Source of the DNA: Candidatus Cloacimonadales bacterium
GTDB lineage: Bacteria > Cloacimonadota > Cloacimonadia > Cloacimonadales > JAFGVF01
Length of the DNA: 64,000 bases
NCBI GenBank assembly: GCA_963677495.2
Contig: CAXXOU010000001.1
Location: forward strand, 768,001-832,000
Direction: 5' to 3'
This document shows positions 1 through 64,000 of the stretch, piece by piece. The translations under genes were made by a program, and so were the position numbers. The notes beneath the pieces are model-generated. The model was given only the letters and a program-made list of their open reading frames with translations. It was not told the origin of the DNA and did no database searches. How positions within the stretch are numbered: the stretch's first letter is position 1; every line of letters begins with the position of its first letter.

Positions 1-35
1 GTATTATTAGTAAGTACTTCATATATTTAAAGAGA

Positions 36-59
36 GAAAGGGTGCTGATGCACCCTTTC
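36..59 (-). terminator. Probable intrinsic terminator of buk
   Basis: Perfect 10-bp stem gaaagggtgc/gcaccctttc just after the buk stop; T-rich run follows on the minus strand. Confidence 0.7.
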
Positions 60-87
60 AATAATATTGTTAAATGTCCTTAGACAA

Positions 88-1167
88 TTATTCTCCGTAA
101 ACTCCGGCTTTCTCATCACCTTTAAGTACACGAACTGCACCTTGGCTGAGAGCTTCCATCTCTTTTTCACCAGGGAAAAGATGGAAAGGAGCGATGAATC
201 CTGCTCTTTTCTTAATATTGTTAACTGTAAGCTCATTATAAACGAGTCCACCTGTTAAGAAAATAGCATCAACTTTACCTTCGAGAACAGCTGCACAAGC
301 ACCTATCTCTTTTGCAACCTGATAGCACATAGCATCGAATACAAGTTCAGCTTTCTTATCACCGTTTTTGATTCTCTCAGCTATTTCAATACCACTATCA
401 GTACCAAGGTAAGCCATTAAACCACCCTGTTTTGCAAGATAACCTGTGAGTTCTTTCTTAGTATAGTTACCTGAATAAGCCATATCAAGAAGGTCACCGA
501 TAGGAAGAGCACCGGCTCTTTGTGGAGAGAATGGACCCATACCGAGAAGAGCGTTATTTACATCAACTACTCTACCCTGTTTGATAGCAGCAACAGAAAC
601 TCCACCACCCATGTGAACACCAATCATGTTAACTTCATTGAAAGGTTTGCCCATATCTTCAGCAAGAAGTCTTACAATGTAACGAATGTTAAGTGCATGG
701 AATAGTGACTGTCTTTCAATCTCTGGAATACCAGAAATTCTAGCAATCTCATCAAACTCATCAACAACAACCGGGTCAACAATGAAAGATGGAAGGTCTA
801 ACTCTTTAGCAATAGAATCTGCAATATAAGCACCAAGGTTAGAAGCATGAACACGTCCCCAAGTAGTAGGGTCTTTAAGATGGTCGAGCATAAGCTGGTT
901 CACAGCATAAGTTCCACCTTTAAGTTTGTTCATAAGTCCACCACGGCCAACAACAGCAGCAAGGGTGTTAGGAGATACATTATTCTCTTCCATAGCTTCA
1001 AGAACAAGTTTCTTTCTATAATCATATTGCTCAATGATTCCACCAAACTTATCAAGTTCAACTGGATCATGGCGTAATGTTTTTGTAAACACAGGTGTTT
1101 TGTCGTCATAGACAGCGATTTTGGTTGATGTAGAACCGGGATTAATTGCTAATACTCGGTAGTTCAT
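88..1167 (-). CDS. buk: Butyrate kinase
   Basis: INPGSTSTK, VGRGG, HASNLG, FHALN and HMGGGVS motifs of the acetate/butyrate kinase family; 359 aa. Confidence 0.95.
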   Translation of the reverse strand: MNYRVLAINPGSTSTKIAVYDDKTPVFTKTLRHDPVELDKFGGIIEQYDYRKKLVLEAMEENNVSPNTLAAVVGRGGLMNKLKGGTYAVNQLMLDHLKDPTTWGRVHASNLGAYIADSIAKELDLPSFIVDPVVVDEFDEIARISGIPEIERQSLFHALNIRYIVRLLAEDMGKPFNEVNMIGVHMGGGVSVAAIKQGRVVDVNNALLGMGPFSPQRAGALPIGDLLDMAYSGNYTKKELTGYLAKQGGLMAYLGTDSGIEIAERIKNGDKKAELVFDAMCYQVAKEIGACAAVLEGKVDAIFLTGGLVYNELTVNNIKKRAGFIAPFHLFPGEKEMEALSQGAVRVLKGDEKAGVYGE

Positions 1168-1258
1168 TCAATTCCTCCATTCATATTTTTATTGATTTTA
1201 GCCAAATTAGAAAAGCACTATTGTAAGGTCAATAATTTTATAATACCTAACAGTATAT

Positions 1259-3586
1259 CTAAGGAGATATAATCGAAACTGTCACTTCGTTACCGGAGTA
1301 ATAACTCTTTGCTCTAAAGCTATCTTCATATTGTTTAATTGTTATAGCACCATCTGATCCTGTGATGTAAGTTTCTATTTCACAAGCACAGAGTTTGTTA
1401 AGTGTCTTATCTGAAAGAACAGAGTATCCTTTTTGGTTAACAGGAATAATTACCAAATGTGGTGCTACAGCATTTAGAAATTCATAGCATAGTGTGTTCT
1501 TAGCACCATGATGTCCTGCTTTCAAAACATCACTTCTTAAGTATTCTCTATATTTTTGGAGTACCTCGACTTCTCCCTCAATCTCTAAGTCTCCGGTAAA
1601 AAGCATTGATAAATCATTGAACTCAACTTTTGCAAGTAATGATTGATTATTAGCACTAAACTCTCTCGGATTATCCGCAGGATTTATAAGCGTTAGAGTC
1701 AAATCTCCCTCCCTAATACTTAAAGTATCTATTACAATAGTATGCTTCATATCCGTTAAAATTGATTCAACTTCTTGCCAGTGTTTATAGAGTCTTGATT
1801 TCGCAAAGTTATTACTAATAATGATTTCATCAACATCGCATTCAAGTAGAAGTGGAAGCAACCCACCGTAATGGTCATTATGTTGATGCGTAATTATCAA
1901 TCTGTTAATCCTACTTAGTCCTTCTGCTTTCAGATATGGTAAGACATGTCGCTCAAATGCAGAAGTTGAGTACCTGAAATCACCCAAGTCGATAAGAGTA
2001 ATGTCGTCATTATTTCTTATCAAATGACAATCTCCGTGACCTACAGCAAAAGAGATTATCTCAAACTTATCTCTAGTCCATATGTTAGAAAGAATAAAAG
2101 CAACAGTAAAACATATGAATAGTATAACTAAAACTACTTTCTTCTTAATGATGGGGACAAGTAGTATGATTAACCAATAAAGTGCTATAATTAGTGTTGG
2201 CACAATAATGAAATTAAGTTTAAAAGGAAACCTTCCTGCTAAATTTGAAACGTAAAGTAATAGTTCTTGCGCTATTTCTGAAACCGGCAACAGGAAATTA
2301 CTGATACCGGAGAAAGGAATAAGCAGTATTAGTAAGGTCACCGGAAGATAGAAACTAAAAACCAGTATTGCCGGTACGGAGCTCAGAATACCAACAATAG
2401 GTGCTTCGTGAAAGTAATATAGTATTATTGGTAGAAGGAAAATATTCACACAAATGGTCACAATCACCGGATTTAGCAGATGCTTTTTATACTTGTTCTC
2501 TTCATGTGGATTGATTAATCTCAGGCAAGGAGAAACCACCAAGATGGAATATACTGCGATAAAGCTTAATTGGAATCCGACATTAAATAGTTCTAATGGA
2601 TTTACGGCTAAAATAACTAAAGCTGCTGTTGAAAGTAGCTGTAAAATTCCAATATCACGCTCAAGAAGTTTAGCGATGGAAACTACTAATATCATTATTA
2701 CTGCTCTAGTGACTGATGGTGAGTTATAGCATAGCATCCAGAACCCTAGAATCACAATGTTAGCTAAGAGGATTGTTAATCGTTTGGGTAGAACCAATCT
2801 TAATAACGTGAATATAAACAGATAGATTATTCCAACATGAAGTCCACTAATGGCTAGCAGGTGCATGATCCCCGCTTGCTTGAATAGATCTTTTGTTTCA
2901 AATAGCTCTGATCTTTCTCCTAACAAAATAGCTTTTACAAATCCATGGGTTCCCTGAAACTTAACATTGATAACTCTTAAGACTCTTCTTCGGAGTATAT
3001 TGATATAAATCGGTATTGAGAACTTAGTACTATTTACTATTGTCTTTCCAATGAAAGATCCTTTACCGTGAATACCTTTATTCCTCATGTATTCGGCATA
3101 ATCAAATTGTCCTGGATTCATACTTGTTTCATAGAGCTCCAATTCAATTTTTGAAGTAAACAGATCACCAATACTCAGTATATCATCTCTCGAATACAGC
3201 TTTAGTTTTACTGAAAAAGGAAATATATTTGTTGAGTTGGTTTGCACTTCATACTCATTGTTTCCCAGTACATTTGTCTTTTTGTTAGTAACATACCCCT
3301 CAATATATTCAACATTTTTTTTAGTAAACATGAGATAGTCTTCTAGTGGGTTTGAAACTCTTTGTATCTGTATATCATAAGACAAAGAACCTGAAGCCAT
3401 GATGAGGAGTAAAAGGGGAATAAGCCTGTTTTTAGTCAGTATTGTTATTATCAATAGAGGAACTGCTATCCCTAAAATGTATGGAACTCCTACATAGGCT
3501 TGAATAACTATTCCAAGACCAAAACCCAAAGTAGGGATAAAGAGTGGTGCAGGGAGTTTTTTCATCCCTGATTTGCTTCCTATCAT
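1259..3586 (-). CDS. comEC: DNA uptake competence protein ComEC/Rec2
   Basis: NPGQFDY, HLLAISGLHVG and GFQLSF competence-domain motifs; C-terminal metallo-beta-lactamase domain (THQHNDHYGG, TGD, GHHG); start may be 3565. Confidence 0.93.
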   Translation of the reverse strand: MIGSKSGMKKLPAPLFIPTLGFGLGIVIQAYVGVPYILGIAVPLLIITILTKNRLIPLLLLIMASGSLSYDIQIQRVSNPLEDYLMFTKKNVEYIEGYVTNKKTNVLGNNEYEVQTNSTNIFPFSVKLKLYSRDDILSIGDLFTSKIELELYETSMNPGQFDYAEYMRNKGIHGKGSFIGKTIVNSTKFSIPIYINILRRRVLRVINVKFQGTHGFVKAILLGERSELFETKDLFKQAGIMHLLAISGLHVGIIYLFIFTLLRLVLPKRLTILLANIVILGFWMLCYNSPSVTRAVIMILVVSIAKLLERDIGILQLLSTAALVILAVNPLELFNVGFQLSFIAVYSILVVSPCLRLINPHEENKYKKHLLNPVIVTICVNIFLLPIILYYFHEAPIVGILSSVPAILVFSFYLPVTLLILLIPFSGISNFLLPVSEIAQELLLYVSNLAGRFPFKLNFIIVPTLIIALYWLIILLVPIIKKKVVLVILFICFTVAFILSNIWTRDKFEIISFAVGHGDCHLIRNNDDITLIDLGDFRYSTSAFERHVLPYLKAEGLSRINRLIITHQHNDHYGGLLPLLLECDVDEIIISNNFAKSRLYKHWQEVESILTDMKHTIVIDTLSIREGDLTLTLINPADNPREFSANNQSLLAKVEFNDLSMLFTGDLEIEGEVEVLQKYREYLRSDVLKAGHHGAKNTLCYEFLNAVAPHLVIIPVNQKGYSVLSDKTLNKLCACEIETYITGSDGAITIKQYEDSFRAKSYYSGNEVTVSIISP

Positions 3587-3832
3587 TGTGAATACCTTAT
3601 TAACTGATATATATAACTATATCAATCTGAGTCAAGAATTTAATTATTCTTCAAGTAAAGCCGGAACGGTTTGAATAACTAGCTGATTAGCATTCAGCTC
3701 GGAAATCTTAACATATTGTAACATCTGAAATTAGATTGCTTAGTGAAATAAAAAGTAGTTGCCAAAATAGCTACTAAATGAAAATATTGATATTCATAAG
3801 AAATGGATTAGTATTTCTTTCAAGGAGGAATT

Positions 3833-5818
3833 ATGATTAAAAAGAATTGGCTTTCTATAATTATATTGATTCTTGCTCTAGTTATCGCTGCTTGTGCAGA
3901 CGATGATAATAATGTTACAGAGCCGGTACAAGGAGATTTCTCGCAACTCGATGTTGCTGATGATTTCTCATTCAATACGATTAATAATGTTGAGTTTGAC
4001 ATTATGGTAAATCAGGGATTACCAAACATTGTCATCGAAATTTATAATGATTTCCCTGCTGACGGTGGCAAAGTTCTTTACAGAGGTGCTACTGATGCTG
4101 AAGGAATTTTTAGTGCAATCGTGCCACTTCCAAACTATCTTGATAAAGTTGTTGTTTCAGGCTTCATGTCAGAAACAGAAGTTGCAATTATCAATAGTAA
4201 AGTTGAGCTTACTTTAGGAACTACTGAAAGAACAACTCCAATTGGTAAGGCAGTACAACCACCTAAGACAGAAATGGCTTATGTTTTACCATACGATGCT
4301 GATGGAACTCCTATCGGTATGACAAGAGACACAATCCCTGCTGGTTTTATGGCTAAAATTAATGCAACTTTACCAGAAAGACAGTCTCTATTTGATTATC
4401 ATCCTGACTACCTTACACCAAGCGTTGAGCTTAATGCTGTAATTATCAATCAGGAAACTGATATTTGGATTACTTTTGTACATGAAGGTGCAGGATACAA
4501 GAATACACTTGCTTACTACTCATACCCAATCGGTAGTGCTCCTGCTACTTCTGCAGATATCGATACTTTAAAAGTTATCTTCCCTAATGCTTCTTATCAA
4601 GGAAGTGGTGGTGGACTGGTAACCGGTGATAGAGTATATCTCGGACATTTCCAACCAAACACTGTTATCAGTTGGGTACTTATTGCTAATGGTTGGCATA
4701 ATGGTCAAGTTCATGAAAGAACTGATACATGGTATTCAAACTACCATTTCAACCACAATAACCGTCAACAAAACATCCAGGTTTGGGATGAAGAATATGA
4801 CAAACTACTCTTCGCTTTTGAAGATATCGAAGTTCCATTGGGTGATAATGACTATAATGACACTATCTTCTATCTGACAGGTAATCCATTAGGTACAATT
4901 GATACATCTAATGTACCACCAATTGATATTATTGATGATGATGATGGTGACGGTATCTCCAATATCTTTGATGATTTCCCTCAGGATCCTGAGAGAGCAT
5001 TTGAAACAAATGACCATACATTCTCTACACTTGCGTATGAAGATTTATGGCCTGATACTGGTGACTATGACTTCAATGATATGGTTCTAGATTATAACTT
5101 CTTCTACCATACAGCTCCGGGCAACATTATCAGACATATTGTTGCAGAGTTCAAGCTTAAAGCTGTTGGTGCTAGTTTCAATAATGGTTTTGCTGTGCAG
5201 TTGCCATTTAACTCTGATCTGATTGAGAGTATCACAGTTGTTGATGGTTCAGATCCGTTAACATACTCGACTATTATCTCTCATCCGGCATTTAGTCCAT
5301 ATGTTGAAGGTGGTAATGAAGGTGTAATAGTTTTCTTTGAAGATACTAATACTCTTATCAACCAACCGACAGGACATTTCGTTAATACTGAATCAGGTCA
5401 GCCATATATCCAGCCAACTGAGATTGCTCTTGATATCAAGCTTGTAACTCAGGACTTCCTTGCTGAGAACTGGCAGTGGCAACCTCCATACAACCCATTC
5501 ATCTTCGTTAATGGTGTGAGAGGACATGAAGTTCATTTAGCTGATTATCCTCCAACATCCCTTGTAGATAACAGTCTTTTCAATATCGGTGATGATGATA
5601 GTAGTTATACTATCGACAGATTCTATCGTACATCCAACAATCTCCCATGGGCATTAAATATTGCCACTGAGTGGGATCATATGTATGAGAAAACTGATAT
5701 TACTAAAGGTTACCTCAACTTCAAAGCTTGGGCGGAAAGCTACGGAACTGTACATCAGGACTGGTATGAAGACCTACCGGGTAACAGGAATTGGGAAAAG
5801 ATTTACATTAGACCATAG
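3833..5818 (+). CDS. LruC-domain (DUF4842-type) lipoprotein
   Basis: Lipobox VIAAC; FVHEGAGYKN, FED..DNDYND and AYEDLWP..GDYDFND motifs; Ca-binding-like DDDGDGI..DDFP repeat; RBS aggagg. Confidence 0.8.
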   Translation: MIKKNWLSIIILILALVIAACADDDNNVTEPVQGDFSQLDVADDFSFNTINNVEFDIMVNQGLPNIVIEIYNDFPADGGKVLYRGATDAEGIFSAIVPLPNYLDKVVVSGFMSETEVAIINSKVELTLGTTERTTPIGKAVQPPKTEMAYVLPYDADGTPIGMTRDTIPAGFMAKINATLPERQSLFDYHPDYLTPSVELNAVIINQETDIWITFVHEGAGYKNTLAYYSYPIGSAPATSADIDTLKVIFPNASYQGSGGGLVTGDRVYLGHFQPNTVISWVLIANGWHNGQVHERTDTWYSNYHFNHNNRQQNIQVWDEEYDKLLFAFEDIEVPLGDNDYNDTIFYLTGNPLGTIDTSNVPPIDIIDDDDGDGISNIFDDFPQDPERAFETNDHTFSTLAYEDLWPDTGDYDFNDMVLDYNFFYHTAPGNIIRHIVAEFKLKAVGASFNNGFAVQLPFNSDLIESITVVDGSDPLTYSTIISHPAFSPYVEGGNEGVIVFFEDTNTLINQPTGHFVNTESGQPYIQPTEIALDIKLVTQDFLAENWQWQPPYNPFIFVNGVRGHEVHLADYPPTSLVDNSLFNIGDDDSSYTIDRFYRTSNNLPWALNIATEWDHMYEKTDITKGYLNFKAWAESYGTVHQDWYEDLPGNRNWEKIYIRP

Positions 5819-5837
5819 AAAGCAAAAATAAATAATT

Positions 5838-5867
5838 AAGGCTGTTGGATTTCCAGCAGCCTTTTTT
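5838..5867 (+). terminator. Intrinsic terminator
   Basis: aaggctgttgg/ccagcagcctt stem followed by a T run. Confidence 0.75.
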
Positions 5868-5957
5868 CGTTTCTTCCTGGATTTGAAAATAGGTTTTGAC
5901 AAATCAAATACATATAAAAACAATCGTGGAATGTGAGATTTGATTAAGTGAGGATAG

Positions 5958-6632
5958 ATGAAAAAAGCAATAATGCCTTTGATATTGGCTGTACTGATTC
6001 TAGCCGGTTGTGCAGAAAGAATCGAGAAGATAGATTACTCTCTACTTGAAGATGAAATCTTTTTCCAGTTAGACGAGATTTATAAGAATCCCGACTTAGA
6101 GAAGGATATCCCAGATAACAACTTCGATATATTACTTACAAAGAAGAGGACTGATATCTTCTCAAAGAGATATGAAGTACTACAAAAGCAAAAGAACAAT
6201 GTTGGTGTATTCTATGAGGAATATTATTACAACAAGAACTACACTCTGTTTGGTAAGAACTATCCAATGCATAGCTATGAGCTCAAAGCTTTTGTGCGTT
6301 TAAGAGAATCAGAACTGGGATTAGCCTTTTATGATAATGTAATCGAAGCTGAAGTTGTGGAAGAGACATCCAAAGACGAGGAAACCGGATATGCTGAATA
6401 TAGACTCGAAACTGATGATGATTTCGTACTCTATATGACAACAGATGATAACACTGTCTTCAAAGATGATTCTAACTATTTTTATGCCGGACATATATAT
6501 TTTGGCGGTATCCCTGATCCTTTGGGTCTTAAAGTCAAAGTTCATTACGATGAGGAAACTTTTTATGAAGAGGATAATGAGAAGATTATAAAAGCCCTAC
6601 TAATCGAGCAACTTTCCGGTCGTCAAGAGTAA
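5958..6632 (+). CDS. Hypothetical lipoprotein
   Basis: MKK + hydrophobic stretch + ILAGC lipobox; RBS gagga; no recognised domain. Confidence 0.75.
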   Translation: MKKAIMPLILAVLILAGCAERIEKIDYSLLEDEIFFQLDEIYKNPDLEKDIPDNNFDILLTKKRTDIFSKRYEVLQKQKNNVGVFYEEYYYNKNYTLFGKNYPMHSYELKAFVRLRESELGLAFYDNVIEAEVVEETSKDEETGYAEYRLETDDDFVLYMTTDDNTVFKDDSNYFYAGHIYFGGIPDPLGLKVKVHYDEETFYEEDNEKIIKALLIEQLSGRQE

Positions 6633-6681
6633 GGAGTCAGCTAAAGAAGGGCTTTAAACGAAGTAGGATTCCTCCCACCAA

Positions 6682-6860
6682 AGGTTTTTAAATTACGAAT
6701 TACTAATTATGAATTACTAATTTATGCCCCAGCATTTAGCATTCAGCATTTGTAATCTTGCATTCAGCATTCAGCATTCAGCATTTGTAATCTTGCATCT
6801 TGCATCTTTCATTTTGCATTTAACTATAGGCTATAGGCTATAAGCTATTAACTAAAAAAC
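6682..6860. repeat. Tripartite heptamer tandem-repeat block (copy downstream of the 153-aa gene)
   Basis: Successive 7-nt units aattacg/aattact, then agcattc/tcttgca, then ctatagg; same sub-block order as 7448-7675. Confidence 0.9.
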
Positions 6861-6892
6861 CCCCGCTCCTCGCAAGAGGAACGGGGTTTTTG
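6855..6892. terminator. Bidirectional intrinsic terminator
   Basis: aaaaaccccg..tcctc gcaa gagga..cggggttttt hairpin with A and T runs, right after the stop of 6894..7355. Confidence 0.75.
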
Positions 6893-6893
6893 T

Positions 6894-7355
6894 CTAGCTA
6901 CCGTTGTAACTGTTTGTCAGATCATCATACTTACTGATCTTAGGCAGGAAACCATTATCAATGGCATCCTTAACTGTCTGAATCCCGATATCCAAAAGCT
7001 GGATATCAGCAAAGGTAACAGTCTTCAGGTCAATAGTAGGATCATCTTTGTTCACGTTCCACCACATTTTGCTGTAGAGGGCGTAGAATCCAGGATGACG
7101 TTTCTTCTTTCCGAGAACTTCATTTCCATAGCGACGTGTGTAAGTCTTGAGATTGTCAATCCAACCTGAATCGAAACTGTCATAAACAGCTCCCAGGTTT
7201 TCAGCGACAGATCCCATAGTTGCGTTTTGTGTTGTGGCAGCAGGGACAACATAATCTCTACTGAAGCAGATGTAACCTTCATTGAAGGCGGAGTAAACCA
7301 ATTCATCCATCGTTCCTGAGAATGATCTGAATGGCTTCATCATGTTAACTCTCAT
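6894..7355 (-). CDS. Hypothetical protein, paralogue of 13894..14349
   Basis: RBS aaggag; shares SG..D.LV, RDYVVPA.T.QN..MG, P.IDL.T.T and AI.N..LP....YD.L with the 151-aa ORF. Confidence 0.88.
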   Translation of the reverse strand: MRVNMMKPFRSFSGTMDELVYSAFNEGYICFSRDYVVPAATTQNATMGSVAENLGAVYDSFDSGWIDNLKTYTRRYGNEVLGKKKRHPGFYALYSKMWWNVNKDDPTIDLKTVTFADIQLLDIGIQTVKDAIDNGFLPKISKYDDLTNSYNGS

Positions 7356-7447
7356 TGTGATCTCCTTTTCCTACTTCGCATAAAGCTTCGTAGGACACGT
7401 CCTACCAACGGACGACTTTGTTGTTTTTATTTCCCTAACGCGCGATG

Positions 7448-7675
7448 AGGTTTTAAATTATGAATTAGAAATTAGTAATTAGTAATAAGTATTAAGTAAT
7501 AAATGCTTCAGCATTTAGCATTTTGCATCTTGAATCTTGCATTTGTAATTAAGCATTGAGCATTCAGCATTTTTCATTTAGCATCTTGAATCTTGCATTT
7601 GTAATCTTGAATCTTGCATTTGTAATTTTGCATTTAACTATAGGCTTTAGGCTCTTAGCTATAGGCTAAAAAAAC
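7448..7675. repeat. Tripartite heptamer tandem-repeat block (copy upstream of the 153-aa gene)
   Basis: Units aattagt, agcattt/tcttgaa/tcttgca and ctatagg; exact 22-mer attttgcatttaactataggct shared between 6811-6832 and 7625-7646. Confidence 0.9.
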
Positions 7676-7680
7676 TTCCC

Positions 7681-7703
7681 TCTATTATACGTAGCTTACG
7701 GTT
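7681..7703 (-). promoter_or_regulatory. Conserved 23-bp motif aaccgtaagctacgtataataga (copy 1)
   Basis: Exact reverse complement of 13190-13212; contains TATAAT and the palindrome CGTA-N3-TACG; points toward 6894..7355. Confidence 0.75.
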
Positions 7704-7803
7704 CTTGGATTTCTGCTCATATTTAGTGTTTTTTAATGCAAAATACCAGTTTTTATATTGACACCTATACATGATTTCCACTTAGGTTATTGTAAGGTAC
7801 ATT

Positions 7804-9093
7804 ATGAAATTCAAGATCACCGATTATATTAACGACTATGGTAAAGTTATGGATTTTAACAAAAATAAGTCCGTATATATGCACCAATGGTATCCTTTTG
7901 TTGAAGGGTATTCAGAGCAGTTCATCAATTCTATATTAGATGAACAGGAGAGTATACCAAAAGTTTGTTTGGATCCATTCAGTGGTAGTGGGACAACATC
8001 ATTAGAGCTTCAAAGACGAAAGATAAAATGTTACTCCTTTGAGGTTAATCCATTTTTACATCTTTTATCAAAAGTGAAGTTAGAAACAAGATATTGTTAT
8101 ACCGAATTCTCAGAAATTGTGAGTAAGTTAACTGATGAACTATCCATTGCTATTAACTCCGATATTGATTTTCCTCTAAAGTCTAAGAAATTCATTGTGA
8201 ACGATGGAGTATGTAAAAAATGGAATTACAGTAAAGAGGTTTACTCTATATTACTTATAATTAAAAATACAATAGATAAAATAGAAGATAAAAAATATAG
8301 AGAATTGTTAACCATCAGTTTAGCGTCAATTGTACTACCTGTTAGTAACTTATATAGAAACGGTAAATGCTTATCGTATAAAAAGAATTGGGAAGAAAAA
8401 TCATTAACAAGACAAGAAGTCTTGGACATGTTCTTATCAAACATCAAAGAAAAGATATTACCCGATGTATTAAAACTAAATCGATATGATGATACTGAAT
8501 TGTTTTCCAATAGAAGCAATTGCTTTTTTGGGGATGTTAGAATTAAACTTGATGACAAAGTAGATGACAATTCTATTGACCTTGTTATTACATCTCCTCC
8601 ATATCTAAACTCAAGAGATTATACTGATATTTATATGTTAGAATTATGGGTTTTAGGCTTTGTAAACTCATACGAAGATGTTAGAAGTTTACGCAAATCA
8701 ACACTAAGATCTCATGTTCAAGTAAAATGGCAAGACACAATTGCTCCTCAAAACAAAAAATTGCATACAGTATTAAAAGAATTAGAAACTTATAGTAGTA
8801 GTTTTTGGAATAACAGCATACCGGATATGATAAGTGGATATTTTGATGATATCAGGCATTTATTCTCTATATTATATAGAAAATTGAAACCTGATGGAAA
8901 GATATACTTTAATGTAGCAAATTCAGCTTATTATGGTATTGTGATTAAAGTTGATGAGATATGTGCAGAACTTGCAGAACAAGAAGGTTTTACATGTACA
9001 GAGATTAGAACTGCACGCTGGTTGAAGACAAGTGGACAACAAAAAGATGTTGTGGAACGACTTCGTGAGAGTGTTGTTGTACTTACTAAATAA
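7804..9093 (+). CDS. DNA amino-methyltransferase, probably N4-cytosine, alpha-type motif order
   Basis: Motif I LDPFSGSGTT near the N-terminus and catalytic VITSPPY downstream. Confidence 0.9.
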   Translation: MKFKITDYINDYGKVMDFNKNKSVYMHQWYPFVEGYSEQFINSILDEQESIPKVCLDPFSGSGTTSLELQRRKIKCYSFEVNPFLHLLSKVKLETRYCYTEFSEIVSKLTDELSIAINSDIDFPLKSKKFIVNDGVCKKWNYSKEVYSILLIIKNTIDKIEDKKYRELLTISLASIVLPVSNLYRNGKCLSYKKNWEEKSLTRQEVLDMFLSNIKEKILPDVLKLNRYDDTELFSNRSNCFFGDVRIKLDDKVDDNSIDLVITSPPYLNSRDYTDIYMLELWVLGFVNSYEDVRSLRKSTLRSHVQVKWQDTIAPQNKKLHTVLKELETYSSSFWNNSIPDMISGYFDDIRHLFSILYRKLKPDGKIYFNVANSAYYGIVIKVDEICAELAEQEGFTCTEIRTARWLKTSGQQKDVVERLRESVVVLTK

Positions 9094-9095
9094 TA

Positions 9096-10145
9096 TTACT
9101 CATCTACATTAAACATTCTACATCCAGAAAAAAAGTTAGTGTTAATGTGTTCATAATCTTTATTAATGATTAAATCATTTATCTTATTCTCAATTGCCTT
9201 GGATTCATCCTCTTTTTCAATTCTTGCATCGAACACTATCAAATAACCACAGCCATCTTTTTTATCGAGGATTTTTATACCCATTGATAAGTATCTGAAT
9301 ATTTGTTCTAAACCATCCTCTACTTTGTCTATTTTGTATGTATAAACTCCTTTTGTATTAGGGTCCCCACATGATTTTCCCATCCATTTAATTTCTATTA
9401 ATGCAAATCTAGATGAGTCCTCAAGTAAGATATCATACCTTGTTTTATCTATAAGTTCTCCCTCTTTTCCTACTTGCATACAACTCTCACGATGAATGAA
9501 TTCTTTCAAGCTTCTTTGAAATAAATACTCAGGTGCTGACCTGAGAAGATTTTTTATCTTTTTATTGGACTCCTTCTTTTCCCGGGTTGTCTGAAAGAAA
9601 AAAAGAGATATTTCCTTTCTATCTAAAGATTTTTGGTATTCATCAAACAATTGGTCAATCTGATCCATAGAATACCGTTTAGTATAAGAATGATACAAAG
9701 AAGGATTATCAAAAATACTTGTTGACACAATCGAAACACCTTCGTAGTATACATTGAATGAATGAGAAGTTTGATCGTTTCTTTCATGGAAGAGAACATA
9801 GCAATTTGAAGCGTCAGTACTTAAACCTTGTATGTTAGAACATGTGCATTGTAAATTCGTTTGATGAATGATGTTTAATGAATTATCTAAGCTTAGACAA
9901 TTAAAGTGAAAAGACTGCTTTATAATCCTAGCAAACTTGACTTGACTGTTATCTAGAATAAAACCATTTTTCTTTATGCTAGAAAGATTTATAACTAATA
10001 AAAATATCCTTTTATCGTCACGCATCCCATCCAATGGCATCAATATCTGATAAAACAAAAGTTGATAGTCTTCTGCAAGTTCTTTATTCAAATTACATAA
10101 TTTTTTGTCTCGAAGACTTCCGAATAAACTTTTATCTATTTTCAC
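9096..10145 (-). CDS. Putative PD-(D/E)xK nuclease effector
   Basis: C-terminal RYDILL..ALIEIKW plus QIFRY (QxxxY) pattern; overlaps the stop of the upstream gene. Confidence 0.65.
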   Translation of the reverse strand: MKIDKSLFGSLRDKKLCNLNKELAEDYQLLFYQILMPLDGMRDDKRIFLLVINLSSIKKNGFILDNSQVKFARIIKQSFHFNCLSLDNSLNIIHQTNLQCTCSNIQGLSTDASNCYVLFHERNDQTSHSFNVYYEGVSIVSTSIFDNPSLYHSYTKRYSMDQIDQLFDEYQKSLDRKEISLFFFQTTREKKESNKKIKNLLRSAPEYLFQRSLKEFIHRESCMQVGKEGELIDKTRYDILLEDSSRFALIEIKWMGKSCGDPNTKGVYTYKIDKVEDGLEQIFRYLSMGIKILDKKDGCGYLIVFDARIEKEDESKAIENKINDLIINKDYEHINTNFFSGCRMFNVDE

Positions 10146-10798
10146 TCATCCCCCAAAACAATAGTTTCAAAAATATATCCGAAATAACCAATTAAATAGT
10201 CTTTCATGGTAGTTTCACTACCTACATCACTGGGAAACTGATTATCATACTCTTTCTTAAATTCACCCATGAATTTGATTGTAGCATTATGTGGATTCTG
10301 TGTATCTAAGTTCGACACATTTGAAGACAGTTTTTCTTTGAACTCTTCATCCCTATATATAAACCTAAACAATTTAGTATACCCATAAATACTTTGAAGT
10401 GTTACAGACAAATCTATCCACTCAATTATACTTGTTAACAATGGATCTTTGAGTAGTTTCGACTCAACAACTGAAACTCCTTCATGTGTTAGAATTGGTT
10501 TTTCAACATCATCAATATATCCATTTAGAAGCAATCTATCTAAAGCTTCATTGATTAGATTGCATTGAGGGCCCGTTGAATAAGTAACAAATTCATAAAG
10601 TTTAATTAAGTTAACAAACTCTGGATCATCTAGTGATTTACTATAGAAATGTGATAGTATAATCAACTGATACATGGACCAGTTAATATATTTCTTATTA
10701 ATTTCAATCCAACCAAGTTTCTTTGTATAATACAAAAGAATCAATAAATGTAATGCTGATACAGTTTCTTTGCTTTGTGTCTCGTTTTTATTGTTCAT
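10142..10798 (-). CDS. Hypothetical protein, winged-helix-like middle component
   Basis: Coupled to both neighbours; RBS ggag before the ATG at 10798 (ORF track start 10831); Y..GP....I.EALD.L...GYI pattern typical of wHTH proteins. Confidence 0.7.
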   Translation of the reverse strand: MNNKNETQSKETVSALHLLILLYYTKKLGWIEINKKYINWSMYQLIILSHFYSKSLDDPEFVNLIKLYEFVTYSTGPQCNLINEALDRLLLNGYIDDVEKPILTHEGVSVVESKLLKDPLLTSIIEWIDLSVTLQSIYGYTKLFRFIYRDEEFKEKLSSNVSNLDTQNPHNATIKFMGEFKKEYDNQFPSDVGSETTMKDYLIGYFGYIFETIVLGDE

Positions 10799-12863
10799 CA
10801 ATATTCTCCATGAAGGTTTCTCTAGCATCATGTAACGCTTTACTATTTATTTGTGTGATTGATTGACGTCCATAGAACATCATATCAAGTGTCTTTATTC
10901 TGTGTTTAGGTAGTTTCTTTTTTATGTGATTAAGAAAATCACTATTTCCATAATTAAAAGTAACAATCAAACTATTGCTATGTCGCAAGAAATGAATTAG
11001 AGATTCCGCTGCTTGTTGAGAATATGCTATGTCTAAACTAGAATCTGGAGTCTCAAAAATAAACATGGTAGGGTTGACGTAGAATACATCAAGAAAGCTT
11101 AGTCTAAATGACTGTTCCATAAAAAATGATTGGGATTCAGATAATTCATCACTTGAGTTGCGTGGGATTTCATCAATTACTGGAATGTAAGACTCATAAT
11201 TTGGGTTGTAAACACTTTTATCAAATTTCAAATAGCAACTATACGGTAAGAATTTCTCCGCATAAGTTGTAAACAATTTTGATAAATCCTCTGTTAATCT
11301 AATTTTCTTGTCTCTAATATCTTCGTTTAGTTTGTCCAGTTTAGCTTGAGTTTCTTCCTTCTTAGTAATATAGAGGTTTCTTTCTTTCTCGATTTTCTTT
11401 ATTCGCTCAACAATGTAATTGTTATCAGAGATTTCTCCAAATGAACCATCGTTTATCCTAGAATGTTCAAGATTTCTAATTTCAAGGTTTAACTTGAATA
11501 ATCTTGTCTCTATATCCTTTGTCTGGTTATCTAAGGCTTCAAGTTGTTTTTTTGTTTGTTGCTTTTTGTCACGGGTTGCAACAATATTCTGATCTAATTT
11601 TGCTTTATTTTGTATCAGTAATTCAATATTTTTGGGTGCTACTTCATATTGCTTTTGTATTACTGAATCACAATAGAAACAGTTCATCAAATGCTTTTGC
11701 TGAGTAGCCAAGCTTTCATCGATATCTTGCATACAGAAAGGACATAATTTTTTTTCTTCGATATACTTTAAATAGGTGTGGTACCTCGGATCTAATTTAC
11801 TGAATATTTTACGGTCTCGTTCTGACCGATATTTTTGAATTTGAGCTTCTATTTCTCCACATTCAATCATTGTTTTTTCTAACTCAGAAGATAAAATTTT
11901 TCTCTGATTTTCCAATATATTCCTCTTCCCATCAATTTCTTTACTTTTTTCAATATAAGAAAGCTTTTTTTCTCTTAATTCTGAAACATTTGCAGATGAA
12001 TTAGTTCCCGTTTTGTTCATGTCTTCTAATAGTTTTCTAAGTGGTTTTCTATCTTCTGATAGATGTCTTATTCTACTATCAAAATACTTCTTGTCATGAC
12101 TATGTTTCTCAATCTCTATAGAAATATCAGTTAAGAGATATAATGTTAAATATTCTTGAATTGTAAGATCTGCGTTGTTTTTTTCTTCCCAAAAAATAGT
12201 GGATCTAGATTCATCAAAAACGAAAATGTTAATAATGAAGAAAATAAAAGCATCAAAACTAGGTAAATTTGTTAAGTCTTTAACACATTCTTCGTATTTA
12301 TACTGAATTGATTCTCTAAATCTTCTGACATCAAAAGAATCTTTAGAAGTTTTCTCATCATAGCCATTAGTAGAGTTAGTTCCATTGAACTTGTTAAAAA
12401 GTTCGTCATAATCTGCTTGTGGCAGAACTTCTCCATTTTCATTTTGAGAACTATTTTTTTGAATAAGTCTAAATTCAAGGAGCTTATGTTCATATAGACT
12501 TCTTACAACTTCTAGTTGAGAGTCTCCGATTCTAAATGTAACTAACACTTTAGCAGAAGGCTTGATTCCATATGCTTTCATCCTATTTTTGAAATAATCC
12601 CCATGTAAAGCTCTTCGTTTTATAATTCTCTTTTCTTTATAAGTCCTTTCGAATCTAGTATGAGTTCTGTATCCACCAATCAACGCATATTTGAGTATAT
12701 TTATGAAGGTCGTTTTCCCCATGCCATTTCCACCAATGACAAGGTTAATCCCATCAATAAAGTCATAATGAATGTCTTCTTTATAAAGGCTGTAATCAAT
12801 TATTGAAATGCTTTTTAGTGTAGGGAAAATTATTCTGTTATTAAAGACAACATCATTATCCAT
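10788..12863 (-). CDS. SMC/Rad50-like ABC ATPase with coiled coil and zinc hook
   Basis: Walker A GGNGMGKTT; long coiled coils around CPFC and CFYC; degenerate signature LSESQ; Walker B/D-loop FIFETPDSSLD. Confidence 0.88.
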   Translation of the reverse strand: MDNDVVFNNRIIFPTLKSISIIDYSLYKEDIHYDFIDGINLVIGGNGMGKTTFINILKYALIGGYRTHTRFERTYKEKRIIKRRALHGDYFKNRMKAYGIKPSAKVLVTFRIGDSQLEVVRSLYEHKLLEFRLIQKNSSQNENGEVLPQADYDELFNKFNGTNSTNGYDEKTSKDSFDVRRFRESIQYKYEECVKDLTNLPSFDAFIFFIINIFVFDESRSTIFWEEKNNADLTIQEYLTLYLLTDISIEIEKHSHDKKYFDSRIRHLSEDRKPLRKLLEDMNKTGTNSSANVSELREKKLSYIEKSKEIDGKRNILENQRKILSSELEKTMIECGEIEAQIQKYRSERDRKIFSKLDPRYHTYLKYIEEKKLCPFCMQDIDESLATQQKHLMNCFYCDSVIQKQYEVAPKNIELLIQNKAKLDQNIVATRDKKQQTKKQLEALDNQTKDIETRLFKLNLEIRNLEHSRINDGSFGEISDNNYIVERIKKIEKERNLYITKKEETQAKLDKLNEDIRDKKIRLTEDLSKLFTTYAEKFLPYSCYLKFDKSVYNPNYESYIPVIDEIPRNSSDELSESQSFFMEQSFRLSFLDVFYVNPTMFIFETPDSSLDIAYSQQAAESLIHFLRHSNSLIVTFNYGNSDFLNHIKKKLPKHRIKTLDMMFYGRQSITQINSKALHDARETFMENIDEQ

Positions 12864-12968
12864 TATACCCCCTGTATGACATTATAATCAATGATATATG
12901 AAAAATAATTAATAAGTAGATTATGTCAATCTATTTATGTGATTTAATAACTCTTCCCCCACTCACCC

Positions 12969-13060
12969 CACTATCATAATTCCCAACAAACACCCCACAA
13001 ATTTCTGTGAGTCTCTTGAGGGTCACTGGGGCTGGTTGATAAGTGAGTCTCTCGAAATTG
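12969..13060. repeat. Dispersed intergenic element, related to 42396-42498
   Basis: cactatcataat-N28-gagtctcttg-N22-aagtga-N7-gaaattg; the first two spacings are identical in the other copy. Confidence 0.65.
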
Positions 13061-13189
13061 GGTAGTTAGAGATAATTTTTTCATATTTATTATGATAGGG
13101 CATAGAGACCGCATATAATCAATGATTAGATGCATTTGTTATCTTTCAAATCTTTAAAAAATTGTGCTTTTATATACCGATTTATGCAA

Positions 13190-13212
13190 AACCGTAAGCT
13201 ACGTATAATAGA
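13190..13212 (+). promoter_or_regulatory. Conserved 23-bp motif aaccgtaagctacgtataataga (copy 2)
   Basis: Perfect inverted copy of 7681-7703; TATAAT at 13204-13209, directly before the REP array and the 151-aa gene. Confidence 0.75.
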
Positions 13213-13225
13213 AGGACATTTATTT

Positions 13226-13866
13226 TGGGCGACCCCATTAGGGTCGAGATTTGTATTACTCGGTTCCATGGGCTGAAGCCCATGGCTATTATAATGTTGC
13301 CCCTTCAGGGCATGAATACAATATTTGTGTAATTGCTCCATGGGCTAAGACCTTGGCTATTATAAGTTTGCCCCTTCAGGGCATGAATAAGATATTTGTG
13401 TAACTGCTCCATGGGCTAAGACCTTGGCTATTATAATGTTGCCCCTTCAGGGCATGAATACGATATTTGTGTAATTGTACCATGGGCTAAGCCCATGGCT
13501 ATTATAATGTTGCCCCTTCAGGGCATGAATACGATATTTGTGTAATTGTACCATGGGCTGAAGCCCATGGCTATTATAATGTTTCCCCTTCAGGGCATGA
13601 ATACGATATTTGTGTAATTGTTCCATGAGCTGAAGTCCATGGCAATATAAGGTTGTCCCGTTTAGACAAGAATGGGGAATAGATTATAACTATAAAATAA
13701 TTCCATATTAAGAACCCTAAATGGGTTCCATAACAATAGCCATAGGTTTCAACCTATGGAATAGAGATACCCCACACCTTAACCCTAAAAGGGTTATATA
13801 ATAATAGCCATAGGTTTCAACCTATGGGACAGGAACGCTCCCCATCCCAACCCTAAAGGGGTTGCC
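13226..13866. repeat. REP/REPIN-like palindromic cluster 1
   Basis: Six tandem 71-72-bp units starting at 13266, 13338, 13409, 13480, 13551 and 13623 (hairpins ccatgggc-tgaa-gcccatgg and gccc-cttca-gggc), then two inverted units (ccataggt-ttca-acctatgg); ends are inverted repeats. Confidence 0.92.
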
Positions 13867-13893
13867 TTTCAAATAAAAATAAAGGAGATCACA

Positions 13894-14349
13894 ATGAAAA
13901 TTAAACTCGCATGTTGGATTAAATCGGTATCAGGTAAACTGGACGATTTAGTGTTTTGTGTTGATAAAAAGACCGGTAATGTGTGGGTACGTGATTATGT
14001 AGTACCTGCAAGAACAGCTCAGAATACCTTAATGGGATTGGTTTCCAAGAATTTGGCTGTTTATAAGCAAAATGTTAGCGCAGGTTATTTCTCTGATTTA
14101 GAGGATTATTCAGATAAATACAACCTAGCGACGCTAGGTCAACCGGGTAGATTGAATAGTGCTTCTACCTTAAACAAGATGATGTATGCGTTGAAGAGAG
14201 CATATCCCGCAATAGATTTAGTTACAATTACCCCTCAATATGTGGTTGATCATAGTTTACCGATTCGTACAATCGCGGAAGCAATTGAAAATAATCTTCT
14301 CCCTCAAGTGCCACGATATGATGAGTTAGTACATCTCATTGTATCATAA
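13894..14349 (+). CDS. Hypothetical protein, paralogue of 6894..7355
   Basis: Same aaaggagatcacaATGa start context; about 30% identity by eye over the full length. Confidence 0.88.
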   Translation: MKIKLACWIKSVSGKLDDLVFCVDKKTGNVWVRDYVVPARTAQNTLMGLVSKNLAVYKQNVSAGYFSDLEDYSDKYNLATLGQPGRLNSASTLNKMMYALKRAYPAIDLVTITPQYVVDHSLPIRTIAEAIENNLLPQVPRYDELVHLIVS

Positions 14350-14377
14350 ATGTACTTGGCTTTCATATACTCCGACA

Positions 14378-14410
14378 AAATGCCCGGTTTGTTCCGGGCA
14401 TTTGTTTTTT
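14378..14410 (+). terminator. Intrinsic terminator of the 151-aa gene
   Basis: aaatgcccgg/ccgggcattt stem followed by gtttttt. Confidence 0.7.
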
Positions 14411-15030
14411 GGGGCGACCCCGTTAGGGTCGGGGATTTATTTTATACGTTTCCATGGGCTGAAGCCACATGGCTATTATAATGTTGTCCCTTTATACAAG
14501 AATTGGGTTGATCTGATTGTATCCATGGGTTGAAGTCAGGGTTATTGTAACGTTGTTCCGGGCATTTGTTTCTTGGGCGACCCCATTAGGGTCGGGGTTT
14601 CGTAAAATTCGTATCCATGGGCTGAAGTCACATGGCTATTATAATGTTGTCCCTTTAGGACAAGAATTGTGTTGATCCGATTGTATCCATGAGTTGAAGT
14701 CAGGGTTATTGTAATGTTGTTCCGGGCATTTGTTTCTTGGGCGACCCCATTAGGGTCGGGGTTTCGTAAAATTCGTATCCATGGGCTGAAGCCACATGGC
14801 TATTATAATGTTGCCACTTTAGGGCAAGAATTGTAGTTGATCTGATTGTATCCATGAGTTGAATCCATGGAAATTATAAGATTGTCCAGTTAGGGCATGA
14901 ACGTGGAATTTGTTGTAATTAAATATATCAATCCGTATAATGAACCCTGAATGGGTTCCATAATAATAGCCATAGGTTTCAACCTATGGAATTGATGCCC
15001 CCAGTCCTTCTACCCTAAAGGGGTAGCCCA
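14391..15030. repeat. REP/REPIN-like palindromic cluster 2, with a 164-bp higher-order triplication
   Basis: gttccgggcatttg recurs at 14391, 14555 and 14719; same hairpin units as cluster 1; inverted unit at about 14943-15030. Confidence 0.92.
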
Positions 15031-15125
15031 TTGTTTCATCTTAGCAAATATTGCAAAATAAAACCATCTTTCTTTGCTTGTAAACAACATTATATTATAT
15101 ACATCTGTAGAAATTTGGAGGAGAT

Positions 15126-15569
15126 ATGTCTACATATACGCAAATATTATATCACATTGTATTTAGCACAAAAGGACGTTATCGAACGTTGGAGCTATCG
15201 AAAAGAGAGGAAATTCTCAAATATGCCTGGGCAGTCTTGAAGAATAACAAATCATATGTTTACCAAATGAACATGATGGATGATCATTTTCATATTCTTT
15301 GTTCGATCCATCCACAGAAAAACCTATCGGATATGGTGAAGCTCATTAAGGCTTCGGTAGGGAATTGGATTAGGGATAACAATGTTTGCCCAAGATTTGC
15401 CGGTTGGCAAAACGGATATGGAGCATTTACAGTTGGGTGGAGTAACCGGGAACATTTAATCAAATATATAAAGGATCAGCAACAGCATCATAAGCGATTT
15501 ACATATGAGGTAGAATATCAGAAATTGTTGGATGATGCAGGGGTTGAATATAATAAAGAATATTTGTAA
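15126..15569 (+). mobile_element. tnpA: IS200/IS605-family Y1 (HUH) transposase, REP-associated (RAYT-like)
   Basis: YHIVFSTK.R, HUH motif DHFHIL, WQNGYGAF, catalytic YI..Q..HH; REP clusters on both sides; no tnpB. Confidence 0.93.
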
Positions 15570-15571
15570 TT

Positions 15572-15990
15572 TGGACGACCCCGTTAGGGTCGGGATTTCG
15601 TATGATCCGTTCCATGGGCTGAAGCCCATGGCTATTATAAGGTTGTCCCTTTAGGACAAGAATGCATTTTGGTTGGATTATGTTCCATGGGTTGAAACCA
15701 CATGGCTATTATAAGGTTGCCCTGTTAGGGCAAGAACACGATTTTTGTTAGATCTGTTTACGTGGGTGATGTTTATGGCTATAATAATGTTGCCTTGTTA
15801 GGGCTGGAAAATTGATCTGATGTTATTATATCGCATTTATTATAAAATAGAACGTTTATAATAAGATTTTCCAGGTAGGAATTCGCATGATCCCCACATC
15901 TTAACCCTGAAGGGGTTATTCTTATAATAGCCATAGGTTTCAACCTATGGAATTGATATCCCAAGACCTCAACCCTAAAGGGGTTGCCCA
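15572..15990. repeat. REP/REPIN-like palindromic cluster 3
   Basis: Starts tggacgaccccgttagggtcg and ends caaccctaaaggggttgccca; three forward units (the last decayed) and one inverted unit. Confidence 0.92.
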
Positions 15991-16048
15991 ATTCATTTAA
16001 ATCGAAAAGAATACCCGGATTGCTCCGGGCATTTCACTATACGACGTT

Positions 16049-16627
16049 CTATTCTATCTCTTCAATTAGCAGGTCAAAGTCATCATCCTTTTCAGGTTGA
16101 TATTCAATTATTGCCTTCAATAAGATAGTTTTCTTAATGTGCTTTGCAAGGATTGGACAATACTTTTCCAGTTTCTTTAGTGCACGTTTTATGGCAGTAT
16201 AGACCATATGATAAGTTTGAATAACAAGCTTATCCATGTTTGGTTCTTGATGAGACCATTTCCTAAGAAAGGCTTCAGTGTTAGCGATTTGATCCATTTC
16301 GAGATCATCGAAACGGGATGTATCATCTAGAGCTTGTTTCTTATACGTCCTTAGCTTTGTGAGTAGGTCAGCATTTTCTATCTGCTCCTCTCTTGCTAAG
16401 TCATAACATCTTGTAACATAATCAGCTTCCGTATCACTTGATACAGAATGGTGGTTGTTATGGGATTGGGAGTGCTCAAGGATAAAGAACAAGCGTTGAA
16501 GCTGGGTAGGTTGATTTGGATGAAGTAGAAGTTCTTCAATATACTTGAAACCATTAGTCTTCTTAATCGGTTTATCTTGTTCTTGCGTTATCCATGCATC
16601 ACGGGTAATCTTCAGGTCGTAAAACAT
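16049..16627 (-). CDS. Hypothetical protein, possible stand-alone DNA-binding/regulatory domain
   Basis: RBS gaggt; GFKYI..LL.HPNQ and VYTAIKRALKKL....P.LAKHI patterns recall C-terminal domains of some large ATPase regulators (from memory, unverified); hairpin at 16010-16034 after the stop. Confidence 0.7.
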   Translation of the reverse strand: MFYDLKITRDAWITQEQDKPIKKTNGFKYIEELLLHPNQPTQLQRLFFILEHSQSHNNHHSVSSDTEADYVTRCYDLAREEQIENADLLTKLRTYKKQALDDTSRFDDLEMDQIANTEAFLRKWSHQEPNMDKLVIQTYHMVYTAIKRALKKLEKYCPILAKHIKKTILLKAIIEYQPEKDDDFDLLIEEIE

Positions 16628-16991
16628 TTTTACCTCTTTGACTTAAACTTAGTTTAGTTAAGAGTCTTGGTAAACGGTATTGCAATCGTTTGCCTACACA
16701 GATTGCGATATTAACTCTATTCCCCGGTGTTGGGGAGACCTTACACGTAAAGATGTCCTAAAGGTTAGGACTTAAGGTCAGAGCAAGAATTCATAAAACC
16801 TCCAATGGATATGTTTAATATTATGCAATTTTAATTCCTTCGTAGATATATAATTATGGTGTTATTACGTGAATTGAGTCGGGTGCTGATTATAAGCAGG
16901 ATTATAGGTGACAAAAAAGATAGTTAACAGCTTGCAATAGTTGCTTATAACAAATATATTTTGTATACTTTGTTTACAATTGTATTGATTC

Positions 16992-17548
16992 TACCTTTAG
17001 AATGGTCACAGACCTTCTAAATGGTACTCTTGTAAAACAATTCCACCTTGTTCGAAGTGCGCCATTCGGAAGGTCTGTGACCATTCCGAAGGTACAGATT
17101 TCCAAACACTCACAAGACCGACCAGGGGGTGATTGGGTTACATACGTAAAACGGTCTCTGGACCGTTCGAATCTCGTCCGAGACTGACGAGTTATATAAA
17201 TACAAGAAATTAACCACGAAAAGCACAGAATATACGAAAATTGCTTTGAAAGCTATGTGCAAGTGGAGACACTCGCACTACGAGGGGCTCAACAATTTGA
17301 GCCCTAGGATGTGTCCAAATGGATAGTTTAGTCTGCAAACAATTTCTAGAGTTTGATTGTCATGAAACGAGGGTTCAAGATTTTGAACCCCTACTATATA
17401 GCTTTGCAAGCTATGTGCAAGTGGGGACACTCGCACTACGAGGGGTCTTTTTAGGAAGTCCGTTCTCCCGTTGGTCGTGACAAACTCCCTAAAAAGAGGT
17501 AGCTCAGCAGTCCCGGCTGAGGATAACGTCCCGGAGAGACGTTTTACG
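16992..17548. repeat. Mosaic of multiple distinct REP-like hairpins
   Basis: 33-bp inverted repeat 16992-17024/17062-17094; 45-bp direct repeat 17243-17287/17401-17445; inverted pairs 17284-17305/17370-17394 and 17145-17167/17525-17548. Confidence 0.85.
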
Positions 17549-17575
17549 GGGTTGGTGCATTCCAAAGTAAATCAC

Positions 17576-17605
17576 AAAAAAAGCCTACCGGAATCGGCAG
17601 GCTTA
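17576..17605 (-). terminator. Intrinsic terminator of the Mpv17-like gene
   Basis: aagcctaccg/cggcaggctt stem with an A run on the + strand (T run on the minus strand). Confidence 0.7.
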
Positions 17606-17625
17606 AAATATATTTAAGAACCTTA

Positions 17626-18168
17626 TTATTTCTTATTGGAGTTCATACCTAAGATAAGACCAAGAACAACTGACCATAGAGCAGCTAAACCAATCTGATA
17701 GGTTTTTGGAAGCATGAATGTGACTGTATGTGCAGGAATCCAAAACCAGATAAGACTCATCATGGCTTTATCCAAACCTTTCCAATTCTTCTCTTTGAGA
17801 GGAATATTATCAAGAACTCTGTGTCCGAGAACCAAGGTTAAACCAAACTGAAGGTTCATCAAGGCTGACACCATAAATGCGAAGGCAAAAGTTCCCGGAA
17901 CTATCTTATCAACCATACTTGGGAAGAAGTGATGGATAATGGCAGGTATCTGTCCTTCAGCGTATCCGACGAAGGCTCCTTTGATTAAAACAGCCAAAAT
18001 AACCCACTGAATCATCTTCCATAATGAGATCATTGGACTGAAGGGTAAAAATATTTTCTTGGCAAAAATCCATTTAGATATAAATTCGCCCAGAGTACCT
18101 AAAATGGCAAATTGAATCATAGCCATGTATATGGGATGAGCTTTAACTGCGGTAATGTACCAGTTCAT
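17626..18168 (-). CDS. Mpv17/PMP22-like membrane protein
   Basis: Four or five hydrophobic helices; FWIPAHTVTF.LP..YQI...ALWS pattern. Confidence 0.7.
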   Translation of the reverse strand: MNWYITAVKAHPIYMAMIQFAILGTLGEFISKWIFAKKIFLPFSPMISLWKMIQWVILAVLIKGAFVGYAEGQIPAIIHHFFPSMVDKIVPGTFAFAFMVSALMNLQFGLTLVLGHRVLDNIPLKEKNWKGLDKAMMSLIWFWIPAHTVTFMLPKTYQIGLAALWSVVLGLILGMNSNKK

Positions 18169-18372
18169 ATTGTCTCCTGTATATTATTAATGCTAAATGA
18201 CGGAGTCGAAAAAATGTCTAATGCGTCAAGCAATTAATATTTGATTGAGTTACCTTAGAGGAGGATATCGGTTAACTTATTAGGAACGATAATTTAAGTA
18301 GTAGTGTTGCAAGATGCAACGGATTATATTTTTAACCATACTTTAAGGAACTTGTTTTTAACAGGAGGAAGA

Positions 18373-21300
18373 ATGAAAGCAAGAAGTTTGCTCTGCTTTC
18401 TATTACTGTTTGTGGTAAGTACTGCGTTTGCAGTAATGGAAGTAAGACTAGAAACCGATGATAGATTACAGCTTAGTTTTAAGCTAGATGAATATACTAT
18501 TGTAGAATCTGACACCTATAGTCAGATAAATATTGATAACCTAATGTGGGATAGCCCTGCCGGTACTCCTGAAATTCCATATTATGAGTTCAACGTAGCA
18601 GTCCCTAAAGATGGAGACATTGCTGTTAGTTTAACCACTCTCCAAACTGAAACAGCTAATCTGACTTTACCATTACGACCTGCACCGGAAGTAAGACGTG
18701 GTAAAGAGGTAAGTGAATATCACTATGAAATGAGTGAAAACTACGGTCAATATCAAGGGGATATTCGCATTGATAAAGGTGAATATACTGAGTATAGACG
18801 TTCTGCATTTGTTCCCGTAAGACTTTATCCCATCAGCTATAATGCATCAAGCAATACATTAGATATAGGTATTAAGTTTGATATTAATATCAATATTCTG
18901 GGTAATACGAGAGCAAAGAATAATCATACAGCTAAAGAAGCGAATAGAATCTCACATCTTGTAGTTAACTCCGGTTCAGCAAAGAGCTGGAAGTTGCCTA
19001 GAGAAGAATCAGACATCAACTTTATTGATTGGTCACTTTCTAACCATTGGTATAAATTTAGCACATCCGAGCAGGGAATCATGGAGATAACTGCTAGTGA
19101 TTTAAGCGAATTACCACTGGATGATATCGACCCCAGAACCATTAGAATTCACTCAACTGGTGGTAAGATGTTATCATACCAAGTTGATGAAATGGGTTAT
19201 CAATTAGAGGAAATTCCAATTCTTATCGAAGGAGAAGATGACGGTTCTTTTGATAGTTCAGATAGGATTATTCTCTATGTTGAAGGCCGTGACCTTACAA
19301 GGAAAAACTTAGCCCTTGGTCAATCCTACTATAAGAATCCATATTCAAGTGATACAGTGTATTGGCTTACCTTTGGTGGTAGCTTTCCTGAAGCACCAAA
19401 ACGATTAAGCTATTTGCCAACCTATAGTACTGAAGATATAGAAAGAACTTTTACCAGCTACCCATTTAAGGTACGCAGAGAAAATGAACGCCAAAGACGT
19501 ACCCAAATGGGATTCGAGTGGTATGACTATTTAATGAGTGGAAGTTCATCAGCTACTTATGATTTCAATCTCAATGCTGAAGATGTCTCAGCTGAACAAG
19601 GTGTTTATAAACGATTCGAGATGTCAGTAAGAGAAACGGATTCAGACTTTAATGCATCTACTCATAGAATGGATGTTGACTTTAATAACGAAACAATTGC
19701 TACTTTAACCTGGTTAGGAGCTTCAGCTAAGTTTGTTAGTGTAGTTAACTTTACTCCTGTTAGTGGTAGCAATGCAATTGAGTTGACTGTTAATAGATCC
19801 GGTTCAGATGATATCTTACTTGATTATATAAATATGACCTATTATAGGGACTTAATAAAGCGTTCCGGTAAGCAATACAAACTATCAATTATGGATTTTG
19901 ATGAGAATCAGGTCACCGATTTTAGATTCACTAAAGACAACAGTGAAGATGTGTTTGTCTTGCAGGCAGATGACTTTAACAAAGCTTGGTTGGTTCACCA
20001 CGAAATGGATGGGAATGATTTTAACTTTATTGCAAATTGTACCCAGGTTGGTGGTGAATATACTGAAGAAACAGAGTATATTATAGCATCTCCTGATGAT
20101 TTTATTGAACCGGGAGCTATAGAAGCATACTATCCGGAAGATTTGTCAGTAGCAGAAGCTGTTGACTATCTCATCATTACACCTCAAGAGTTCTTCAATC
20201 AGGCTGATAGATTAGCTCAAATATATAGTAACAACCGTAACTTAAACTGTAAAGTTGTAACTATGGAAAGAGTTATTGATCAGTTTAATGGTGGCATGGA
20301 TGACCCCGGTGCTATAAGAACATATATCTACCATGTGGATAGAGTTAACCCAAGCTCCGAAGATATGTCTGTTGTTCTTATAGGATCCAGTACTTACGAT
20401 TGGAGAAACAATTCCGGTGGTGCTGCCGATAAGAATAAGATGCTTATGTATCAGGAAGGTTCTGTTGCTAGTGACGATTACTTCGTGATGCTTCGCCAAA
20501 ATGCCAGACCTGAACTTCCGATTGGTAGAATTCCGGCTCAAAACGAACAGCAATTAGAGCTGCAAATTGATAGAATTGAGGAATGGAACACAAGCATCAA
20601 TCCGGGTTGGTGGCGAGATACAGTACTGTTTCTTGCTGATGATGACGAAAACGGTGAAGCTTCAGGAGAGTATTCACATACAAGACAAGTTCAAGAGGCT
20701 TCTGAAGTTATCAATCGAAGCGTACTAGTTGAGAAGATATATGCAATTGACTATGAAATGGATGAGTATAAAAAGAAACCTCAAGTTAAAAATAAGTTTG
20801 TAGAAGAGATAAACGAAGGTGCGTTGATATGGTATTATGTTGGTCATGGTTCTTACGATAAACTTGGAACAGAAGACTATTTCAGTGCAATCACAGATAT
20901 TGATAAATTAGATAATACTGATAAGTTAAACTTGTTTATCGCTGCATCTTGTGATGTCGGGCAATTCGATAGCTATAATTTTGATTCATTAGGCGAACAA
21001 CTTCTATTTGCTGATAATGGTGGTGCTATTGCTACTATCTCAGCTACTAGAGAATGTTATGGTAATCAAAATACGTCTCTTATTGAGTTTTTCTTTATCC
21101 ACAACTGTAATGAGAGGCTCTCTATAGGGGAATCACTTATGCTTGCGAAAGCTCAGTCTTCATATGCATCAAATGATAAGAAATATATACTGCTTGGTGA
21201 TCCGTTATTACATATTGTACCACCGGCTGTAGATAACTCAGTTACAACTTCATCAGTAGATGGTATCTTTAACTCTAGAGAAAAGATAGTGCTTGAAGGT

Positions 21301-22236
21301 CAATTTATAAACAGTTTATCAAATGGTGTTGCAGAATTCAGAGCTATCGATAATGATAAGTTCAGTGTTATGCCTGATTTGAATCAATACGCTGTAAATG
21401 GATTACCGTACTACAATGGTGAAGTTAGCGTGAAAGATGGTGAGTATGAATCAACATTTATCATCCCTGATGATATTAGCAATGGTGAGTTAGGTAGAAC
21501 GCTTGCCTATTTCTATGATGAAACTCAGAAGATGGATTTTGTTAGTGTTCTCACTCCGATTTCCTACAGCGATGATCATGTTCAGGTTACAGATACAACA
21601 CCTCCGGTAGCCGAAATCTGGATTGACAATGAAAGTTTTCAGACCGGTGATAGTGTTAGTAAAGAACCTCTATTCCATGCAACTATCAGTGATGAATCAG
21701 GTGTAAATACATTAGGTGCACCTGGTCATAAGATACTTCTCGATTTAGATGACAACAGTGCTTTGTACGACTTTACAGACCACTTCATCTATGACACAGA
21801 CTCATACCAGCAGGGAACCTTAGAAGTAACTCTAACTGATCTGGAACCCGGATATCATAGAGCAACGCTGATTGTATTTGATAATTATAACAATCCATCA
21901 GTCACAACAGTTGATTTTGAGACAACTGATCAGAAAGGTTATGCTTTACATGATTTCCTTCCATATCCTAATCCAATGCCAAAATCAGGTGGTGACTTTA
22001 CTTTCAGAGTAAACGAGTTATCTGATTATACAATAAAAATCTATACTATCTCCGGTAAGAAGATTCGAACTTTAAAGGGTTTCGGAAACGGATTTATCCA
22101 AGTTCCATGGAATGGTAGAGATGACAGGGGAAGCAAGCTTGCAAACAATACTTACTTCCTAAAACTGAAAACAAAATCACGATTTACAAATAAGAGTCTT
22201 GAAAAGACGCAGAAACTTGTAATCTTCGATAAATAA
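18373..22236 (+). CDS. porU: PorU-like C25 (gingipain-family) sortase with FlgD-type C-terminal domain
   Basis: Signal peptide; DPRTIRI and EIPI..GEDDGSFD..D.I motifs; IGRIP; catalytic YVGHG and ASC; LLGDP; PYPNP...WNGRD CTD; RBS aggagg at 18362 (ORF track start 18304). Confidence 0.82.
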   Translation: MKARSLLCFLLLFVVSTAFAVMEVRLETDDRLQLSFKLDEYTIVESDTYSQINIDNLMWDSPAGTPEIPYYEFNVAVPKDGDIAVSLTTLQTETANLTLPLRPAPEVRRGKEVSEYHYEMSENYGQYQGDIRIDKGEYTEYRRSAFVPVRLYPISYNASSNTLDIGIKFDININILGNTRAKNNHTAKEANRISHLVVNSGSAKSWKLPREESDINFIDWSLSNHWYKFSTSEQGIMEITASDLSELPLDDIDPRTIRIHSTGGKMLSYQVDEMGYQLEEIPILIEGEDDGSFDSSDRIILYVEGRDLTRKNLALGQSYYKNPYSSDTVYWLTFGGSFPEAPKRLSYLPTYSTEDIERTFTSYPFKVRRENERQRRTQMGFEWYDYLMSGSSSATYDFNLNAEDVSAEQGVYKRFEMSVRETDSDFNASTHRMDVDFNNETIATLTWLGASAKFVSVVNFTPVSGSNAIELTVNRSGSDDILLDYINMTYYRDLIKRSGKQYKLSIMDFDENQVTDFRFTKDNSEDVFVLQADDFNKAWLVHHEMDGNDFNFIANCTQVGGEYTEETEYIIASPDDFIEPGAIEAYYPEDLSVAEAVDYLIITPQEFFNQADRLAQIYSNNRNLNCKVVTMERVIDQFNGGMDDPGAIRTYIYHVDRVNPSSEDMSVVLIGSSTYDWRNNSGGAADKNKMLMYQEGSVASDDYFVMLRQNARPELPIGRIPAQNEQQLELQIDRIEEWNTSINPGWWRDTVLFLADDDENGEASGEYSHTRQVQEASEVINRSVLVEKIYAIDYEMDEYKKKPQVKNKFVEEINEGALIWYYVGHGSYDKLGTEDYFSAITDIDKLDNTDKLNLFIAASCDVGQFDSYNFDSLGEQLLFADNGGAIATISATRECYGNQNTSLIEFFFIHNCNERLSIGESLMLAKAQSSYASNDKKYILLGDPLLHIVPPAVDNSVTTSSVDGIFNSREKIVLEGQFINSLSNGVAEFRAIDNDKFSVMPDLNQYAVNGLPYYNGEVSVKDGEYESTFIIPDDISNGELGRTLAYFYDETQKMDFVSVLTPISYSDDHVQVTDTTPPVAEIWIDNESFQTGDSVSKEPLFHATISDESGVNTLGAPGHKILLDLDDNSALYDFTDHFIYDTDSYQQGTLEVTLTDLEPGYHRATLIVFDNYNNPSVTTVDFETTDQKGYALHDFLPYPNPMPKSGGDFTFRVNELSDYTIKIYTISGKKIRTLKGFGNGFIQVPWNGRDDRGSKLANNTYFLKLKTKSRFTNKSLEKTQKLVIFDK

Positions 22237-22244
22237 ACTCTTAA

Positions 22245-22274
22245 CGAGGAGTGGTTAATACCACTCCTCATTTT
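22245..22274 (+). terminator. Intrinsic terminator after porU
   Basis: gaggagtgg/ccactcctc perfect stem followed by atttt. Confidence 0.6.
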
Positions 22275-23309
22275 ATTAAGGTATCTATGCTTAAATCAAA
22301 CCTACTCCTACTAAACAGAATATTTAATCCTCACAGGCTAGTGAATGCGATAAAAATATATTCCTCACTGTTCATCTCAAACATTTCGAAGAAAGCAGTA
22401 GTTTGGGGATATCCAACTGCTGTTATGATTGAACCGACCAATATTTGTAACCTTAAATGCCCTCTGTGCCCATCAGGAAATGGCACTTTACAGAGAGCTA
22501 AAGGTTTTATGGATTTTGAAGTTTATAAGAGCATTATTGATCAAATTTGTAGATATAGCTATCTAGTTGTGCTTTGGAATCAGGGTGAATCTTTTTTGCA
22601 TCCTCAATTTGTTGAGATGATAGATTATGCTAACAGTAAAGGATTATACACTCTCTCTTCTACTAATGCTAACACAGATTTAGATGCAGAGAAGATAGTG
22701 AAGTCGGGATTGGATAGACTCATTGTTTCAATGGATGGAACTACCCAGGAAACCTATAATAAATATAGAGTTAATGGTAAACTTGATAAAGTAATTGATA
22801 ATATCAAAGCTATCAGGGAAGCGAAGAAAAGACTTAAATCCAGCACACCTATTGTAGAACTTCAGTTCTTGGTACTTCGTCATAACGAACATGAAATTGA
22901 CGATATTCGAAAGCTTGCTAAAGAACTTGAAGTTGACCAGTTACGTCTTAAAACAGCTCAGATATACTCAAAAGAGGATATTACTACCTTTCTTCCTCTA
23001 AATCCTAAATTTAGAAGATACAAAATTATTGATGGAGATTTTGAGCTGAAGTTTGGTATAAAGAATCGTTGTAAGCGTATCTGGGAAAACCCTGTAATCA
23101 ATTGGAATGGTGATATGGCTGTTTGTTGTTTTGATAAAGAGGCATCGATTAAGCTTGGAAACATAAAAGAGCAAAGCTTTAAGCAGTTATTTCAAGGAAA
23201 AAGATTCAATAGCTTTCGACAGGCAATACTAAAAAACAGAAGTAAGTTTGAAGTCTGTAGAAATTGTGGAGAGGGTGTTAGACTCAGTATCGAAACAAAG
23301 AATAGTTAG
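22251..23309 (+). CDS. Radical SAM protein with SPASM/twitch domain
   Basis: CNLKCPLC (CxxxCxxC); C-terminal C..IW...INWNG...CC...CRNC; real start probably 22287. Confidence 0.9.
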   Translation: MVNTTPHFIKVSMLKSNLLLLNRIFNPHRLVNAIKIYSSLFISNISKKAVVWGYPTAVMIEPTNICNLKCPLCPSGNGTLQRAKGFMDFEVYKSIIDQICRYSYLVVLWNQGESFLHPQFVEMIDYANSKGLYTLSSTNANTDLDAEKIVKSGLDRLIVSMDGTTQETYNKYRVNGKLDKVIDNIKAIREAKKRLKSSTPIVELQFLVLRHNEHEIDDIRKLAKELEVDQLRLKTAQIYSKEDITTFLPLNPKFRRYKIIDGDFELKFGIKNRCKRIWENPVINWNGDMAVCCFDKEASIKLGNIKEQSFKQLFQGKRFNSFRQAILKNRSKFEVCRNCGEGVRLSIETKNS

Positions 23310-23317
23310 AGGAGAAT

Positions 23318-23770
23318 ATGGACAAAAGAAAGCGCTACCAAAGAATAGAGTCACAATTTAGAGATTTGCTTAAGAAATGCCCTAATATGCTCGCCAGGAT
23401 GGCTACCTTGTCAGCCTTGCTACATCATAAACTCGAGAACTTGTCATGGACCGGATATTATCATATGGTTGATGGAACTCTTACAGTACTATCTTATCAA
23501 GGACCGGTTGCTTGTCAGGAACTTGCCAAAGATGTGGGAGTTTGTTGGGCAGCTATCAATGAAAAGAGAACGCTTGTTGTGCCTGATGTGCATAAGTTCC
23601 CGGGTCATATTGCCTGTGATAGCAGAACGAACTCTGAGATTGTTGTGCCAATATATAATCAAAATGGTGATTTTGTTGCAGTCTTAGATATTGATAGTCA
23701 CCAATTCAACACATTCGATGAAGTGGATAAAGAGGAGTTAGAAAAGCTGATTAAGCTGATGTACTCTTAA
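23318..23770 (+). CDS. msrC: GAF-domain free methionine-(R)-sulfoxide reductase
   Basis: WTGYY, QGPVAC, GVC, GHIACD..SEIVVP and LDIDS motifs. Confidence 0.85.
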   Translation: MDKRKRYQRIESQFRDLLKKCPNMLARMATLSALLHHKLENLSWTGYYHMVDGTLTVLSYQGPVACQELAKDVGVCWAAINEKRTLVVPDVHKFPGHIACDSRTNSEIVVPIYNQNGDFVAVLDIDSHQFNTFDEVDKEELEKLIKLMYS

Positions 23771-23776
23771 GGTAAC

Positions 23777-24874
23777 CTACTCAATCTCCCCATCCTCATA
23801 CATCTGTTTCTTTCCACCGGAAATTATCAGTAGGATTACAGCGAAGGCTACTGATATTCCTATAACATACAATATCGAGTAACTGTAATCTCCGTATCTA
23901 TAGGCTCTGAGGGCATATACGCTATACAGGATAACACCAAACACCCAGACTTTTACCAAGTATGGGAAGATCATTATGCGTATCCAAATCGCACCAAGTA
24001 TATCAAGCATCGGAAACAATATTAAGAACAGATTAAATACAGTAAGGATCACCATTGTTGGAGCTGTCACAAAATCACCATAGAGCAAGTACACTCCTAA
24101 CAAGTGAAGTATTGAAATAGCTGTAATGTAGATAAACATTCTATGTGAACCTACAATTCCTTCGATTACTCTACCGGCAACTACTAGCATAAATACTGAG
24201 ATAGTGCGTGAGTACTCATCAAAAACAAATAGTTGCTTGAAAACATCAACCGAACCTAAACTATTCATATCGGACAATGACTTGAAAAAACCTGTATAGT
24301 TATATAAAATAGAACACAGAATAATTAAGGCTGTATAGATGTATGTAATGACTGCACTGTTCTCAAAATATGGTCCATTGATTAATTCAGGAAAGAACAT
24401 ATGACGAAGCGTAGCTTGTTGCTTCAAAGGCGTAAACATATGCTTGTTTTCTGAGTATGCTTTATTGAGTGTTTTCTCTCCGTCTAAGTTCTTCTCAATA
24501 TCCCTAAAGTCTTTCTTAAAGTTTTTCCTCTTAAAATCCGGGACTTTCCGCTTTGCCATCGGTATTTCATCTAAAGACTTAGCAGGAAGTACTGCATAGT
24601 TACAATAGGAACACACTTCCACAATCGGAGTTCCACTCAGTGAACTCACTCGTTTCGATTTCATTGCTAAGCCACAACCGGGACACGCAGTTCCCATACT
24701 CCCATTATCAGTAACATCCTGCCTTAATGCCAAAAGAGAAGCTCTTTCTCTACCGTTCATTAGAAGAGTGGAAACACTAACAACTGCATGATTACAATTG
24801 GGGCATAAGTATAGTATATCAGGATTTTCAGGTACAGGAATCATCTCAACTGTGCATTTAGGACATTTTGGCAT
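23777..24874 (-). CDS. Zinc-ribbon membrane protein with rhomboid-like architecture
   Basis: Four CxxC pairs at the N-terminus followed by about six TM helices (GRVIEGIVG..R); RBS ggaggt before MPKCPKC. Confidence 0.65.
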   Translation of the reverse strand: MPKCPKCTVEMIPVPENPDILYLCPNCNHAVVSVSTLLMNGRERASLLALRQDVTDNGSMGTACPGCGLAMKSKRVSSLSGTPIVEVCSYCNYAVLPAKSLDEIPMAKRKVPDFKRKNFKKDFRDIEKNLDGEKTLNKAYSENKHMFTPLKQQATLRHMFFPELINGPYFENSAVITYIYTALIILCSILYNYTGFFKSLSDMNSLGSVDVFKQLFVFDEYSRTISVFMLVVAGRVIEGIVGSHRMFIYITAISILHLLGVYLLYGDFVTAPTMVILTVFNLFLILFPMLDILGAIWIRIMIFPYLVKVWVFGVILYSVYALRAYRYGDYSYSILYVIGISVAFAVILLIISGGKKQMYEDGEIE

Positions 24875-24985
24875 ACATACCTCCATAGAAACAACACTCA
24901 TCATCTTTTGTATGTCAATATAAAGTTTGTAACTGTATATACTATGGGCAAGGTTTATTGAAAGTTTAATAGTCGAATAAATATA

Positions 24986-25016
24986 AAAAGACTACCGAGA
25001 GTATCGGTAGCCTTTA
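24986..25016 (-). terminator. Intrinsic terminator of the M6 protease gene
   Basis: aaagactaccga/tcggtagccttt stem. Confidence 0.65.
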
Positions 25017-25036
25017 AGTTTATAATGAAAATGAAA

Positions 25037-27700
25037 CTATTTAAGCAGTAACATCTTCCTTGTTTTAGTGTAGGAACCTTTAGCAAGTTTATAGAAGTAA
25101 ACACCTGATGGAACAGGTTTGTTATCACTATCTTCACCATGCCAAATGATTGTGTGTCTACCGGCATTCATTGAACCTGATTTCAGAGTAGTGATTTTCT
25201 GACCAAGAAGGTTATAAACAGATAAATCAACATCCCCTGCTTCTTTCAAATTGAATGAGATAGAAGTAACAGGATTGAATGGGTTAGGGTAATTCTGTTC
25301 CAATGTAGTCATAATAGGAACTTGAGTCTCATCTGAGTTTGGTACAGCACCATTAGCTGAAAGAATAACAAAGTTTTCAACTAAGAGAAGTTCACTATCA
25401 TTATCCGAAACACAATTAATTGCAATACGAATATCGGTGCCGGTGTAAGCTGTAAGCATAACTCTTTGCATAGTCCAATCTGCACCTGCTTCGATAGGTG
25501 AATCACCAGATACTTCTATAAAATCAGCCGGATCTGTACTGCCTTCAGAAACTAGAACCCTGAACTTCATAGGTTGGTTACCATATGACCTTTGGTAGAA
25601 TTGTACGTAACTACCACCATCGATATGAACTTCTGGAGAGATAAACCAATCATTGTTGTTTACACCATCAGCTCTAATTGCAGCAAGTGTATGATAACCT
25701 GACATAGCGACAATATCTTCATCAGGGAAAAGAGTTCGTGTATCTACAATGCCGAAACCACCTGTTGTACCTTCCCAAGGGATATCGAAATCAGCTAAAT
25801 CAACGTTGTTAACGCCATCTTCATCAAGACTAATCCAGTTTGGGATAATCATATCACCATGGTTAAAGCCTTCAAAGTCTTCTGCTACAATAGTTATTGG
25901 GTTAGCTATTTCTACATAATACTCATCAACAGCCCAGCTGCCGTCAGTTCCGTTAGCTTTTACACCAACTAATAGCTGACCTGTCTGTGTTCCGGTTGCA
26001 TAATCAAACTCCCAAGGACCTTCAGTAAGAGTTTGAGCAAGTGTTCCATTGATATAAAACTCAACATTCTCAAGGTTATCAAGACTGTTCCAAGGATCAG
26101 CAACAATATGAACAGTTTCTCCTTGAAGATATATTGAGCCAGTTACCGGTTCTAACATTTCACAAGTTGTATAAGGGATGTCCATATCAAGGAAACTAAA
26201 AGTAATATCACCATCAACTGTTTCGTTGATATAAGTTATAGGTTTATTAGTAGGTTGTCCAGCCCAGCTTAAACTGTTTGGATTACTCCAGTCATGGAAA
26301 GAGTTTATCTGCATAGTACCCGGAAGTGGGCATGATGCAGAGTTGATATTGCCATTATAAGCTTTAGGATAAAAGCCTTGATGCGCAGTGTTGTTTAAAT
26401 TATTTTGTGGAGCATGATCCATTACATGGTCTTCATCAAAGTGATAGATTATCAGACCATGCCCTGGTACATCACCATTAAAGCTAATCTGCTGTCTATT
26501 TTCAAGAACGTAGAACTCATTATTTGTAGTTGTTTCAAAGATATAGAAATCATGAGCTTCATTAGAGTTTTGTATTGTAATATCTGTAATGTCAGTGTAT
26601 TGGTCTAAATCAGTGAACTCACACCATCCGTAATATTGTTTCATTAACGGGTTATGATGAGCAGGAAGTGAACCACCGGGGCTACCATTCCATGAACCAC
26701 CGGCCATGAGGTCCCACTGACCTGTACCGGGATAACTACCACCTGTTTCATAATCAGTATCGTAGAAGTCAGGTGCACCGAGGTTGTGACCAAACTCATG
26801 ACACATTACACCAATAGTACTAATATTACCATTATAGATTTCAGGTTGGGATGTATACGCACCAACAGTTACACCGTCATAAGTAACTTCTTCTCCATAA
26901 TAGATTAAGTTTGAGCTATGTGACCATATATCAGTAGGATCACCTGATGCTTCTTGACCGGGACCTTGGTGGATGATAGCAATACCATCTACCCAGCCAT
27001 CATTATCATTATCAAACTGTGAGAAATCAAGTCCTGCAGCTTCAGCAGCATCAACAGCATGACGAGTAAACAAACCCCAGTTATTCTGATAGTCATCATG
27101 TCCCCAAGGAACAGTAACCCATTCAGTTACGACTGTATTGACTGTCAGCTGATTATGAGATACTTCATGATAATAATCTCTAAAACTTCCAATACCATTG
27201 TAGTTCTCTGAATTCATATAAGCATCAAAGTCTGCTTGTGCAAATTGAGTGTTTGTGTCACTAAAGTTAGCAAGAATCATAAGAAGGTTGTTTGTTCCAA
27301 CTGAAGGGAAGCCATCTCTTGTTTGTCTAGGGACTGGAATGTTTTCTTTCATACTTTCAATCTGTCTTCTACTAAAGAAGATATCTTTCTCAACTTGACC
27401 AAGAAAAACCTGTTCTCTCTCAGTTCTTAACTCCGGATTTCCGGCTACCATTCCAGACGCAACCATATCTCCATTATCGTTAAGCATTGCATAAACTTTA
27501 TTTCCATCTTTTGAATTAAGAAGTTTGTAGCCATCGATAGTCTCTGACCAATTGATTCTTTCGTCACCTCTCACATAGATACTTAAATCGGTTCCATCCG
27601 TCTGTTTCCAAGTTGTTAATTCAGGGGATGCCGGGACAGCAATAACGCTTAATACGTTAATAAGTGCTAACGTTAGTAGCAATAATACTTTGTTCCGCAT
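25037..27700 (-). CDS. Secreted M6-family (immune inhibitor A-like) metalloprotease with adhesin-like and FlgD/T9SS-type C-terminal domains
   Basis: Signal peptide; HEFGHNLGAPDFYD zinc motif; WDLMAGGSW; ENRQ; NYPNPFNP...GVYFYKL...KMLLLK CTD. Confidence 0.92.
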   Translation of the reverse strand: MRNKVLLLLTLALINVLSVIAVPASPELTTWKQTDGTDLSIYVRGDERINWSETIDGYKLLNSKDGNKVYAMLNDNGDMVASGMVAGNPELRTEREQVFLGQVEKDIFFSRRQIESMKENIPVPRQTRDGFPSVGTNNLLMILANFSDTNTQFAQADFDAYMNSENYNGIGSFRDYYHEVSHNQLTVNTVVTEWVTVPWGHDDYQNNWGLFTRHAVDAAEAAGLDFSQFDNDNDGWVDGIAIIHQGPGQEASGDPTDIWSHSSNLIYYGEEVTYDGVTVGAYTSQPEIYNGNISTIGVMCHEFGHNLGAPDFYDTDYETGGSYPGTGQWDLMAGGSWNGSPGGSLPAHHNPLMKQYYGWCEFTDLDQYTDITDITIQNSNEAHDFYIFETTTNNEFYVLENRQQISFNGDVPGHGLIIYHFDEDHVMDHAPQNNLNNTAHQGFYPKAYNGNINSASCPLPGTMQINSFHDWSNPNSLSWAGQPTNKPITYINETVDGDITFSFLDMDIPYTTCEMLEPVTGSIYLQGETVHIVADPWNSLDNLENVEFYINGTLAQTLTEGPWEFDYATGTQTGQLLVGVKANGTDGSWAVDEYYVEIANPITIVAEDFEGFNHGDMIIPNWISLDEDGVNNVDLADFDIPWEGTTGGFGIVDTRTLFPDEDIVAMSGYHTLAAIRADGVNNNDWFISPEVHIDGGSYVQFYQRSYGNQPMKFRVLVSEGSTDPADFIEVSGDSPIEAGADWTMQRVMLTAYTGTDIRIAINCVSDNDSELLLVENFVILSANGAVPNSDETQVPIMTTLEQNYPNPFNPVTSISFNLKEAGDVDLSVYNLLGQKITTLKSGSMNAGRHTIIWHGEDSDNKPVPSGVYFYKLAKGSYTKTRKMLLLK

Positions 27701-27810
27701 AATCTTCTCCTTTTCTACGTGACAAGATAATCGAAACAGGGGGTTTTATGTCAAAAAATATTTTCTTGCCCAAATGCAATGCACGGAAAATCATGCGTTG
27801 AGGTAACAAA

Positions 27811-30800
27811 ATGAGTGTACTATATAATCAATTAGCAGGCAAATTAGACAGATCAGCATTCTTTCAAGCATACAGCTCAGATTTAGATAAAAAGAAGAGC
27901 GGAATGGGCTACTTCAAAACGAATAATAGTCTTAAGATGCTTTTAGTTGCACACGCTTTTCAGCAAACAAAGAAGAAGATTCTTGTGATTACTCAGGACG
28001 ATAAAGTAGCTGAGGAACATTTGGAAGATTTAGACGTACTTTTAGGTGAAAAGTTTTGCAGTTATATCCCTGATTATGAAGTACTACCATACGAACTCCG
28101 CTCTCCTCATTACTCAATTCGTGCTAAAAGAGTTGAAGCTCTAACCCGTATTCTTTCAGATGAACCGGGTGTTTTTGTTATCTCTATACGTTCTCTATTA
28201 AGACGAATTGTTCCTGCTATAAACTTTAAGAGAAATTTAATACATGTTCAGCAGGGTGTTGAAATAAATCAAGATGCACTCTTGGTTCAATTAGTTGAAA
28301 TGGGTTATGAATCAGAATATCAAGTCAATAAGTTAGGACAGTTTGCTCACCGTGGTGGCATAATAGATATCTTTGCTCCCGGATTTGATTATCCGATTAG
28401 ATTGGATTTTTTCGGTGATGAGGTTGAATCTATTAGGCACTTTGATCCTGTTAACCAGCGTTCGAAAGGTAACCCAATTAAGAAACTTAGTCTAATGCCG
28501 ATGCGTGAGTTTTGTATCGATGATATTGATAAAGAATCACTTCGCTGGCAACAAAATGAATCAGGTTTCTTCTATAATTCAATCGAGAATGATGTCTCTA
28601 TTTTACTAAAAGATACTGAAACTATTCCTGATTATTTTGGGGATAACACAATCTTCTTTTTTGATGAAATCCAATATCTTGAGAGTGAGATTCTTCATAT
28701 TAACGAAGAGCTTCTTGAATACTATCAAAGAGAGATAAAAACAAGCACTTTGTTACTCCCAAAACCGGAAGAGATGTATGCCGGAGAAAAACTGATTGCT
28801 AGGATCAAGAAGAGAGAACACTATCTTCTAAATGCAAACAAACAGCTCTTCCATGAGGATATTGCATCAAGAGCAGTACCATACAAACCACCTGAGGTTA
28901 TGCTAAACGACCTTTCCATGTTTGAACAACTATTAGATGACCACATCGACAGAGGATGGAATATATACATTCAGTCTGATAACAAGAGCCAGAGTAAACG
29001 TATGCAGGAGATGCTCATCAGATTGAGTAGCAAGCTTACTTTTACTTTAGGTGTTCTTCATAAAGGATTCAACTTAGAGGATATCAGACTATCAATCTAT
29101 ACTGACCATGAGATCTTCAACAGATATAAGAAGAAAGGCAGGAAGTTTACTCGTAAGGAAGCCTTAGTTGATTATGAAACCCTTAAACCGGGTGACTATA
29201 TTGTGCATATTGACCATGGCATTGGTATGTTCGAGGGTCTTGAACTATTAAGCTTAGATGGGAATCAAATTGAGTGTTTAGCCTTAAGATATGAAGCAGG
29301 TGATAAGATATATGTACCTACTCACCAACTCCGATTGGTAACAAGATTTGTTGCTGATGAGGGTGTGACTCCTAAGATGAATAAGATTGGTAGTAAACGT
29401 TGGGAGAACACAAAGGCAAGAGTTAAGAAACAGATTGAAGAGATTGCAGAAGACATTCTAAAGCTCTATGCTGAAAGAAAGATGCGTCCGGGACTCAGTA
29501 TTGAAAAAGATACCGTTTGGCAGGAGGAGATGGAGGATGCCTTTATTTATGAGGATACTCCTGACCAAAAGACTGCAACAGCTGAGATAAAAAGCGATTT
29601 AGAAGCACCTTACCCAATGGAACGTCTTCTTTGTGGTGATGTTGGATTTGGTAAGACTGAAGTTGCGATTAGAGCAGCTTTCAAGGTTGTGATGTCAGGT
29701 TATCAGGTTGGTGTTCTCGTGCCTACAACACTTCTTGCGGAACAGCATTATAACGTGTTCAGAGAAAGATTAGCTCAATATCCGGTTCGAATTGCAATGT
29801 TAAGTCGATTTAGAACACCTAAACAGATAAAGGATGACCTTGCAGGATTGGCAACCGGTGAAGTGGATATTATCATTGGAACACACAGAATCCTTTCGAA
29901 GGATGTTCAGTTCAAGCGAGCAGGACTCTTAATTGTAGATGAAGAACATAGATTTGGAGTAAGACAGAAAGATAAAATCCGTAGCTTCAAAGCAAACATA
30001 GATACCCTCTACATGTCTGCCACTCCTATCCCAAGAACCTTGAATATGGCTCTTTCAAAGCTTAAAGAGATCTCTCTCATTCAGACTTCTCCAAAAGAAC
30101 GTCTTCCTGTGAGAACGGTGGTGACTCCTTACAACGACTCTGTTATAAAAGAAGCTATTCAGCGTGAAGTTGATAGAGGTGGACAGGTTTTCTACGTCCA
30201 TAATAGAGTACAGACTATTGACTCAGAAGCTGAAAAACTAAGAAAGCTTCTACCAAACGTATCTTTTGCTATTGGGCATGGACAGATGCCGGAAAGACAA
30301 CTTGAAACATTGATGAATGACTTTGTACAAAATAAGTTCCAGGTGCTCGTATCAACAACTATCATAGAGAATGGTATAGATATTCCTAATGCTAATACAA
30401 TTATCATCAATAGAGCTGATAGATTTGGTCTTGCCCAGTTGTATCAGATGCGTGGTAGAGTTGGTAGAAGCTCAAGAAGAGCTTATGCGTATCTCTTAGT
30501 TCCAAAGGGTATGACCCCAATAGCTCTCAAACGTTTAGAAGCAATTGCAGAGTATGACTATTTAGGTGCCGGATTCCAAGTTGCAATGCGTGACCTTGAG
30601 ATAAGAGGTGCAGGAAACTTGCTTGGTACAAAGCAAAGTGGACTTATTAACACAGTTGGTATTAACTACTACAACAGATTACTCCAACAAGCTGTTGAAC
30701 AATTAGAAGAGGGAAACATTGCCTTTGAGGAGGAAGTAGTACCACTTAAGAAGATCTCTGTGAAGCAAGATGTCTTCTTCCCAACAGACTATATCAAAGA

Positions 30801-31218
30801 TGACACCCTTAGAATCCAGATGTATAAACGACTAAGTGAGTTTACAGTTCCTAACGAGTTTGATGAGTTTAAAGTAGAGCTTGAGGACAGATTTGGTAAG
30901 TTACCTGAACGAGCAAAGAAGACAGTTGATTTCCATAAGCTAAAATTCATGGCTACAGGTGCAGGTTTAGCATCTGTAAAAGTTAGAGATAAAGCTCTTA
31001 TTATGGAGTTTGATGAGAAGATCTTGCCCCCTCAAGCTGCGATTGGTAAGTTTATTACCCAGGTGACATCAAATGTCAGATTCGATACAACTAAAGGTTT
31101 AAAAATCATTATTGATTTGGATAGTAAGGCTAAGAAGGATAATATTCAGCTAAGCTCTGAGTATCTCAGTAAGTTCAAAACAATAATTGAAGAAGTAAAA
31201 GCAAAGAAGAAGAAGTAG
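27811..31218 (+). CDS. mfd: Transcription-repair coupling factor
   Basis: UvrB-homology N-terminus, VHIDHGIG, GDVGFGKTEVA, DEEHRFGV, SATPIPRT, QMRGRVGRS. Confidence 0.97.
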   Translation: MSVLYNQLAGKLDRSAFFQAYSSDLDKKKSGMGYFKTNNSLKMLLVAHAFQQTKKKILVITQDDKVAEEHLEDLDVLLGEKFCSYIPDYEVLPYELRSPHYSIRAKRVEALTRILSDEPGVFVISIRSLLRRIVPAINFKRNLIHVQQGVEINQDALLVQLVEMGYESEYQVNKLGQFAHRGGIIDIFAPGFDYPIRLDFFGDEVESIRHFDPVNQRSKGNPIKKLSLMPMREFCIDDIDKESLRWQQNESGFFYNSIENDVSILLKDTETIPDYFGDNTIFFFDEIQYLESEILHINEELLEYYQREIKTSTLLLPKPEEMYAGEKLIARIKKREHYLLNANKQLFHEDIASRAVPYKPPEVMLNDLSMFEQLLDDHIDRGWNIYIQSDNKSQSKRMQEMLIRLSSKLTFTLGVLHKGFNLEDIRLSIYTDHEIFNRYKKKGRKFTRKEALVDYETLKPGDYIVHIDHGIGMFEGLELLSLDGNQIECLALRYEAGDKIYVPTHQLRLVTRFVADEGVTPKMNKIGSKRWENTKARVKKQIEEIAEDILKLYAERKMRPGLSIEKDTVWQEEMEDAFIYEDTPDQKTATAEIKSDLEAPYPMERLLCGDVGFGKTEVAIRAAFKVVMSGYQVGVLVPTTLLAEQHYNVFRERLAQYPVRIAMLSRFRTPKQIKDDLAGLATGEVDIIIGTHRILSKDVQFKRAGLLIVDEEHRFGVRQKDKIRSFKANIDTLYMSATPIPRTLNMALSKLKEISLIQTSPKERLPVRTVVTPYNDSVIKEAIQREVDRGGQVFYVHNRVQTIDSEAEKLRKLLPNVSFAIGHGQMPERQLETLMNDFVQNKFQVLVSTTIIENGIDIPNANTIIINRADRFGLAQLYQMRGRVGRSSRRAYAYLLVPKGMTPIALKRLEAIAEYDYLGAGFQVAMRDLEIRGAGNLLGTKQSGLINTVGINYYNRLLQQAVEQLEEGNIAFEEEVVPLKKISVKQDVFFPTDYIKDDTLRIQMYKRLSEFTVPNEFDEFKVELEDRFGKLPERAKKTVDFHKLKFMATGAGLASVKVRDKALIMEFDEKILPPQAAIGKFITQVTSNVRFDTTKGLKIIIDLDSKAKKDNIQLSSEYLSKFKTIIEEVKAKKKK

Positions 31219-31824
31219 TTACTCAATAATCTCTACTATTGTATTAGCCCCGTCTTCAGGTAAACTTTGAACAAGTTTTACTACGTCATGGTTCTTAAGT
31301 CTGATACAGCCTTCAGTTGCTTCAGTTCCAATTGATTCAGGTAGATGCGTACCATGAATACCAATACCTCGCCAGTTTTGCTTACTGATAGTCGTCTCCG
31401 AATTGGTCAGCAATCGAATAAACCATGGACCGTAAGCACCTTTAATTGAGCCTTTCCCATCACCAAAGTCATGTTCCCATTTTGATGAATCTTCAATGCC
31501 AACAATAGGGAAACGACCAATTGGAGTTCGCATATCACCAACAGCTTGTTTATCACCTGAGTTAAGACCGGTTGCAACGTAGTATTCTGCTACCTGTACT
31601 CCATCTTTGTAATGATATAGTTTGAATAGATGTTTAATTACTAATAGGTAATGACCTTTTTCTTCTGAATTAGGACGTTTATTGTCTTTAATCTCATCTG
31701 TGAGAATCTTCTTCTGTGGAAATCTCAGTTCCATATCATGACTCCGTTCAATCCGGTTCCTATTGGTTGCACAAGCTGACAGTAAGACCAAACTTATCAG
31801 CAAAATAATTAATCTATAATTCAT
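31219..31824 (-). CDS. L,D-transpeptidase (YkuD family) lipoprotein
   Basis: Lipobox LSAC; GDMRTPIG; GIHGT...ATEGCIRL catalytic motif. Confidence 0.9.
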   Translation of the reverse strand: MNYRLIILLISLVLLSACATNRNRIERSHDMELRFPQKKILTDEIKDNKRPNSEEKGHYLLVIKHLFKLYHYKDGVQVAEYYVATGLNSGDKQAVGDMRTPIGRFPIVGIEDSSKWEHDFGDGKGSIKGAYGPWFIRLLTNSETTISKQNWRGIGIHGTHLPESIGTEATEGCIRLKNHDVVKLVQSLPEDGANTIVEIIE

Positions 31825-31965
31825 GAATATCCCATTACCTACTGTTATTACCTTGAGCTTTGTATCATAACATATTACGTCAATGAAAATTTACAATTGA
31901 CTTTACATTAGAGTGTTATTTTATGTATATTACACAAAATTTTATAAGATTACAAAGGATATATA

Positions 31966-32976
31966 ATGTTTATTGATCATGCGAGAGTGAAAGTCAAAGC
32001 CGGAAACGGTGGTCATGGCTGCATCAGCTTTAGAAGAGAAAAGTTTATTCCTAAAGGTGGTCCAGACGGTGGTGACGGTGGTTATGGCGGTCACATAGTT
32101 TTTAAAGGAAATAGTAACATGAATACACTACTAAATTTCAGGCACATTCAAACTATAAATGCTGAGAATGGTCAGAATGGTGGTGGAGGTAACCGTACCG
32201 GAAGAAGTGGTAAAAGTGAATACATAGAAGTCCCAATCGGTACAGAGATATGGGAATTTGTCGATGGTGAGAAGATAAAAGTTGCTGATATAGTTGATGA
32301 AATCGAAGAAGTGGTTATTGCAAAAGGTGGTAGAGGTGGTAAAGGAAATACTCGCTTTGCAACAGCCACTCACAGAACTCCAAGAACTGCTACTGATGGT
32401 AAAACTGGCCAACAGAAAAGCCTTGAATTAGTTCTTAAACTGATGGCCGATGTTGGTCTTGTGGGTTTCCCTAATGCAGGTAAATCAACACTCTTAAGTA
32501 CTGTCTCAGCTGCTCGTCCGAAGATTGCCGATTACCAGTTTACGACTCTTGAACCATCCCTTGGTGTTATTTCTGTAAGTGAATATGAAAACTTTGTTAT
32601 GGCTGATATTCCGGGCATCATCGAAGGTGCTCATATGGGTAAAGGACTTGGCATCCAGTTCTTACAACATATTCAAAGAACTAAAGTTCTTCTTTTCTTA
32701 TTGGATATAAACTCTCCCGATCCTCTCAAAGACTATCAGGTTCTAAAATCTGAGTTGCATAACTATGATGAGTTCCTTGATAGAAAACCTCATCTCATTG
32801 CTATGAGCAAGATTGACACAGTACCGGAAGATGAATTAGAAGAGAAACTTACTGAGCTTCGTGAAATATTCTCTGAGCAGATGCATGAGGAGATTATGGC
32901 AATCTCATCAGTTGCTTTCAAGAATATCAACATCTTAAAGCGTAAACTGTTTACGCTCTCAGAGAGTGATGCATAA
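31966..32976 (+). CDS. obgE: GTPase ObgE/CgtA
   Basis: Gly-rich Obg domain FRREKFIPKGGPDGGDGG; GFPNAGKST; DIPG. Confidence 0.97.
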   Translation: MFIDHARVKVKAGNGGHGCISFRREKFIPKGGPDGGDGGYGGHIVFKGNSNMNTLLNFRHIQTINAENGQNGGGGNRTGRSGKSEYIEVPIGTEIWEFVDGEKIKVADIVDEIEEVVIAKGGRGGKGNTRFATATHRTPRTATDGKTGQQKSLELVLKLMADVGLVGFPNAGKSTLLSTVSAARPKIADYQFTTLEPSLGVISVSEYENFVMADIPGIIEGAHMGKGLGIQFLQHIQRTKVLLFLLDINSPDPLKDYQVLKSELHNYDEFLDRKPHLIAMSKIDTVPEDELEEKLTELREIFSEQMHEEIMAISSVAFKNINILKRKLFTLSESDA

Positions 32977-34042
32977 GAGAATTAAAGCCTGGATTGCTTT
33001 CAAGAACCAGAAAGGAATCAAGTTGATAGATAAGTACAATATCTTAAATAAATGGGGTGAACCTGTAAACTACATAGGAACACCCCATTCCTCTATTCAA
33101 GAGAGCCAATTAGTACCTTATAAAGTCTCAAATATCTGGAGTAAAACCGACTTAGAGTTCGATCAGCACATCGATAAAATCTTTGAAGAACACGAGATGA
33201 AGTTCTGCTCAATTATGGATCCTGAGTATCCTGAAATACTTAAATCACTCTATTGTCCACCCATGTATCTTTTTTACAAAGGTAACCTTGCAATAGCTGA
33301 TAACTGTATTGCAATCATAGGTACAAGAAAAGTCAGCAATTACGGAGTCAGGGTAACAAACACATTAGTAGATAAGCTTGTTGATGCAGGTGTAACAATC
33401 GTAAGTGGGCTAAGCTATGGAGTGGATTCGGAAGCACATCAGGCAGCTTTAAAGAAATCTGGTAAAACAATTGCTATTCTCCCGGGTAGTATCGATTTAA
33501 TCTATCCTCCGGGTAATAGAGAGATGGCAAACAGTATAGCTGAAAATGGATTAGTCCTATCAGAATATCTTCCAGGTGAGAAGGTGGAAAGGTGGCATTT
33601 TCCGGAAAGGAACAGACTTATCAGTGGAATTTCAAAAGCAGTTATCATGATAGAAGGTCCCGAGAAGAGTGGGGCACTCATCACAGCCCGGTTCGCTTTA
33701 GAGCAAAACAGAGCTTTATATGCAATACCCGGTGATATTACACGAGAAACTGCCAAAGGTTCGAATAAACTTATTAGCATGGGTGCTACACCTGTGATAG
33801 ATATTGACGAATTGATGACTGACTTAGGTGTAAAAGTAAGTAAATCAGCGAAGACTATCTCAAAAGTAGCCAAGAACCCAATATACAAGTTAATCCTTAA
33901 AGCTGAAGAACCTCTAGATATCGATACTATGATTGAGCTCTCAGGGCAAAGCTTCGGTGAGTTATCTGCTAATCTACTTGAACTTGAAATGGAGGGAGTA
34001 ATCAAAAGAATTGCCGGTAGCAGATACACGCCTATAAAATAA
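32966..34042 (+). CDS. dprA: DNA-processing protein DprA
   Basis: AIIGTR, IVSGLSYGVD, FPERNRLISG, SGALITA; C-terminal wHTH. Confidence 0.95.
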   Translation: MMHKRIKAWIAFKNQKGIKLIDKYNILNKWGEPVNYIGTPHSSIQESQLVPYKVSNIWSKTDLEFDQHIDKIFEEHEMKFCSIMDPEYPEILKSLYCPPMYLFYKGNLAIADNCIAIIGTRKVSNYGVRVTNTLVDKLVDAGVTIVSGLSYGVDSEAHQAALKKSGKTIAILPGSIDLIYPPGNREMANSIAENGLVLSEYLPGEKVERWHFPERNRLISGISKAVIMIEGPEKSGALITARFALEQNRALYAIPGDITRETAKGSNKLISMGATPVIDIDELMTDLGVKVSKSAKTISKVAKNPIYKLILKAEEPLDIDTMIELSGQSFGELSANLLELEMEGVIKRIAGSRYTPIK

Positions 34043-34244
34043 ACTTTTCTAAACTCTTAACTATATATATCAATTTACATTAGTCGTTTTAATCCCCTCT
34101 CCACAATTACGAGTATTTCCCTCAAAACAAACCAAAAAGTTAACTATCTTTGTAATAATATCTTTGCAAATGTCTTTGCAATAATATATAATCAATACCT
34201 AGTCTTTATCTAATCGCATCAAGAACTTCTTTGCACCCTTTAAT

Positions 34245-34325
34245 AAGTTATACACACGATGTGGATAACTTTAGGGTTTCATAGGGAGGGTCTAGGGAGG
34301 CTAAAGGGAGGGACAAGCGAGATTC
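34245..34325. repeat. Head-to-head DnaA-box-like pair followed by 11-bp-period repeats
   Basis: TTATACACA 34248-34256 and TGTGGATAA 34260-34268, then agggagg units every 11 bp; reverse-orientation relative at 54900-54977. Confidence 0.7.
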
Positions 34326-34499
34326 CTGGTTCTTGAAGCAGGACATAAAGGACTTGGTACAGACTTCTAGCAGAGATGGAAAAGAATAATAGTGAATTTA
34401 TAAACTAATTGGTAGTGCTTACTGAAGGTTCATCTTTATGGTAATTATCCGTCTACTAGTAATTAACATTAGCTTAGAATATGGAAGTAGATATAAAAG

Positions 34500-34527
34500 A
34501 AGACCGTTATCGGTGGATAACGGTCTT
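34500..34527. terminator. Terminator-like hairpin after the minus-strand operon
   Basis: aagaccgttatc/gataacggtctt perfect 12-bp stem. Confidence 0.7.
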
Positions 34528-34545
34528 AAATATTAGCCGGAAATC

Positions 34546-34806
34546 CTAAATCTCCATCATTTTAGCTGTTACATTTTCAAGTGCATTAAGTTTGCCCATC
34601 ATCTCATTAAGAATATCTTTTTCACCACGAACTTCAAGGATGATAAGACCATCTGTAGAGCAGATTTCTGCTGTAGCTTCATGGAGACCTAAACGTACTT
34701 GAATGTGGCATCCATATTCGGTTAGAATCTTCTGAGCTTCAATAGCAAACTTACTTCTTTGATCAATTTTGATAACCATAATTTTGTAAATCATATTATC
34801 CTCCAA
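34546..34806 (-). CDS. Small ACT-like protein resembling the TM1266-type iron-only hydrogenase system regulator
   Basis: Q.ILTEYGC.I..RLGLHE....CS..GLIILE pattern, about 82-86 aa; probable start 34794 after ggagg. Confidence 0.65.
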   Translation of the reverse strand: MEDNMIYKIMVIKIDQRSKFAIEAQKILTEYGCHIQVRLGLHEATAEICSTDGLIILEVRGEKDILNEMMGKLNALENVTAKMMEI

Positions 34807-35835
34807 CTAGTTTGTAATATATGCGTTTATAAGTTTTAAAGTATTTTCAACACCACGTCTATGAGTTCTCTCATAACCATGAGATGCGAAAACACCAGGT
34901 CCGATTAATCCATGTTTTATATCATAACCAGCACGGAGAGTCGCTTCAACATCTGAACCATAATATGGATAGATATCCACAGCATGTTCGAGTTTTAACT
35001 CTTCTGCTAACTTGATAAGTTTAGTTGTAATATCGTAATCGTAAGGTCCACCAGAATCTTTTGCACAGATTGATACTTTGAACTCATCAGTTGTAAGATC
35101 ATCACCGACTGCACCCATATCTACAGAAATCATCTCATTAATATCAGTGGGGATGCCTGAAGAGCCACCATGTCCTACCTCTTCATAAGTAGTGAAAAGG
35201 ATATAGACTTTGCGATTGGGAAGACATTCTTTTTCTGCAATAAGTTTAGCTAATGCCATCAGAATACCGGAGCTTGCCTTATCATCAAGATGACGACTCT
35301 TAATGAAACCTGATTCTGTGATTACTGTTCTTGGATCAAATGAGATGAAATCACCAACTCTGATACCTAGTTTCTTTACATCCTCAGCTTTCTTGACTTC
35401 CTCATCCAAAATAATCTCGATTGTCTTTTCAGAGCGAGTTAATGAGTTAACATCACGATAAACATGAGCAGCCGGATTTGTTAGATAAGCTGTACCTTGG
35501 AACTCTTTACCATCTCTCGTATGAACGATGATATTCTCGTTTTCAATATTGTTAGCAGCATATCCACCGATGCTTGTATAGCGAATACGACCATTACCTT
35601 TAATGCTCCTAACCATAGCGCCAAGTGTATCTACGTGAGCAGCGAACAGAATCGGGTCGCCCTCTCCCCCAAGATCACACAATAAAGCACCTTTCTTTGT
35701 CAGAACAGGTTCGAATCCAAGTTCAGTTAAATCTTGTTTTAAATCAGCAGTTATCTTTGCAGTAAAACCGGATGGACTTGGAGTAAGACACAGTTTCTTT
35801 ATCATATCAACAGCGTAGTTTACATATTTTTCCAT
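34807..35835 (-). CDS. M42-family metallopeptidase
   Basis: AHVDTLG, SRHLDDK, EEVG, DMG and SHGYER metal-ligand motifs. Confidence 0.92.
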   Translation of the reverse strand: MEKYVNYAVDMIKKLCLTPSPSGFTAKITADLKQDLTELGFEPVLTKKGALLCDLGGEGDPILFAAHVDTLGAMVRSIKGNGRIRYTSIGGYAANNIENENIIVHTRDGKEFQGTAYLTNPAAHVYRDVNSLTRSEKTIEIILDEEVKKAEDVKKLGIRVGDFISFDPRTVITESGFIKSRHLDDKASSGILMALAKLIAEKECLPNRKVYILFTTYEEVGHGGSSGIPTDINEMISVDMGAVGDDLTTDEFKVSICAKDSGGPYDYDITTKLIKLAEELKLEHAVDIYPYYGSDVEATLRAGYDIKHGLIGPGVFASHGYERTHRRGVENTLKLINAYITN

Positions 35836-37007
35836 TATGACCTCTTGTTTCTTATTTTATATATCTCTAAAATCTTGTTTGTATGCTTTTCCCATGAGAA
35901 CCTTTTAATCTCTTCCAAACCCCGTTCTATCATTTTAGCACGTAAGTTATCATTTGTGAGCACCTTGAAAATCGACTCCATTATCTCTTCTGAAGATTCC
36001 GGGTTAAATGTAAAAACAGCTTCTCCTCCCACTTCCGGTAAAGATGAAGTATTTGAGCAAACAACAGGAGTTCCTGATGCCATAGCTTCAACTAAAGGAA
36101 TACCAAAACCCTCATATAGAGATGGGAAGACATACAAGGTTGCTCCACAATATAAACTCGGTAAATCATCATCCGGTACAAACCCCAGGAACTTGATGTT
36201 TGAACTACAATCAGATTGCCGGGCTACTTTGTGAACCTCTTCTGCCCCATTCCAGTCACTTCCGGCAAATACAAGATCATACTTCGCTTTAATCTCGTCC
36301 GATAACATTCCATAAGCTTCTATCAGTTTAACATGGTTCTTACCCGGATGCTCAATCCTTGCAATATAGAGTAGATACTCTTTCGATAGTTTGTATTTCT
36401 CTTTAACTGATGTTGCATCTTGCCCGGCATAGAATCGATTTTGATTGTAGCCGTTATAGTTCAGAATAATATCATCGTATTTCATCCCATAATAGCTCAT
36501 CATGTCTTTTATAGTACTTTTACTAATAGCCATTACACTTTGGGCTTTCTTTAAGAAAAATGGTATCACTTTTTTAATATAGAACATTCTGAAGCTATCG
36601 TATTTGTTCTCTATATGAAATTGAGATAGATCATGAAAAGTTACAATCGTTGGCTTTGGATAGATACTCAACAGTCTTCTGTTTCCTGCAGGTAGGAAGA
36701 TGAAATCATAAGTGGAATGTCCTAAGTGAAATGGCAATATGAAAAGATGCCACAGCATAGAGTTAATAGCTCTATTTACATAAACTGGAGCAAACTTAAA
36801 TGATATATTCTCGTTTTTTACAGAGAATAGATCCAAGTCATCAGGGTGTATTAAAACTGTGAGTTTATGCTGTTTAGAAAGTTCTCTAACAACATTATTA
36901 GTATAATCAGCAATTCCTGATTTACCTTTATCATAAGCCAGACCGGAAACAAAAATATTAAGTTGCTTGGCTTTCAAAATATTCCTTTTTACCTTTCCAA
37001 ACACCAT
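35835..37007 (-). CDS. Glycosyltransferase family 4
   Basis: FPSLYEGFGIPLVEAMASGTPV; TFHDL; real start probably TTG at 36977. Confidence 0.93.
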   Translation of the reverse strand: MVFGKVKRNILKAKQLNIFVSGLAYDKGKSGIADYTNNVVRELSKQHKLTVLIHPDDLDLFSVKNENISFKFAPVYVNRAINSMLWHLFILPFHLGHSTYDFIFLPAGNRRLLSIYPKPTIVTFHDLSQFHIENKYDSFRMFYIKKVIPFFLKKAQSVMAISKSTIKDMMSYYGMKYDDIILNYNGYNQNRFYAGQDATSVKEKYKLSKEYLLYIARIEHPGKNHVKLIEAYGMLSDEIKAKYDLVFAGSDWNGAEEVHKVARQSDCSSNIKFLGFVPDDDLPSLYCGATLYVFPSLYEGFGIPLVEAMASGTPVVCSNTSSLPEVGGEAVFTFNPESSEEIMESIFKVLTNDNLRAKMIERGLEEIKRFSWEKHTNKILEIYKIRNKRS

Positions 37008-37809
37008 AACGCTGAAAAAGTCTATATATTGGTGCTTTGGGCAACCACATCAATTCACCATGCTTAAGAAGGAAAAGAAAATCTCTTATACTTTCCATAG
37101 TCGCAGGAATAAGAATCTCAGAAAATACATTACCGGGTTTCTCATTATAAATATATCCTTCTGCCTTACCTTCACCTTTGAAACGCTTTATCGTCTGTTT
37201 TAAGTTGTAATTATGAGAATGTTCAACAATTGCATCGGGGGCATAAACAATCTTCTTTCCCATCTGTTTCATTCTCCATGACCATTCAATATCTTCAGAG
37301 TATTGAATCTCTTCATAGAATGGGAACTCTTCCCAAACAGAGCGTCTTACAGCACTGGTAGCCATTGAGAAGAAATGTCGCCATTTAGCATGTATTTTAC
37401 CATCCCCAAAGGCTCTTAAATAATCTTTTCGAATAATTGGGGAAGCATCCTGACGAGTTATCTGATTCCCAAAAACAGCAATAACTTCCGGATCTTCAAA
37501 CGGCTTAATAAGGTTCTCTAGCCATAGTTCATTTTGTGGAATGCAATCAGCATTGTTAAATACCAGGATATCACCAGAGCATTTAGATGCAGCCGCATTC
37601 ATAACCTTACCGGGAATGTAGTCTTGTGGTTTAATTTGATAGGAAATCTGTGGATGTGCTTCTAATGCAACTTCCCAACTCCCGTCAGTTGAGCCAGAAT
37701 CTACAACTAACAGTTCATAATCTCTTAATGTCTGTTTTGTAAGCATCATCAAACTGTATTTAATAAATGGCATCTCATCTTTAGAACGCATTATGATACT
37801 TACTTTCAT
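36958..37809 (-). CDS. Glycosyltransferase family 2 (rhamnosyltransferase-like)
   Basis: VSIIMR, VVDSGSTDG, NAD, SEDIEW, VEHSHNY. Confidence 0.9.
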   Translation of the reverse strand: MKVSIIMRSKDEMPFIKYSLMMLTKQTLRDYELLVVDSGSTDGSWEVALEAHPQISYQIKPQDYIPGKVMNAAASKCSGDILVFNNADCIPQNELWLENLIKPFEDPEVIAVFGNQITRQDASPIIRKDYLRAFGDGKIHAKWRHFFSMATSAVRRSVWEEFPFYEEIQYSEDIEWSWRMKQMGKKIVYAPDAIVEHSHNYNLKQTIKRFKGEGKAEGYIYNEKPGNVFSEILIPATMESIRDFLFLLKHGELMWLPKAPIYRLFQRYGVWKGKKEYFESQAT

Positions 37810-37821
37810 ATATAAATCCTT

Positions 37822-39426
37822 TTATAAATCTATTTCCATAACAGTTTCATTGATATCTTCAAACCTCATACGGCTAAAACAATTAACCATAGAGAGAACT
37901 AGATGAATACCTTTTCCACTTTCCATAAAGACATCATCTTCAAAACTATAAGGATTTTCTCTTGAGTAGTTGATACTAGCTGGAACCCACTCAATACCTT
38001 TATCCCAGAACTTCATAGTAATCTTATCTTTTCTGAATAAGAACTCAATAACAATAATTGCATCATGCTTGTAATTGTAACCATGTATAATAATATTGTT
38101 TAAGAACTCATCAATAACAAGCTCTATTTCAGATGCTAATCTTGAATCACCAGTCCATTCCAAAACTTTCTTTTCACACGTTTCTGCAGTTGATCCCACG
38201 TCTTTAAGCATAGATCTAACTTTAAACAGTATTTTCTTCTTTAGCACACCATCAACTTCAACATTGTTAACATTATCTTGAAGTTGGAAACAGAAAAGAG
38301 TGAAGTCATCTTGTCGGATGTTAAAATTGTTTTTACTCATATAGTCTTTCAAGCGGAATGGGAATGTTATACAACTATCTATCTCTATTTCCTCTTCAAT
38401 GATCTTACGTAGTCCTTCGATTCCAAACTCGTTTCCATCCTCATCAACTGATTCGTTAAGACCATCTGTATATAAAAGAAAAACAGAATCTTCTCTTAGC
38501 TGAAGAGTTTCAATATCCTCATCAGTATATTTGATTTCTGTATCCCAACCCATTGGGACTGATCCCCTTTTATCATATATAAATGTCTTTTTAGTTGTAG
38601 TATTATATTCAACTAATGGTGGATGGCCGGCATTTAGAAATCTAAATTGCTTAGTACTGACATCTATTATACCTAGAATAAGAGTCATGTAATTAGTTTC
38701 AAAAAGCTCTTCTGATAAACGCTCATTAAGCTGATTTAAAAGAGTAGGAATATGCATATCCTTCTTCATATTTTCAACAAACATCTTAATAATACTTCTA
38801 ATAGCAGTCATTAGAAGAGCAGCTTGTACACCATGTCCGGAAATATCTGCAACATAGGCAACGTATCGATCTTTATCTAGTTTTATCCAATCGAATAAAT
38901 CACCACCTACATCACCTGATGGAACATAGTGAGATGAGAAAATTATTTGCTCATCCAAAAATACCCATTTAGGTAGCATGTTTTCTTGAATGCGAGCAGC
39001 TAACTGTATCTCTTTGTGTAACTTTTGATAAATAAATTCTTTCTCTTTTTCTGCTGCCCTTATTCGAAGAATGTTTTTGACACGTGCTTGAATTTCAACT
39101 TTATTTATCGGTTTTCTCAAGTAATCGATTGCACCGACATCAAATCCTTCTTTTAAGGATTCATCCTCTGTATTTGCTGTAATCAGTATAACCGGCAGGT
39201 CTTTATTTATATCATGGATTTTTAGACATGTTTCATATCCATTCATTACTGGCATTACAACATCAAGTAATACTAAATCATAATCATTCTTTTCTACAAG
39301 ATTAATTGCATCCATACCGCTATGACAGCTATCTATTAGATAGTCATTTTTTAAGAGATAGAATTTAAGAGTTTTTACAATAATTCTATCGTCATCAACA
39401 ATAAGAATCCTTGGTATATGAGCCAC
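37822..39426 (-). CDS. Receiver + SpoIIE/PP2C phosphatase + RsbW-like ATPase fusion
   Basis: ILIVDDD, LLDVVMP and KP (REC); VGGDLFD, ADISGHG, NAGHP, YTDG and DDFT (PP2C); E...NIIIHG, DKG and GKGI (anti-sigma kinase). Confidence 0.9.
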   Translation of the reverse strand: MAHIPRILIVDDDRIIVKTLKFYLLKNDYLIDSCHSGMDAINLVEKNDYDLVLLDVVMPVMNGYETCLKIHDINKDLPVILITANTEDESLKEGFDVGAIDYLRKPINKVEIQARVKNILRIRAAEKEKEFIYQKLHKEIQLAARIQENMLPKWVFLDEQIIFSSHYVPSGDVGGDLFDWIKLDKDRYVAYVADISGHGVQAALLMTAIRSIIKMFVENMKKDMHIPTLLNQLNERLSEELFETNYMTLILGIIDVSTKQFRFLNAGHPPLVEYNTTTKKTFIYDKRGSVPMGWDTEIKYTDEDIETLQLREDSVFLLYTDGLNESVDEDGNEFGIEGLRKIIEEEIEIDSCITFPFRLKDYMSKNNFNIRQDDFTLFCFQLQDNVNNVEVDGVLKKKILFKVRSMLKDVGSTAETCEKKVLEWTGDSRLASEIELVIDEFLNNIIIHGYNYKHDAIIVIEFLFRKDKITMKFWDKGIEWVPASINYSRENPYSFEDDVFMESGKGIHLVLSMVNCFSRMRFEDINETVMEIDL

Positions 39427-39555
39427 TATTCCCCCTGAATAACATTTATTTTTTTATAAAATCAAGTTTTAGTTTGTCAAGAGCATTTTTTCTATTGACA
39501 TCTTTAAGTGTGAATAACAAAAATTTTATACTAACCCTTATTAGGATATGATTAC

Positions 39556-42270
39556 ATGCAGCAAAATTATTTTACGATATCTAGTCCTCAGCTTAAAGAA
39601 GCTATCCAAAAACTTGGAAAGCTGGTACAAAAATCTCCAGCAGAAGCACTTAACCTTATTCAGGAAATTTCTCAAATGGAAGGTTTTAATGATGAATTAC
39701 TGGCTAAGGCATATACGGATAAGTATAGAGGAATTATCTTCTTTTCAATTAAGCAGTATGATAAAGCTTATAAATATTTTAAAAAAGCTCTGGAGAACTT
39801 TACTAAAGTTGGAGATCTTAGGGAGCAAAGTAATGTTTTAAACAATATTTCTCTTTATTACAATAGCAGAGGAGAGTATTATAAAGCTGTAGAACAACTT
39901 GAAAAAGTTCTCGAAATTCAAGAATCCCTTGGTAATCGACAAGGACAATTGGTTATATATAATAATATCTGTGAAATCTATAGAAATATTGGCAGGCATG
40001 ATAAAGCAATACGCATCTACGAAAAAGTGCTATGTTCAACCCTCAACAAACAGGACAGGTTAATGATATGCCTTATGAAGGTCAATTTAGCTGACAGTTT
40101 TTTGATGACAGGAATGTTAAAGGAAGCTGAAAATTGGATTGAAAACAATCAAGATAATATTACTAAGTGTGCCGACATTAACATGCTTAAACTACATTAT
40201 AGAAACTGTTATAATTATCACCGACTTAAAGGTAACTTTGAGGAAGCATTGGAATGTTATATAAGTTTTAGTGACTTCAGAGAACAACAAAATAAGCGAA
40301 TGGATGATTTCCAATCAGAGTTCTTCCTTAAAAAGCAGGAGCTTGAAATTCTTAAAAAACAAAAACAAGAACTAGAAGTTAAAAATAAACATCTCTTATC
40401 TCTTCAAGCATCTCTAGAAGATAAGAATACATTCCTGAACACTATCATTCATACAATTCCAATCCCATTCTTTGTTATTAATAATGATGAAGTATATCTT
40501 GAATGTAATGATTCTTTTGCTAATACTTTCGGAAAAAAGAGGGAAGATTTTATTGGAAAGAAAGTTGGTGTTTCCTCATCAATGATTCAAACAGAGCTCT
40601 ATTTCGAAATGGATAAGAAACTTTTAAGAGACAAGAAACTTCAAATATATGAGACATCCCTACTTAACAATGATGGTAAAGTTATTAATGTTATGTTCTT
40701 CAAAAATGTCTACTATGATAATAATGGTGAAGTTGCAGGAATTCTAGGGTCATTCATTGATTTAACAGAGAAGAAGGAATTGATCAAATCTCTTCATAAA
40801 TCAGAAGAACAGCTATCTGCTGTTTTCCATCATGCAGCTGTAGGTATTGCAGTATTTTCTGTTAAATGGGATGCATTGTTTATAAATAGGTATCTTATTG
40901 AACTACTGGGTTTCGATCTACAAGACTTAAAAAACCTTAAGCACAAAGTCTTTTCCAATAAGAAATCAAGGGCATTCTTCGATGATATTTTCGTGCAACT
41001 TCGCAAAGGTGAGACTAAGTATATTAGAAAGATCTATAGAATGATATCAAAGAGTAATAAAGAAGTATGGGGAGATATTTCCATCTCAATGCTACATGAT
41101 GAGTTCAACAACCCTGATAGTTTTATATGTGTATTCTCGGATATAACAGAAGCCAAACAATATGAAGACTCTATTTCCAAGCTTAACACATTATTGCAGT
41201 CTGTTATGAACAGTCCATACAAAATCTATATTGCATCACTGGATAGAAACTTCCGTTACACTTCTTATAACAAGAACTATAAAGAGGCCCTTCAAAGACA
41301 CAGAAAGATCAATATTGTAACGGGTAGGTATTACCTTGATAATTATAGTGATCCTGAAGATAAAGATATACATCGTCAAATCCTGGAAAAAGTACTCAAA
41401 GGTGAGATACATAAAGGTTTGAGGGAATATGATTATGAGGATGTTCACGAAATACTAGAATACTTCTACTGCCCCATTTATGGTTCTAATGGAAATATAG
41501 AGGGCATAACTATCTACACTGTTGATGTAACAGATAAGATGAAAATCCAAAGAGAACTCAGACACTCAGAGACAGAACTCAAGCTTGCGAACAAAACAAA
41601 AGACCAGTTCTTCTCTATTATTGCACATGACCTTAGAGCCCCTCTTGGTAACATCAAATCTGTCCTTGATTTCATCAGTAATAATGAAGAATCATTAACT
41701 GAAGAGGAAAAAACTGATTTCATACGTGAGCTAAATATGGAAGCAGCAGAAACTTTCAATCTATTAGAGAATCTGCTACTCTGGTCTAGAAGTCAAAGAA
41801 ATGGTATTGTTATTAATCCAACAAGAGTTGAGATAAAGAAACTTATTACAAGTATTTTAAAAGTTTATTACAGTATAGCTCTACGTAAGTCAATTGAGAT
41901 CACAACTAACCTTGAACCAACTCTTATTGGTTTCTTTGACTATCACACTATCGAAACTGTGATCAGAAACATACTAAATAATGCGATCAAGTTCACTCCA
42001 TCCGGTGGAACAATTATGGTTTCTGCTTATAATCAAAACGATCAAATATGCATTGTTATCTCAGATTCAGGTATTGGTATCCCTAAATCAAGATTGTCTT
42101 CTATTTTTCAACTTAATGAAGTTAGTAATATTAACTCCAGAGAAGATTCCAATACCGGATTAGGATTGATACTCTCTCATGATTTCATTGAGAAGAATAA
42201 TGGTTCTATTAGCATAAAAAGTGTTGTAGGTGAAGGCTCTACCTTTACTATAATGTTACCAAAGCAATAA
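39556..42270 (+). CDS. Cytoplasmic TPR-PAS sensor histidine kinase
   Basis: N-terminal TPRs, about three PAS/PAC domains, IIAHDLRAP H-box, NAIKFT, DSGIG, GLGL; no TM segment. Confidence 0.92.
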   Translation: MQQNYFTISSPQLKEAIQKLGKLVQKSPAEALNLIQEISQMEGFNDELLAKAYTDKYRGIIFFSIKQYDKAYKYFKKALENFTKVGDLREQSNVLNNISLYYNSRGEYYKAVEQLEKVLEIQESLGNRQGQLVIYNNICEIYRNIGRHDKAIRIYEKVLCSTLNKQDRLMICLMKVNLADSFLMTGMLKEAENWIENNQDNITKCADINMLKLHYRNCYNYHRLKGNFEEALECYISFSDFREQQNKRMDDFQSEFFLKKQELEILKKQKQELEVKNKHLLSLQASLEDKNTFLNTIIHTIPIPFFVINNDEVYLECNDSFANTFGKKREDFIGKKVGVSSSMIQTELYFEMDKKLLRDKKLQIYETSLLNNDGKVINVMFFKNVYYDNNGEVAGILGSFIDLTEKKELIKSLHKSEEQLSAVFHHAAVGIAVFSVKWDALFINRYLIELLGFDLQDLKNLKHKVFSNKKSRAFFDDIFVQLRKGETKYIRKIYRMISKSNKEVWGDISISMLHDEFNNPDSFICVFSDITEAKQYEDSISKLNTLLQSVMNSPYKIYIASLDRNFRYTSYNKNYKEALQRHRKINIVTGRYYLDNYSDPEDKDIHRQILEKVLKGEIHKGLREYDYEDVHEILEYFYCPIYGSNGNIEGITIYTVDVTDKMKIQRELRHSETELKLANKTKDQFFSIIAHDLRAPLGNIKSVLDFISNNEESLTEEEKTDFIRELNMEAAETFNLLENLLLWSRSQRNGIVINPTRVEIKKLITSILKVYYSIALRKSIEITTNLEPTLIGFFDYHTIETVIRNILNNAIKFTPSGGTIMVSAYNQNDQICIVISDSGIGIPKSRLSSIFQLNEVSNINSREDSNTGLGLILSHDFIEKNNGSISIKSVVGEGSTFTIMLPKQ

Positions 42271-42395
42271 GCGATTTATTGTATTTATCTAAAAAGGGAA
42301 TACAAAACTGTATTCCCTCTCTCGATCACCAGCAAGCAGACCTGCAAGTATAATCTCTGTTCGAACTCCAGTTATTCCGCATTAACTTTTCATTG

Positions 42396-42498
42396 CACTA
42401 TCATAATACAAGAGAGAAAATTGTCCGATTCTAGGGAGTCTCTTGGGCCTCTCCTGTACTGATTCCGAAGTGACTGTCAGTGCAGGTGGCAGAAATTG
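42396..42498. repeat. Dispersed intergenic element, related to 12969-13060
   Basis: cactatcataat-N28-gagtctcttg-N22-aagtga-N18-gaaattg. Confidence 0.65.
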
Positions 42499-42695
42499 AC
42501 GGTTATAAATACAATATTAAGATGGTCTGATGTAAGTCAAATAACTGACTAATGCTACATAATCAAAATATCGAGAAAACTATAAAGGATAGTTAACAAT
42601 ATCCATTAATTCCCAAGTGCAAAATAAATTTGACATTATTGAATACATTACTTTATTCATACACAGAAATATTTAAAAGAACACAGGAGGACGAT

Positions 42696-43622
42696 ATGTC
42701 TAAAAAAGTACTTGTTGCAACAGTTAAACCTTTTTCAAAAGATGCAGTAGTTGCAATCGAAAAAGAATGCAAAAATGCAGGTTATGAGTTAGTTCTGTTA
42801 GAGAAATATGAGGATAATGCTCAATTTCTTGAGGCAGTGAAAGATGTTGATGCTTTAATCATTAGATCAGATAAGGTTACACCGGAAGTTATAGCAAAAG
42901 CAGAAAATCTCAAGATTGTTGTTCGTGGTGGAGCCGGTTATGATAATGTTAACCTTGAAGCCGCAAATGATAAGAACATTATTGTAATGAACACACCTGG
43001 TCAGAACTCCAATGCAGTTGCAGAGCTTGCGTTTGGTATGATGTTATTCATGGCTCGCAACAAGCTTAATCCTAAAGCCGGAACAGAGCTTAGAGCAAAA
43101 ACACTCGGTATCCATGCTTATGGAAATATTGGTCGTTTAATAGCTCAAATTGCAAAGGGTTTCGGTATGGAAGTGTTTGCATATGATCCATTTGTTTGTG
43201 ATTGCAAAATGGAAGAAGATGGAGTAACACCAGTCAAAACAGTAGAGGAGCTTTATGCTAAATGTCAGTATATCTCACTCCACTTACCATCAAATGCTAA
43301 GACAAAAGAATCAATTAATTATGACTTATTGAGCTCAATGCCTAAAAATGCTGTGCTTGTAAATACAGCTCGTAAAGAAGTTGTTCATGAGGCTGACTTG
43401 ATGAAGTTAATGGCTGAGAGAGATGACTTCAAATATCTATCCGATATTGCACCTGTATGCAGAGAAGAACTTGAAGCTAAATTTGCGGATAGAGTACTGT
43501 TCACACCTAAGAAGATGGGTGCTCAGACGGGTGAAGCTAATTTCAATGCAGGTATGGCTGCAATTAAACAGATAATTGGTTACTTTGAGAATGGAGATAC
43601 AACATTCCAGGTAAACAAATAA
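42696..43622 (+). CDS. serA: D-3-phosphoglycerate dehydrogenase-like 2-hydroxyacid dehydrogenase (short, Lys-type)
   Basis: RGGAGYDNV, NTPGQNSNAVAE, AYGNIG, NTAR, TPKKMGAQT; RBS aggagg before MSKK (ORF track start 42630). Confidence 0.8.
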   Translation: MSKKVLVATVKPFSKDAVVAIEKECKNAGYELVLLEKYEDNAQFLEAVKDVDALIIRSDKVTPEVIAKAENLKIVVRGGAGYDNVNLEAANDKNIIVMNTPGQNSNAVAELAFGMMLFMARNKLNPKAGTELRAKTLGIHAYGNIGRLIAQIAKGFGMEVFAYDPFVCDCKMEEDGVTPVKTVEELYAKCQYISLHLPSNAKTKESINYDLLSSMPKNAVLVNTARKEVVHEADLMKLMAERDDFKYLSDIAPVCREELEAKFADRVLFTPKKMGAQTGEANFNAGMAAIKQIIGYFENGDTTFQVNK

Positions 43623-43638
43623 TCAAAAAAAGTTATGT

Positions 43639-43670
43639 ATAGGGATGGCTAAAAGCTATCCCTATTTTTT
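43639..43670. terminator. Terminator between convergent genes
   Basis: atagggatggc/gctatccctat stem followed by a T run. Confidence 0.7.
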
Positions 43671-44657
43671 ATTATCTTCATTATCAGATTCTTTCTTTAT
43701 TTCAGAGGCAGCGGTAGGAGCTACAGGAACACCATAAGTATCAGCAATATCTCTAAACTGTTCATCAGATAAAACAGGTCTACCTTTTTCTCGTTTCAGA
43801 ATAAGATCAGCTAGATTATCGGGCATATTTTCCGGTTTACAAGCAGTAACACTACCGGGAACACTCGGCAAGTCAGTTACTCGAATATTACCTGACTCAG
43901 TGATCTCAACATTTGTAAAAAGAAAACTTGGTGTTTCTTTATTATGCTCAAAGAATACCATAGTTAATCGATAATGATTTTTTGCTAATAGTCTGATTTG
44001 ATAATCATGAATTTTCTTTATATTAAGTTTAGGAATCTCATCTGTAGAAATCTTTTTACCAAAATAAATCCTCATCTTTTCTAAAGAATCAGTTTCAACA
44101 CACTTCTTAAATTTCTTCATAAAGCGTTGAATGTTTTCATTCAGTTTTGCACCGACAATATCCTTGGAAGTACGATATCCGGTTCGGATATGGTATTCAG
44201 CGAAAATATCTTTTTTGACACGATATAAAAGCTTTTTTAGTTTGTCATAACCTATATCTTCTCGCTCTGCAATCGCCCTAATCTTATCACCAGTTGAGAA
44301 GTATATATTAATCAGACGTTTTTGCTCAGGAGGTAGAGTATTGATAATTTCATCCAAAATAGGGTCATGTTTTTTCTCTTCGATAACATGGCTTTCCGGT
44401 AATTGTTCATCCGGAATAACATCGAAGTCTTGTCCTGTAAGAGAAATCTTGTTGTTCTTACAGAAGTCAGCGATTTCGTTGTTTGTAACCTTTGTCACCC
44501 AAGTTTTAATAGCTTCAGGTTTAACTTTCTCTATATTTAAATAGAGCTTCATTAAAACAATTTGAGCTATGTCTTCAGCGTCTTCTTTTGCTCCCAACTT
44601 CTTGTAGGCTATGCGAAAAGCTACATTTTGTACTGTTGTAAAATCAATTTTATCCAT
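43662..44657 (-). CDS. ECF-type sigma-70 factor with long C-terminal extension
   Basis: Sigma2 DAEDIAQ...WVTKVTNN; sigma4 LPPEQKRLI...IAEREDI; about 170 extra C-terminal residues. Confidence 0.85.
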   Translation of the reverse strand: MDKIDFTTVQNVAFRIAYKKLGAKEDAEDIAQIVLMKLYLNIEKVKPEAIKTWVTKVTNNEIADFCKNNKISLTGQDFDVIPDEQLPESHVIEEKKHDPILDEIINTLPPEQKRLINIYFSTGDKIRAIAEREDIGYDKLKKLLYRVKKDIFAEYHIRTGYRTSKDIVGAKLNENIQRFMKKFKKCVETDSLEKMRIYFGKKISTDEIPKLNIKKIHDYQIRLLAKNHYRLTMVFFEHNKETPSFLFTNVEITESGNIRVTDLPSVPGSVTACKPENMPDNLADLILKREKGRPVLSDEQFRDIADTYGVPVAPTAASEIKKESDNEDNKK

Positions 44658-44727
44658 TACTTTGCGTCCCCGTTTTAAAAAAACTCAGTCTTACTATGTG
44701 AAACTTAATCGAAAAGCGAGGTTTAAA

Positions 44728-44967
44728 ATGAAAAAGTTAGTTCTTTCTTTCCTAATGGTCGTAGTCTTAGTAAGTGGAATTTTTTGTCAAACATTTACTA
44801 CTGCAAGTGGAAGTACAAAGGTTGTAGCAGCTACACCTGTAATCAGTATAACAGATTTAGAAGGTGTCGATTATACAATAATAGTTATGAAAGCTGATGT
44901 AGATGATGGATCAGGAGATATTGAATATGTAGAGGTAGACGGAACTGTTTACATTCTAAATAGATAA
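44728..44967 (+). CDS. Small secreted protein (79 aa)
   Basis: RBS gaggt; MKKLVLSFLMVVVLVSGIFC signal peptide; divergent from the sigma gene. Confidence 0.75.
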   Translation: MKKLVLSFLMVVVLVSGIFCQTFTTASGSTKVVAATPVISITDLEGVDYTIIVMKADVDDGSGDIEYVEVDGTVYILNR

Positions 44968-45043
44968 TTCAACCACATACTTAGATATCAGTCTAAATTT
45001 GATTTCGTAAATCAAGATTTTTTAAAGCTAAAGGAAGTGAATA

Positions 45044-45214
45044 ATGAGAAACACAGAAGTTAACAGATACAATAATGAATATTGGAACGAATCTGGTTGT
45101 GGGAGTAAGCAGGATAACCAATTGCTTATTATCAGAGACGATCGTGTTAAAGCCGACGAAATAGAATTTTTCCCGTCAGCTATCTCAGATAGTTGCACAC
45201 TTGTTCTTCTGTAG
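45044..45214 (+). CDS. Possible 56-aa small ORF (below the ORF-track cutoff)
   Basis: aaggaag before ATG; MRNTEVNRYNNEYWNESGCG...CTLVLL; no homology recognised. Confidence 0.3.
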   Translation: MRNTEVNRYNNEYWNESGCGSKQDNQLLIIRDDRVKADEIEFFPSAISDSCTLVLL

Positions 45215-45608
45215 AGTCTGTAGACTCACACATTGATACTGGTTTAGAACACCTGTTTTAGGTATTGTTCTATGTAATACATGCAAAAAACATGTAAGAA
45301 GTCTTTATTTCCTAATAGTTTACACAAGTTTTTTACGGAATCGTATATAGATGAGATTTTAATCTCTTCAATTTAGTGCTATATGTGTTTATTTGTGCAC
45401 CGATCACCCAATCGGGAAAACTAAAATAGGGTAAAATTCGTTTTGGGCGTAATGCTTTTCCTATATCCGGAAATGGAATATGCATAATGCTTTTCGATTT
45501 AAGTTTTTTAAGTTTCAAAATAAATTTTGGGTAATCCTCGCAATTTTACCCCAAAATACCCGCTTCCCTCCTTGTAACAGCCGTTCTGGCTGTTCTTTCT
45601 TTCCTAAA

Positions 45609-45650
45609 ACCCTCACTTCCCCCCTTGGAAGTGAGGGTCTTACTTTTTTA
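45609..45650 (+). terminator. Strong hairpin, terminator-like
   Basis: accctcacttcc/ggaagtgagggt perfect 12-bp stem then T-rich tract. Confidence 0.65.
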
Positions 45651-45704
45651 TCCATTTTTTCTTGACTCATATGTTTATTCTAAGATATATTATAAGCATA
45701 AAGG

Positions 45705-48700
45705 ATGGTCACCATGAAGAAAATCTATTTTGTTATTTATATACTCACGCATGTAGTTATAACTATTCAATCAATTAGAATTGATATAAATTTTAGTAGT
45801 CTTCAACCAAATGTTCTTTCTGAGATAAACAAAGATTTTAAGTACCCTGAAAAGATCGGAGAACCGGCAATTCCCTTTGTATCTAAACAAATTGTCTTAC
45901 CTTTTGGGCACCGAATAAAAGAGATTAATTATACCTCTTCCAATGATTATGTAGAAATTGATTTTCAAATACCTCCTATTCAACCTAATGCAACTTTCAC
46001 GCATGGAACATTCAGTTATGAGTTTGACAATGATATATATTCTCAGAATGAGTACTATCCAAATTCACCATATGAGTTAATGGGGGTACATAGAAAAAAT
46101 GGTGTGGACATTGCTGTTATCCGAATTTATCAATACCAGTATAATCCAATTAATGAAGATTTGATTGCCCATAAAAATCTAGCATTGAGCATTCAAACTG
46201 AATACTTACAAGAGATCGCTACAGAGCAAAGTAAGATGCTTCTTAATCCAGATAAACTGAGTGCTTCACTTTCAGCACTTAATCTAGAAAATTCAGAGCT
46301 GATAAGTACCTACTTTAACCAGAATCAAAACAGTAACAATCATAGAACATCATTAGTTTCTCCATCCAACCCATATAAGTATATAATAATCTCACCCTCA
46401 AATTATAGTACTGAATGGGCTACATTTATTAACCACAAAGCAAATTTGGGTGTTAACGTTGAAGTTTTTCTTACTTCAGATATTTATGCTAACTATTCGG
46501 GTAGAGATAACGCAGAAAAGGTTAGAAACTTCATTATAGACGCCTATACATCATGGTCCGGAACGGCCACGCCTCTTGAATATGTCCTAATGGGAGGAGA
46601 TTTCCAAGAAGTACCGGTTCGTTACGTTAAGGTTACTTCATACTATAATTCCGCCTGGAATCAGAACAGCTTAATATGTGACCAATACTTTTCAAACTTA
46701 GATGGAGACTGGGATAATGATGCTGATAATAGATTTGGAGAAGGTGATAGCTCTCTACACATTGAAGCTACCGGAACAGCTGGTGACGAAGCAGATTACT
46801 TAGCAGAACTTTCAATTGGTAGAGCTTCTAGTGATGATGTTGTTTACCTTCAGAACTGGATAAACAAAACTATTACTTATGAGAATAGCATTATTGGTGC
46901 AGATTATCTCAAGCGTACCGGTCTAATTGGAGAATACTTAGGTGGGGGAGCTTGGGGTGGTGACCATCAAGATGAAATTGAAACTTTCATTCCAGATTTT
47001 TACACTACAAAACTATATGCAAATGATGGTTCTTTTAACAAAACAAATGTAACAAATCTTATTAACAATGGAGTAAACATTATCTCACATATTGGTCATG
47101 GTAGAAGCTCCAATGTTCTTAGTTTGTATGAAGGTGATGTTGATACATTATTAACTAATACAGATTATTGCTTCATCTATACACAAGCTTGCGGAACTGC
47201 TAATATTGGTTATATAAATGCGATTGGTGAAATATTAACTAAGTACCCTCATGGAGCATTTGCATACATTGGAAACACTCATTATGGATTCTACAGCAGT
47301 TTTTTCAACCAAGGCTCAAACCAACTCTGTAATAGAGAGTTTTTTGATGCTATTATGAATGAAGGGATAGTAGAATTAGGTAGAGCAAATACTGATTCTA
47401 AAGAGGATATTATTGATTTAGTAGGTACAGTAGGAACAATGAGGCAGACCTACTTGGAGTTGATGCTCTTTGGTGACCCAATATTAACATTACATAAAGA
47501 TGTTGCAACACTTAGTGCTGAACAAACAGGCTCTACAGAGGTAACTCTACACTTAGATGATTTTACTCCTGACAATACTGCATATTCAGGGACATATACT
47601 GTTTATGAGCGAGATAACTCAAGCTCAGTAATTGGAGTTTCTAACATCTCGGTATCAGGTAGTGATATAATCTTATCGCTTTCTTCTGCTATACCGGAAG
47701 GAATCCCTTTCTCAGTTGATATATCAGGAATAACAGGAGTAAGCGGAGTCCTGACTAAAAACATTGCTATGCTTTCGAACATTATTGAGTTAAGTGTGAT
47801 AACTAATGATACATGGACAATCTCAAATAGTCCGTATTATGTCTACAAATACCTCTTCGTAAAAAATAGTCTCAATATTGAACCGGGTGTGGAGGTAAGA
47901 GTAAACTCAGACATCGGTATTTACATTTACGATAATGGAAACCTAAACGCTTCTGGAACTCAAGAAAACCCCATAATATTTAGTAGTTATGATCCTACAT
48001 CCACAGTTGAAGGTGATTGGGTAGATATAACTTTTCATGAAAGTTGTGCAACTTCAGGAAACTCTCTGTCTCATTGCATTGTTAAAAATGCTTCATCAGG
48101 AGTATGGGTAGACTCAACAGCTGTTGTCTCAATATCAGATTGTATGATTATCAACTCTCCTGACTACGGCTTCTATAGTTATTATGGAAATCAGACTCTC
48201 TCGAACACAATAATAGCATTCAACAATGGTTCTGTAGGTGAAAATGGAGTATATTTTGAAGGTGTTAACTCAGTAGTTTCAAACCTTACTTTCTCTGGGA
48301 ATGATATTGCCGATTTTACAGTTATCGATTCTGACCTGCAGATTACTAACAGTATAATTAGAGGTTTAAACGGTTCTATCATAGATACGGGTTCTACATT
48401 ACAAATTGACTACTCCAATATTGATGGTGGATATCCCGGTACAGGTAACATTGATATGGATCCCATGTTTAATGATCCGGACAGTAATGACTATTCTCTT
48501 GATGCTAACTCTCCATGCATAGATACCGGAGATGAGGGTGATGATAGTGACCCGGATGACACGATCCCTGATATGGGTGCAGTTTATTATGACCATCCAA
48601 TATCTTTTTCTGCTTTGTTCACTAGAGGAGACGCACCAATAGATGTTTCCTTTACTAATGAATCAGAAGGATCTCCAACTCTTATACAATGGGATTTTGA

Positions 48701-49055
48701 TAATGATGGTGCTTGGGATGCTAATGGTGATAATCCAAGCTTTGAATTTAATTCTCCAGGTAGATATGATGTTGTTCTTAGGCTTGAGAAATCCTCATGG
48801 AGTGACACTTTGATTGTTGAGGATTGCATTATTGTTACAGACAATCAACTTGATTCTGTTTCCAACCCAATAATCACATCCACTGAGTTGAACTGGGACA
48901 ATGACACGAATGCAGAATACTATCTTATATATTCTAGTGAAAACCCTTATTCAAACTTCGGTTTCTATGATTATACAACAAGTAATCAAACTCTTATCTC
49001 TGATACTGAAGAGAAGATTTTCTTCCAGATTAAGAAAGTCATGACTAATCCCTAG
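45705..49055 (+). CDS. Secreted C25 (gingipain-family) cysteine peptidase with beta-helix and PKD domains
   Basis: Propeptide GEPAIP; YVLMGGD; SIGR; catalytic HIGHG and QAC; LFGDP; SPCIDTG..DMGA; WDFDNDG PKD; short Fn3-like tail. Confidence 0.88.
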   Translation: MVTMKKIYFVIYILTHVVITIQSIRIDINFSSLQPNVLSEINKDFKYPEKIGEPAIPFVSKQIVLPFGHRIKEINYTSSNDYVEIDFQIPPIQPNATFTHGTFSYEFDNDIYSQNEYYPNSPYELMGVHRKNGVDIAVIRIYQYQYNPINEDLIAHKNLALSIQTEYLQEIATEQSKMLLNPDKLSASLSALNLENSELISTYFNQNQNSNNHRTSLVSPSNPYKYIIISPSNYSTEWATFINHKANLGVNVEVFLTSDIYANYSGRDNAEKVRNFIIDAYTSWSGTATPLEYVLMGGDFQEVPVRYVKVTSYYNSAWNQNSLICDQYFSNLDGDWDNDADNRFGEGDSSLHIEATGTAGDEADYLAELSIGRASSDDVVYLQNWINKTITYENSIIGADYLKRTGLIGEYLGGGAWGGDHQDEIETFIPDFYTTKLYANDGSFNKTNVTNLINNGVNIISHIGHGRSSNVLSLYEGDVDTLLTNTDYCFIYTQACGTANIGYINAIGEILTKYPHGAFAYIGNTHYGFYSSFFNQGSNQLCNREFFDAIMNEGIVELGRANTDSKEDIIDLVGTVGTMRQTYLELMLFGDPILTLHKDVATLSAEQTGSTEVTLHLDDFTPDNTAYSGTYTVYERDNSSSVIGVSNISVSGSDIILSLSSAIPEGIPFSVDISGITGVSGVLTKNIAMLSNIIELSVITNDTWTISNSPYYVYKYLFVKNSLNIEPGVEVRVNSDIGIYIYDNGNLNASGTQENPIIFSSYDPTSTVEGDWVDITFHESCATSGNSLSHCIVKNASSGVWVDSTAVVSISDCMIINSPDYGFYSYYGNQTLSNTIIAFNNGSVGENGVYFEGVNSVVSNLTFSGNDIADFTVIDSDLQITNSIIRGLNGSIIDTGSTLQIDYSNIDGGYPGTGNIDMDPMFNDPDSNDYSLDANSPCIDTGDEGDDSDPDDTIPDMGAVYYDHPISFSALFTRGDAPIDVSFTNESEGSPTLIQWDFDNDGAWDANGDNPSFEFNSPGRYDVVLRLEKSSWSDTLIVEDCIIVTDNQLDSVSNPIITSTELNWDNDTNAEYYLIYSSENPYSNFGFYDYTTSNQTLISDTEEKIFFQIKKVMTNP

Positions 49056-49123
49056 TAAAAAAACATTGTAAGAGTAGGAATCCTAAATAAACTGTAATCA
49101 ACAATACTAAAGGTAATAAAAAT

Positions 49124-50506
49124 ATGCGTAAAGAAAATGATGCTTTAGGTGAAGTATATATAGACGACGATAAGTATTGGGGAGTTCAAACACAAAGAGC
49201 TATTGAGAACTTTAATGTCTCAAGTCTCAGATTCCCTAAAATTTTCTATAAAGCTTTGGCTGAAGTTAAACTGGCTGCTTTAAGAACCAATTATAGACTT
49301 GGATATATAGATGACGACAAGTTTGAAGCTATCACAAGTGCTATCCTTGAAATTATTGATGGAGATCATGCAGACCAATTTCAACTAGATGCCTTACAAG
49401 GCGGTGCAGGGACTTCATCAAACATGAATATGAATGAAGTTATTGCAAACCTGGCCATAAAATATATAAATGAGGAATTAGGTAATTCTAGCTCTATACA
49501 ACCTTTGCATGACATAAATATGCATCAATCCACTAATGATGTATTCCCAACAGCGACAAGAATTGCATTGTTATACCTCTTAAAAGATTTAGAGTTATCT
49601 ACCGGTAAACTTCAGGAGGAACTGCAAAAGAAAGAGCAGAAATTTCACCACACTGTCAAACTTGGTAGAACTCAGTTACAAGACGCTGTTCCAATGACAT
49701 TAGGCCAGGAGTTTAGTGCCTACTCTGAAGCTCTTGCCAGAGATCGATGGAGAATTTTCAAGTGTAGAGAAAGAATCAAGGTTATCAACTTAGGTGGAAC
49801 TGCTATAGGAACCGGTTTAGGTGCTCCACGTGAGTATATATTCAAAGTAGTGGAAGCATTGAAAGAGATAACAGGATTAACAATAGCCCGTAGTGAGAAT
49901 CCCATAGAAACTACACAGAATCTTGACCCATTCGTTGAAGTCTCCGGCATGCTAAAAACTCTTGCTGTTAATCTAATGAAGATTGCTAATGACTTAAGAA
50001 TCCTAGCATCTGGTCCACAAGGTGGAGTAGGTGAGATTATTCTACCTGCAAGACAAGCAGGATCATCTATTATGCCCACTAAGATAAACCCTGTGATCCC
50101 TGAGATGGTGGTTCAAGCTTCATTAAAGGTTATGGGTAACGATTCAGTCTTAACAACAGCCTCTGCTTTGGGGAACCTTGAACTAAATCACCTTTTCCCA
50201 TTAATAACTCAAACCATTCTTGAATCTGCAGAGATTCTTAATAATACTTGTAATATCTTTGCTGACTTCTGTATTTCAGGCATAAAAGCAAATGAAGAGA
50301 AGTGCAACGAACACTTAATGAAGGGATCAATCATGGCAACAGTATTAGTTCCGGAACTTGGGTATAAGAAAGTCGAAGAACTGCTTCTTGAGTCAAAAGA
50401 AAAAGACGTTAACATAACAGACCTGATTGTCGAAAAGAGCTTAATGTCTAAAGATGAGATTAACAAACTTTTCGAACCGGGAAGAATGTATAAATTAGGA
50501 TTTTAA
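49124..50506 (+). CDS. aspA: Aspartate ammonia-lyase
   Basis: GVQTQRA.ENF, GGAGTS.NMN.NEV, QSTND, GRTQLQDA and GSSIMPTKINP fumarase/aspartase signature. Confidence 0.88.
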   Translation: MRKENDALGEVYIDDDKYWGVQTQRAIENFNVSSLRFPKIFYKALAEVKLAALRTNYRLGYIDDDKFEAITSAILEIIDGDHADQFQLDALQGGAGTSSNMNMNEVIANLAIKYINEELGNSSSIQPLHDINMHQSTNDVFPTATRIALLYLLKDLELSTGKLQEELQKKEQKFHHTVKLGRTQLQDAVPMTLGQEFSAYSEALARDRWRIFKCRERIKVINLGGTAIGTGLGAPREYIFKVVEALKEITGLTIARSENPIETTQNLDPFVEVSGMLKTLAVNLMKIANDLRILASGPQGGVGEIILPARQAGSSIMPTKINPVIPEMVVQASLKVMGNDSVLTTASALGNLELNHLFPLITQTILESAEILNNTCNIFADFCISGIKANEEKCNEHLMKGSIMATVLVPELGYKKVEELLLESKEKDVNITDLIVEKSLMSKDEINKLFEPGRMYKLGF

Positions 50507-50517
50507 AGGAAATATAA

Positions 50518-51717
50518 ATGGCAAAAGTACCACGTGGGGAACGTCTAGTTCTCACTCTGATTGGAAAACGTAATGCAGGAAAATCATCACTCATTAATGC
50601 TCTAACCGGGCAAAACATATCTATTGTGTCAGACACACCTGGAACTACAACTGATCCGGTAGCCAAAGCTTATGAACTTCTTCCTCTTGGTCCGGTAACT
50701 ATTTATGATACTGCAGGTGTGGATGATGTTGGTGACTTAGGTGAAGAGAGAGTTAAAAGAACTCGTAAAATCCTCTTCCGTACAGACATTGCTATTATTG
50801 TAACTGAATCAACTGAAGTTGATGATGGGCTCAATGAACTTATTGCAAGCGTAAACAAACTTAAGATTCCATATATTGTTGTTTTTAATAAAGCTGATGT
50901 TAATCAACTTCCAAAAGAAACTAAAGACTACTGTAAAGAGAATAAGATAAATTTCATATCTGTATCTAGCTCAGAGGGCAAAGGTGTCAGAATGCTTAAA
51001 GAGAAGCTTATGATGCTAGCACCATCTGAGATGATAAAAGAGCAGGTTTTAGTTAGTGATCTTATACGCCCTTCTCAAACTGTGTTATTAGTGGTTCCCA
51101 TCGATCTCGCAGCACCGAAAGGCAGACTCATTCTGCCACAAGTACAGGTCTTAAGAGAAGTTTTAGATAGTGATGCAATAGGAATTATTGTTAAAGAACG
51201 TGAACTTGAACATTCAATCACTGAACTAAAACGTGAACCTGACCTCGTTATTACCGATTCTCAGGTAGTTCTCAAAGTAGTTGGAGATCTGGACCCTGAT
51301 ATCAAATTAACCACATTCTCGACCCTCTTTGCTCGCTATAAAGGCAATTTTGAGACTTTGATCGATGGTGCAAAGATGATTGATGAACTACAAGATGGAG
51401 ATAGAGTCCTTATTGCTGAATCATGTTCTCATCACGTACAACCTGACGATATAGGCAGAGTAAAGATTCCTCGTTGGATTAGACAATATACCGGTAAAGA
51501 TATTAAGTTTGAAGTAGCAGCAGGACACGACTTTCCGGAAGACTTGGAAGACTTCGCATTGGTTATGCATTGTGGTGCTTGTATGACAAATAGAATGGAA
51601 GTCAAACGCAGGATTCTTGAATGCGAAAGAAGGGGAGTTAAGATTACCAATTACGGAATCGCTATTTCAAAGCTACACGGAGTATTAGATAGAGTTATTG
51701 CTCCATTCTTTAGTTAG
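50518..51717 (+). CDS. hydF: [FeFe]-hydrogenase H-cluster maturation GTPase
   Basis: GKRNAGKSS, GTTTDPV, DTAG, NKAD, APKGRLILPQ, CSHH and HCGAC cluster ligands. Confidence 0.96.
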   Translation: MAKVPRGERLVLTLIGKRNAGKSSLINALTGQNISIVSDTPGTTTDPVAKAYELLPLGPVTIYDTAGVDDVGDLGEERVKRTRKILFRTDIAIIVTESTEVDDGLNELIASVNKLKIPYIVVFNKADVNQLPKETKDYCKENKINFISVSSSEGKGVRMLKEKLMMLAPSEMIKEQVLVSDLIRPSQTVLLVVPIDLAAPKGRLILPQVQVLREVLDSDAIGIIVKERELEHSITELKREPDLVITDSQVVLKVVGDLDPDIKLTTFSTLFARYKGNFETLIDGAKMIDELQDGDRVLIAESCSHHVQPDDIGRVKIPRWIRQYTGKDIKFEVAAGHDFPEDLEDFALVMHCGACMTNRMEVKRRILECERRGVKITNYGIAISKLHGVLDRVIAPFFS

Positions 51718-53356
51718 AAATTTGTAGTTTCCTAATAATGCTCTTTCGATGTATCTCGGAAAAGGCGTTTAAGGTATAATCTCCTGCTGATATGTATTCA
51801 GAGTTATCCATCTGACCATCCCAACGCTCTATGGTCTTGCCTTTTGGATACCATCTATACTTTGAGTAGAGTGTATAACCGTTTGTTGCTTTTATCTTCC
51901 ATTCGATGTGACAGCTAACATCTGTTGTAACAACGATTGAGTATTTATCATTCATTGGTTTAACTACAATGTTGAAATCTTTCCCATTGAGTCTTTCAGG
52001 TTCCTCAACCTTCTTTACTTTCGGTTGAGGAATCTCTTTCTTTTCGACAACCTGTTTCTCCACCACTACCGGTTTAGGCTCGGGCTTTACCTCTTCGACC
52101 TTCACAACCTCAAGCTTAGGTTCAGGTTTACGTTTCTCAACTTTTTCTACTTCAGGCATAACCTCATTTTTCTTATCAACCAAAACTTCTTCTTTTATCG
52201 GTTCTGGTGTTGGTGTAGAAGCTTCCTTATTGACGACTATTGGTTCAAATACTACTTCTCTATCACCATCGTTATAGCAGCTTTTCTTCAATCTGCCAAA
52301 GTATTTCTTAAGTAGATCTCCGTAAGAGAAAAGTGATATGCCGGCATACTCATTATCTCTAACTTCAAATATATTCTGCTCAATTTTAACTAACGGGAAG
52401 TCTCTCTTCTTGTGCCCATTAAAAGCTCTGAGCCCTACAACGATTTTATCTTTATGCTTAAGGTTCTCTGCTTTTCCCAAGAAAGATGACACCTTGATTG
52501 TGCTTGTTGAATAAACCATGGGGTAAACATAATCAACATATCCTCTATCCAACCATTCAATCCATCTTTGGGAATATTCATTAACAGCTCTATCATAATC
52601 AGAGACAACAGCTACTGAAAGAGTTTTCTCATTGTCTGCATGTTTAATCTTTTGCTGTAACTCTTTAAGAAGCAAGTTTAGCTGAAGTATCTTCCACTCA
52701 TTAAAGCTAACATTTCTCTCTTCTGCTTTAAAGTACTTCCACTCTTTCATAGCATCAGCATTGTATCCATACTTCTTACCCGGATATCTAAAATAATCGA
52801 GATGTATTCCATTCAATTCAGGATAGTTAACAACAATATCCATTATTCCATCTTTGATATAATCCTGAACAAACGGGTTTCCCGGATCGAGGAAGTAGCC
52901 CTCGCCCTTTACTAAACCCTTATCAGACTTTCCTCTCTGATTTGTGAACCATTTAGACCTTGTGAAATATATATGATTCTTTGGTAAACGACTAATATCT
53001 ATAGGCGCTGCTACATATACAGGTAACCATGCATGTACTTCAATCCCTTGTCCCTTAGTTCTATCCAGAAGGTACTGCAAAGCATCAAAAGATTTGTCCT
53101 CCAAGAGATAACTTTTGGGATCAGGATTATAGTAAGTATTATCCGTTTTGTTTGGTGTGTACAAAGCATCAGCACGGTAACGGACTTCTGCTAATATTGT
53201 ATTCTGATTGTGGAGAATTACATCCCTTACAAGATTATCAATCTTATGTGGTGTATCTATCTCCCAAGAAGTTGCCCACACAGCTCTAATCTCTTCCGAA
53301 GATAGGCTAAGTATTGCCATTAGAATTAACAGAGTTACATATATTCTCTTTATCAT
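51710..53356 (-). CDS. Secreted GHL10/DUF187 glycoside hydrolase-like protein with P/E/K-rich linker and FlgD-like tail
   Basis: EIRAVW, VHAW, LDPGNP, GIHLDYFRYP, PMVY; low-complexity linker; WDG..DN....AGDY. Confidence 0.82.
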   Translation of the reverse strand: MIKRIYVTLLILMAILSLSSEEIRAVWATSWEIDTPHKIDNLVRDVILHNQNTILAEVRYRADALYTPNKTDNTYYNPDPKSYLLEDKSFDALQYLLDRTKGQGIEVHAWLPVYVAAPIDISRLPKNHIYFTRSKWFTNQRGKSDKGLVKGEGYFLDPGNPFVQDYIKDGIMDIVVNYPELNGIHLDYFRYPGKKYGYNADAMKEWKYFKAEERNVSFNEWKILQLNLLLKELQQKIKHADNEKTLSVAVVSDYDRAVNEYSQRWIEWLDRGYVDYVYPMVYSTSTIKVSSFLGKAENLKHKDKIVVGLRAFNGHKKRDFPLVKIEQNIFEVRDNEYAGISLFSYGDLLKKYFGRLKKSCYNDGDREVVFEPIVVNKEASTPTPEPIKEEVLVDKKNEVMPEVEKVEKRKPEPKLEVVKVEEVKPEPKPVVVEKQVVEKKEIPQPKVKKVEEPERLNGKDFNIVVKPMNDKYSIVVTTDVSCHIEWKIKATNGYTLYSKYRWYPKGKTIERWDGQMDNSEYISAGDYTLNAFSEIHRKSIIRKLQISN

Positions 53357-54699
53357 TTAGTCTCACTCTTTTTATCAACAGTACAACTCAGACTTCCATC
53401 ACTTAATGTGACTTCTACAGCCTCTCCAATCTCAATTGATGATATAGACTTAAGCACTTTCTGCTCTTTGTGAAGCATGGCAAACCCTCTATCAAAAGCT
53501 TTCTGAGGTGAAAGAGACGAAAGAACTGTATCAACTTCTGAAATTTTATGACGGTAACCCTGCACAATGGAGTCTCCATCATGTTTAAAGCGTATCTTTA
53601 GATCATTAAGTTTGTACTTGTAGTCCTTTAATTTGTCCTGAGTAACCTTCTGCCCAAGTAACATAAAATGTTTCTCAATAGCCCTAATATCTTCTTTCTT
53701 TTGTCTAATCCTCCTCGAGAAGTATGTCAGACGTAAAACAGCTTCATCCAGTCTTTGCTGTTTAGTTTGAAGATTACTAATCGGGTTATGTGTTTCCACC
53801 TTCCTACCCAGTTCGCTAACCTTGATTCTAAGCTTCATCAACTCACGTTTCATTACAGTGTCTATTCGTGATTGCTTATCATTCAAGGCCCTTATTAGTT
53901 CTTGTGAATCTGGCACTGCAAGTTCTGCAGCAGCAGAAGGAGTTGGAGCTCTTAAGTCGGAGACAAAGTCTGCAATTGTAAAGTCAATTTCATGCCCGAT
54001 ACCTGTAATAATCGGTATCTTTGAATTGAATATTTCTCTTGCAAGCCTTTCATCATTAAAACAGAACAGGTCTTCCTGAGAACCTCCTCCGCGACCAAGA
54101 ATTATGAGCTCTACAGTTGGGAAGTTATTGAAAAATCTCACACCTTTCACAAGTGTTTCAGGAGCAGTCTCTCCTTGTGTTAGCGCAGGATACAATACAA
54201 CTTCAACAGGTAACCTTCGCTTCAGCACATTGCATATGTCCTGAAATGCAGCACCGGTTGGTGAGGTTACAACTCCGACACGATGTGGAAACTTAGGAAT
54301 TGGTTTCTTATGTTCTTCATCAAACAACCCTTCAGAAAGAAGTTTTGCTTTCAGTTTCTCAAACTCTAGTTGTAGCAATCCCTTTCCGGATGAGTACATC
54401 TTGGTCACATTTAGCTGATATTGACCGCTAGGTTCATAAACTGTCAGTTTACCTGCAATTATGACCTTATCACCATTCTTGGGCTTGAAATCAAGATATC
54501 TATTTGCATTTCTAAAGAACACACACCGTAAAGTGCTGCTAACATCTTTAATACTAAAATAGATGTGACCTGACCTATGATGAGTGTAGTTCGCTATTTC
54601 ACCCTCTACGAATAATGATGAAAGATTACCCTCAATTATATGCTTAACATGACTGTTTATTTCACTTACTGTAAATACTTCTTCCGGTTTTATTGCCAA
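53353..54699 (-). CDS. xseA: Exodeoxyribonuclease VII large subunit
   Basis: VEGEIAN, SGHIYF, VVTSPTGAA, RGGGS.EDL..FN, GIGHEID, RAPTPSAAAE; probable TTG start at 54699 (ORF track start 54756). Confidence 0.96.
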   Translation of the reverse strand: MAIKPEEVFTVSEINSHVKHIIEGNLSSLFVEGEIANYTHHRSGHIYFSIKDVSSTLRCVFFRNANRYLDFKPKNGDKVIIAGKLTVYEPSGQYQLNVTKMYSSGKGLLQLEFEKLKAKLLSEGLFDEEHKKPIPKFPHRVGVVTSPTGAAFQDICNVLKRRLPVEVVLYPALTQGETAPETLVKGVRFFNNFPTVELIILGRGGGSQEDLFCFNDERLAREIFNSKIPIITGIGHEIDFTIADFVSDLRAPTPSAAAELAVPDSQELIRALNDKQSRIDTVMKRELMKLRIKVSELGRKVETHNPISNLQTKQQRLDEAVLRLTYFSRRIRQKKEDIRAIEKHFMLLGQKVTQDKLKDYKYKLNDLKIRFKHDGDSIVQGYRHKISEVDTVLSSLSPQKAFDRGFAMLHKEQKVLKSISSIEIGEAVEVTLSDGSLSCTVDKKSETK

Positions 54700-54868
54700 A
54701 ATTCTTCTCCATTCCTCACTTATTACATACCATCTATTAATATATAATAAAGTCAAGCATTCATTATTATATCATGCGTAAATCCCTAAGCTTAATCTAT
54801 TTTTTCCCCTTTTTTCTCGTTTTTAACTCCAATTTTCATGATTTTCTCCCAAAATTGCCCTGCTTCTT

Positions 54869-55020
54869 CCCTTCCAGTCCCCTGACATGGAAAGGTGTTT
54901 CAAAGGTCTCCCACAGGTGACCCTCTCGTGACCCTCTCGTGGAAAGGCTAAAGTTATTCACATCGTGTGGATAACTTGAATATTTATGGAAAACTTGTCA
55001 TAAGCACGGGACTGGAAGGG
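54869..55020. repeat. About 150-bp element with 13-bp terminal inverted repeats, 11-bp repeats and a DnaA-box-like pair
   Basis: cccttccagtccc 54869-54881 / gggactggaaggg 55008-55020; gtgaccctctc twice; TTATTCACA 54954-54962 and TGTGGATAA 54966-54974. Confidence 0.72.
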
Positions 55021-55150
55021 TAGAGGAAGGCTCATTTCAAGTTTTTTTGTTGTACTATTCAGAAGGACTAAAGGGCATTGCAGGTAGAGAATAATTTCAC
55101 TTGCCAAAAATGTCTTTAGCTGTGATTAGTTTGGTAATGAAAATAGAAAG

Positions 55151-56053
55151 GTGTTTATGAGCTCATTTATCGTCAAAGTTTTGCCAATAATCCTAATCTT
55201 CTTAACCGGTTGGTTCACAAGAATGATTGGATTGTTCAAAATCAAAGATGGTGATTTCCTACTTAAGTTAGTTTTAAATATCACACTTCCCGCTTTGATT
55301 GTTGGGACTGCTCAAGACATTGTTTTTAAGAAAGAGTATATCTTTCTACCTTTAATAGCGGTAAGTGTTGTTTTACTAACTGCGGTTATTGCTCATATCA
55401 TTGGCAGACAACTCAAACTATCAACTCCTGCTTTAGGTAGTTTCTTATGTGGTTCAATGATTATGAACACCGGATTCTGTTTACCTTTCTTTCAAGCTGT
55501 GATGGGCAATGAAGGTGTTGTTCTTGCTAATCTTTTTGACCTTGGTAACACTTTCATGATATACACCTTTATATACATGCATGCTGTTAAGTTTGGGAAA
55601 GTCGGCAACGGAAAAACAGATTGGACTAAGCTTTTAAAGCTCCCTCCGCTTTGGGGATTGATAATCGGATTTGGGCTTAGTTTCATAGGTGTTGTAATCC
55701 CTGATTTCATACAGAAGTATCTGTTGTTGATTGGTTCACCAACTACTCCGCTAATTATGTTGTCATTAGGTATCTATTTTCATCCCCATTTAGCAAGGAT
55801 ACCCAAGGCATTAATAGCTGTACTTATCAGAATGGGACTCGGATTGGCTTTTGGGTTTACCGCAGTCAGTCTACTGAATATTCAGGGGATTGCCAGACAA
55901 ATAGTTATAATAAGCTGTGGAGCACCGATAGGGTTCAACACGATAGTGTTTGCTAACCTCGAGAGCCTTGACAAGGAGTTTGCCGCGACTATGGTATCGA
56001 TAGCCCTATTTTTAGGACTTGCATTAGTGCCACTTTTCTTGTATATTTTCTAG
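55151..56053 (+). CDS. AEC (auxin efflux carrier)-family transporter
   Basis: About 10 TM helices; ITLPALI, NTGF.LP, PPLWG and PLIMLSLG motifs. Confidence 0.88.
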   Translation: MFMSSFIVKVLPIILIFLTGWFTRMIGLFKIKDGDFLLKLVLNITLPALIVGTAQDIVFKKEYIFLPLIAVSVVLLTAVIAHIIGRQLKLSTPALGSFLCGSMIMNTGFCLPFFQAVMGNEGVVLANLFDLGNTFMIYTFIYMHAVKFGKVGNGKTDWTKLLKLPPLWGLIIGFGLSFIGVVIPDFIQKYLLLIGSPTTPLIMLSLGIYFHPHLARIPKALIAVLIRMGLGLAFGFTAVSLLNIQGIARQIVIISCGAPIGFNTIVFANLESLDKEFAATMVSIALFLGLALVPLFLYIF

Positions 56054-56063
56054 GAAATAAGAT

Positions 56064-56993
56064 ATGAAGGATTGTTTTATGAAAAGAATCATAGTTTTAT
56101 TATCAGTTTTAATTCTCTTAACAGCCTGTGGAGATATAACTCCATCCAAAGAGAGCATATTTGTTAGTATTCTACCACAGAAGTTTTTCGCTGAACGCAT
56201 AGTTGGAGACATTCTTGATGTTGAAGTCATGGTTGCACCCGGAAGTAGTCCTGCTACCTATGAGCCAACTCCAAGACAGATGAGTAAACTTGGTACAAGC
56301 AAGCTTTTCTATGCAATTGGAGTACCTTTTGAACGAGCTTGGATTCCTAAGATTCAAGAGAATTATCCAAACCTATTCATTGAAGACTTATCTGTTGGCA
56401 TTAGAAAAAGACCTGTGGATAAACCTGCTTCTCTAACTGAAGAGGAGCATAAACATATGCATCAGGGACACAAGCACCACCATGGCCATGAGCATCAGCA
56501 CGGAGCTAGAGATCCGCATGTATGGCTTGATCCTTTATATGCAAAAAAGATGAGTAAGACTATGTTTCTCTCACTGTCAAAGCAGTTCCCTGAGCATAAA
56601 GTTGTTTTTGAGCAGAATTATGAAAAGCTAGCTAAAGACCTGGAATCTTTGGATATTGAATTATCAAATGTTTTAGGTAATGTTGAAGACAAAAACTTAC
56701 TTGTGTTCCATCCTGCATGGGGATATTTAGCTGACAGATATGGATTCAGACAGATTCCTATTGAGATAGACAACAGAAATCCAACTGCAAAAGAGACAGC
56801 TGATACTATTGATTTTGCCAGAGAGAATAAGATTAAGATCATCTTCATTAACAGTCAGATAGACTCTTCTCAAGCAAAGAAGATTGCTCAGGAGATTGGT
56901 GCTAAAGTTGTTTCTATAGATCCACTTGCAGTGAACTATATAGAGAATCTGAAGCAGGTGAGTAGCATCATTTCAGGGAAAACTAGTGAATAA
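56064..56993 (+). CDS. znuA: Zinc ABC transporter substrate-binding lipoprotein
   Basis: Lipobox LTAC; His-rich loop; DPHVWL; HPAWGY. Confidence 0.9.
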   Translation: MKDCFMKRIIVLLSVLILLTACGDITPSKESIFVSILPQKFFAERIVGDILDVEVMVAPGSSPATYEPTPRQMSKLGTSKLFYAIGVPFERAWIPKIQENYPNLFIEDLSVGIRKRPVDKPASLTEEEHKHMHQGHKHHHGHEHQHGARDPHVWLDPLYAKKMSKTMFLSLSKQFPEHKVVFEQNYEKLAKDLESLDIELSNVLGNVEDKNLLVFHPAWGYLADRYGFRQIPIEIDNRNPTAKETADTIDFARENKIKIIFINSQIDSSQAKKIAQEIGAKVVSIDPLAVNYIENLKQVSSIISGKTSE

Positions 56994-57717
56994 AGAAGCT
57001 GCAGTAAAGCTTTCAAAAGTAAATTTCAGTTATAACTCACTTTCTGTATTAGAGGAAGTGAGTTTTGAGCTGGAACCTAATGATTTTGTTGCCATAGTTG
57101 GTCCCAACGGGGGCGGGAAAACCACTCTCGTGAAGCTCATTCTAGGGGAGCTTCAAGCTCAATCGGGAGAGGTTACTGTTCTAGGTGGTAATCCTCAGAT
57201 AATGTGTCAGAGAATCGGGTATGTACCCCAGTTCTCATCACACAATAAGCAGTACCCCATATCTGTATTTGATGTTGTTTTAAGTGGTGCTGTTAAAGCC
57301 AATTCGATTCTTCCATTCTATAGTAAATTGGAGAAGCAGAAAGCAAATAGTTTGCTTAAACAGATGAAAATAGCAGATTTAAAGAATAACCAGGTAAATG
57401 AGCTTTCCGGTGGACAGATGCAACGTATGCTAATTGCCAGAGCAATGATGACTGACCCGGACATCCTGATTCTTGACGAACCGACCGCAAGTGTCGATAT
57501 TGCAATGGAACAGGATATTTTTGAGCTACTACATGAGTTGAATAGCGATAAAACTATCCTTGTAATCTCACATAACGTGAGTTTTGTAAGTAAATATGCA
57601 AACAAAATTATATGCTTAAACCGTAAGCTCGTGATGCACAATACTTCGGATGTAACAAGTGATTCTCATGAGTCCGAATTGAATCAAACAGAGATCATCC
57701 ATCACTGCCAATTGTAG
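56986..57717 (+). CDS. znuC: Zinc ABC transporter ATPase
   Basis: GPNGGGKTT, IGYVPQ, LSGGQ, LDEPT. Confidence 0.9.
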   Translation: MNKEAAVKLSKVNFSYNSLSVLEEVSFELEPNDFVAIVGPNGGGKTTLVKLILGELQAQSGEVTVLGGNPQIMCQRIGYVPQFSSHNKQYPISVFDVVLSGAVKANSILPFYSKLEKQKANSLLKQMKIADLKNNQVNELSGGQMQRMLIARAMMTDPDILILDEPTASVDIAMEQDIFELLHELNSDKTILVISHNVSFVSKYANKIICLNRKLVMHNTSDVTSDSHESELNQTEIIHHCQL

Positions 57718-57723
57718 GGAGAT

Positions 57724-58554
57724 ATGCAACAACTATTATATGATTTAACACACTATCAGTTCTTAATAAATGCATTGCTAGCAAGTATTTTCTCAAGCAT
57801 AATATTGGGATTACTTGGACCTTTAATAGTTGTGAAGCGCATCTCATCTATTTGTGGAGGAATCGCTCATTCTGCGCTGGGAGGAATTGGTATAGCAGTG
57901 TTTCTTGGACTTTCACCTGTGCTTGGAGCATCAGCTGCTTCAGTTGTATCTGCTTTGATAATCAGCTATACAAAACTGAAAGGATCCCAGCATGAAGATA
58001 TTATTATCAGTGTTTTGTGGTCACTTGGTATGGCGTTAGGGTTGATATTTATTGCCCTTACGCCAGGTTATAAAGCCAATCTGATGACATATCTCTTCGG
58101 TAATATCCTCTTAGTTAATGATTCTGAGATTGTTATCGGATTATTTCTAAGCCTAACAGTCTTTACAATCATTTTCATTTTTTATAGGCAGTTCATTGCT
58201 CTAACCTTTGATGAAGAGTTCGTATCAGTCCGAAGGATTGGTAAAAATGGGTTCTTTACACTACTACTCTTATTAGTCTCAATTGCTGTAGTTACATTGA
58301 TAAAAATAACAGGTATGATTCTTGTAATTGCTTTGATGACACTTCCATCAGCAACCGCATTGCTATTAGCTAAAAAAATGAGTATAGTAATGGCATTGTC
58401 AGTGAGTTTGAGTCTTATCTACTGTTTGATTGGGATAATCGTTGGATACTTGCTTAATTTGCCTATTGGAGCGACTATTATAGTTGTCAGCAGTATTAGT
58501 TACTTTGCTCTATTGCTTTCAAAAAGACTTCTTTGTTGCAAGGGAAATAAATAG
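57724..58554 (+). CDS. znuB: Zinc ABC transporter permease
   Basis: GIAHSALGG, YLFGNIL and TFDEEF ABC-3 permease motifs. Confidence 0.9.
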   Translation: MQQLLYDLTHYQFLINALLASIFSSIILGLLGPLIVVKRISSICGGIAHSALGGIGIAVFLGLSPVLGASAASVVSALIISYTKLKGSQHEDIIISVLWSLGMALGLIFIALTPGYKANLMTYLFGNILLVNDSEIVIGLFLSLTVFTIIFIFYRQFIALTFDEEFVSVRRIGKNGFFTLLLLLVSIAVVTLIKITGMILVIALMTLPSATALLLAKKMSIVMALSVSLSLIYCLIGIIVGYLLNLPIGATIIVVSSISYFALLLSKRLLCCKGNK

Positions 58555-60313
58555 TAAAAGTAGAACCTTTATTTACCTCACTTTCAACCTCAATCTTTCC
58601 ACCGGATCTGATTAAGTAATCATGACTCAAATAAAGTCCTAATCCGGCACCTTTCTCCGAGTTAGTACCAAATGTTGATTTGTCCTGTTCCAGTAAAAAG
58701 AGCTTTTCCATAACCTCTTCAGACATACCAACACCAGTGTCTTTTATTGTTATTTTTGCGAAATCTTCATCTACTTGTGCTGAAAGGGTAATCCTTCCGT
58801 TATCAGGAGTAAATTTTGCAGCATTTCTTAATATGTTTCTTAGCACAATTGATGGAACATTTTTATCTCCATACACCTCTATATCATCATTGACATGATT
58901 AATCAAAACTATATTCTTTTTGTCAATAAAGGATCTGTTTAGGTTAACAACATCATCAAGAATAGGTAACAAGTTGAAATTATCAGGTTTTAGTGCTTCA
59001 TTCTTAAGACTATTCTTACCCCATTGGAGCAAGTTATCTAATAAGAAAACAGTTGATTTAGTATCACTATGAAGTTCATTAACTATGATTTCTAACTCTT
59101 CACTAGATAACTCAAGGTTCATTTGAAGCATCTCAAGAACTGCATAGATATTATTAATCGGTCCTCTTAGGTCATGAGCAATCACTGAATAAAGCTTATC
59201 CCTTACAACTATAGCTTTGGCTAACTCTTCATTTTTTAACTTGTAAAGCTCTTTATCCATCTGATGCTCTTTCGTTTTATGCTTTATTTGCAGTTCGGCT
59301 AGTTTTTGCTTATGGAGTTTCTTATTATATTCATCATGAGCTAACTTCTGTTCTTTAAGAAAATAGTAGGCCTTCTCAAAGTCTTTTGCTTGCTCATAAG
59401 CTCTTGTTATAATCTCAAGCGCACTAAAAACTAGCTGTGTATATGATGCTTCTTTTGCAAGTTTTAACCCATATTCAGTAGCTTCAACCGCTTCATCATA
59501 AGATTCAAGCAGAAGATTACATTCTCCAAGATTAACATAGCTTCGTGCAAGTGAGCGAATATCATTGGTTTCAGCTTTAAGTTCAATAGACTTCTCGAAA
59601 TACTCTTTACCTTGATTATAATTGTTCAATGATGCTTCAATAATACCTAAATTATTGTATATATTGGAGATGCCGTTATAATCGTTTAGCTTCTTGAAAG
59701 ATTCTAAACCTTCAATGTAGAGCTCTTTAGCTTTTAGATAATTGCATGTTCTGTTATATATTGATCCCAAGTTTATTAAAATGTTGTTTATAAACAATGC
59801 TTTTTGCTCATAATCACTTTCATTAGTGTTTAATAGCTTTTTGCCCTCTTGGAAACATATTTTAAACTGTTCTTCAGCATGTTTAAAGTCTTGCAAATGA
59901 AAGTATATAATACCAAAGTCATTCTTAATAAGCAGATTAACATATTTCTCTGAATCTGGACACTTGTCTTGGGCTATATAGAGATTACTAAAGGATTCTT
60001 CATAGTTAGAACGCTGATATTCAATAACAGCTATTTTTCTATAAAGCATAGCAAGATGTCCACTTTGTTTATCAGGTTCATCTTTATCGTTGAGAATGAG
60101 GTTAATAAATTTAAGGACAATCTCATATTTAGTGTAGGCAATTAACTCATCACAGAAATCATGAACAAAAAACCAATAGTCATTATTATCTGCTTTTTTA
60201 AGAGCTTCTAAAACAGTTTCGCATGCAACTTCTGTTTCACTTAATAGTTGAGTTTTTGCACTATCATATAATGCCTGTAACGCTTCATTATTGAAACTTC
60301 TATTCATCCCCAT
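58496..60313 (-). CDS. Cytoplasmic TPR histidine kinase
   Basis: Multiple TPRs (NNLG, NLG); VIAHDLRGP; NAAKFT; DTGVG; GAGLGL. Confidence 0.92.
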   Translation of the reverse strand: MGMNRSFNNEALQALYDSAKTQLLSETEVACETVLEALKKADNNDYWFFVHDFCDELIAYTKYEIVLKFINLILNDKDEPDKQSGHLAMLYRKIAVIEYQRSNYEESFSNLYIAQDKCPDSEKYVNLLIKNDFGIIYFHLQDFKHAEEQFKICFQEGKKLLNTNESDYEQKALFINNILINLGSIYNRTCNYLKAKELYIEGLESFKKLNDYNGISNIYNNLGIIEASLNNYNQGKEYFEKSIELKAETNDIRSLARSYVNLGECNLLLESYDEAVEATEYGLKLAKEASYTQLVFSALEIITRAYEQAKDFEKAYYFLKEQKLAHDEYNKKLHKQKLAELQIKHKTKEHQMDKELYKLKNEELAKAIVVRDKLYSVIAHDLRGPINNIYAVLEMLQMNLELSSEELEIIVNELHSDTKSTVFLLDNLLQWGKNSLKNEALKPDNFNLLPILDDVVNLNRSFIDKKNIVLINHVNDDIEVYGDKNVPSIVLRNILRNAAKFTPDNGRITLSAQVDEDFAKITIKDTGVGMSEEVMEKLFLLEQDKSTFGTNSEKGAGLGLYLSHDYLIRSGGKIEVESEVNKGSTFTIYFPCNKEVFLKAIEQSN

Positions 60314-60331
60314 ATTTCCTTCCTATGCAAA

Positions 60332-61681
60332 TCAACTTTGCTTATTAAGTTCCTCTAGAATTTTATCTTTATCCATTTCTGGATGTTCAAGCCAGAGTTC
60401 TCGAGCTTTCTTTAGATACACTCCAATTATTTCACCTTCCTGGATTCGAAATGCATCCATTATATCATGCCCTGTGAGAGGAAATGGTGTTTTGTTATAC
60501 TCCTCTTTAATCTTGTTTATCCGCTTCCATAAACACTCTGCCTGATTAGGCATATTAAATTCAGGTGCATGTGATATATTGTCAGCATGAACTAATTGAA
60601 TCAACTTGTCAATCAATTCCCCGATTTCGTAAAAGATTTTCCTAAGTCTCTTATCTGTCAAGTTTTCCGCACAATTACCACTATTTTTAAATCGCATATG
60701 ATTTTTAACAAGTGCAGATACATGTAAAATGAACTGCTTTGAATATCTCAAATCCGATAACATTTCATATGCCAATTTGGCACTGTAACTCTCATGTTTA
60801 TAGAAATGTACACCCTTCTCATCCACTGTTCTACAGCACTGCTTCCCAACATCGTGCAATAAAGCTGCTATTCTTACTTCAAGGTCAGCGGGAGAGTTTT
60901 CAACTACTGCAATAGTATGATTCCAAACATCAGCAAAATGATATTTATTCTGTTCAAGATTCTTTAATCCCTTGAGTTGAGGTAGAACATACTCCATAAC
61001 ACCTGTATCCAACATGAGATTCAATCCATACCCTACATTATTTCCAACCATAATCTTGGTTAATTCATCTTTTATTCGTTCTTTAGAGATATATTCAAGT
61101 TTGTTTACATGTTTCATCAAACCTGATAATGTGTTCTCTTCAATCGAATAGTTAAATCTGGCTGCAAATCTTATGGCACGAAGAATTCTTAATGGGTCTT
61201 CAACAAAAATTATATCAGGGTCTGAAGTTGAACGAATAATCCCATTATTAATATCACTGATGCCCAATTCACTAATATCAAGAATCTCTCCACTTACAAC
61301 TTCCTGTAACAGGGAATTTATTGTGAAATCTCTTCTGTAAATGTCATCTTCAATTGTTCCTGATTCTACATCAGGCTTCCTTGATTTATCTCGATAAGAC
61401 TCTTTCCTGGTCATTACGAATTCAACGTTATAACCATCTATCCTAATCATTGAAGTGCCGAAGTTTTCAAAAACGATTGGTTCTGAACTAATACCTTGTT
61501 CATATAGGTATTGTGATAAAAGAATACCACCGTTAGGTATAGATACAACTATATCCATATCTTGTGATTGGTGCTGTTTACCCATTATAATGTCGCGAAC
61601 ATACCCCCCTACAAGATATGTCTTACCATCAAATTCAGTACCAACTATACATTTCTTTATTAATTCTCTTACTTTATCCAA
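60332..61681 (-). CDS. cca: CCA-adding tRNA nucleotidyltransferase (class II) with HD domain
   Basis: LVGGYVRD, DMD, RRDFTINS, EDPLRILRAIRF, ALLHDVGK. Confidence 0.85.
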   Translation of the reverse strand: MDKVRELIKKCIVGTEFDGKTYLVGGYVRDIIMGKQHQSQDMDIVVSIPNGGILLSQYLYEQGISSEPIVFENFGTSMIRIDGYNVEFVMTRKESYRDKSRKPDVESGTIEDDIYRRDFTINSLLQEVVSGEILDISELGISDINNGIIRSTSDPDIIFVEDPLRILRAIRFAARFNYSIEENTLSGLMKHVNKLEYISKERIKDELTKIMVGNNVGYGLNLMLDTGVMEYVLPQLKGLKNLEQNKYHFADVWNHTIAVVENSPADLEVRIAALLHDVGKQCCRTVDEKGVHFYKHESYSAKLAYEMLSDLRYSKQFILHVSALVKNHMRFKNSGNCAENLTDKRLRKIFYEIGELIDKLIQLVHADNISHAPEFNMPNQAECLWKRINKIKEEYNKTPFPLTGHDIMDAFRIQEGEIIGVYLKKARELWLEHPEMDKDKILEELNKQS

Positions 61682-61870
61682 TGTCGCCCCTGCGTTTTTT
61701 TACATTGAATAAAACAAAACCTTGTATAAAGTCAATCTTTATTGTATAAAAGCAAGCTTGAATGTACCTATAACATGTTTCAAGTGTATCCAAAATGGTT
61801 ATAAGTAGTTACCTCTTTTTACCTTCCATTTTTTCATTATGTATGTGGCTGCTGATCAATGGCATACCCG

Positions 61871-61953
61871 ACCACGGGTTGACCACGGGTAATCCACGGG
61901 TTAACCACGACTCGCGTGGTTAACCCGTGGATTACCCGTGGCTCAGCCGTGGT
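61871..61953. repeat. Long palindrome built from 11-bp-period CCACGG units
   Basis: Perfect 27-bp arms 61883-61909 / 61915-61941 with a 5-nt loop; four units per arm. Confidence 0.9.
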
Positions 61954-62065
61954 TAAATCACACTTTTGTACTTGTCAGTTACTCGATTAGACCTGAAGAT
62001 TGTCTTGTATTATTAGTCAGTTAAATATCTAAAGTGTATGAATAGACTCCATATTCGAGAAATAT

Positions 62066-62812
62066 CTATTTACGTAGAGAAGCTTTACTAAGCTTATTCT
62101 TTGGAATCTCTACATCAAAATCTATCTCATCAATAATCCACTCTGTACCTTTTCCCTTTTTGAGAACATCCTTGAATGTGATACTTTTTGGATAATAGCG
62201 ACCCTTCACTTCCATGACCTCATTGATAACAGCTGTCTTAAGCAGCTTTCCGCTCTTAGCGTATCTTTCCTCTTTCATAGGTAAATAGACCTCTTTATCA
62301 ACCCAAAGCATTCTCGTTGGATAAGAGATTTTCTTCACTTTTGTCTTAAGATTTATAATCCAACAATCATGACCATTTATAATCTCTTCACCCGTAATCT
62401 TAGCATCGTATAAGTCAGATAACTTTGATTCCTCCATAAAATCTTCGTATGAAAGGTCTGAGCCCATTACCGACTGTCTAAGCATATTACCTGATAACTG
62501 GATTGTTCGGTCAGAAGATGGCTCGTAAATCCAAAGTTTATTGCCAAGTTTAAGCATCTTTGTGCCTGCATCACGTGGAGGAGATAAGTATTCAGAAAAT
62601 GAGTTTTGATCTCCTTCTGCATAACTCTGAGTAGTCATTGTTCTCTGTCCTCTACGTGTATAGACTACCATTGTTGACTTTGTTACACTTGATTTTGCAT
62701 ACATATTACTGTCAATTTTGCGAACAATAGAATTTGCATCTATTGGCTCTTCTGCACTAACAATCATACAGGTTAGTGATATCAAAATTGCTATAATTAT
62801 CTTCTTAATCAT
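62066..62812 (-). CDS. Outer-membrane lipoprotein-sorting (LolA-like) protein
   Basis: Signal peptide; SPPRDAGTKMLK, LWIY.P, MGSDLSYED. Confidence 0.88.
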   Translation of the reverse strand: MIKKIIIAILISLTCMIVSAEEPIDANSIVRKIDSNMYAKSSVTKSTMVVYTRRGQRTMTTQSYAEGDQNSFSEYLSPPRDAGTKMLKLGNKLWIYEPSSDRTIQLSGNMLRQSVMGSDLSYEDFMEESKLSDLYDAKITGEEIINGHDCWIINLKTKVKKISYPTRMLWVDKEVYLPMKEERYAKSGKLLKTAVINEVMEVKGRYYPKSITFKDVLKKGKGTEWIIDEIDFDVEIPKNKLSKASLRK

Positions 62813-62814
62813 CT

Positions 62815-63999
62815 CTATTCCATCTCCTTAAACAGTTGAGAAGTTTGTCTTTTATATATTGCTCTCCCGGCTAAAACTGCACCTAATGTTGAAGCAATTA
62901 TACCGGGTATGAATCCAATCACATAGCTCATGAAATCTACCTTTGCACCAAACTCATTAGTCATCATAATAGATGAATTCTTCATGTAATGAGAGATATC
63001 AATAGGGTGGTATTGCAAGTAGTAGGAAATCGCTAATCCTATTGCCGTACCAAGTATTGAACCAACTACACCTAAGATTATAGCTTCATAAATCATCGAT
63101 AGGTATACATGTTTTTTGGACTCTCCAATTGCTAAGCGTACACCTATCTCCCCATACCGTCTGATACCATTTAGTAGGCCTGAGTTCCATAGTACGATGG
63201 CAACCATAAGCATAAGCCCGAATGTCATAATGCCAACAGATTGCTTTGTCATACCAATCATAAATCCTAGTGTTTCATCGTCTTCAAGAATTCTCATATA
63301 GGGAGAGAACTCATCACTCTTATCATTGTAACTTTGGTTGAATCTATCTTTTATCTTGTTTACTGTGTCAGTATCATAGTCGCCATCCTTTAAGAAACAG
63401 AATACTTCTCCTGTGGCATTTTCCATATCCAACAAACCAGATATTGCACTGTTGTCTATCATAACAGCACCACGGTCAAGTGCCTGTACTCCAAACTTAA
63501 CAGTACCAACAATGTTATAGTTTCTAATACTCATAGAACCATACATAGTCGAGGTAATCAAAGATACTTCTCTACCAAGTTCAATATTGAACTTCTCGAA
63601 TAGGTTATCTGATACAAGAATCTCTTCACTGTTTTCAGGTAGTCTACCTTTAATCAGGCTTGAGTTCAGATTGAAGCGTTCATGCTCTTTTCTATCATGT
63701 ATTAGGTTAAGTGCAATGCCCATGAAATCAGATTGTGAGATTGTATTACCTGTTGAATCAGGTAGGTCAATTAAGCCACCAAAGTAGGTTCTTGGAGCAT
63801 AGCTAATCTCAGGGAACTCCTTATCAAGTTTTACAAACAACTGATCAGTTTCTGTTAGGCAAAGGTCATAAGGCTTCTGCTTAATCATCTCTTCATAGGC
63901 ATTCGTAACTATCTTAAGATGCCCTAAATCTAAGTCTGCAGTCTTTGCTATCACTTGTGATAAAACTCCAACTGCCCAACACCACATAAATACTATCAA
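62815..63999 (-). CDS. ABC transporter permease, FtsX/MacB/LolE-like (5'-truncated by the window edge)
   Basis: Large periplasmic loop; RRYGEIGVRLAIGE..; C-terminal TM helices. Confidence 0.88.
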   Translation of the reverse strand: MIVFMWCWAVGVLSQVIAKTADLDLGHLKIVTNAYEEMIKQKPYDLCLTETDQLFVKLDKEFPEISYAPRTYFGGLIDLPDSTGNTISQSDFMGIALNLIHDRKEHERFNLNSSLIKGRLPENSEEILVSDNLFEKFNIELGREVSLITSTMYGSMSIRNYNIVGTVKFGVQALDRGAVMIDNSAISGLLDMENATGEVFCFLKDGDYDTDTVNKIKDRFNQSYNDKSDEFSPYMRILEDDETLGFMIGMTKQSVGIMTFGLMLMVAIVLWNSGLLNGIRRYGEIGVRLAIGESKKHVYLSMIYEAIILGVVGSILGTAIGLAISYYLQYHPIDISHYMKNSSIMMTNEFGAKVDFMSYVIGFIPGIIASTLGAVLAGRAIYKRQTSQLFKEME

Positions 64000-64000
64000 T

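Follow-up and report, generated by a model that had tools for sequence, protein, structure and literature searches.

Two genes in this window, the 64,000-nt stretch of DNA that was analysed, encode proteins that are only 32% identical, and both carry the same 23-mer upstream and the same start context. The locus raises the question of what maintains these two anchors when the DNA between them is unrelated. The reading that we consider fairly probable joins three elements: a recurrent F2–F1b–slot–F1a frame, a promoter/operator with the 23-mer at its core, and repeats that entered later as filler. Under this reading the region would represent one copy of a gene frame that recurs in an uncultured Cloacimonadales genus. 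New in this picture are a pair-specific upstream block held in common by F1 partners as an inverted repeat, the composition of each F1 pair from a type-I and a non-type-I paralogue, and the co-occurrence with F1, across the order, of a second family, F2, whose fold is predicted to be a ToxR/OmpR-like winged helix. Anatomy, conservation, distribution and cargo variability are direct observations.

Architecture of the F1/F2 frame

Table 1. Coordinates of the features discussed in the text.
Feature	Position	Strand	Basis or remark
Heptamer satellite module after gene A	6691–6848	−	TRF rows and sequence; heptamers at 6691–6806
Intrinsic terminator of gene A	6861–6886	−	11-pair stem (8 G-C), then T run
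F1a / gene A, type-I paralogue	6894–7355	−	ORF, 153 aa; family profile E 2.2e-72
Proximal leader, gene A	7356–7460	−	Hairpins and Shine-Dalgarno context AAAGGAGATCACA
Heptamer satellite module in gene A leader	7463–7672	−	Between motif and proximal leader
Promoter/operator-like element, gene A	7678–7705	−	CGTAAGCTACG box, TATAAT, AGAGGG; 23-mer and conserved flanks
Variable slot	7713–12955		Pfam and PADLOC matches
Type II DNA methyltransferase	7804–9093	+	Slot gene
349-aa ORF	9096–10145	−	Same three-gene slot operon as LmuB-like ATPase
229-aa ORF	10142–10831	−	Same three-gene slot operon as LmuB-like ATPase
691-aa LmuB-like SMC/ABC ATPase	10788–12863	−	Three-gene operon in slot
Promoter/operator-like element, gene B	13188–13215	+	Inverted copy of 7678–7705
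REP/BIME-like hairpin cluster R1	13216–13880	+	Motif-to-gene-B stretch; REP arrays
F1b / gene B, non-type-I paralogue	13894–14349	+	ORF, 151 aa; family profile E 5.6e-76
Intrinsic terminator of gene B	14378–14403	+	10-pair stem, then T run
REP cluster R2	14389–15030	+	Includes 164-bp x2.9 tandem array at 14389–14863
IS200-like Y1 (HUH) transposase	15126–15569	+	Pfam Y1_Tnp E 3.3e-23
REP cluster R3	15570–15996	+	Sequence
F2 terminator	16010–16033	−	Terminator scan
F2, 192 aa	16049–16627	−	ORF; predicted ToxR/OmpR-like winged helix split by coiled-coil insert

The frame runs in the order F2, F1b (gene B), variable slot and F1a (gene A), with genes A and B as old F1 paralogues that are both directed away from the slot (Table 1). 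Both ORFs exist as originally described, and the computed identity agrees with the roughly 30% estimated by eye. Gene A, which falls in the type-I clade of the F1 tree with 100/100 support, is 91% identical to its sister-species orthologue (dN/dS 0.10), and gene B is 74% identical to its own (dN/dS 0.11). Because these dN/dS values are so low, the limited identity between A and B reflects old divergence and not relaxed selection.

The two paralogues are confirmed, but the family is larger than the pair first noticed: a family profile search recovers 22 full-length copies in this genome, one of them with an in-frame stop, together with 3 fragments. F1 occurs in 28 of 41 related genomes, often in multiple copies, and is represented by 357 sequences at E≤0.001 among 1.84 billion proteins, the named members and Atlas clusters all belonging to Candidatus Cloacimonadota. 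As had been supposed, this Cloacimonadota-specific family of about 150 aa has no name in Pfam, NCBIfam, PHROGs or PADLOC, and it matched no fold. The proposed DUF6266-like N-terminus finds no support: Pfam returned no match to E 10 for 4 members or to E 0.01 for 31 relatives.

Within the slot are a DNA methyltransferase gene and a three-gene system resembling Lamassu. Neither at the nucleotide nor at the protein level does its content match the syntenic slot in the sister species, where a PDC-S06-like and an REase-like ORF stand instead and A, B and F2 are kept around them. Five divergent F1 bookend pairs in this genome, the present one included, enclose variable, mostly defence cargo, including LmuA/LmuC/LmuB, methyltransferases and a PIN protein. 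All seven pairs (five here, two in the sister species) combine one type-I with one non-type-I paralogue. Additionally, partners have a pair-specific block of 23–92 nt in common at 89–100% identity in four of the five pairs here and in both sister pairs, compared with any common block in 28 of 226 non-partner F1 pairs (row count).

F2 is present in seven copies in this genome, all of them near F1 loci, and its orthologue in the sister species is 72% identical. The family occurs in 27 of the 41 relatives, which are the F1-bearing genomes but for one, and F1 lies within 1.5 kb at 15 of 30 F2 loci; these co-occurrence counts overstate the support, because kin genomes are not independent. Structurally, the best matches of residues 3–60 plus 129–190 are all OmpR/PhoB/ToxR/CadC DNA-binding domains, at Z 8.4 (94 of 107 residues aligned) and, in an unbiased search, Z 8.0; these middling values of about 8 do not stand above unrelated coiled-coil rows for another part of the model (Z 7.0–7.6). 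Pfam Trans_reg_C gives no match up to E 1. On the predicted model, F2 is probably a ToxR/OmpR-type winged-helix DNA-binding protein.

A conserved element upstream of F1 genes

The 23-mer AACCGTAAGCTACGTATAATAGA lies at 7681–7703(−) and 13190–13212(+), the 2 matches that a search tolerating up to 3 mismatches finds (100 shuffles give an expectation of 0.00), and the same 13 nt AAAGGAGATCACA precede the ATG of both genes, so that both identical anchors of the original prediction are borne out. The motif is nevertheless longer than the predicted 23 bp, the conserved element spanning about 28–29 nt with the 23-mer as its core. Four copies occur genome-wide, each upstream of an F1 gene and on that gene's strand, and a reversed-pattern control gives 0 matches. 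The sister species likewise has four copies, at orthologous F1 loci; none occurs in the other 39 relatives. Among the genomes of 185,579 species, a degenerate version of the pattern has no more than 4 matching stretches, and a single Candidatus Cloacimonadales record contains them all.

Across this genome and the sister species, the 11-nt core CGTAAGCTACG is invariant in all eight copies. Relative to the sister species, the motif of gene A has changed at 0 of 29 nt (synonymous difference, pS, 0.31), that of gene B at 3 of 23 (pS 0.65) and that of the L004 gene at 2 of 23 (pS 0.62). Because so few motif positions have changed while pS ranges from 0.31 to 0.65, selection on the anchor is supported at the sequence level, with conservation exceeding neutral expectation. 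Of the earlier claim that the anchors are under stronger selection than the protein, the part on the anchors is thus supported; the low identity of the proteins does not point to relaxed selection.

The most suitable reading makes the 23-mer the core of a 28–29-bp putative promoter/operator and is based on sequence and geometry. The CGTAAGCTACG box would abut a TATAAT −10 hexamer, followed by the start region AGAGGG. No −35 consensus is found at the element, which is why a simple sigma-70 scan leaves the motif off its list. Motif and ATG are 66, 273, 322 and 682 nt apart here; in the sister species they are 36, 114, 309 and about 1055 nt apart, the largest spacing in each genome belonging to gene B and its orthologue. 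The 66-nt spacing, at L003, contains just two to three heptamers, and the 36-nt one, at the sister species' orthologue of the L004 gene, contains none; both spacings fit a promoter. Related elements of the form TATA[AG]T..TAGAGG lie up to 330 nt upstream of F1 genes in 10 of 42 genome-wide matches. At gene B, the stretch between motif and gene contains terminator-like hairpins, the first at 13230–13246, behind which the element may no longer drive the gene. In the sister copies the TATAAT part (AATATT, AAGAAT, TATAGT) is less well kept than the CGTAAGCTACG box, so the element could instead be mainly a protein-binding or recombination site.

Inverted copies of the element flank the slot, and it also precedes two more F1 genes at other loci; the four F1 genes that have it in common would therefore form one co-regulated set. 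As proposed here, it would act as an activator-dependent promoter, for which the neighbouring F2 protein would be the best candidate reader.

Repeat blocks in the flanks of genes A and B

The DNA between the anchors is indeed unrelated at the two genes, as originally noted, and a block of its own type follows each. The gene A leader holds an array with TRF periods of 7/21/56 at 7463–7635 plus AGCCTAT units, and its downstream module reads, on the gene strand, (ATAGCCT)n, (AATGCAA-type)n and (AATTAGT-type)n. At gene B, cluster R1 comprises a 71-bp x5.6 array at 13263–13659 and a 68-bp x2.2 array at 13713–13863, whose hairpins show up as terminator-like sites; one unit attains the Rfam Acido-Lenti-1 gathering score. 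The 164-bp unit of R2 begins inside the 3' arm of the gene B terminator. The transposase is embedded in REPs, with copies on both sides, and scores 66.3 bits against the NCBIfam IS200/IS605 model (cut-off 55) and 30.6 against REP_Tyr_transpos (cut-off 80). Sequence comparison finds no counterpart of it at the sister-species locus.

Comparison with the sister species separates the anchors from what lies between them. At gene A, motif and proximal leader are kept, the latter within a single 554-nt blastn alignment at 88.8%, and the middle of the leader differs, the orthologous stretch carrying a shorter degenerate array and other repeats. The downstream heptamer block of gene A is absent at the orthologous place. 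Only 1 of 37 F1-bearing loci from other genomes has such heptamer arrays, and AATGCAA x4 gives 20 matches here against 2, 2 and 1 in three congeners. Of the 32 heptamer arrays in this genome, 16 fall in the 2.2% of its sequence that is no more than 1.5 kb from an F1 gene, all 16 on the F1 strand and 9 of them downstream of the gene; such F1-linked, co-oriented placement is not what a purely neutral satellite would predict. The remaining 16 arrays adjoin unrelated genes and IS elements.

With moderate confidence, we regard the repeat blocks as later junk-like insertions and not as functional cassette parts. They would comprise two kinds of expanding, selfish or neutral non-coding repeats settled in permissive untranslated flanks: a heptamer satellite that shares the orientation of F1 genes and has expanded strongly in this species, and REP/BIME-like hairpin clusters that would travel with the IS200-like Y1 transposase.

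Alternative explanations

The original prediction proposed a cassette system in which the HUH transposase services repeat blocks that act as exchangeable boundaries or as processed leader RNAs, and in which the 23-mer and the ribosome-binding site are the fixed anchors. Its layout of motif-R1-gene-R2-tnpA-R3 is real, both species have REPs in the stretch from motif to gene B, and both repeat classes are enriched near F1: 14 of 33 heptamer clusters and 9 of 16 matches to the H4 hairpin fall within 1.5 kb of F1 genes. As family wiring, however, the arrangement fails, because 18 of the 22 full-length F1 paralogues in this genome lack the 23-mer; L003 and the sister L004 orthologue bear the motif nearly without repeats. 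The blocks differ in the sister species, which also lacks the transposase, and the downstream blocks of both genes begin beyond strong intrinsic terminators. Moreover, the heptamer arrays lack the hairpin structure that a Y1 enzyme needs and are almost confined to one species, and no integrase is found among 10 ORFs scanned in 3833–16627; we consider a cassette system extremely improbable. A rather improbable alternative takes the inverted repeats peculiar to each pair (at this locus the two 23-mers) to be ends or recombination sites of an exchangeable slot, their identity arising from recombination and not from regulation. Inverted copies do bracket the slot in four of the five pairs here and in both sister pairs, the cargo differs completely between the two, A-side homology with the sister stops no more than 9 nt from the 23-mer (7677–7712 aligned), and the A and B copies are identical here while the sister B copy has 3 mismatches, which fits local gene conversion. 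Yet the motif also occurs by itself, at 36–66 nt from the ATG, upstream of single F1 genes lacking both partner and slot, and B-side homology extends 234 nt past the motif into the slot side (12956–13212). Since the blocks vary by pair, one recombinase could not recognise all of them; the window's slot contains no recombinase gene, and the blocks of other pairs are promoter-like, with direct-repeat boxes abutting a TATAAT-like hexamer.

The heptamer arrays could themselves be functional, as iteron-like or heptad-operator binding-site arrays or as a transcribed leader element, with F1 or F2 perhaps as the reader. Such a role, which we think unlikely, would account for their roughly 20-fold enrichment near F1 genes, always on the F1 strand, for the constant succession of the three heptamer types in the two gene A modules, and for the AGCCTAT part that directly follows the promoter-like element at several F1 genes. 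It sits poorly with their near absence around F1 elsewhere, sister species included, with the arrays placed downstream, in the case of gene A beyond the terminator, or beside unrelated genes, and with orthologous leaders that differ in both length and sequence. That the identity of the 23-mer is functionless, reflecting mere recent copying among F1 loci by gene conversion or flank duplication, is very improbable. The motif-bearing genes are scattered over four separate clades of the F1 tree, and no type-I lineage other than that of A has the motif, so some inter-locus copying or repeated loss must have occurred; in this genome the L004 gene carries an intact distal and a degenerate proximal copy. 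Copying alone leaves unexplained that four orthologous loci keep the motif with 0–3 of 23 changes despite a 31–65% synonymous difference, with an invariant core in both species and the orientation towards the gene fixed at all eight places.

Relation to known systems

REP/BIME clusters with a RAYT (REP-associated tyrosine transposase) form the 'REPtrons' of Proteobacteria. Like these, the present clusters comprise tandem 68–71-nt hairpin units around a lone Y1 HUH transposase gene without TnpB, and they are intergenic and adjoin terminators. Unlike REPtrons, the enzyme passes the IS200/IS605 model and fails REP_Tyr_transpos, five transposase paralogues (49–100% identity) are present instead of a single copy, and the REP type is rare in this genome, with 4–16 matches per hairpin type.

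Activator-dependent promoters of the PhoB/OmpR type have a good −10, lack a −35 and carry activator boxes that abut the −10 region. The F1 elements resemble them in having TATAAT or TATAGT without a −35, in the conserved boxes directly upstream of these −10-like hexamers, and in the neighbouring F2 with its predicted OmpR/ToxR-like winged helix. Several F1 element types contain direct-repeat boxes 20–21 nt apart (TTTTCAC, TTTTGTGAG, TATTCCT), whereas in the 23-mer type the putative binding box is quasi-palindromic (CGTA-AGC-TACG). In contrast to PhoB/OmpR-type regulators, F2 lacks a receiver domain, a membrane segment is not seen, and its modelled DNA-binding domain contains an inserted coiled-coil hairpin.

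The units of the cyanobacterial STRR sequences are heptamers. These short tandemly repeated repetitive sequences of heterocystous cyanobacteria have been used for fingerprinting (PMC5088731). They resemble the present arrays in being tandem 7-nt units of few types, scattered through intergenic regions of one lineage with no known function; the present arrays differ in phylum and unit sequence, in being strongly tied to and co-oriented with one gene family, and in forming ordered three-part modules.

The frame as a whole finds its closest counterpart in cDHS1 and cDHS2 of Pseudomonas aeruginosa, core defence hot spots flanked by conserved genes (PMC10250203). In both cases a fixed, conserved gene pair brackets a defence-rich slot whose content varies between related genomes; here, a methyltransferase and an LmuB-like system occupy the place that PDC-S06-like and REase-like ORFs hold in the sister species, and Lamassu occurs in another slot. 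Compared with the hot spots as the cited study presents them, the flanking genes here both stem from a single multicopy family, always as one type-I and one non-type-I paralogue; they face outward and carry a pair-specific promoter-like block as an inverted repeat, and the frame occurs at least five times in this one genome, each time with its own F2 copy.

Conserved frame around a variable defence slot

Two protein families enclose a stretch of variable DNA in the window. The ~150-aa F1 family supplies a divergent pair, gene A of the type-I clade (F1a) and the non-type-I gene B (F1b), and the 192-aa F2 family lies on the gene B side. They form a conserved frame, F2-F1b-slot-F1a, in which cargo and repeats vary and matching promoter-like blocks stand on either side. 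Comparison with the syntenic locus of a sister species (15 versus 10 ORFs) leaves A, B and F2 in common and nothing else, and homology stops within 9 nt of the 23-mer motif on the A side; on the B side it reaches 234 nt upstream of the motif. The window slot holds a type II methyltransferase and an LmuB-like three-gene operon; PADLOC reports MTase_II and an LmuB-like system here, and PDC-S06(-like) and REase_II-like systems in the sister slot. In the same analysis a 691-aa protein matches LmuB at E 8e-21; for the 349-aa and 229-aa proteins neither LmuA nor LmuC models give a match. The genome contains five divergent F1 pairs, A/B among them, spaced 4.5-8 kb apart; the slots of other pairs hold LmuA/LmuC/LmuB, a C5 methyltransferase with a GHKL ATPase, unnamed ORFs with a PIN protein or, at one pair, secreted proteins.

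Each pair joins one type-I to one non-type-I F1 gene (7/7; five pairs here, two in the sister species). In four of the five pairs here and in both sister pairs, a pair-specific block of 23-92 nt (89-100% identity) stands upstream of both partners. By our own count, any block is common to 28 of 226 non-partner pairs. At each partner the pair block faces the gene, so its two copies bracket the slot as an inverted repeat, and the 23-mer of the window is one such block. The type-I/non-type-I pairing, the pair-specific inverted blocks and the F2 family beside F1 are new points.

Viewed by eye, cargo operons and F1 promoter-like elements start back to back (7704-7803 and 12864-13187), the methyltransferase ATG lying 100 nt from motif A and the start of the LmuB-like operon 326 nt from motif B, so that a factor bound at the motifs could also affect the cargo. 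At the pair that frames Lamassu genes, the F2 copy is separated from its F1 partner by IS21 IstB-like and IS110-family transposase genes, and the same IS110-like ORF is seen by eye again at C4:1492880.

Positions of the features discussed (plain numbers refer to the window; L, other loci; C, contigs of the same genome)
Feature	Position	Detail
Gene A (F1a)	6894-7355(-)	type-I clade
Gene B (F1b)	13894-14349(+)	non-type-I
F2 gene	16049-16627(-)	192 aa
23-mer of gene A	7681-7703(-)	
23-mer of gene B	13190-13212(+)	
Heptamer arrays between motif and gene A	7463-7635	
Heptamer arrays after gene A	6691-6806	
R1 hairpin units between motif and gene B	13263-13863	71-bp x5.6 + 68-bp x2.2
REP clusters flanking the Y1 transposase gene	14389-15030; 15570-15996	
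Second transposase paralogue	C2:97519-97959	
Strong intrinsic terminator, gene A	6861-6886	
Strong intrinsic terminator, gene B	14378-14403	
Strong intrinsic terminator, F2	16010-16033	
Intact and degenerate motif copies of the L004 F1 gene	L004:1501-1523; L004:1750-1775	
95-aa ORF upstream of the L004 locus	L004:243-530	
~225-aa ORFs upstream of F1	L041:808-1485; L044:720-1391; L048:1946-2623	54-80% mutually identical, no Pfam match
DnaA-box-like element copies upstream of F1	C2:34352; C3:25015; C4:693264	within L015, L016, L012
IS21 IstB-like and IS110-family transposase genes	L064:5895-8013	= C4:1495894-1498012

The F1 family

A profile built from the first four F1 copies yields 25 matches in the 3.41-Mb genome, comprising 22 full-length copies, one of them with an in-frame TAA, and 3 fragments. 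A profile search of 1.84 billion representatives recovers 357 F1 proteins at E<=0.001, almost all with lengths of 140-160 aa. The handful of named members belong to Candidatus Cloacimonadota, as do the closest ESM Atlas clusters, themselves unnamed; F1 is present in 28 of 41 related genomes, several with 9-23 matches. The ORFs of A and B are 32% identical. Against the sister species, dN/dS is 0.10 for A, 0.11 for B and 0.04 for the F1 gene of L004, a locus elsewhere in the genome, at synonymous differences of 0.31-0.65; the F1 genes are real and constrained.

F1 has no family in Pfam, NCBIfam, PHROGs or PADLOC. Pfam returns nothing up to E 10 for four paralogues, and DUF6266 is likewise absent up to E 0.01 in 31 relatives; the DUF6266 likeness suggested in the original prediction is therefore not borne out. 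The structural analysis proposed there delivered a model (AF2, pLDDT 84.8), for which Foldseek finds no match in the PDB at E<=0.001. A wide VIA-align search reaches a best Z of only 4.1, with small ribbon-helix-helix and TraM rows, and no fold is assigned. A Pfam-named conserved neighbour was sought in 24 F1 loci of other genomes and none was found; the survey instead brought up the unnamed F2 family. Directly upstream of F1 and on the same strand, a third unnamed ORF of ~225 aa occurs in three other genera. The 95-aa ORF upstream of the L004 locus resembles, by eye, an RRM-type RNA-binding protein.

A promoter-like element upstream of four F1 genes

Two copies of the 23-mer occur in the window, where none is expected by chance, each upstream of a ~150-aa ORF and on the strand of that ORF, and the 13 nt preceding the ATG are identical in A and B. 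Alignment of all copies extends the conserved element to 28-29 nt, A[A/G]AACCGTAAGCTACGTATA[A/G]TAGA[G/A]GG. A search of the genome and its relatives, as the original prediction had suggested, finds four 23-mer copies here (3 exact, 1 with one mismatch) and four in the sister species (0, 2, 2 and 3 mismatches), the latter upstream of the orthologous F1 genes. All eight copies precede F1 genes. At <=3 mismatches these two are the only genomes with the 23-mer among the 41 related ones; a degenerate pattern occurs in four stretches of one Candidatus Cloacimonadales record among the genomes of 185,579 species, and JGI metagenome contigs give 0 matches. In the remaining 18 F1 paralogues, the 700 nt upstream contain at best 17 of 28 matching positions.

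The element is itself under constraint. CGTAAGCTACG and TAGA are unchanged across all eight copies, the TATAAT part varying in the sister species, and the motif differs from its sister copy at 0 of 29 nt for A and at 2-3 in 23 nt for the L004 gene and B; so few changes against a synonymous divergence of 0.31-0.65 reflect purifying selection. The motif-bearing genes belong to four separate clades of the family tree, and within the well-supported type-I clade the motif is restricted to the A lineage, which indicates that retention or copying of the element went separately from the coding sequences.

At genes with no repeats in between, 36 nt (sister orthologue of the L004 gene) or 66 nt (L003, another motif-bearing locus of this genome) separate the end of the element from the ATG, a geometry that fits a promoter with a short leader. 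The element contains a perfect -10 TATAAT and no -35; it is not among the 55 sites of a sigma-70 consensus scan requiring 9/12 matches and does not reach a -10/-35 match at 16-18 nt spacing. By eye, the hexamer 17 nt upstream is AAATCC or AAATCT in three of four copies. Related elements of the form TATA[AG]T..TAGAGG lie <=330 nt upstream of F1 genes in 10 of 42 genome-wide matches, the remaining matches being scattered >=839 nt from any F1 gene, and several related elements at other F1 genes have direct-repeat boxes, spaced 20-21 nt, immediately adjoining the -10. Taken together, the selection, the short-leader geometry, the -10 without -35 and the related boxed elements suggest that the 23-mer is the core of a putative activator-dependent promoter/operator common to the four F1 genes. 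An alternative assignment, to a phage-type single-subunit RNA polymerase promoter, was dropped with the finding of related, more variable promoter types.

An Rfam scan of the four motif loci returns one REP-unit match and chance microRNA rows and nothing else. At the L004 gene an intact motif stands 273 nt before the ATG, with a degenerate copy at the proximal position, where the sister species keeps its sole copy; the arrangement looks like promoter duplication or displacement. A dispersed element with a palindrome of two DnaA-box-like 9-mers (TTATCCACA N3 TGTGGATAA) occurs at 20 places in the genome, with 3 of the 20 copies 239-306 nt upstream of F1 genes.

The F2 family and its predicted fold

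The genome has seven copies of F2. Every one adjoins an F1 locus or lies close to it, towards the non-type-I partner. F2 occurs in 27 of 41 relatives, in the same genomes as F1 except one, and F1 lies <=1.5 kb away at 15 of 30 F2 loci, usually in the order F1 then F2 on one strand; this adjacency is kept in seven or more families of the order. The AF2 model of F2 (pLDDT 77) gives OmpR/PhoB/ToxR/CadC winged-helix matches over residues 3-60 and 129-190, with a coiled-coil hairpin inserted between the two halves of the domain. The best match is ToxR 8b4e_A (Z 8.4, rmsd 3.2, 94/107 residues), followed by ~30 further rows of the same family, and an unbiased structure search returns BaeR (Z 8.0), ToxR (7.9) and CadC (7.1), Z values that are middling by the search tool's own notes. 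Foldseek alone finds nothing at E<=0.001, and Pfam Trans_reg_C has no match up to E 1 in 15 F2 members; the structural matches thus amount to a fold assignment and not to family membership. An OmpR/PhoB/ToxR-like winged-helix fold is accordingly a moderately supported prediction for F2.

Repeat blocks as probable decoration

The layout of 23-mers, start context, heptamers, REPs and Y1 transposase gene is all present as the original prediction described it. Its interpretation as a cassette system, in which the blocks belong to each gene, is largely refuted on its own terms: 18 of 22 F1 paralogues are without the 23-mer, and some motif-bearing genes (at L003, and the sister orthologue of the L004 gene) are without repeat blocks. 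The motif-to-ATG distance spans 36 to about 1055 nt. At the sister A locus the motif and ~100 nt of proximal leader are kept, the middle of the leader differs, with a short degenerate heptamer run and GC-rich repeats, and the downstream heptamer module is missing; at the sister B locus REPs are present and the transposase gene is absent. The strong intrinsic terminators after the genes place the downstream blocks outside the mRNAs. Block-less motif genes, sister differences and terminators together establish that the repeat blocks are not parts of a conserved design, a caution that conspicuous repeats beside such genes can be lineage-specific fillers. Contigs from four DNA runs of one sample, compared with 6000-17000, break at the repeats, and their joints, with sides of just 21-32 letters inside repeats, are uninformative on excision.

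The heptamer arrays favour F1 flanks. Period-7 clusters lie <=1.5 kb from an F1 gene in 14 of 33 cases, a zone of 2.2% of the genome; under a stricter definition 16 of 32 arrays are near F1, all 16 on the F1 strand (7 upstream, 9 downstream), and both modules around gene A have an identical three-part order. Such arrays occur in just 1 of 37 F1-bearing loci of other genomes, AATGCAA satellite matches number 20 here versus 2, 2 and 1 in congeners, and arrays away from F1 adjoin unrelated genes and IS elements. We conclude that the heptamers are a lineage-specific satellite with a preference for F1 flanks, among which it spread in one fixed orientation, perhaps because the flanks recombine with one another; a function for the arrays is quite improbable. 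Genome-wide, the TRF output comprises 365 period-11 arrays and 78 period-22 arrays.

On the B side, gene B is followed by a 164-bp x2.9 REP array, the Y1 transposase gene and further REPs. The 164-bp unit (14389-14863) starts inside the 3' arm and T run of B's terminator, so that half-terminator copies are repeated three times. The transposase matches Y1_Tnp in Pfam (E 3.3e-23; positions 2-121 of 121), and HFH and Y..Q are seen by eye in its translation. It passes NCBIfam NF033573 (IS200/IS605; 66.3 bits, cut-off 55), as an IS200/IS605 enzyme would, but the several near-identical copies expected of such elements are not found, the closest paralogue being at 67% and others at 27-54%; a genome search counts five paralogues at 49-100% identity and two distant ones. 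With RAYTs it shares the Y1 HUH fold/family and the flanking REP clusters, whereas it stays below the NF047646 REP_Tyr_transpos cut-off (30.6 bits versus 80). The REP hairpin types are rare genome-wide (4, 13 and 16 matches), and the second paralogue sits between matches of the same types. The enzyme thus behaves like a RAYT with its own REP cluster and is not filed as a RAYT member. The REP unit 13266-13312 (71-bp, two hairpins) scores 37.1 on Rfam Acido-Lenti-1 (RF01687), whose gathering score is 37, and the scores of two units next to it are 29 and 26.7 bits; the match looks like the common two-hairpin shape of the unit, and this 'sRNA' family may in part describe REP-like elements.

Candidate regulation and comparison with known systems

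The pair blocks would act as -35-less promoters that require an activator, F2, itself a candidate DNA-binding protein, being the simplest proposal for that role, and the partners would be co-expressed because the block is common to both. On the fullest version of this scheme, the frame is a dedicated, self-regulated defence landing pad in which its own F2 reads the pair boxes and sets expression of F1 and possibly of the cargo, the two F1 types act together and the 23-mer is a private four-gene operator; this is a doubtful proposition. Defence genes could have gathered between the outward, divergent promoters either because insertions are neutrally tolerated there or because the inverted blocks recombine. 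If regulated or recombinogenic, the frame would show how an uncultured digester phylum organises and exchanges its anti-phage genes, and the candidate DNA-binding protein and its candidate site would then offer functional handles on two wholly unannotated families.

What remains is a defence hot spot in a new form, in which the framing genes are paralogues with matching promoter blocks and have a candidate regulator beside them; ordinary REP clusters and a heptamer satellite specific to the lineage decorate it. It differs from an integron or gene-cassette array in that no integrase family, including the integron integrase, appears among the 10 scanned ORFs of 3833-16627. As at defence hot spots, conserved flanks enclose different, defence-rich content in related genomes. 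Defence islands are usually described between unrelated housekeeping genes, whereas the frame here is a repeated module built from two unstudied families and matched promoter blocks.
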